From Nitrososphaerota archaeon (GTDB taxonomy: Archaea; Thermoproteota; Nitrososphaeria; Nitrososphaerales; UBA57), in the NCBI GenBank assembly GCA_013378385.1, contig JACAFS010000008.1, positions 1 to 25,780 on the forward strand: DNA of 25,780 nt, given 5' to 3'. Position 1 is the first letter of the stretch; every line of letters begins with the position of its first letter. Below the pieces are notes generated by a model that made no database searches, was not told where the DNA came from, and saw only the letters and a list, made by a program, of their open reading frames with translations. Below are positions 1 to 25,780 of this stretch, one piece after another. A program made the translations under genes and the position numbers.

Positions 1-137
1 CAGGTTCTGGTTCAACAACAGGTTCTGGTTCAACAACAGGTTCTGGTTCAACAACAGGTTCTGGTTCAACAACAGGTTCTGGTTCAACAACAGGTTCTGG
101 TTCAACAACAGGTTCTGGTTCAACAACAGGTTCTGGT
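1..137. repeat. Perfect 18-nt tandem repeat (unit caggttctggttcaacaa), 7 full copies plus 11 nt, truncated by the window edge
   Basis: Head-to-tail copies with no mismatch from nt 1 to nt 137. The period is a multiple of 3 and lies in frame inside the minus-strand CDS 1..316, giving one PEPVVE per unit. Confidence 0.95.
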
Positions 138-316
138 GATTTCATTTCTGTTTTACTAGTAAGAGTTGATTTTCTTGGCATTCTATGTTTTTGGAAACAG
201 TCTTTGCAATAAACTGGTCTATCTTCATCTGGCTTGAATGGTACTTCACATTCATTACCACAGTCTGAGCAGTTAGTTTTGTGCATTTCTCGTTTGTCTT
301 TCTGTTCTGATTCCAT
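1..316 (-). CDS. CxxC-x17-CxxC zinc-ribbon protein with C-terminal (PEPVVE)n repeat region; partial, 3' end outside the window
   Basis: Absent from the supplied track because it is open at the window edge. The reverse-strand ATG is at 316..314. Hand translation gives MESEQKDKREMHKTNCSDCGNECEVPFKPDEDRPVYCKDCFQKHRMPRKSTLTSKTEMKS, then PEPVVE repeats. CSDC, 17 residues, CKDC matches the CxxC-x17-CxxC domain pattern. Confidence 0.8.
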   Translation of the reverse strand, partial: MESEQKDKREMHKTNCSDCGNECEVPFKPDEDRPVYCKDCFQKHRMPRKSTLTSKTEMKSPEPVVEPEPVVEPEPVVEPEPVVEPEPVVEPEPVVEPEPVVEPEP

Positions 317-443
317 GTTCCTAACTAAAAGTTAGTAACCAAATCACATCTATAAACTTTTCCAATGATTTTCAAATTATGAGTAAAATACGATCAATAA
401 TCAAAGTTAATAATTGTAGTTTAGAATAGAATATGTAAAATAA

Positions 444-1112
444 TTGAAGAGTGGAATTGCATTTTTATCAGGAGGCAAAGACTCGGTACTATCCATGCAT
501 TTAGCGCATAATCAGGGAATTAAGATTACGGGAATAATGACAATGATACCGGAGGATCAAGAAAGTATGTTGTATCACACACACAATATTAATCTTGTTA
601 AAACAATAGCAAAAGTCACAGGTTTAAATTGGATTCCAGTTAGTGCATCAAAAGACAAAGAGATAGAAGCATTAACAGATGCTTTAAGTAAACAGGAATC
701 AGAATATTTAATCACTGGTGGAATAGAATCAAATTTTCAGAAAAGGAAGTTCGATAACGCATGTGAAGAAACAGGAATGGAACACTATGCGCCAATCTGG
801 GGAATTACACCTGAGAATTTATATCAAAAGATATTAGAAAATAAATTAGATGTGATAATAGTTTCAGTCGCAGCGCTTGGGTTAGGAGAAGAATGGTTAG
901 GAAGACATTTAGATAAAAAGAGTATAGAAGAATTACTTGGTCTTGCAAAGAAATATAGGTTTAATGCAGTTGGAGAAGGAGGAGATTTAGACACGTTGGT
1001 ACTTGATGGTCCGCTTTATTCAAATAAGCTTGAGCCTATAGAATCGAAAAGAATTTGGTATGGAGACAGAGGTAAATTAGAGATTCCAGAATTAAGAATT
1101 ATAGAGAAGTGA
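444..1112 (+). CDS. PP-loop ATP pyrophosphatase, diphthine-ammonia ligase (Dph6/MJ0570)-like
   Basis: N-terminal PP-loop AFLSGGKDS. The size (222 aa) and the GGIESNFQK and GEGGDLDTLVLDGP motifs are typical of the MJ0570 family. TTG start in the track; no nearby ATG. Confidence 0.75.
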   Translation: MKSGIAFLSGGKDSVLSMHLAHNQGIKITGIMTMIPEDQESMLYHTHNINLVKTIAKVTGLNWIPVSASKDKEIEALTDALSKQESEYLITGGIESNFQKRKFDNACEETGMEHYAPIWGITPENLYQKILENKLDVIIVSVAALGLGEEWLGRHLDKKSIEELLGLAKKYRFNAVGEGGDLDTLVLDGPLYSNKLEPIESKRIWYGDRGKLEIPELRIIEK

Positions 1113-1118
1113 TATAGA

Positions 1119-2441
1119 ATGTTAGATAATCTTAGAACTGGACTACAAGACGCAATAAAAAAATTTGTGGGTAATGATGAAATTGATGAACAAACAGTAA
1201 AGGAGTTTGTAAAAGACCTACAAAGGTCATTATTGCAAGCAGATGTAAATGTTAAACTTGTATTTGATTTAACAAAGAAAATCGAAACTCGAGCATTGAA
1301 CGAAAAGATTCCTACAGGAATACCAAAACGTGACCATATTGTAAAGATACTTTACGAAGAATTATCTACAACGCTAGGTTCAGAAAGAAAATTTGAACTG
1401 AATAAAGAGAAAGAGAATATAATTCTAGTATTAGGAATACAAGGAAGTGGAAAAACTACAACAATAGGTAAATTAGCACGATATTTAACAAAGAAAAATT
1501 ATTCAGTAGGTGTAATTGGGGCAGATACGTTCAGACCAGGTGCTTTAGCCCAGATTACTTCATTATGTGAACCATTTAATATTGAGATATTTGGACAAGA
1601 TAAAGAAAAAGATGCATTAAAAATTATTAATAATGGAATCGAACATTTCAAGAAAATCGGAAAAGAAGTAATAATTATTGATACAACTGGGCGTCATAAA
1701 GAAGAAAGTGGGTTAATGGAAGAGATGAAAGAACTAACTAACAAAATAAAACCTGATCATACTTTACTGGTAATTGATTCGACAATAGGGCAACAATCAG
1801 AAGCACAGTCAAAAGCATTTACTAAAGTAAGTACCATTGGAGGAATAATCATAACAAAACTTGATGGTGCAGCTAAAGGAGGAGGTGCCATTGCAGCCGT
1901 CGCAAATACTAACGCAAATATATTTTTCATAGGTAATGGGGAAAGAATTGATGACTTGGAAGAATTTGTTTCGACAAGATTTGTTGGAAGACTAATTGGA
2001 ATGGGAGATATTCAAACATTATTACAGAGATTAAAAGAAATTCAATCTGAAGATCAAGAAATTAAGATGCAAAGAATTATGTCAGGGAAAATGACAATTA
2101 ATGATTTGTATGAACAATTAGAACAAATTAATAAAATGGGTTCATTAAAAAAAGTAATGGAATTAATACCAGGTGCGGCACAAGTTCCAGAAAAGGATAT
2201 AGACAATATTGAAGAGAATATGGAAAAATGGAAGTTTATAATTCAATCAATGACAAAAGATGAAAAACAAGATCCTGATTTAATGAATTCGTCTAGAGTA
2301 AAAAGAATTGCAAAAGGTTCTGGACGATCAGAAAAAGAGATAAAAGAATTATTAAATAGATATAAACAATCCAAGCAGATGATGAAAGCTAGTAAAGGAA
2401 GAGGAATGCGACAATTGTTAAAGAAGTTAGGTGCTAATTAG
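1119..2441 (+). CDS. srp54: Signal recognition particle protein SRP54
   Basis: GTPase motifs GIQGSGKTTT, DTTGRH and TKLDG, followed by a Met-rich C-terminal M domain. Confidence 0.95.
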   Translation: MLDNLRTGLQDAIKKFVGNDEIDEQTVKEFVKDLQRSLLQADVNVKLVFDLTKKIETRALNEKIPTGIPKRDHIVKILYEELSTTLGSERKFELNKEKENIILVLGIQGSGKTTTIGKLARYLTKKNYSVGVIGADTFRPGALAQITSLCEPFNIEIFGQDKEKDALKIINNGIEHFKKIGKEVIIIDTTGRHKEESGLMEEMKELTNKIKPDHTLLVIDSTIGQQSEAQSKAFTKVSTIGGIIITKLDGAAKGGGAIAAVANTNANIFFIGNGERIDDLEEFVSTRFVGRLIGMGDIQTLLQRLKEIQSEDQEIKMQRIMSGKMTINDLYEQLEQINKMGSLKKVMELIPGAAQVPEKDIDNIEENMEKWKFIIQSMTKDEKQDPDLMNSSRVKRIAKGSGRSEKEIKELLNRYKQSKQMMKASKGRGMRQLLKKLGAN

Positions 2442-2479
2442 AGCTGGATCGCACCAGAATAAAAATAGCAAAAAGAGTT

Positions 2480-3628
2480 TTGTATAGATATAAATTATGT
2501 GACAGTTGTCTAGGTAGGCAATTTCCAAACAATGACATAAATAGAATATATGGAAAACAGATTCGTCAGGCTATAGAAAAGAATCAAATCAAGAAAGAAT
2601 GTTTCATTTGTGAAGGAATGATGTCAAATTTGAATAAAATGGCAAAACGGATACTAAATGAGATTGAAAGATTTGAGTATTCGAGTTTTATGGTAGGAAC
2701 GATTCTGGATTCCGATATAATTGAAAGAGAAGATGTAATTAGATCAGAGTTTAAAGTAAAAGGTGGAGAACCAATAAAAAGTGAAATAACAAAAGAATTA
2801 TCAAGATTAATAAAAAGAACTAATGGTAGAACAGTTAGTCTGAAGAGACCTGAATTGAATATTCTAGTAAATACATTATTGGATGAAATTGAAGTGTCTT
2901 CAAGATCTATATTTGTAATGGGTAGATATGTTAAGAATAAAAGAGGAATAAATCAGAAAAAACAAAGATGTAAACAATGCAAGAGGGAAGGATGTAAGAA
3001 ATGTAGATTTTCAGGATTTATGAGAGTGCCTTCAGTAGAAAATGAGATACATAAATTTCTAATAAAGAAATTTAATGCAAATGAAGTAAAGATATCATGG
3101 ATAGGAAGTGAGGATAAGAACAGTCTAGTGAAGTATAATGGAAGGCCATTTTTTGCAGAAGTCTCTTCGCCAATAAAGCGTAAAGCATTATTTAGAGAAA
3201 AGAAGATGAATCATGGAATAATAATAAAATCTGCAGAGATATTACGAAAGAGGCCAATTATTGATCAAGGTTTTATTATGAAAGCAATAGTGAATTTCGA
3301 GTCTAATTTAAAAGATGCAAAAAGATTGGAAAAAATAGAGAATTATTTTAGTGAAAGAGATATTTCAATTTATTCGATGAATAAAAACAAGTATTTTACA
3401 AGAAGAGTTAGGTCAATAAAACTAAAGAAAGTATCTGGAAAACGATTTACAGTTGAATTAATTTGTGAGGGAGGTATAAATATCAAGAAATTAGTATCTG
3501 GTGAAAATGAACAAGTAGAGCCAAATTTTAGGAAAGTGATGAGAATAAAATGCTCAGTTGATAAAATAGCGCCTTTTGACATACATTATGTCAAGGTTCA
3601 AGAATCAGAGAAAACGTTAAAAACCTAG
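2480..3628 (+). CDS. pus10: tRNA pseudouridine(54/55) synthase Pus10
   Basis: N-terminal CDSCLGRQF...CFICEG zinc module, a THUMP-like middle region, and the GSED...NGRPFFAEV catalytic-region motif typical of archaeal Pus10. TTG start. Confidence 0.75.
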   Translation: MYRYKLCDSCLGRQFPNNDINRIYGKQIRQAIEKNQIKKECFICEGMMSNLNKMAKRILNEIERFEYSSFMVGTILDSDIIEREDVIRSEFKVKGGEPIKSEITKELSRLIKRTNGRTVSLKRPELNILVNTLLDEIEVSSRSIFVMGRYVKNKRGINQKKQRCKQCKREGCKKCRFSGFMRVPSVENEIHKFLIKKFNANEVKISWIGSEDKNSLVKYNGRPFFAEVSSPIKRKALFREKKMNHGIIIKSAEILRKRPIIDQGFIMKAIVNFESNLKDAKRLEKIENYFSERDISIYSMNKNKYFTRRVRSIKLKKVSGKRFTVELICEGGINIKKLVSGENEQVEPNFRKVMRIKCSVDKIAPFDIHYVKVQESEKTLKT

Positions 3629-3643
3629 TTTTACCAACAAAAA

Positions 3644-3649
3644 GGTGAT
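3644..3649 (+). promoter_or_regulatory. Shine-Dalgarno-like GGTGAT upstream of the thermosome ATG
   Basis: GGTGAT lies 5 nt before the ATG at 3655 and is complementary to the conserved archaeal 16S rRNA 3' end (GAUCACC). Confidence 0.45.
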
Positions 3650-3654
3650 TATTA

Positions 3655-5274
3655 ATGTCGAATAATAACAGTCAACCTGTCTTTATTTTGAAAGAAGGTT
3701 CAAGCGAAACAAAGGGAAGAGAAGCACAAAAGAACAACATATTTGCTGCAACACTTGTTGCACAATTAGTAAGAACCTCACTAGGTCCAAGAGGAATGGA
3801 TAAGATGTTGGTAGATGGTTTAGGAGATGTAACTATAACAAATGATGGAGCTACAATTTTGAAAGAAATAGATATGCAACATCCTGCAGGAAAAATGATG
3901 GTGGAAGTCGCAAGAACTACAGATAATGAAGTTGGCGATGGAACTACAACGTCAGTTGTATTTTCAGGAGCACTATTAGAGAAAGCACAAGAACTAATTG
4001 ATAAAGAAGTACATCCAACAATGGTAATTGATGGATATGCAAGAGCAGCTGAACAAGCACTTGAGATTTTAAAGAAGATTGCAATCAAAGTGGACAAAGA
4101 TGATAAAGATATGTTAGTAAAAATTGCAGCTACAAGTATGATGAGTAAACTAGTTGCAGAAGAATCAAAAGAATTATCAAAAATTGTTGTAGATGCATTA
4201 TTATTGGTTGCAGATAATACTAGTGGAGAAACAAAAATAGATTTAGCGAATGTTAAAATCGATAAGAAACCAGGAGCTTCAATGAGCGAAACTTCATTAA
4301 TTAAAGGTATTGTGCTCGATAAAGAAGTAGTCCACTCTAGTATGCCTAAGTCAATCAGCAAAGCAAAAATTGCAATTGTCAACGCTGCATTAGAAATTGA
4401 AAAAACAGAAATCAGTGCAGAAATTAGAATTAATGACCCATTGCAAATGAAACAATTCTTAGATGAAGAGAATAGAATGTTAAAACAATACGTTGATCAA
4501 ATAGTTGCATCTGGTGCAAATATTGTAATATGCCAAAAAGGAATAGATGATATTGCTCAACATTACTTGGCACAAGAAGGAATCATGGCAGTTAGAAGAG
4601 TAAAGGAAAGTGATATGATAAAATTAGCTAAGGCAACAGGAGCTAGAATAATTTCAAATTTGAAGGATTTGTCAAAGGATGACTTGGGCGCTGCAGCAAT
4701 AGTAGAAGAAAGAAAAATTGAGACTGATAAATGGGTATTCATTGAAGGATGTAAGAATCCAAAGGCAGTATCAATATTAATACGAGGAGGTTCTCCAAGA
4801 GTTCTTGATGAAGCAGAAAGATCTTTGCATGATTCATTAATGGTAGTAAAGGATGTTTTAGAATATCCGTATATTGTAGCAGGTGGAGGCGCTCCTGAAG
4901 CCAATGTTGCGTTTAAAATACGACAATGGGCAAGTAATTTAACAGGAAGAGAGCAATTAGCCGCACAGAAATTCGCAGACGCTATAGAATCACTACCAAT
5001 TACATTAGCAGAGAATGCAGGAATGGATGCAATAGACACACAAGTAAACTTAAGAGCAGGACAAGTTGAAGGAAAGAAATGGTATGGTGTTGATGCATTA
5101 AGAGGAGGATTAGCAGATATGTCGAAAAGAAATGTCTATGAACCGTTAAAAGTCAAAGAACAAGTAATCAAAGCAGCAATTGAAGTAACAAACATGATAT
5201 TAAGAATTGATGATACAATATCATCTGCTAAAGGTGGAGGCGCAGGCGGCCCACCTGGCGGAATGGATTATTAA
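3655..5274 (+). CDS. ths: Thermosome subunit (group II chaperonin)
   Basis: GPRGMDKML, NDGATIL, VGDGTTT and VAGGGAPE motifs, with a Gly-rich C-terminal tail GGGAGGPPGGMDY. Confidence 0.97.
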   Translation: MSNNNSQPVFILKEGSSETKGREAQKNNIFAATLVAQLVRTSLGPRGMDKMLVDGLGDVTITNDGATILKEIDMQHPAGKMMVEVARTTDNEVGDGTTTSVVFSGALLEKAQELIDKEVHPTMVIDGYARAAEQALEILKKIAIKVDKDDKDMLVKIAATSMMSKLVAEESKELSKIVVDALLLVADNTSGETKIDLANVKIDKKPGASMSETSLIKGIVLDKEVVHSSMPKSISKAKIAIVNAALEIEKTEISAEIRINDPLQMKQFLDEENRMLKQYVDQIVASGANIVICQKGIDDIAQHYLAQEGIMAVRRVKESDMIKLAKATGARIISNLKDLSKDDLGAAAIVEERKIETDKWVFIEGCKNPKAVSILIRGGSPRVLDEAERSLHDSLMVVKDVLEYPYIVAGGGAPEANVAFKIRQWASNLTGREQLAAQKFADAIESLPITLAENAGMDAIDTQVNLRAGQVEGKKWYGVDALRGGLADMSKRNVYEPLKVKEQVIKAAIEVTNMILRIDDTISSAKGGGAGGPPGGMDY

Positions 5275-5280
5275 AACAAA

Positions 5281-6747
5281 TTATAAATTTCTTAAGAAAT
5301 CTATACTTAAAAGAACTCCAACTCCAGTAGCTCCTTTCTTAATATAAGATTTTTTAGGAGTACCATCTTGAGTCCAAGCTGTACCAGCAATATCTAAATG
5401 AGCCCACGGATAATCATCAACAAAGTGACTGAGAAATGCAGCGGCAGTTATTGTACCAGCTCCTCTACCTCCAATATTTTTAATATCAGCAATATCACTT
5501 TTTATAAGTTTTTTATATTCATTAGTTAAAGGAAGTTCCCAAACTTTTTCACCAGTACGTTCACCAGATTCAAATAATGAATTAATAATTTTTTTATCAT
5601 TACCAAGAAGACCGCTTACAGCAGTACCTAATGCTACTATACAAGCACCAGTCAATGTTGCAAAATCAATAATCATTCGTGGTTTATAGTTTTGAGCGTA
5701 AGATAAAGCATCTGCAAGAATTACACGACCTTCTGCATCTGTATTTAGAATTTCTGCAGTCTTTTTATTATAAAATGTGATAACATCACCAGGTTTGTAG
5801 GCAGAACCACTAGGCATATTTTCTGTAGCAGGCATCAAACCAACAACATTAACGGGAAGTTTAAGATCTGCAACGGCTTGCATTATAGCCATAACAGTAG
5901 CACCACCGGATTTATCATGTTTCATTTCGTCCATAGAAGCTGATGGCTTTATAGAAATTCCTCCAGTATCAAAAGTAATTGTTTTACCAACAAATACAAT
6001 TGGTTTTTCACCTCGTTTGCCTCCATTATATTCCATTATTATGAAACAAGGGGGTTGTTGAGAACCGCTAGCTACACCTAAAAGACCACCAAAACCTAGT
6101 TTTTTGAGTTTATCAGTATTAAAAATTGTAGTTTTGAGTGGTCTATTTGATGAGATTTTTTTAGCGCGAGAAGCAAGTTGTAGAGGAGTACAATCTCTAC
6201 TAGGAAGATTAGAGATATCACGAGAAAGCATTATTGCATCAGCAATGATTTCACCATTTCTAATACTCTTTGTAAGAGAAGTTTTAATTTTATTTTTTAT
6301 AATTATATTCATGGTCAAAGGGCGAAAGTCTTTCTTGTTACTTTTATAAACATTAAAATTATAAAGTCCTAATTCAGATCCTTGGACAACTGCTTCGATA
6401 TAGTCATTGGTCATATCAGAAACATCATGATTAAATGAAAATGATTTAGTTTTTAGATTTTTTGCAGTAATTGAGGCTTTTGCAGCGGCGTCGCGTAATT
6501 TATCATTTGATATACATTTTTTATTTCCTAATCCGATTAGGAGAACATTTGTTTGAGGAGTCCTGAGTAATATTGATTCATTAGATTTTCCTGTAAATTC
6601 TTTATTTTTTATAATGCTTGAGATAAGATTACCTATTTGTTTATCTATTTTACGAGTATTAGGACTTAATGATAGATCGTCATAAATAGTTGTAGAGATA
6701 AATGAACCAATTTCAAAGGCGGTAAATTTTTTCTTCATGTTATTCAT
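5281..6747 (-). CDS. pepA: Leucyl aminopeptidase (peptidase M17)
   Basis: M17 signature NTDAEGRVILADAL, plus VGKTITFDTGG and MKHDKSGGA metal-site regions. Confidence 0.93.
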   Translation of the reverse strand: MNNMKKKFTAFEIGSFISTTIYDDLSLSPNTRKIDKQIGNLISSIIKNKEFTGKSNESILLRTPQTNVLLIGLGNKKCISNDKLRDAAAKASITAKNLKTKSFSFNHDVSDMTNDYIEAVVQGSELGLYNFNVYKSNKKDFRPLTMNIIIKNKIKTSLTKSIRNGEIIADAIMLSRDISNLPSRDCTPLQLASRAKKISSNRPLKTTIFNTDKLKKLGFGGLLGVASGSQQPPCFIIMEYNGGKRGEKPIVFVGKTITFDTGGISIKPSASMDEMKHDKSGGATVMAIMQAVADLKLPVNVVGLMPATENMPSGSAYKPGDVITFYNKKTAEILNTDAEGRVILADALSYAQNYKPRMIIDFATLTGACIVALGTAVSGLLGNDKKIINSLFESGERTGEKVWELPLTNEYKKLIKSDIADIKNIGGRGAGTITAAAFLSHFVDDYPWAHLDIAGTAWTQDGTPKKSYIKKGATGVGVLLSIDFLRNL

Positions 6748-7535
6748 ATTATATTAGATGCAACAAATATAAATGATATACAAAAAATAAAAGAAGAAAT
6801 CCAGATATATTTATTCCAATTATATACTTTCTTTCCATCGATTATACTAAATGGTAATAAATTGAACGCTGCAAGAATTCCATTTATATATGCAGCAGTA
6901 GAGATTATTGCAAACAACTCTGCGGTGAGAGAAAAATATGTTAGAATAAATATTGAACATAAACCAAGAATTATATTACTTGCAGGACCTGCTAAAGCAA
7001 TTTTTCCCAGTGTTGAATTAGAAGGGTATCCAGATATTACAACTGCCCCAGGGGCAATAATCTTCAATGGAATAAACGGGAATATACTCAAAGATGTTAA
7101 AAGTACGCCCATTGAATTGACGCGAAATTCTGCTCTATATCCATTCCTCATTGCAAGGAATTTGTGAGACATCTCATGAATTAAAAATGAACCCATCAGT
7201 ACTAGGCCAAGAATTACAATTGTAATTGCAGAATATGAAGAATTATTACTCAAAAAAAATGAGACTCCCACTAAGAGTACCAAAACCATACCAAGTAGTA
7301 ATTGACGTAATTCGGTATTCAGAATGCGATTCATTCTAGAATCTAGATTATTGAGATTATTAATAGAGAACTGAGAATTTGTATTTTGGTATAAACTGTC
7401 TCGAGGTTTATGAACACGGTATAATTGACTACATTGGTGTTTTTCTGGTAAACGATGTGAAGAACAAAAAATGAGCTCGCAATAAGAGCAAGTAAATGGT
7501 AAATCTTCTGATACGTTGCAGAACGAACAATCCAT
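6744..7535 (-). CDS. AN1-type zinc finger fused to a membrane-embedded M50 (site-2 protease-like) metalloprotease
   Basis: The N-terminus CSFC-x9-CSYC-x4-C-x2-H-x5-H-x-C matches AN1 spacing. It is followed by several hydrophobic segments carrying HEMSH (HExxH) and the NLLPFSIIDG (NxxPxxxxDG) M50 motif. The stop overlaps the pepA start by 4 nt. Confidence 0.75.
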   Translation of the reverse strand: MDCSFCNVSEDLPFTCSYCELIFCSSHRLPEKHQCSQLYRVHKPRDSLYQNTNSQFSINNLNNLDSRMNRILNTELRQLLLGMVLVLLVGVSFFLSNNSSYSAITIVILGLVLMGSFLIHEMSHKFLAMRNGYRAEFRVNSMGVLLTSLSIFPFIPLKIIAPGAVVISGYPSNSTLGKIALAGPASNIILGLCSIFILTYFSLTAELFAIISTAAYINGILAAFNLLPFSIIDGKKVYNWNKYIWISSFIFCISFIFVASNII

Positions 7536-7584
7536 TATTGATTATTTAAAGACGTGAATAATAAATGTATAAAAAAAATATAGA

Positions 7585-9144
7585 CTAAAGGAATTTATCT
7601 AATCCTTTTTTTTCAGCGGGTTTTTTATAATTTTTATTCATACGTTTTATAGTTCTTTGAGATTTAGACAATCTTTGTTGGCTGATATAATAATTGGTTT
7701 CGTCTCGTGTGCCTTTAGTAATAAAAGATACGACTTTTCCTGGTGAACGACGGCCAGTTCTTCCTAGTCGTTGTGTAAATCTTATAGCGCTGGAAACATT
7801 ATCATAAAAAACAACAAGTTTACATTCTGAAACGTCGAGACCCTCTTCTCCAACCTGAGTTGCTACGATAATATCAAGTTCTCCGGATTTGAGTTTTGCA
7901 AGTGCTTCTAATTGTTGTTTCTGTGATTGGCCAGTCTGTCCACTTTTTCCAATTAATGTGCCAACATGATATCCTTTGCCATGAAGTACTTCAAAGATTT
8001 TATCAACCGTATCTCGATAACTAGCAAATATTATAGCCTTATCTGTACCTTTGAGGTTTGCTTCCATAATGCTTTCTAATTTAGCAAGTTTTGGATGGTC
8101 TTCCCCAAGAGATTGAAGGCGATCAGTAAGAATAATTGCTTGGCTAAAATCTGGATGTTCAAGTAATTTTTTAACACCACTAGATTTTTGTTTTGACTTA
8201 AGGCGAGAGACATATTTTGAGAAACTATCTACGCCTTGAGTTTCAATTATATTAATTCCATGTAATAATCTAACCAAAGAATATAGATTACTTCGAATAT
8301 CCCAACGTTTTGATAGATATGGATCTTTTTCAATATGATGGCTTTTTGCAAGAACAGCTTTTAATGAAGGATCTCTGGGCAACAATTGACCATTATTACG
8401 AAGTTTCAATGAGTAAGAAGATATAGTTTTTTTGATCAAATTGCTGATTGTTTTAATATCGTCAGTTAATTCAATCTCAATTTTTTCAATTTTTGTATCA
8501 TGAACATAAGGTTTTACGTCTTCACTTTCACGATCGCGAGATTCGATATGAATAGCATGTATATTGTTCATGATTTCTTCGATTTTTGATGATTCGCTAG
8601 GAAGAGATGCAGTCATTCCATGCATTATAATTTCACTGTTTTTTGAATATAGTGATCGTGCAACGGGTACATATGCATATTCTCCAACAGCTCGGTGTAC
8701 CTCATCAAAAATAACAATGGAAAATTGTTCTAAATCTATTATTCCACGATTAATATCGAGTTGTAATATTTGAGGTGTAGCGCAGACGATTTGATTCTGC
8801 CATTTAGTTTGCCTTTTTTTAATTGTGTCTTCTCCCGTTATTACACTGATTTCAGTTCCGCTAAGATTGAGTGAATTCAACAAGAATTCATAATGTTGGT
8901 GAACAAGTACACGAGTTGGTGCTAAGATCATACAGGTTTTTGTGGGATTATTAATCATGGACTCGGCCATAGATAATAACGCAATTACAGTTTTTCCTAG
9001 ACCAGTAGGTAATACAACAATAGAGTTCTGAGATTTAATAGAATCTGCTATGTTGACTTGGTATTCCCGTTTATCAATAGTATTTGATTTAACATATTGT
9101 TTTTCGATAAATTGGGATGGCACAGAATATATTATGTAATACAA
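7585..9144 (-). CDS. hef: Hef/ERCC4-related SF2 helicase (helicase domains only, no nuclease domain)
   Basis: REYQ, Walker A VLPTGLGKT, motif II FDEVH, and motif VI QRLGRTGR. At 519 aa there is no room for an ERCC4 nuclease domain. The start is uncertain: TTG at 9144 or in-frame GTG at 9123. Confidence 0.8.
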   Translation of the reverse strand: MYYIIYSVPSQFIEKQYVKSNTIDKREYQVNIADSIKSQNSIVVLPTGLGKTVIALLSMAESMINNPTKTCMILAPTRVLVHQHYEFLLNSLNLSGTEISVITGEDTIKKRQTKWQNQIVCATPQILQLDINRGIIDLEQFSIVIFDEVHRAVGEYAYVPVARSLYSKNSEIIMHGMTASLPSESSKIEEIMNNIHAIHIESRDRESEDVKPYVHDTKIEKIEIELTDDIKTISNLIKKTISSYSLKLRNNGQLLPRDPSLKAVLAKSHHIEKDPYLSKRWDIRSNLYSLVRLLHGINIIETQGVDSFSKYVSRLKSKQKSSGVKKLLEHPDFSQAIILTDRLQSLGEDHPKLAKLESIMEANLKGTDKAIIFASYRDTVDKIFEVLHGKGYHVGTLIGKSGQTGQSQKQQLEALAKLKSGELDIIVATQVGEEGLDVSECKLVVFYDNVSSAIRFTQRLGRTGRRSPGKVVSFITKGTRDETNYYISQQRLSKSQRTIKRMNKNYKKPAEKKGLDKFL

Positions 9145-9158
9145 AGATAAAAATTTAG

Positions 9159-9179
9159 ACTATCAAAAAATTTGATAGT
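9159..9179. promoter_or_regulatory. Perfect 9-bp inverted repeat (ACTATCAAA-AAA-TTTGATAGT) in the divergent hef/tmk intergenic region
   Basis: The arms are exact reverse complements separated by 3 nt. The repeat sits between the two divergent start codons, next to the TATA-like TTATATAAA at 9184..9192. Confidence 0.4.
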
Positions 9180-9203
9180 TACCTTATATAAATCAACAAC
9201 ATA

Positions 9204-9815
9204 ATGCAGTTATTGAGGAAAGGTAGATTCATTGTCATTGAGGGAATTGATCAATCAGGGAAAAAGACTCAATCGATATTGCTTAGAAATAGGTTAAAAA
9301 AGAAAGGATACAAAGTTGGATACATATCTTTTCCAAAATACAATACAAGCATAGGCAAATTAGTAAAAAAATGTCTTCATGATGATAGTTTTTCTCTAGA
9401 AATGTCGCATATATTACTATCAGCAAATAGATGGGAATCTGAGAAAGAAATAAGGTATAAATTAGAAAACATGGATTTTGTGGTCTGTAATCGCTATTGT
9501 GATTCAAATATTGCATATGGATTAGCAAATGGCTTGAAAAAGGAGTGGTTGGAAAATTTAGATTTAGGTTTGCCAAAATCGGATTTAACTATATTAATAG
9601 ACATTCCAATAACAGAATCAGTATTACGAAAGAGTGAGAATCGTGACAGGTATGAAAAAGATAAGAAATTTCTCAATAATGTAAAATCAAGGTATAAGAA
9701 ACTTGCAACTAAGAACAAATGGTCCAGAATAAAGGGAAATAAGAGTAAAGAAGAAGTAAGTAAAGAAATTTGGAATTTAGTTGTAAATAAGTATAAAATT
9801 AAAGATGTGAATTAG
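9204..9815 (+). CDS. tmk: Thymidylate kinase
   Basis: P-loop FIVIEGIDQSGKKTQ, a DRY-like NRYCDS region, and a size of about 200 aa. Confidence 0.9.
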   Translation: MQLLRKGRFIVIEGIDQSGKKTQSILLRNRLKKKGYKVGYISFPKYNTSIGKLVKKCLHDDSFSLEMSHILLSANRWESEKEIRYKLENMDFVVCNRYCDSNIAYGLANGLKKEWLENLDLGLPKSDLTILIDIPITESVLRKSENRDRYEKDKKFLNNVKSRYKKLATKNKWSRIKGNKSKEEVSKEIWNLVVNKYKIKDVN

Positions 9816-11087
9816 TTGAAAGATGGAATGATACAGATAAGAGATCCAGTACACGGATATATTTATGCGAATGAATTGGAATGTAATATAATTGATTCGC
9901 CGGTTTTTCAAAGATTAAGAAAAATTAGACAACTGGCATCCGCACACCTGACATATCCAGGAGCCCTTCATACAAGATTTGAACATTGTATTGGTTCTAT
10001 GTATTTAGCAAAAAGAGCAGCAAATCATCTAAAGTCTCAAGAAATAATCAATGAAGATATGAGTAATGAGTTATCTATAGCTGCACTATTACACGATATT
10101 GGTCATGGTCCGTTCTCTCATCTGTTTGAAGAAGTACTTCATGAAAAAGGAATGACGCATGAAAACATTACAGATCGTATAATTAGGGAAACAGAAATTG
10201 CAGATATCTTATCAAAGTTTGGAGTTAATGTAAAAAAGTTTTCCAATTTATGTGTAGGGACATCAAAAAATCATCCCAGATTTATGAACGATATAATTGC
10301 TGGATTTCTAAGTGTTGATTCAATGGATTATTTACTAAGAGATTCGTATTTTTCAGGAGTAGAATATGGAAAAGTAGATGTACACAGGATTATTGATGCG
10401 TATGAAATTGCAGGAAAGAAACTGGCAATAAATAAAGACAGCGTATATGCGCTAGAATCCTTAATGTTAGCAAGGTATGAGATGTTCAGAGCTGTGTATT
10501 TTCATAAAAGTGTTCGTGCGTCTGCAGTAATGATAATAAGAGCAATGAATTTATCAGATGAAGAGTTACATTTTACAGATCTCGATAATTTGGATGGTTT
10601 TTTACAATTAACAGATGAGAGAATTCTGTATGATATTTCAAATATTAATTCTAATAGTGAGAACTCAAAATTAGCAAAGAAATTAGTAATAGATTATACA
10701 AATAGAAAGATGTTGAAATTAGTCTTTGAAAAAATTGTCTTAGGAAAAGATAAATTTAGTACAAAAATATTTGCTCAAAGAAAATTTCGAGAGAATTTAG
10801 CAGAAGAGATTGCAGAGAAATCCAAGATACCGAAGAGTCATATATTCATTGATGTGTCAACTGCAACTTCAGTTCCTACGACATCAACAAAAGAATCTTT
10901 CAATGAAATTACAGTACTACTGAATAAGACGCGAAAGAAAGAATTTGAGATAACGAAAGCTACAGAATTGCCATTAATGAACGCAATATTAGGATATATG
11001 AATATAATTCGAATTTACACTACTGCAGCGTATAAAAAGAAATTAGATACAACAGTGAAAGGAATTTTTGAGAAAGAAGTTTTATAA
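9816..11087 (+). CDS. HD-domain metal-dependent phosphohydrolase (COG1078 / dNTP triphosphohydrolase-like)
   Basis: IRDPVHGYI, HTRFEHCIGSMYLA, LLHDIGHGPFSH and DSMDYLLRDSYFSG motifs. The start could be TTG at 9816 or ATG at 9828. Confidence 0.85.
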   Translation: MKDGMIQIRDPVHGYIYANELECNIIDSPVFQRLRKIRQLASAHLTYPGALHTRFEHCIGSMYLAKRAANHLKSQEIINEDMSNELSIAALLHDIGHGPFSHLFEEVLHEKGMTHENITDRIIRETEIADILSKFGVNVKKFSNLCVGTSKNHPRFMNDIIAGFLSVDSMDYLLRDSYFSGVEYGKVDVHRIIDAYEIAGKKLAINKDSVYALESLMLARYEMFRAVYFHKSVRASAVMIIRAMNLSDEELHFTDLDNLDGFLQLTDERILYDISNINSNSENSKLAKKLVIDYTNRKMLKLVFEKIVLGKDKFSTKIFAQRKFRENLAEEIAEKSKIPKSHIFIDVSTATSVPTTSTKESFNEITVLLNKTRKKEFEITKATELPLMNAILGYMNIIRIYTTAAYKKKLDTTVKGIFEKEVL

Positions 11088-11420
11088 TTCTTTAATATAT
11101 GATTTTATAGTTTTAAGAAGAGTAACTGCTGTTTCCGTTTTCAAGTCTTTTTTGATATATACAGATGAAATACCAAGACCGTCAGATAAATCACTAGCTA
11201 GTTCACTGATCAGTTGAGGAATCATAGGAGAAAACCTACTAGGAGTGATAATTGTAGTATTAACTAAATTTGATTTCTTTAAAGAAAGAGACATAGATCC
11301 TAAATTTGGCTCGTTTCCCTGAGTAAGAGATACAAAATATCCATTTGAATATTTTAAAATAAATAAGTGAAATGATTGATCGTCAACAGAAATAACTTCG
11401 TCGATTAACTTGTCGTTCAC
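11082..11420 (-). CDS. Hypothetical small protein (112 aa)
   Basis: Clean ORF with a GTG start and no motif I recognise with confidence. Its stop codon abuts the HD gene stop inside the palindrome TTATAA (11082..11087). Confidence 0.5.
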   Translation of the reverse strand: MNDKLIDEVISVDDQSFHLFILKYSNGYFVSLTQGNEPNLGSMSLSLKKSNLVNTTIITPSRFSPMIPQLISELASDLSDGLGISSVYIKKDLKTETAVTLLKTIKSYIKEL

Positions 11421-11442
11421 GTGATTATTATTAATTGTGAAC

Positions 11443-11450
11443 TTTTATAG
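11443..11450 (+). promoter_or_regulatory. TATA-box-like TTTTATAG upstream of tRNA-Arg
   Basis: Centred about 26 nt upstream of tRNA nt 1 (11473), which is the usual archaeal TATA-to-start distance. Confidence 0.35.
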
Positions 11451-11472
11451 TTTATTTAATAAACTTCATAAT

Positions 11473-11620
11473 GGGCCCGTAGCGCAGAATTATGAAAATA
11501 ATGCGTAATCTGGATTAGCGCGGCAGAAGATAGCCGATCCTCCTAATTCATGGCGACAGCTGTAGAGATTGAGTAATCAATCTTGGTTAGAGGTCGTGAG
11601 TTCAAGTCTCACCGGGTCCG
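11473..11620 (+). tRNA. tRNA-Arg (anticodon CCT at 11542..11544) interrupted by four introns (11488..11508, 11527..11538, 11546..11557, 11564..11590)
   Basis: Five exons (11473-87, 11509-26, 11539-45, 11558-63, 11591-620) join into a 76-nt cloverleaf:
- Acceptor GGGCCCG/CGGGTCC.
- D arm GCGC-AGTCTGGATTA-GCGC.
- Anticodon arm GCAGC-CTCCTAA-GCTGT.
- Variable loop AGGTC.
- T arm GTGAG-TTCAAGT-CTCAC, with G73.
Every insertion is flanked by a 4-bp helix with 3-nt bulges (BHB geometry); pairings are listed in the findings. CCA is not encoded. Confidence 0.75.
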
Positions 11621-12315
11621 TTATCAAAATTAGTTTTGTAATAATCCAGAATTGTATTTGCTTCGATAAACGTTATGTTGTTTTCTTTGGCCAGTTGTTC
11701 ACAATCGACAGCAGATTTAGCAGTAAAGGTTTGATTGTCCAATATTTCACACATAATTACTATAGGTATTAGATTAGAGACTTCACACAGAAATAAACTA
11801 AGTTCTGTATGGCCCTCTCTTGATTTAAGGAGGCCGGGAGAACCAATGAGCATTTGTAGATGTCCTGGTGATTCAAACATAGAATGAAAATCGCGAGAGA
11901 GATTATTGTTTGAATTATAGCCTTTGCATAGTTCGTGTAAAGAAGAAATTGTGCTAGAACGTTGTAAATCTGTTGCTCCTCCGAGAGTTCGATGATTAAA
12001 TGTTATAGAATGAGTAGAACGTTGTGATGTATTTCGATTTGTATTAACAAGATTACTTAACGAGGGGGATTTTGTTTGTAATAGAATATCCCACATATAT
12101 GAGAGATTTAATTTAGAGCCGATATCCGGAGAAATACCCACACAAAGAAGGCCTCCGCCAAGTTGCCTCATTTGATTAATTTTTTTTGGAGTGACGTGTT
12201 TGGCGGCAAGCATTATGTCAGTTTCATTTTCTCGTGAATCATCATCGTGTAAGAATATAAATTCGCCATTGTGAAAATTTTCTATAATTTCAGTCATATT
12301 AGGTTGTTTGTTCAA
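11602..12315 (-). CDS. ribB: 3,4-dihydroxy-2-butanone 4-phosphate synthase (riboflavin biosynthesis)
   Basis: FIFLHDDDSRENETDIMLAAKHVTP and GGGLLCVGIS match the RibB active-site region. The likely true start is the ATG at 12297 (MTEIIENF) rather than the TTG at 12315. The last 19 nt, including the stop, are antisense to the 3' exon of tRNA-Arg. Confidence 0.85.
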   Translation of the reverse strand: MNKQPNMTEIIENFHNGEFIFLHDDDSRENETDIMLAAKHVTPKKINQMRQLGGGLLCVGISPDIGSKLNLSYMWDILLQTKSPSLSNLVNTNRNTSQRSTHSITFNHRTLGGATDLQRSSTISSLHELCKGYNSNNNLSRDFHSMFESPGHLQMLIGSPGLLKSREGHTELSLFLCEVSNLIPIVIMCEILDNQTFTAKSAVDCEQLAKENNITFIEANTILDYYKTNFDNGPGET

Positions 12316-12409
12316 ATTACATTATCAATAGATTAACTAATTTTTTAAGATTTTAATTTTATAACAGACAATTTTATTAAAGGAAAGAAATATCAAAATA
12401 GTATAATAA

Positions 12410-12991
12410 ATGACAGATATTAATGAGTTTTTCAAGCGAATAAAGAGTAATTACCCATACTTCATGCCCATATTCAATGATTTATTCAAGGATTTAGATG
12501 GTTTTGAAGAAATATTTAGCGAATTTGAGCATGAAATGAATGACGATTTAGTCAATATGATAAATAAAATTGAATCTGAAGGCCGACATAGATCTGAGCC
12601 ATTTATTTATGGATATTCAATAAATATAGATGAAAATGGGAAAGCAGAGATTAATGAATTTGGCAATATAAAATCAAGTTCAGAAGGTGAAGAGAATCTA
12701 GAGGTATCAGAATCACGTGAGCCGTTAGTAGATATAATTGAAGGAAAGAATGCAGTAACGGTTGTAATTGAATTACCAGGTGTAGAAAAATCAGACATTA
12801 AAGTGGAGATAAAAGATTCAATAATTTTTGTAACGACGATAAATTCAAAGAATTATTATAAAGAGATTCCGTTAACAAGTAGAATAATTGCTAATTCGGC
12901 ACGAGCAAGATATAATAACGGCATACTGGAAATTATCATAAATAAAGATAATAAGAGTGATTCAGAGAATAACATAGTGGTAATAGAATAA
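12410..12991 (+). CDS. Small heat shock protein (Hsp20/alpha-crystallin family)
   Basis: Alpha-crystallin domain: PLVDIIEGKNAVTVVIELPGVEKSDIKVEI ... ARYNNGILEIIINK. Confidence 0.85.
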   Translation: MTDINEFFKRIKSNYPYFMPIFNDLFKDLDGFEEIFSEFEHEMNDDLVNMINKIESEGRHRSEPFIYGYSINIDENGKAEINEFGNIKSSSEGEENLEVSESREPLVDIIEGKNAVTVVIELPGVEKSDIKVEIKDSIIFVTTINSKNYYKEIPLTSRIIANSARARYNNGILEIIINKDNKSDSENNIVVIE

Positions 12992-13034
12992 AAATGAAGA
13001 GATATTTTAGTAAGCAGATGGTGAATTAGACACA

Positions 13035-13415
13035 ATGGCATTACCAGTAACTAGATGGGAACAAGATTCAAGAGAATGGATAACAGAGCTAGGTGCAAAT
13101 TACAAAAAGATGAAATTGCCTACTTTATCTGGATCGAGTCAAGAGACAGCTACAGTGAGTAAAGAAGGTAATACAGAATGTAAAAATTGCGGTGAAATGT
13201 TTGAAGTATGGGGTACAAATAAAACATCAGCTCCAAGCTATTGTAGTTTTGATTGTATGAAACAGTGGCTAGACTACCATATTGATAATAAAGATGCAAG
13301 TGTAAACGGAATTATAAAGAAAAAATCTTCAATGGGCATACCTCTAAATTCAAGATTGCCCGTAACTCGTTGGGATGGACCCAATAGAACATGGATTTCA
13401 AATAAAGCAGCTTAA
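13035..13415 (+). CDS. Small zinc-ribbon protein (CxxC-x17-CxxxC) bracketed by two LPVTRW-x5-R-x-WI motifs
   Basis: CKNCGEMFEVWGTNKTSAPSYCSFDC. The N-terminal ALPVTRWEQDSREWI and the C-terminal RLPVTRWDGPNRTWI are clear repeats. No function is recognised. Confidence 0.6.
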   Translation: MALPVTRWEQDSREWITELGANYKKMKLPTLSGSSQETATVSKEGNTECKNCGEMFEVWGTNKTSAPSYCSFDCMKQWLDYHIDNKDASVNGIIKKKSSMGIPLNSRLPVTRWDGPNRTWISNKAA

Positions 13416-13439
13416 GTGTAGGCACATGGAGTCCCTTTT

Positions 13440-13823
13440 ATGAGCAGTATAATCAAGTCTCTTCGGCGAATAGGAATAAATAATAATATTTCTCAAAAGG
13501 TTCTAACATCCTCCATATTTGTTTTTTTTAGTGGGTTTTTAATTTTCCTAGATACAGGTGGTTTTTTTATGTACGGAATTCCAAATGAGTTAATCGTTCC
13601 CATATACATAACGCAACTTGCTCTAACACCTGCTTATTTGAAGAGAAACAAATATGCATACATATTAGGAATAATTATAGCGGTTTTTGTTGCATTTGCT
13701 TATAGAGATGCAACTACAATAGCAAGAATTATACCTATATTGCAGTATTTTTTAGCATTTTTCAGTTTATTAGCATATAGAGAGGTAAAAGAATTAAAAT
13801 TAGGGAAGAAATTTAGAGATTGA
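13440..13823 (+). CDS. Small integral membrane protein, first gene of the ABC-2 operon
   Basis: About four hydrophobic segments. Its stop overlaps the ABC ATPase start by 4 nt. Confidence 0.55.
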   Translation: MSSIIKSLRRIGINNNISQKVLTSSIFVFFSGFLIFLDTGGFFMYGIPNELIVPIYITQLALTPAYLKRNKYAYILGIIIAVFVAFAYRDATTIARIIPILQYFLAFFSLLAYREVKELKLGKKFRD

Positions 13824-14743
13824 TAAATAATATAGTAATAAATATTGAAGGCCTAACGAAAACCTATGATAAATTTACTGCAGTAGATGAAATTTCATTT
13901 ACAGTAAACGAGGGAGAAGTATTTGCGCTTTTAGGTCCAAATGGAGCAGGTAAAACCACAACAGTGGAAATAATAGAATGTCTAAAGACGCCAGATAAGG
14001 GGAAAGTAGAGATATTTGGGATAGATTTGAAAGATAAGAAAAAACAAAATGATGTGAAAAGAAAGATTGGAGTCATGCCACAAAACTTCAATGCATTTGA
14101 TTGGTTGACGGTCAAGGAAAATTTAGAATATTTTAAAGACCTATATTCAAGCAAGATATCAACTGATGAATTAATTAATCGAGTTGGTTTAGGAGAAAAA
14201 ATGAATTCAATGTATAAAACATTATCAGGAGGAACTAAACAAAGAGTAGGAATAGCAATATCATTAATAAATGAACCAGAATTATTATTTCTTGATGAAC
14301 CAACTGCAGGATTAGATCCACAAGCTAGACGAGAGACTTGGAATTTAATTAGGAAATTGAAAGAACAGGGAAAAACTATTTTTTTAACAACGCATTATAT
14401 GGAAGAAGCTCAGGAATTATCAGATAGAATACTTATCATAATAGAAGGAAAGATAGTAGCAGGAGGCTCTCCAAACGAATTAATTGAAAATTATGGTGGA
14501 AATAAATCAGTAATATTAAAGAATTGTAATAAGAAGATATTAGAAGATCGTGGAATAAAGTATGAAACAGGCATGGAGAATCAGATACAAATAATATTTG
14601 ATAATAACGAGCAACTATTCAACATACTATCAGCTGTAACAGACGACCCAAATGTTGAGATTGAGATAAAAAAACCAAATCTTGATGAAGCATTCTTGAA
14701 TTTGACGGGAAGAAGAATTAATGCGGAAGGGTTGGCAAAATGA
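13820..14743 (+). CDS. ABC transporter ATP-binding protein (ABC-2/DrrA-type)
   Basis: Walker A GPNGAGKTT, signature LSGGTKQR, Walker B LLFLDEPTAGLD. Confidence 0.92.
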   Translation: MINNIVINIEGLTKTYDKFTAVDEISFTVNEGEVFALLGPNGAGKTTTVEIIECLKTPDKGKVEIFGIDLKDKKKQNDVKRKIGVMPQNFNAFDWLTVKENLEYFKDLYSSKISTDELINRVGLGEKMNSMYKTLSGGTKQRVGIAISLINEPELLFLDEPTAGLDPQARRETWNLIRKLKEQGKTIFLTTHYMEEAQELSDRILIIIEGKIVAGGSPNELIENYGGNKSVILKNCNKKILEDRGIKYETGMENQIQIIFDNNEQLFNILSAVTDDPNVEIEIKKPNLDEAFLNLTGRRINAEGLAK

Positions 14744-15819
14744 GAACTGCTTCAATAATTTTCACTGTGTTCAAGGGTCATTTCAAGGCGTGGCGAAGAA
14801 ACAAGACTACTTTATTCTGGACATTGGCATTTCCATTGCTATTAATGCTATTATTTGGTGGACTATTCTCTCTTCAATCGGATAAGATGGATCTATATAT
14901 TGAGAATAATGACATGAATCAAAATAATCCGTCAATGGCTTCATTGAGAATTATTCAACTAATTAATCAAACAGATTCATTCAATATAGAAGATGATGAA
15001 GGGAATTTAGAAGAACAAACTAGAACAATTGTAATACCTAAGAATTTTGAATCAAGATTAGAAGAAGGAAATTCGTCGATAAAGTTAATCATGGATGAAT
15101 CGCATCAAACGTTTCCACGAACGAGTTCATTGATAAATGGAGTAATAAATTCAATGAATGTCGAGAAGCAAGGGGTAGAACAGCCAATTGTTTTAATCCA
15201 AGAACAGATTTCTTCGAATGATATTAGTTTCATAGAATTCTTTGTGCCAGGAGTAGTAGGAATAGCAATAATGTCGACAGGAATATTTGGAACAATTGGA
15301 ACAAATACTAAATATAGAAAGAATGGAGTAATAAAAAAATTAGCGACTACACCGCTATCGAAATTTGAATGGATAATAGGATTAGTTCTATATCACATGT
15401 TAATTGGTATTATTTCAACTAGTGTTATACTAATTGTTGCAGTGTTAGTTTTTGATATAAATATGATTTTGAATCCAGTAATTATCATTCTGATTATATC
15501 AGGTGCATTAACATTTCCTGGAGTTGGTATGATTATTTCGACGGTTGTACGTGAAGAAGAAGAAGCAGATGCAGCAGGCAATGTAGTTACATTTCCTATG
15601 TTGTTCCTATCAGGAACGTTTTTTCCATTAGAAACAATGCCTACGTTTATTCAAGCATTCGCAAGAATACTTCCTCTTACTTATTTAAACAATGGATTAA
15701 GAGAGATAATGGTATATGGCAATTATCAAGCAGCTTTATGGAATTGCAGTATTGTGTTTGTAATTGGAATAATAGCAATAGCGATAGCAATGAAAGTAAC
15801 AAAATGGACTGATTTATAG
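14740..15819 (+). CDS. ABC-2 type transporter permease
   Basis: N-terminal TM segment, a large extracytoplasmic loop, then five or six C-terminal TM segments. 4-nt overlap with the ATPase gene. Confidence 0.85.
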   Translation: MRTASIIFTVFKGHFKAWRRNKTTLFWTLAFPLLLMLLFGGLFSLQSDKMDLYIENNDMNQNNPSMASLRIIQLINQTDSFNIEDDEGNLEEQTRTIVIPKNFESRLEEGNSSIKLIMDESHQTFPRTSSLINGVINSMNVEKQGVEQPIVLIQEQISSNDISFIEFFVPGVVGIAIMSTGIFGTIGTNTKYRKNGVIKKLATTPLSKFEWIIGLVLYHMLIGIISTSVILIVAVLVFDINMILNPVIIILIISGALTFPGVGMIISTVVREEEEADAAGNVVTFPMLFLSGTFFPLETMPTFIQAFARILPLTYLNNGLREIMVYGNYQAALWNCSIVFVIGIIAIAIAMKVTKWTDL

Positions 15820-15843
15820 AATCAGCAATTTATTGAATTAGAT

Positions 15844-16764
15844 ATGATTACAATAATTACCGGTGGTACTGGATCAATAAGATTATTACGAGGATTAAAT
15901 TCAATCATTGAAGAGGAAGTCAATATAATTGTGAATGTAGGAGACAATATTAATTTATTTGGAGTTTATATTTGTCCTGATATAGACACCACACTTTATG
16001 GGTTATCAAACAAGTTAGATATAGAGAGAGGGTGGGGAATAAAGGACGATACGTTCAATTTCTTAGAATCAAGAAGAAGGATTTCTGAAGAATCGTGGTT
16101 TCAGGTTGGAGACAAGGATTTAGCAACACATGTAAGAAGAACGAATTTAATGGAAAATGGGTTAAATTTGACAGAAGTAACGGACATATTATCAAAAGAA
16201 TTTGGAATAAAACACAGGATTATTCCCGCGTCTAATGACAGGATAGAAACAACAATAATTACAGATGACAGAGAAATGCATCTACAGGAATTCTGGGTTA
16301 AGAATAAAGGAAAGCCGGAGATATCTGATGTGATTTACAATGGAATAGATAACGCAAAGCCAGCACAGAATGTGATCAAATCCATCGAGGAAGCAGATAA
16401 AATAATAATTTCACCGGGTAATCCGATATCAAGTATAGGTCCAACAATATATATCAAACAGATTAGAGATGCGTTACAAAGAACTAATACTAAAAAGATC
16501 GTGATTAGTCCAATAATGAATAATAAACCAATAAGTGGACCTGCAGGAAGAATGATGAAAGCGAAAGGATATGAGGTCTCAGTTATGGGTGTAGCCGAGT
16601 ATTACAAAGATGTTATGACAGATATTGTGATTGATAGAATTGACAAGGAGAGTATAAGTGAGATTGAAAGGATTGGAAAAGTTGCACATGTATCGGATAT
16701 AATTATGAATGATAGATTAAAGGAGATACAATTAGCAGAGGAAGTAATGAAAATTTCAGAATGA
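15844..16764 (+). CDS. cofD: 2-phospho-L-lactate transferase (F420 biosynthesis)
   Basis: N-terminal ITGGTGSIRLLRGL, WGIKDDTF, and ISPGNPISSIGP, the motifs typical of CofD. It lies immediately upstream of cofC. Confidence 0.88.
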   Translation: MITIITGGTGSIRLLRGLNSIIEEEVNIIVNVGDNINLFGVYICPDIDTTLYGLSNKLDIERGWGIKDDTFNFLESRRRISEESWFQVGDKDLATHVRRTNLMENGLNLTEVTDILSKEFGIKHRIIPASNDRIETTIITDDREMHLQEFWVKNKGKPEISDVIYNGIDNAKPAQNVIKSIEEADKIIISPGNPISSIGPTIYIKQIRDALQRTNTKKIVISPIMNNKPISGPAGRMMKAKGYEVSVMGVAEYYKDVMTDIVIDRIDKESISEIERIGKVAHVSDIIMNDRLKEIQLAEEVMKISE

Positions 16765-17393
16765 AGATTGGAGTAATTATACCTGTTAAGAAGTTCAATG
16801 ATAGTAAACAGAGATTATCATCAATTTGTACATTAAAAGAAAGAATAGATCTGTCTAGAAGTATGTTGTTTGACATATGTGATGTGCTGATAAAATCAGA
16901 GTATTTTACAGAGATTGTATTAGTATCTTCAGAAGAGGAAATAACTCAATATGAAAGCTACGATGGTATTACGTATTTGAGAGAAAATGAAGTTAACGGT
17001 GTAGATAATGCCGTTGAATTAGGGAATAAATATTTTATAGAAAAAGGATTTGATGCAACAGTAGTAATTCCAGGAGATATTCCATTAATACACAATAAAG
17101 TATTAGATGAATTATTTAATTTAATAAAAGACAACCAGGTAATTATTACTCCGTCAAGAAAGAAAAATGGAACCAATCTACTATTCAGGAGTCCGCCAGA
17201 TGTCATAGGAACTTCGTATGATAATAACAGTTACTTCAGACATTTAGATATGATAAAAGCTAAGAATCTACAACATTGGATTTATCTAGAGGATTCGATA
17301 AGATTAGATCTTGATGAACCAGAAGATATTAAAATAATCAATGAAAAATTGTTAGATTCCAGAACAAAGAGTCTATTAAAAAAATTTAATTAA
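16761..17393 (+). CDS. cofC: 2-phospho-L-lactate guanylyltransferase (F420 biosynthesis)
   Basis: IIPVKKFNDSKQRLS N-terminus, PGDIPL, GTNLL; about 210 aa. 4-nt overlap with cofD. Confidence 0.82.
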   Translation: MKIGVIIPVKKFNDSKQRLSSICTLKERIDLSRSMLFDICDVLIKSEYFTEIVLVSSEEEITQYESYDGITYLRENEVNGVDNAVELGNKYFIEKGFDATVVIPGDIPLIHNKVLDELFNLIKDNQVIITPSRKKNGTNLLFRSPPDVIGTSYDNNSYFRHLDMIKAKNLQHWIYLEDSIRLDLDEPEDIKIINEKLLDSRTKSLLKKFN

Positions 17394-17402
17394 TCAAAAA
17401 TA

Positions 17403-17672
17403 CTAGGATATAATTTCGAATAGAGAGTATTCTTCCCGGTCTTCACTATAAGTTACTACAACATCTGACACTTTACTCCAAGGAGTTCCTCTACGAGTTA
17501 TTTCAATCAATTTATCTAGATTCTCTTGAGAGCCTGAAAGTAAAGCTTCTACACTGCCGTCGTCGAGATTTTTCACCCATCCAGTAATATTATTTTTAAT
17601 AGCGCGATTTCGTACAAATGCGCGAAATCCCACGCCTTGAACGTTACCAGTTATAATTAGACGTGCATTCAT
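17403..17672 (-). CDS. acyP: Acylphosphatase
   Basis: GNVQGVGFRAFV and GWVKNLDDGSVE signatures; 89 aa. Confidence 0.9.
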   Translation of the reverse strand: MNARLIITGNVQGVGFRAFVRNRAIKNNITGWVKNLDDGSVEALLSGSQENLDKLIEITRRGTPWSKVSDVVVTYSEDREEYSLFEIIS

Positions 17673-17739
17673 AGTTATCGAATAATATACATCGGTAACG
17701 ATTATAAAAGCTGTTTATACAATGTAAATTGACTATGCT

Positions 17740-18912
17740 TTGGATATTAAATCAAAGATAAAAGAAGAAGACATAACAAATCTTGCACAGAAATTAATAA
17801 GAATTCCAAGTGATGAGATTGCAGGAGAACAAGAAGTTTGTGAATATTTGTCAGATATTTTAAAATCATTAGGTATGAAAGTGAGATTACAAGAAGTTCT
17901 GCCAAAGAGACCAAATATAATTGCAGAAGTATTTGGGGGCAACAATGGAAAATCAATTATGTTTAATGGGCATATAGATACAGTTCCAATAGGAAACATA
18001 GAGAAATGGAATACAGATCCGTATAAAGCCATAATAAAAGATAACAAATTATTTGGAAGAGGTGCTACTGACATGAAGGGTTCTATTGCGTCGATGATAA
18101 TAGCAATAAAATATATCATGAATAATGTAGAAAATTTCAATGGAAAAATTATATTTACAGGAGTAATGGCAGAAGAGACGACCGGTTTAGGAACACAAAA
18201 AGTAGTAGAAGAGAAGATAAAAACAGATATGGCAATAGTTGGAGAACCTTCAGACGAAAAGATTTATCGAGCGCATAAAGGGACTTTATGGTTCAATATT
18301 TTTACATATGGGAAATTAGAACATTCAAGTGAATCAGATACAGAATCAAATAATGCAATAATTAACATGATGAAACTGATTGAGGAAATTAATAAGATTA
18401 GTAAAGAATTGGAGGGGAAAAATAACAGTTTAGTTGGTCATCCATCTATTAATGTTGGGTTGATTGAAGGAGGTACTAAACAAAACATGATTGCAGATTC
18501 ATGTAAAGTTTCGATAGATAGAAGAATATTGCCAGAAGAAGAACCCAACGAGATACTAGATGAATTAAGAGTAAGATTCGATAACCTTCGTCTAATAGAT
18601 AACAGATTGAAATTCAATATAGAAAAAGATACAGTTAGAGAGGCGGTAGAAGTTTCAGAATCAGAACCCATTGTGCAAGAAGTAAAGAGAGCTGTAAATA
18701 AAATATTAAATATAAATCCAATAGTATCAGGAATGAAAGCAACTACAGATATGTCTATATTAGTCAATCAAGGAAATATTCCATCAGTAATTTATGGACC
18801 GGGATTTATCAAACAAGCTCATACAATTGATGAATTTATCGAAGTAGAAAGACTAGTTGAATCATCGCAAGTATATGCGGAAGTATTGTTGAACATATTG
18901 ACAAATAATTGA
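17740..18912 (+). CDS. M20 family metallopeptidase (ArgE/DapE/LysK-type deacylase)
   Basis: NGHIDTVP, GRGATDMKG and MAEETTG metal-binding motifs. TTG start. Confidence 0.85.
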   Translation: MDIKSKIKEEDITNLAQKLIRIPSDEIAGEQEVCEYLSDILKSLGMKVRLQEVLPKRPNIIAEVFGGNNGKSIMFNGHIDTVPIGNIEKWNTDPYKAIIKDNKLFGRGATDMKGSIASMIIAIKYIMNNVENFNGKIIFTGVMAEETTGLGTQKVVEEKIKTDMAIVGEPSDEKIYRAHKGTLWFNIFTYGKLEHSSESDTESNNAIINMMKLIEEINKISKELEGKNNSLVGHPSINVGLIEGGTKQNMIADSCKVSIDRRILPEEEPNEILDELRVRFDNLRLIDNRLKFNIEKDTVREAVEVSESEPIVQEVKRAVNKILNINPIVSGMKATTDMSILVNQGNIPSVIYGPGFIKQAHTIDEFIEVERLVESSQVYAEVLLNILTNN

Positions 18913-18973
18913 TTTTTCATGCAACTTTAAATCAATCTTAGTACTTTTTTATTGTAGGCCGTCTGTACACGTG

Positions 18974-19076
18974 GCCGATTATTAGTCAATTCGTGGTGTA
19001 GTTGGTAGCATAGGACCCTGTGGGTCAAGAAAAGCAGATAGGTTCAGGTCGTGGGTTCGAAACCCACCGGCGGCCT
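18974..19076 (+). tRNA. tRNA-His (anticodon GTG at 19021..19023) with encoded G-1, an acceptor-stem intron (18979..18991) and a canonical 37/38 intron (19025..19040)
   Basis: The spliced form is 74 nt:
- G-1, with acceptor GCCG|TCG pairing to CGGCGGC (U5-G68 wobble).
- TG, then D arm GTGT-AGTTGGTA-GCAT.
- Anticodon arm GGACC-CTGTGGA-GGTTC.
- Variable loop AGGTC.
- T arm GTGGG-TTCGAAA-CCCAC, with C73.
G-1 opposite C73 together with GUG is the His identity set. Both introns have clean BHB geometry (see findings). Confidence 0.82.
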
Positions 19077-19120
19077 TCAATAACGAGGAATTAAAAACAA
19101 TAGAGATATTTATCAGAAGT

Positions 19121-19462
19121 ATGAGGAAAGAGATTTTCTTTGGATTACTGATATTATCTATATCATTAGTAATTGTATTTGTAAATTTAGAAGTGATAAT
19201 AATTAATAGATTTGATTATCAGCCTGAAGAGATCACTATAGCTAAAGGTACAACTGTTTATTGGATTAATATGGATTTAGAGGGTCATAATATTACATCT
19301 GACGCAGGGCAAAATATAGAGAAGAATTTAACGGTACAGATAGATTTATCAGAAGATGTTAATACATTGGGAATTAGTTCCCATAAATTTAATGAAAAGG
19401 GAGAATTTCATTATTATTGTACGTTACATCCATACATGAAAGGTACAATATCAGTAAACTAA
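19121..19462 (+). CDS. Membrane-anchored type-1 (blue) copper protein, plastocyanin/amicyanin-like
   Basis: N-terminal TM helix, with copper ligands GHNI ... YYCTLHPYMKG (C-x2-H-x2-M). Confidence 0.85.
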   Translation: MRKEIFFGLLILSISLVIVFVNLEVIIINRFDYQPEEITIAKGTTVYWINMDLEGHNITSDAGQNIEKNLTVQIDLSEDVNTLGISSHKFNEKGEFHYYCTLHPYMKGTISVN

Positions 19463-19519
19463 TCAACATTAATTAAGAAAATATTTTTAATAATATGGTT
19501 TTTACTAGATATTTGTGTG

Positions 19520-19618
19520 ATGTCCGTTGCATCGACGGGCAATCTGGACTCATTTGAGGATGAAGAATCATGCGGGCATCGTACAATCAATAATAAGTGT
19601 GAAAAGATGGATTTTTAG
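19520..19618 (+). other. GC-rich island: candidate 32-codon small ORF (MSVASTGNLDSFEDEESCGHRTINNKCEKMDF) or structured 5' leader/ncRNA upstream of the CorA-like gene
   Basis: About 50% G+C by hand count over roughly 70 nt, in otherwise very AT-rich spacer. Hairpin GTCCGT-TGCATCG-ACGGGC at 19522..19540. TATA-like TTTTTAATAATAT at 19484..19496, about 27 nt upstream of the ATG. The ORF is too short to appear in the supplied track. Confidence 0.25.
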
Positions 19619-19666
19619 AGTTAATAATATAATGTATAGTACTTTTTAATTAAGCAGGGGATATCG

Positions 19667-20680
19667 ATGATAAAAAATCTGAAGCTGGCTGCAATATCAA
19701 AAGACGGAACGCCAGTTAAAGACACAATAGAAAATATCAGCGATATTAAGTCAAATATTGAAGAATATTCTTTATCATGGTTAGAATGCGTAGTAGATGA
19801 TGTAAAAACAGGTTCAAAGGAGATTGCAAAAGAATTAGGAATATCATTAGAACCGGCGTCGGTAATGGGAGGATATTATTCAAACTATGAAGATGCAGGA
19901 GAAGTATTAGGAATTACTGTTCCGTTAATCAAGTTTTCTGGAGGCAATGTGAATTCTCTATCAGTTTTAATCTATATTGCAAAAGACAAGATAATCTCGA
20001 TACACGATGAGGAAGCCGAGAAATTACTTCGTCTTTCTGGGTTTGCTGAAGGAATAATGAAAAAGCTTCCAAATAGTAAAGAATTATGGGCAGATAGACA
20101 GACTATATTATTTGCTAGAATTATTGATGAAATTTCAGAAAGAAATTATGACACATTAAGATTGATTGTAGAAAAAGCCCAAACACTGGAAATTGAAATG
20201 ACTGATGAGAGGACGATGAGTGAGGACATTACTGAAGAGATGTCGAATATAAAGAGATCAATAATTACATTCTTAACAGCTGTATGGGCAACACATACAA
20301 CCGTACATTCATTAAGATATGGTGATCCAGAGATGTTAAGTGATAAAGATGAAATTTTATCTAGGTTTGATATAATATTAGCAGATTTAGATAGACAGAT
20401 TCAATTAGCAGAACAAGTACTTCAAGTTCTAGCAACTGGTGTAAATGTTATTCAAACAAATATAACAAATCGTCTTTCCACAATAATTCTTTGGTTAACA
20501 GTAATGGGGACAGCTGTATTGGTTCCGAATACATTAGCAACAGTCTTCGCGATAATTCCTAATCCTTCTTCAATGTTTAAAGAATTATTGAGTATATTAT
20601 TGATTTCAACATTGTTAGCTTCAGCAATTGCTTATTTGGGTGCAAAAAGGGTTTTAGGGTCGAAAAGGCGGAAAAAATAG
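19667..20680 (+). CDS. CorA-superfamily divalent-cation transporter-like protein lacking the GMN motif
   Basis: Large soluble N-terminal domain plus two C-terminal TM helices. The region WLTVMGTAVLVPNTLATVFAII aligns to the CorA LT...F.P.T...G.YGMNF stretch, but YGMN is replaced by FAII. Confidence 0.7.
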   Translation: MIKNLKLAAISKDGTPVKDTIENISDIKSNIEEYSLSWLECVVDDVKTGSKEIAKELGISLEPASVMGGYYSNYEDAGEVLGITVPLIKFSGGNVNSLSVLIYIAKDKIISIHDEEAEKLLRLSGFAEGIMKKLPNSKELWADRQTILFARIIDEISERNYDTLRLIVEKAQTLEIEMTDERTMSEDITEEMSNIKRSIITFLTAVWATHTTVHSLRYGDPEMLSDKDEILSRFDIILADLDRQIQLAEQVLQVLATGVNVIQTNITNRLSTIILWLTVMGTAVLVPNTLATVFAIIPNPSSMFKELLSILLISTLLASAIAYLGAKRVLGSKRRKK

Positions 20681-20717
20681 ACAAGATTCATTAGGAATTA
20701 TACACAATAGATGATAG

Positions 20718-22397
20718 ATGTCAAATACTGGTGAACAGGAGAGAATCTGGTTAGACAAATATCCAGAAGGATTAAAATTCAACATAGATGTACCAGATAT
20801 AACTTTTGGAGATTATATAGATAATATTTGCAAGAAATATTCTAAAGAGATAGCATATGAATATAATGGGAAAACTTTTACGTATAATGAGATTAATGAA
20901 CTTTCAAATAAGTTTGCAAATGGGTTAATAAAATTAGGTGTAAAAAAAGGGGACCGTGTTGCACTTTTATTACCAAATATTCCACAATTTCCAATTGTAT
21001 TGTACGGAATTTTAAAGGCCGGCGCAATTGCAGTTGGAACTAATTTCCTTTATACGCCAGCAGAAATTGAATCACAATTACTTGATGCAAAACCAAGGGT
21101 TGTTATTGCTTGCACAGATTTAATAAAAAAACCGATAGTGAGAGATTTATATCAAGGATTCCACGAGAATAGAGGAAATCTCAATATTGAAAAAGTAATT
21201 ACTACAAGTGTTACGGAATTTCTACCAGGCATAAAAAAACGTTTAGCGTTTGTTAAAGTTAAAAAAAGAAAATTCAATGATACAATTGATTTTATGGAAG
21301 TATTGAATTCTGGTGATACTACACGACCAGAAAGTACATCTATATCCGAAGATGTTGCAGCACTTCAATATACTGGAGGAACAACTGGAAAATCTAAAGG
21401 TGCAATGTTAACACATAAAAATATCATAACCGATGTGGAAATGGTTTGCGAATGGGTGAGATTAAGAGAAAATAATGACACTGCATTAATAGTACTGCCG
21501 TTATTTCATATATTCGGTTTTATTGGCCAGATGATAATGATGAGATCTGGTGGCAAAGTTGTTTTACTTCCTAGCTTTGAAGAAAAACAGGTTTTAAAAA
21601 CAATTGAAAAAAGTAAGATTACAATATTCCCAGGCGTTACTACCATGTTTACAAGATTAATTGATCATCCAAATATGAAAAAATCAGAATTATCGTCACT
21701 TAGAATTTCTTTTGCGGCTGCGATGGCATTACCAGATGCAGTAGTAAAACAATTTGTTGAGAAATCAAAGTCACCACTAGTGGAATTATATGGATTAAGT
21801 GAGACTACTGGAGCAGTAACTTTCAACCCAGTTCATGACATGAATCTAGCAAAAGTTGGATCAATAGGTGTTCCATTGCCAATGTGTGATGTGGCAATAG
21901 TGAATAGTGAGAACCATAATGAGTTTTGTGAAGTAAATGAAATTGGTGAAATAGCGGTAAAAGGTCCAATTGTAATGAAAGGATATTGGGAAAATAAGAA
22001 AGCTACAGATGATATGATCAAAAATGATTGGCTGTTAACAGGTGATATTGGAAAGATGGATGAAGAAGGTTATTTTTATATTGTTGATCGCAAAAAGGAT
22101 ATGATCAAAGTAGCGGGATTTAACGTTTATCCAAGGGATGTTGAAGATGTACTTTATGAAAATGAAAATGTACTAGAAGCAGCAGCTGTAGGAATGAAGA
22201 ATAAAGATTTATCTGAATATATCAAAGCATTTGTAGTTTTCAAAGAAGGAAAAACTTCAAGTGAAGAAGAATTAATTGAATTCTGTAGAACAAAATTAAC
22301 AGGATATAAAGTTCCTAAAGAGATAGAATTTAGAGACGAACTGCCAAAAAGTTTGATTGGGAAAATTCTACGAAGAGAATTAAAAAATAATCAATGA
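20718..22397 (+). CDS. AMP-forming acyl-CoA synthetase (long/medium-chain fatty-acid-CoA ligase family)
   Basis: AMP-binding signature YTGGTTGKSKGAMLTH, plus YGLSETTG, TGDIG and the C-terminal GKILRRELK. Confidence 0.9.
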   Translation: MSNTGEQERIWLDKYPEGLKFNIDVPDITFGDYIDNICKKYSKEIAYEYNGKTFTYNEINELSNKFANGLIKLGVKKGDRVALLLPNIPQFPIVLYGILKAGAIAVGTNFLYTPAEIESQLLDAKPRVVIACTDLIKKPIVRDLYQGFHENRGNLNIEKVITTSVTEFLPGIKKRLAFVKVKKRKFNDTIDFMEVLNSGDTTRPESTSISEDVAALQYTGGTTGKSKGAMLTHKNIITDVEMVCEWVRLRENNDTALIVLPLFHIFGFIGQMIMMRSGGKVVLLPSFEEKQVLKTIEKSKITIFPGVTTMFTRLIDHPNMKKSELSSLRISFAAAMALPDAVVKQFVEKSKSPLVELYGLSETTGAVTFNPVHDMNLAKVGSIGVPLPMCDVAIVNSENHNEFCEVNEIGEIAVKGPIVMKGYWENKKATDDMIKNDWLLTGDIGKMDEEGYFYIVDRKKDMIKVAGFNVYPRDVEDVLYENENVLEAAAVGMKNKDLSEYIKAFVVFKEGKTSSEEELIEFCRTKLTGYKVPKEIEFRDELPKSLIGKILRRELKNNQ

Positions 22398-22403
22398 TAT
22401 AGA

Positions 22404-23861
22404 TTAAGAGAACCTATTGTAGGCGTCATTAAGAAGTAAATCTAATTTATTTTTCCATTCAGGAAAACCTTCTGGAGATTCAGGATAAGCTTGACTGTGT
22501 CGAACAAGTTCGTTACTTTTTTTTGCAGTATAACGTAATTCTTTTGCAAGACTCCAATGTGTGAGTATTTTAAAGAGCATAAGAGGATTAAACATATTTA
22601 CTTTATCAAAACTTGGGTGTTCTCTGGAAGTAATTTTTTCTACATCATCTGCAGAGAGAAAATGTTTCATTCCATAACTGATTTTTTCATTTAATACTAT
22701 TTGTAAGAATCTACGAAGTATTTCAAAGCTAGCCATCTGATAACCATAATTTCGTACGTATTCAGTATTATAATTCCATAAACTACTTTGACTATAGTCT
22801 TTTGCCTGTAATGCATTAGCAATAGTTTTACCAGCAATAACACTTGCAAATATTCCAGGTCCTATTCCACCAGCGTCTATTGGTCTAGGTAACCAAGCAG
22901 CGTCTCCAACTATTACATAGCCATTTTCCACCATACAATCATTTTGTCTTCTTACTGGAACTTGCCAGTTTCCTCGTGAATTTCCTGAATCGCCATCGTC
23001 TGAAGATAATCTATAGTTCTTAATTGACGTATTTGAGCTAATGTAATCGTCAATTAAACTTTGAAGAGTGTCGTTTTTACCTAATCGCTGATTACGTGTA
23101 ACAAGTCTTTTTTTCTGAACGCCGAGTCCGATATTAACTTTATTTTTTGATTTTGGGAATACCCAAGCATAACCACCTGGGGCAATATCCTGATTAAGAT
23201 GTATTATACAATAATCATCGTCAAAAAGTGATGTATCAGTTTCACCTCTGTCAAATTCTAGTATATATCTACCAGTAGTTTCCATATCATTCTCACGATC
23301 AATTTGTTTCTCCATGAAAGAATTCTCAATAGGAAGGTTTTGTCGGAGTTTAGAAGCAGAACCTGTAGCATCTACAACAATTTTTGCAGTAAGTGTTTTT
23401 CTTTGTTTATCTTTGTCGAGAATTTCCACTCCGGTGATAAAACCATTTTCTAATACTAATTTATCAGATTCAGTTTCAAAGGAAAATTCAACACCTAATT
23501 TTTTGGCATCTTCAACTTGACGTAATCCCAATAATTTACGATTAAGAACATAACCTTCTCCGTCAAATGAAACTTTAGTCTTACGATCAGGGGCGAAAGC
23601 AATTACTCCTTTGACTTTATGTTCTAACTCAGGATAATCATATGTAATTCCAACTTCTTTTGAATAGAAATCAATACTGCGTTTACTTACTGCATCTCCG
23701 CAGGTCCAGCCAGAAATATTCTTTCGTGCAGGATTAATTTCTTCATTACGGTCAATAACAAGAATTTTCATAGTCTGGTTAGTATACTTGGCTATTGTTG
23801 TAGCAGTGATTAGACCTGTCATTCCACCACCGGCAACAATTACATCATAATCTCTTGGCAA
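22404..23861 (-). CDS. FAD-dependent geranylgeranyl reductase family oxidoreductase
   Basis: N-terminal YDVIVAGGGMTGL dinucleotide fold and VVDATGSAS, with a GDAA-type motif (VGDAAWLPRPIDAGGIG). It is longer (485 aa) than typical archaeal GGRs. TTG start. Confidence 0.8.
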   Translation of the reverse strand: MPRDYDVIVAGGGMTGLITATTIAKYTNQTMKILVIDRNEEINPARKNISGWTCGDAVSKRSIDFYSKEVGITYDYPELEHKVKGVIAFAPDRKTKVSFDGEGYVLNRKLLGLRQVEDAKKLGVEFSFETESDKLVLENGFITGVEILDKDKQRKTLTAKIVVDATGSASKLRQNLPIENSFMEKQIDRENDMETTGRYILEFDRGETDTSLFDDDYCIIHLNQDIAPGGYAWVFPKSKNKVNIGLGVQKKRLVTRNQRLGKNDTLQSLIDDYISSNTSIKNYRLSSDDGDSGNSRGNWQVPVRRQNDCMVENGYVIVGDAAWLPRPIDAGGIGPGIFASVIAGKTIANALQAKDYSQSSLWNYNTEYVRNYGYQMASFEILRRFLQIVLNEKISYGMKHFLSADDVEKITSREHPSFDKVNMFNPLMLFKILTHWSLAKELRYTAKKSNELVRHSQAYPESPEGFPEWKNKLDLLLNDAYNRFS

Positions 23862-23899
23862 CTATTAATCAAATTATTCTACTTGGAACGATTACTTAA

Positions 23900-23920
23900 A
23901 TTTCTCGTTTTGTGAGAAAT
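23900..23920. other. 7-bp inverted repeat ATTTCTC-GTTTTGT-GAGAAAT between the 461-aa gene stop and the reductase start
   Basis: Exact stem with a 7-nt loop in a 75-nt same-strand intergenic gap. It could be a terminator hairpin or an operator. No adjacent T-run on the minus strand. Confidence 0.3.
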
Positions 23921-23936
23921 ATATTCAGAATTCGAG

Positions 23937-25322
23937 TTATACGCTAAGTCCGCTTTCTTTTAAGCGAAGAATAGGTCTTACAATGCCTTCATATTCAAGT
24001 TCTTCGAGTAACATTATTCCGGTTAGGTTATCGAAATATCTTCTAACTAGACCTCCATCACCAACGGATTCTATGATTATAACGTCAAATATTTCCCCAT
24101 TGTATTCGAATTCACGAAAATCAATGATACGAAATGCTGAAACGTCGAGGCCCAATCCAATGTCTTCGTAAGCAGGGAATAGATAATCACCGATGGAGAC
24201 ATCTGATCGAATAAGAAATTCATAAGATTTTCCAAGAAGATAAGGAGTATCTTGGAAATTTTGATCAAATGATGAAGTATGCGAGTCTTTGATGATTAAA
24301 CAATTTAGATCTACAACTCTCCATCGCATTACTTCCCATTTATCATTAAAGAAACTTCTACTCTCAGTAATATTAACAAAAGAACCTTCTAGCATAGAGA
24401 ATTGTAATTTCCAGTAAAAATTATCATGTTCATAAATTACAAATGAATTAAATTCAAAAGGCATTTCTCGTGAGATAGATTCAACAGAATAATTATTAAA
24501 ATTAATATTTGTTTCAATTACATTAATTATATTAATTGATTGTTGATCAATTAAATTCTCTCCCTCATATGTAGAACTTTGTTCATTAATTTGTAGAAGA
24601 ATACCAGTATTTTTATCATAATAAGATGTTACAATACTTTCAGATCTATTATTTTGATTATCTATAACAGAGACCCCTTGGACAACAAGGGTATTGATAT
24701 TTTCATTGTCAAACAACATAGAATCTTCGGAGACTACTTTAAGTTCAATATCTCCGAGACTTGTAATTGTATCACCTATGTCATAATACATAGGCAGCCA
24801 GAATAATGGAACGTTTCCTATAATTTCTACGTCAGGGCCAGCTATTATTGCACGAGATTCCAAATCAGCAATGAACCAAGTGGAATTAATATTCGTGACA
24901 CTTAGTGTGATATTAACTTCGTTTCCAGATGTTTCGCCAAAGACCACAGAGAGCTGTTCCAATCCAATTATATCGTAAATCACGTAGGCGTCAGGTTCTG
25001 GAGAGAAATTCGATTTTGGACAAGCAAAAGTGTTGGATATATTAATATCTATATCAGGTTCGGAGAGTTCATTTTTAATAATTGGATCAGAATCCTCAAC
25101 CAGAACAACTTCATCTTCGACAATTGGCTCGGGTTGAACAGGTATAGATGTATTAGATTGTTCAGAGACTACAGGAATTTCTTGGTTTATAGGTTGTAAT
25201 AATGAAGGAACAGATTCTATCTCGTTATTGTCTTCTTGAAATAAAGTAGATTGAGAGAAGAAATATACCGCAAATAACCCGAGAACAATAAATAAAACTA
25301 TAATGATTTGATTTTCCTTCAT
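23937..25322 (-). CDS. Signal-anchored extracellular protein of unknown function with an internal domain duplication
   Basis: N-terminal hydrophobic segment IIIVLFIVLGLFAVYFF, then an acidic/Pro linker (PVQPEPIVEDEVV). Two Asn-rich domains follow, ending in the related motifs YYDKNTGILLQINEQSSTYEG and YFDNLTGIMLLEELEYEG. Confidence 0.65.
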   Translation of the reverse strand: MKENQIIIVLFIVLGLFAVYFFSQSTLFQEDNNEIESVPSLLQPINQEIPVVSEQSNTSIPVQPEPIVEDEVVLVEDSDPIIKNELSEPDIDINISNTFACPKSNFSPEPDAYVIYDIIGLEQLSVVFGETSGNEVNITLSVTNINSTWFIADLESRAIIAGPDVEIIGNVPLFWLPMYYDIGDTITSLGDIELKVVSEDSMLFDNENINTLVVQGVSVIDNQNNRSESIVTSYYDKNTGILLQINEQSSTYEGENLIDQQSINIINVIETNINFNNYSVESISREMPFEFNSFVIYEHDNFYWKLQFSMLEGSFVNITESRSFFNDKWEVMRWRVVDLNCLIIKDSHTSSFDQNFQDTPYLLGKSYEFLIRSDVSIGDYLFPAYEDIGLGLDVSAFRIIDFREFEYNGEIFDVIIIESVGDGGLVRRYFDNLTGIMLLEELEYEGIVRPILRLKESGLSV

Positions 25323-25410
25323 TTAATCAATTTCATAATACATTAATATTTTATATAACTTCTAGAATACGTTAAAATATATCTAATTCTTTATATTATC
25401 ACAGTTTAGA

Positions 25411-25758
25411 TTGATTGAAGAAAAGAATGAGATAAATGAAGAGAAAAAAGAACAAATAGAAGATTCAAATGAAGTTGTTGAATCTGATGAAAAAAAGAAA
25501 GTAAAGAAAGTAAAACCTAAAAAATTAAACAAAAAGAAAGATAATAAATTCCCTAGAGAAGACAGGAATGAAGCAATCACAAGAGAAGGAATTAATCCAA
25601 GGCAATTTTCAGAAGCGTGGACCTCATGTAGTAGATGTAGAGAACAAATTCTTTCATTTGGCGAGTCAACGCATTTCATTAATGGGTATCAATATTGTGA
25701 AAAATGCTACGAATATGTAAAAGATGACTATTTAAAACAAGAAGCTGTCACAGAATAG
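25411..25758 (+). CDS. Small Lys/Glu-rich protein with C-terminal zinc ribbon (CSRC-x19-CEKC)
   Basis: The charged N-terminal half is followed by a CxxC...CxxC module. I preferred it over the antisense low-complexity ORF 25383..25679. The TTG start is uncertain because there is no in-frame ATG. Confidence 0.55.
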   Translation: MIEEKNEINEEKKEQIEDSNEVVESDEKKKVKKVKPKKLNKKKDNKFPREDRNEAITREGINPRQFSEAWTSCSRCREQILSFGESTHFINGYQYCEKCYEYVKDDYLKQEAVTE

Positions 25759-25780
25759 ATTTCAAGAAACGAGAATTTAC

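What the first reader, a model, noticed from the sequence alone, without database searches (positions are those of the whole stretch)
18958..19076. tRNA-His with a 13-nt intron inside the acceptor stem, whose BHB recruits the 5' leader
The 3' acceptor strand CGGCGGC plus C73 requires G-1 and GCCG(Y)(Y)G at the 5' end. This is obtained only by joining 18974-18978 (G-GCCG) to 18992 onward (TCG-TG-GTGT...), which removes ATTATTAGTCAAT (18979-18991) at position 4/5. The BHB elements are:
- Central helix TGGC 18973-76 x GTCA 18986-89.
- Bulges CG|A and AT|T.
- An outer 4-bp helix formed by leader nt CACG 18969-72 with exon nt CGTG 18993-96.
Leader sequence therefore appears to be needed to present the splice sites, which implies intron removal before or coupled to 5' maturation. 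The canonical intron (19025-19040) has a textbook motif: anticodon stem, then CTGT 19019-22 x GCAG 19035-38, with bulges GG|G and AT|A. Acceptor-stem introns are rare, and this one disrupts the His identity region (G-1:C73).
Basis: partly seen in the sequence, partly recalled or inferred. Interest (0 to 1): 0.65.

Follow-up and report, generated by a model that had tools for sequence, protein, structure and literature searches.

The report
Two-intron tRNA-His gene, leader-dependent splicing
This is a histidine tRNA gene of a deep-sea thaumarchaeon, broken by two short introns; one lies inside the acceptor stem and can be presented to the splicing enzyme only with help from the transcribed leader, a rare but already described kind of archaeal tRNA intron.

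Summary
True layout: G-1 at 18973, G1-G4 at 18974-77, a 13-nt intron at 18978-90 (position 4/5), exon 2 at 18991-19023 (anticodon GTG 19020-22), a 16-nt canonical intron at 19024-39, exon 3 at 19040-75 (C73).

ARAGORN calls a tRNA only after the 13-nt intron is removed, and tRNA-His(GUG) after both. Rfam matches only model positions 6-65.

Both introns have the same relaxed hBH motif. For the acceptor intron, the outer helix and half of the central helix come from leader nucleotides -6 to -2. That motif has a chance probability of about 3-6e-4.

Gene, intron and leader are kept in 15 related marine thaumarchaeal loci in three subclades. The 16-nt leader differs at 1 position, against about 40% in the flanks, so it is probably transcribed and constrained.

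New here: the leader starts with GGCCGTC (18957-63), an exact copy of tRNA positions -1 to 6. It lies where the conserved promoter would normally place a tRNA 5' end, and it can pair with the 3' acceptor strand.

There was no covariation, no RNA data, and no more distant orthologue.

Verdict: a new member of a known kind. Acceptor-stem introns and BHBs that reach into flanks are already described.

The parts
18923..18932 (+). Probable promoter (AACTTTAAAT, TATA-like box with its upstream AAC)
   Evidence: The block 18919-39 is almost invariant in 9 distinct orthologous sequences, while neighbouring intergenic DNA varies. It resembles AACTTTTATA at 11440-49, upstream of the other tRNA-like gene of the window. 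That box lies 33 nt before its G1. This one lies 34 nt before 18957. The function is inferred, not shown.
18957..18972 (+). 5' leader (about 16 nt; predicted transcription start about 18954-57), removed by RNase P between U18972 and G18973
   Evidence: It differs at 1 of 16 positions between the window and subclade c, against 33/82 in the flanks (binomial P = 0.003). The transcription start is inferred from promoter spacing.
18957..18963 (+). Leader copy GGCCGTC, identical to tRNA positions -1 to 6; can pair with the 3' acceptor strand 19069-75 ('surrogate acceptor strand' or ancestral exon 1)
   Evidence: It is the only GGCCGTC on the + strand of the 25.8-kb window. P = 2e-4 for an exact copy within 50 nt. 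It pairs with 19069-75 both in the unconstrained MFE and in the fold with both BHBs forced (worth about -14 kcal/mol). The only substitution in relatives, C18959 to T, keeps the pair as U:G.
18968..18971 (+). Leader strand (CACG, positions -6 to -3) of the outer helix h of BHB 1; pairs with CGTG 18992-95 (tRNA positions 6-9)
   Evidence: Three of the four pairs are invariant. The fourth (C:G) is C:A in subclade c, because position 9 is A there.
18972..18975 (+). 5' strand (TGGC; positions -2, -1, 1, 2) of the 4-bp central helix of BHB 1; pairs with GTCA 18985-88 inside the intron
   Evidence: All four pairs are invariant in 9 sequences.
18973..18977 (+). Exon 1: G-1, G1, C2, C3, G4
   Evidence: In-silico splicing gives tRNA-His with G-1:C73 and a 7-bp acceptor stem.
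18978..18990 (+). Intron 1, 13 nt, position 4/5 (acceptor stem). 5' splice site G18977|A18978 lies in a 9-nt terminal loop; 3' splice site T18990|T18991 lies in the 3-nt bulge ATT 18989-91
   Evidence: Removing it is required for any tRNA call. Subclade c has a 14-nt version, and both of its changes fall in the unpaired loop.
18991..19023 (+). Exon 2: positions 5-37 (rest of acceptor strand, D arm, anticodon stem, anticodon GTG 19020-22, G37)
19024..19039 (+). Intron 2, 16 nt, canonical position 37/38. hBH motif: anticodon stem, bulge ATA 19038-40, helix CTGT 19018-21 x GCAG 19034-37, 5' site in the loop (GG|G)
   Evidence: ARAGORN reports i(39,16) once intron 1 is removed. Helix pairs are invariant, while loop nucleotides vary between subclades.
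19040..19075 (+). Exon 3: positions 38-73 (anticodon stem 3' strand, variable loop AGGTC, T arm, 3' acceptor strand CGGCGGC, discriminator C73). CCA is not encoded

Best explanation
This is a functional tRNA-His(GUG) gene of a deep-marine thaumarchaeal lineage, interrupted by two short BHB introns.

Proposed pathway:
1. Transcription starts from the conserved AACTTTAAAT box at about 18954-57. This gives a leader of about 16 nt (inferred).
2. In the precursor, the true 5' acceptor strand cannot pair with the 3' strand. Positions -2 to 2 pair with the intron (4-bp central helix) and positions 6-9 pair with leader nucleotides -6 to -3 (outer helix). This places the 3' splice site in a closed 3-nt bulge and the 5' splice site in the terminal loop. 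It is the same relaxed hBH design as the canonical intron of this gene (shown by sequence).
3. Meanwhile the first 7 leader nucleotides, an exact copy of positions -1 to 6, can occupy the 3' acceptor strand. The result is a five-arm cloverleaf that keeps the two halves together (predicted by folding; function inferred).
4. The broad-specificity (alpha-beta)2 splicing endonuclease cuts at G18977|A18978, T18990|T18991, G19023|G19024 and T19039|A19040, and RtcB-type ligase joins the exons (established pathway, not tested here).
5. Only then can the real 8-bp G-1:C73 acceptor helix form. RNase P can then remove the leader between U18972 and G18973. Splicing of intron 1 therefore has to come before 5' maturation (logical inference).
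For: Gene identity:
- Rfam tRNA hit on 18992-19069, covering only model positions 6-65.
- ARAGORN calls a tRNA only after 18978-90 is deleted, and tRNA-His(gtg) with both introns deleted.

Splice sites:
- An exhaustive scan of splice-site pairs found one BHB-compatible pair that restores a tRNA: 4-bp H plus 4-bp outer helix.
- The MFE of 18957-19005 is this motif. The outer helix there is register-shifted at G18995/G18996 and extended by further leader:D-arm pairs.
- Chance of the motif is 3-6e-4.

Conservation:
- All 15 related loci (6 genomes, 8 metagenome contigs and the window; three subclades) keep intron, leader and motif.
- Changes in intron 1 fall only in its loop.
- The leader has 1/16 differences against 33/82 in the flanks (P = 0.003).
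- Exons have 2/74 differences.

Promoter: the promoter block is conserved and spaced as for the other tRNA-like gene of the window.

Leader copy: with both BHBs enforced, the best fold puts leader GGCCGUC on the 3' strand (-37.8 against an MFE of -40.7 kcal/mol).

Literature:
- Thaumarchaeota have alpha2beta2 endonucleases and many non-canonical and double introns (PMC4090602; PMC8450103 text and supplement).
- Only (alpha-beta)2 and epsilon2 enzymes cut non-canonical introns (PMC5829648 abstract).
Against: - There are no RNA data: no transcription start, no junction or intermediate reads.
- No covariation could be tested, because the relatives are too similar (0 compensatory pairs).
- In subclade c the fourth outer-helix pair is lost (C:A).
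- The BHB hairpin is not thermodynamically exceptional (z = +0.8 against shuffles), and the global MFE does not contain it.
- A second TATA-like run (CTTTTTTAT 18944-52) could place a start near 18975, which would leave no leader.
- After splicing, the leader copy still competes with the true acceptor strand (-31.6 against -28.8 kcal/mol by nearest-neighbour rules).
- The endonuclease genes of this genome were not examined.
- tRNAscan-SE itself could not be run.
Confidence: 0.72

Rival explanations
1. The upstream copy GGCCGTC (18957-63) is the real exon 1. It is transcribed at or near the primary 5' end. A 29-nt intron is removed: 18964-92, or the equivalent 18962-90 or 18963-91. No RNase P step, or almost none, would then be needed.
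For: The join gives exactly the same mature tRNA-His. The conserved promoter is spaced for a 5' end at about 18957, as at the other tRNA-like gene. The copy pairs with the 3' strand in the MFE of the whole precursor.
Against: None of the three equivalent splice-site pairs has a BHB in either geometry. The best case is a 3-bp central helix at the very 5' end with no outer helix. In that model the conserved, motif-forming 13-nt unit and the CACG leader helix would have no role.
Confidence: 0.08
2. Two-step splicing. After the 13-nt intron is removed, the two GGCC copies pair (GGCC 18957-60 x GGCC 18973-76). A second cut at the flanking GU|C triplets then removes 16 nt, so the promoter-proximal copy becomes the mature 5' end.
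For: In the spliced intermediate there is a perfect 4-bp G/C helix with symmetrical GUC triplets at positions that would restore the tRNA (derived from the sequence; the related spurious motif is listed). Sequential BHB formation is known for closely spaced introns (PMC8450103).
Against: Neither 'bulge' would be closed by a flanking helix. There is no outer helix because the transcript ends there, and no inner helix in UGUACACGU. So it is not an hBH or HBh' motif. It is also incompatible with the favoured fold of the intermediate.
Confidence: 0.03
3. The locus is a decaying or non-functional tRNA-His copy, for example because transcription starts near 18975 from the second T-rich box and leaves no leader. 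A different gene would supply tRNA-His.
For: A TATA-like CTTTTTTAT lies at 18944-52. Standard tools do not call the gene. The rest of these genomes could not be inspected.
Against: Exons, splice motifs and leader are under clear purifying selection across three subclades, while flanks differ by about 40%. The second T-rich box is not conserved (CTCATTTAATGA in subclade c), whereas the first box is. Each genome hit had a single match.
Confidence: 0.07

Closest known systems
Non-canonical BHB introns of Thaumarchaeota (the set modelled by Thaum-BHB-noncan.cm in tRNAscan-SE 2.0)
   Same: Same phylum. Short introns with a relaxed BHB at non-37/38 positions, often combined with a canonical intron in the same gene. 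The published count is 107 non-canonical introns and 39 two-intron tRNAs in 11 genomes (PMC8450103). The program extends candidates by 60 nt precisely because some BHBs near the gene ends reach into flanks.
   Different: I could not check whether a 4/5 intron in tRNA-His is in that set. This lineage is well separated: its M20 peptidase is at most 44% identical to any outside representative, and its tRNA-His sequence matched no other thaumarchaeal species in the genome scan.
Introns at position 3/4 in Thermoproteales tRNAs (Sugahara et al. 2008, as cited in PMC4090602)
   Same: An intron inside the 5' acceptor strand, called an 'extreme case' in the review. Geometrically it must also draw on upstream sequence for its BHB.
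   Different: Different phylum, different position (4/5) and different isoacceptor. Whether those genes carry a leader copy of the acceptor strand is unknown to me, because the original paper was not available.
Split and permuted tRNA genes (Nanoarchaeum equitans split tRNA-His at 37/38; Thermofilum pendens permuted tRNAs)
   Same: Leader or trailer sequences outside the mature tRNA build the BHB and hold the pieces together for the same endonuclease (PMC4090602, PMC3218864). An unusually long promoter-to-tRNA distance is the tell-tale sign there as well.
   Different: Here the gene is contiguous and cis-spliced. The leader is finally removed by RNase P, not by the endonuclease.

Membership tests
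tRNA-His(GUG) gene | Cloverleaf with a 7-bp acceptor stem, D, anticodon and T arms after the intervening sequences are removed | tested here: met
   ARAGORN calls tRNA-His(gtg) on the in-silico spliced sequence. The Rfam tRNA model matches 18992-19069 above the gathering score.
tRNA-His(GUG) gene | Anticodon GUG, and the His identity pair G-1:C73 | tested here: met
   GTG at 19020-22. G18973 lies opposite C19075 once exon 1 and exon 2 are joined.
tRNA-His(GUG) gene | Expressed, spliced and aminoacylated | not testable with these tools
   No RNA data. There is only indirect support from purifying selection on the exons (2/74 differences against about 40% in the flanks).
Archaeal BHB intron (relaxed hBH form) | 4-bp central helix between the two splice sites | tested here: met
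   TGGC 18972-75 x GTCA 18985-88, invariant in 9 sequences. The canonical intron has CTGT x GCAG.
Archaeal BHB intron (relaxed hBH form) | 3-nt bulges with cleavage after the second bulge nucleotide, at least one bulge closed by a flanking helix, and excision restoring the exact tRNA | tested here: met
   The 3' bulge ATT 18989-91 is closed by H and by the 4-bp outer helix (3 bp in subclade c). The 5' site CG|A lies in a 9-nt terminal loop, so this is the relaxed form, not the strict hBHBh' form. Excision gives tRNA-His.
Archaeal BHB intron (relaxed hBH form) | Base-pair covariation supporting the helices | tested here: inconclusive
   0 compensatory changes. The sequences are too similar.
Archaeal BHB intron (relaxed hBH form) | Cleavage by a splicing endonuclease of broad specificity, (alpha-beta)2 or epsilon2, encoded in the same genome | not tested
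   No endonuclease gene lies in the window. The literature assigns alpha2beta2 enzymes to Thaumarchaeota (PMC4090602).
5'-proximal (acceptor-stem) non-canonical intron whose BHB uses flanking sequence | Intron within positions 1-7, with motif strands contributed by nucleotides upstream of the mature 5' end | tested here: met
   The intron is at 4/5. Helix strands 18968-72 lie upstream of G-1.
5'-proximal (acceptor-stem) non-canonical intron whose BHB uses flanking sequence | Those upstream nucleotides are part of the primary transcript | not testable with these tools
   Inferred from the conserved promoter block 18919-39, its spacing and the conservation of the leader.
Split or permuted tRNA gene | tRNA parts encoded at separate loci or in permuted order, joined through terminal BHBs | tested here: not met
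   All exons are collinear within 119 nt behind one conserved promoter.

The most novel reading that the evidence does not exclude
The leader is more than a passive partner of the BHB. Its first seven nucleotides (GGCCGUC, 18957-63) would act as a surrogate 5' acceptor strand. This strand pairs with the 3' acceptor strand and holds the precursor in a five-arm cloverleaf while the true strand is locked in the splice motif. After ligation it is displaced, and RNase P removes it.

A related evolutionary reading is also open. The copy sits exactly where the promoter would put a normal tRNA 5' end. It may therefore be the ancestral exon 1, with the present exon 1, the intron and the leader helix arriving as one 29-nt insertion. 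That would be a footprint of how an acceptor-stem intron was gained.
Probability: 0.3. Interest if true: 0.6.

Novelty: new member of a known kind. Interest (0 to 1): 0.4.

Why it matters
- The gene is missed or truncated by general tools. ARAGORN finds nothing and Rfam finds only positions 6-65. Genomes of this deep-sea lineage would therefore look as if they lack tRNA-His unless an archaeal-intron-aware caller is used.
- It is a clean natural case in which the order of tRNA processing is dictated by structure: splicing must come before RNase P.
- The splice motif sequesters the histidine identity element G-1.
- The leader's exact copy of the acceptor strand, if functional, would be a simple cis-acting device for keeping the exon halves together. 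If it is a relic, it would be a dated footprint of intron gain. Either reading can be tested with short in-vitro transcripts.

Tried and rejected
1. Alternative parse with the upstream GGCCGTC copy as exon 1. It gives the identical product but has no BHB. Kept only as a low-probability rival.
2. A second splicing step using the GGCC:GGCC helix. Rejected because neither bulge has a flanking helix.
3. A wider search for orthologues.
   - The genome-collection scan with a degenerate D-arm/anticodon pattern returned only 6 thaumarchaeal species of the same clade plus 4 DPANN genes.
   - The metagenome scan with a looser pattern returned the same clade plus one unrelated intron-less tRNA-His.
4. 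Synteny route through the neighbouring M20 peptidase. The 120 best homologues are all at least 80% identical, so they belong to the same clade. The nearest outside representative is only 44% identical, so conserved synteny seemed unlikely and I did not spend another database search.
5. Viral-contig scan for GGCCG-N10-22-TCGTRGTGTAG. It gave at least 120 chance hits, none tRNA-His-like.
6. Covariation counting. It was uninformative. My D-stem columns in that call were mis-set by one, which does not affect the other helices.
7. Rfam on nine related loci. It found only the same truncated tRNA-His hit in each, so there are no further tRNAs to compare.
8. Brute-force intron parse of the second tRNA-like gene (11473-11610). 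No unique solution.
9. The original papers on 3/4 introns and SPLITSX were not in the library.

Full report
**What is there**

The window is AT-rich (about 32% G+C). It carries archaeal housekeeping genes: SRP54, Pus10, thermosome, diphthamide synthase, CofC/CofD and a cupredoxin.

The G+C-rich island at 18957-19075 lies between an M20 peptidase gene (17740-18912) and a cupredoxin gene (19121-19462).
- ARAGORN in its default mode finds no tRNA in the window.
- Rfam finds one tRNA match, 18992-19069, just above the gathering score (30.2 against 29 bits). It covers only model positions 6-65.
- This is the picture expected when most of the 5' acceptor strand is separated from the rest of the gene.

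**Check of the observation**

The true layout is:

| Feature | Coordinates |
|---|---|
| G-1 | 18973 |
| G1 C2 C3 G4 | 18974-77 |
| Intron 1, ATTATTAGTCAAT (13 nt) | 18978-90 |
| Exon 2 (positions 5-37; anticodon GTG 19020-22) | 18991-19023 |
| Intron 2, GTCAAGAAAAGCAGAT (16 nt) | 19024-39 |
| Exon 3 (positions 38-73) | 19040-75 |
| 3' acceptor strand CGGCGGC | 19068-74 |
| Discriminator C73 | 19075 |

ARAGORN gives these results on edited sequences:
- Deleting intron 2 alone gives nothing.
- Deleting intron 1 alone gives a tRNA, read as tRNA-His with a 16-nt canonical intron in intron mode.
- Deleting both gives tRNA-His(gtg).

The mature product is a regular 74-nt tRNA-His with G-1:C73.

**The splice motifs**

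I enumerated all splice-site pairs in 18930-19012 in both possible BHB geometries. BHB-like combinations are common under lax rules. Only one pair restores a tRNA: 18977|18978 with 18990|18991. Its parts are:
- Central helix TGGC 18972-75 x GTCA 18985-88.
- 3' bulge ATT 18989-91, closed on its other side by CACG 18968-71 x CGTG 18992-95.
- 5' site (CG|A) in the 9-nt terminal loop.

This is the relaxed hBH form. The canonical intron of the same gene is built in the same way: anticodon stem, bulge ATA, helix CTGT x GCAG, and the 5' site GG|G in the loop.

Leader nucleotides -6 to -2 supply the whole 5' strand of the outer helix and the first base of the central helix. G-1, G1 and C2 supply the rest of the central helix.

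With exons fixed and leader and intron randomised, the motif arises with P = 3e-4 to 6e-4.

The MFE of 18957-19005 is this motif. In it the outer helix is register-shifted at G18995/G18996 and extended by further leader:D-arm pairs. The fold is no more stable than shuffles (z = +0.8).

**Relatives**

A degenerate D-arm/anticodon pattern found six thaumarchaeal species genomes. Their record titles read Thaumarchaeota, Nitrososphaerales or Nitrosopumilales MAGs from marine samples. A looser pattern found eight marine metagenome contigs. They fall into three subclades.

All of them keep both introns, the leader and the motif. Subclade c (L009, L017) differs as follows:
- Intron 1 is 14 nt, and both of its changes lie in the unpaired loop.
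- Position 9 is A. This breaks the fourth outer-helix pair, so 3 bp remain.
- Intron 2 has several changes, all confined to the loop and bulge positions.

There is no compensatory change anywhere, so the helices are supported by conservation only.

Between the window and L009, the presumably unconstrained stretches differ at 33 of 82 columns. The exons differ at 2 of 74 and the 16-nt leader at 1 of 16 (binomial P = 0.003). So the leader is constrained about as strongly as the tRNA itself. This is the best available evidence that it is transcribed and needed.

I could not reach more distant orthologues. The neighbouring peptidase has no homologue above 44% identity outside the clade.

**Promoter and transcription start (inferred)**

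The block 18919-39, containing AACTTTAAAT (18923-32), is almost invariant in all relatives. A second T-rich run (18944-52) is not.

The other tRNA-like gene of the window has AACTTTTATA 33 nt before its first nucleotide. The tRNA-His box lies 34 nt before 18957 and 50 nt before G-1.

The likely start is therefore around 18954-57, which gives a leader of about 16 nt. An unusually long promoter-to-tRNA distance was also the clue that exposed permuted tRNAs in Thermofilum (PMC3218864).

The leader begins with GGCCGTC (18957-63). This is an exact copy of tRNA positions -1 to 6.
- It is the only occurrence of this heptamer on the + strand of the window.
- P is about 2e-4 for an exact copy within 50 nt, and about 0.01 for any 7-nt partner of the 3' strand if G:U pairs are allowed.

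Three consequences follow.

1. Joining this copy to G18993 gives the very same mature tRNA. That parse has no BHB, so I keep it as a minor rival.
2. The copy can pair with the 3' acceptor strand.
   - It does so in the unconstrained MFE of the whole precursor.
   - When both BHBs are enforced, the best structure is a five-arm cloverleaf: leader copy on the 3' strand, BHB-1 hairpin, D arm, anticodon/BHB-2 arm and T arm. Its energy is -37.8 kcal/mol against an MFE of -40.7, and the leader helix is worth about -14 kcal/mol.
   - The only substitution in relatives, C18959 to T, keeps the pair as U:G.
3. The copy lies exactly where the promoter would put an ordinary tRNA 5' end. It may therefore be the ancestral exon 1. 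In that case 18964-92 would be a 29-nt insertion that brought in the present exon 1, the intron and the leader helix.

One point counts against a purely beneficial role. After splicing, the leader copy still competes with the true acceptor strand (-31.6 against -28.8 kcal/mol, ignoring tertiary structure).

**Most likely mechanism**

1. Transcription starts at about 18954-57.
2. The precursor folds with BHB 1 built from leader, exon and intron, and probably with the leader copy on the 3' strand.
3. The (alpha-beta)2 endonuclease cuts both motifs.
4. The exons are ligated.
5. The true 8-bp G-1:C73 acceptor helix forms.
6. RNase P cuts U18972|G18973, followed by 3' trimming and CCA addition (CCA is not encoded).

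The gene structure and the motif are shown by sequence and conservation. The transcription start, the order of events and the role of the leader copy are inferences. The enzymology is taken from established knowledge:
- Thaumarchaeota have alpha2beta2 endonucleases (PMC4090602).
- Only (alpha-beta)2 and epsilon2 enzymes cut non-canonical introns (PMC5829648).

**Comparison with what is known**

- Non-canonical and double introns are frequent in Thaumarchaeota. The published count is 107 non-canonical introns and 39 two-intron tRNAs in 11 genomes.
- tRNAscan-SE 2.0 has a Thaumarchaeota-specific BHB model. [quoted passage not shown]
- An intron at 3/4 in Thermoproteales has been described as an extreme case (PMC4090602).
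- Leaders that build BHBs are the rule in split and permuted tRNAs.

So this is a new member of a known kind. It is a 4/5 intron in tRNA-His of a poorly studied deep-sea lineage. Its uncommon but not unprecedented consequence is that splicing must come before 5' maturation. I did not find the leader copy of the acceptor strand described in the papers I could read, but I could not survey other acceptor-stem-intron genes.

**Verdict**

Novelty is modest and interest is 0.4. The most novel reading still open is the surrogate-strand or ancestral-exon role of 18957-63 (probability about 0.3).

Noticed in passing
window 19515-19589 (+), between the cupredoxin gene and corA: A block of about 75 nt is conserved in all three subclades while its flanks diverge. 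RNAalifold predicts a 13-bp terminal stem (GUGUGAUGUCCGU with AUGCGGGCAUCGUAC), with one compensatory G-C to A-U change and several wobble-compatible changes. There is no Rfam match at E<=1. A conserved ATTTTTAAT at about 19483-90 could be its promoter. This is a candidate unnamed small RNA.
   Followed up: partly
window 11473-11610 (+): A second G+C-rich tRNA-like gene: GGGCCCG TA GCGC ... GTGAG TTCAAGT CTCAC CGGGTCC G. It has several interruptions, including an insertion of about 22 nt in the D loop. Neither ARAGORN nor Rfam detects it. My brute-force combination of BHB-like deletions gave no unique parse. Its promoter-like box AACTTTTATA lies at 11440-49. Its 3' end overlaps the end of the DHBP-synthase ORF on the other strand (11602-12315).
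   Followed up: partly
window 18957-18976: The leader and the start of exon 1 read GGCCGTCTGTACACGTGGCC. The two self-complementary GGCC copies can pair with each other, and this is the centroid structure. The stretch also contains the palindromes TGTACA and CACGTG. This hairpin competes with the splice motif and produces a spurious BHB-like hit (splice pair 18962|18979).
   Followed up: partly
L002, L005, L007 (DPANN genomes): The tRNA-His genes of one Micrarchaeota (L002) and two Aenigmarchaeota (L005, L007) MAGs have long insertions directly after GTGG (position 37/38). The insertion in L005 starts with a long perfect hairpin. L010, the second Micrarchaeota MAG, has no insertion.
   Followed up: no
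L013 508-534 and flanks: An intron-less tRNA-His with the same anticodon arm (GGGACCCTGTGG) but a different acceptor stem and D loop, on a short marine metagenome contig of unknown origin.
   Followed up: no
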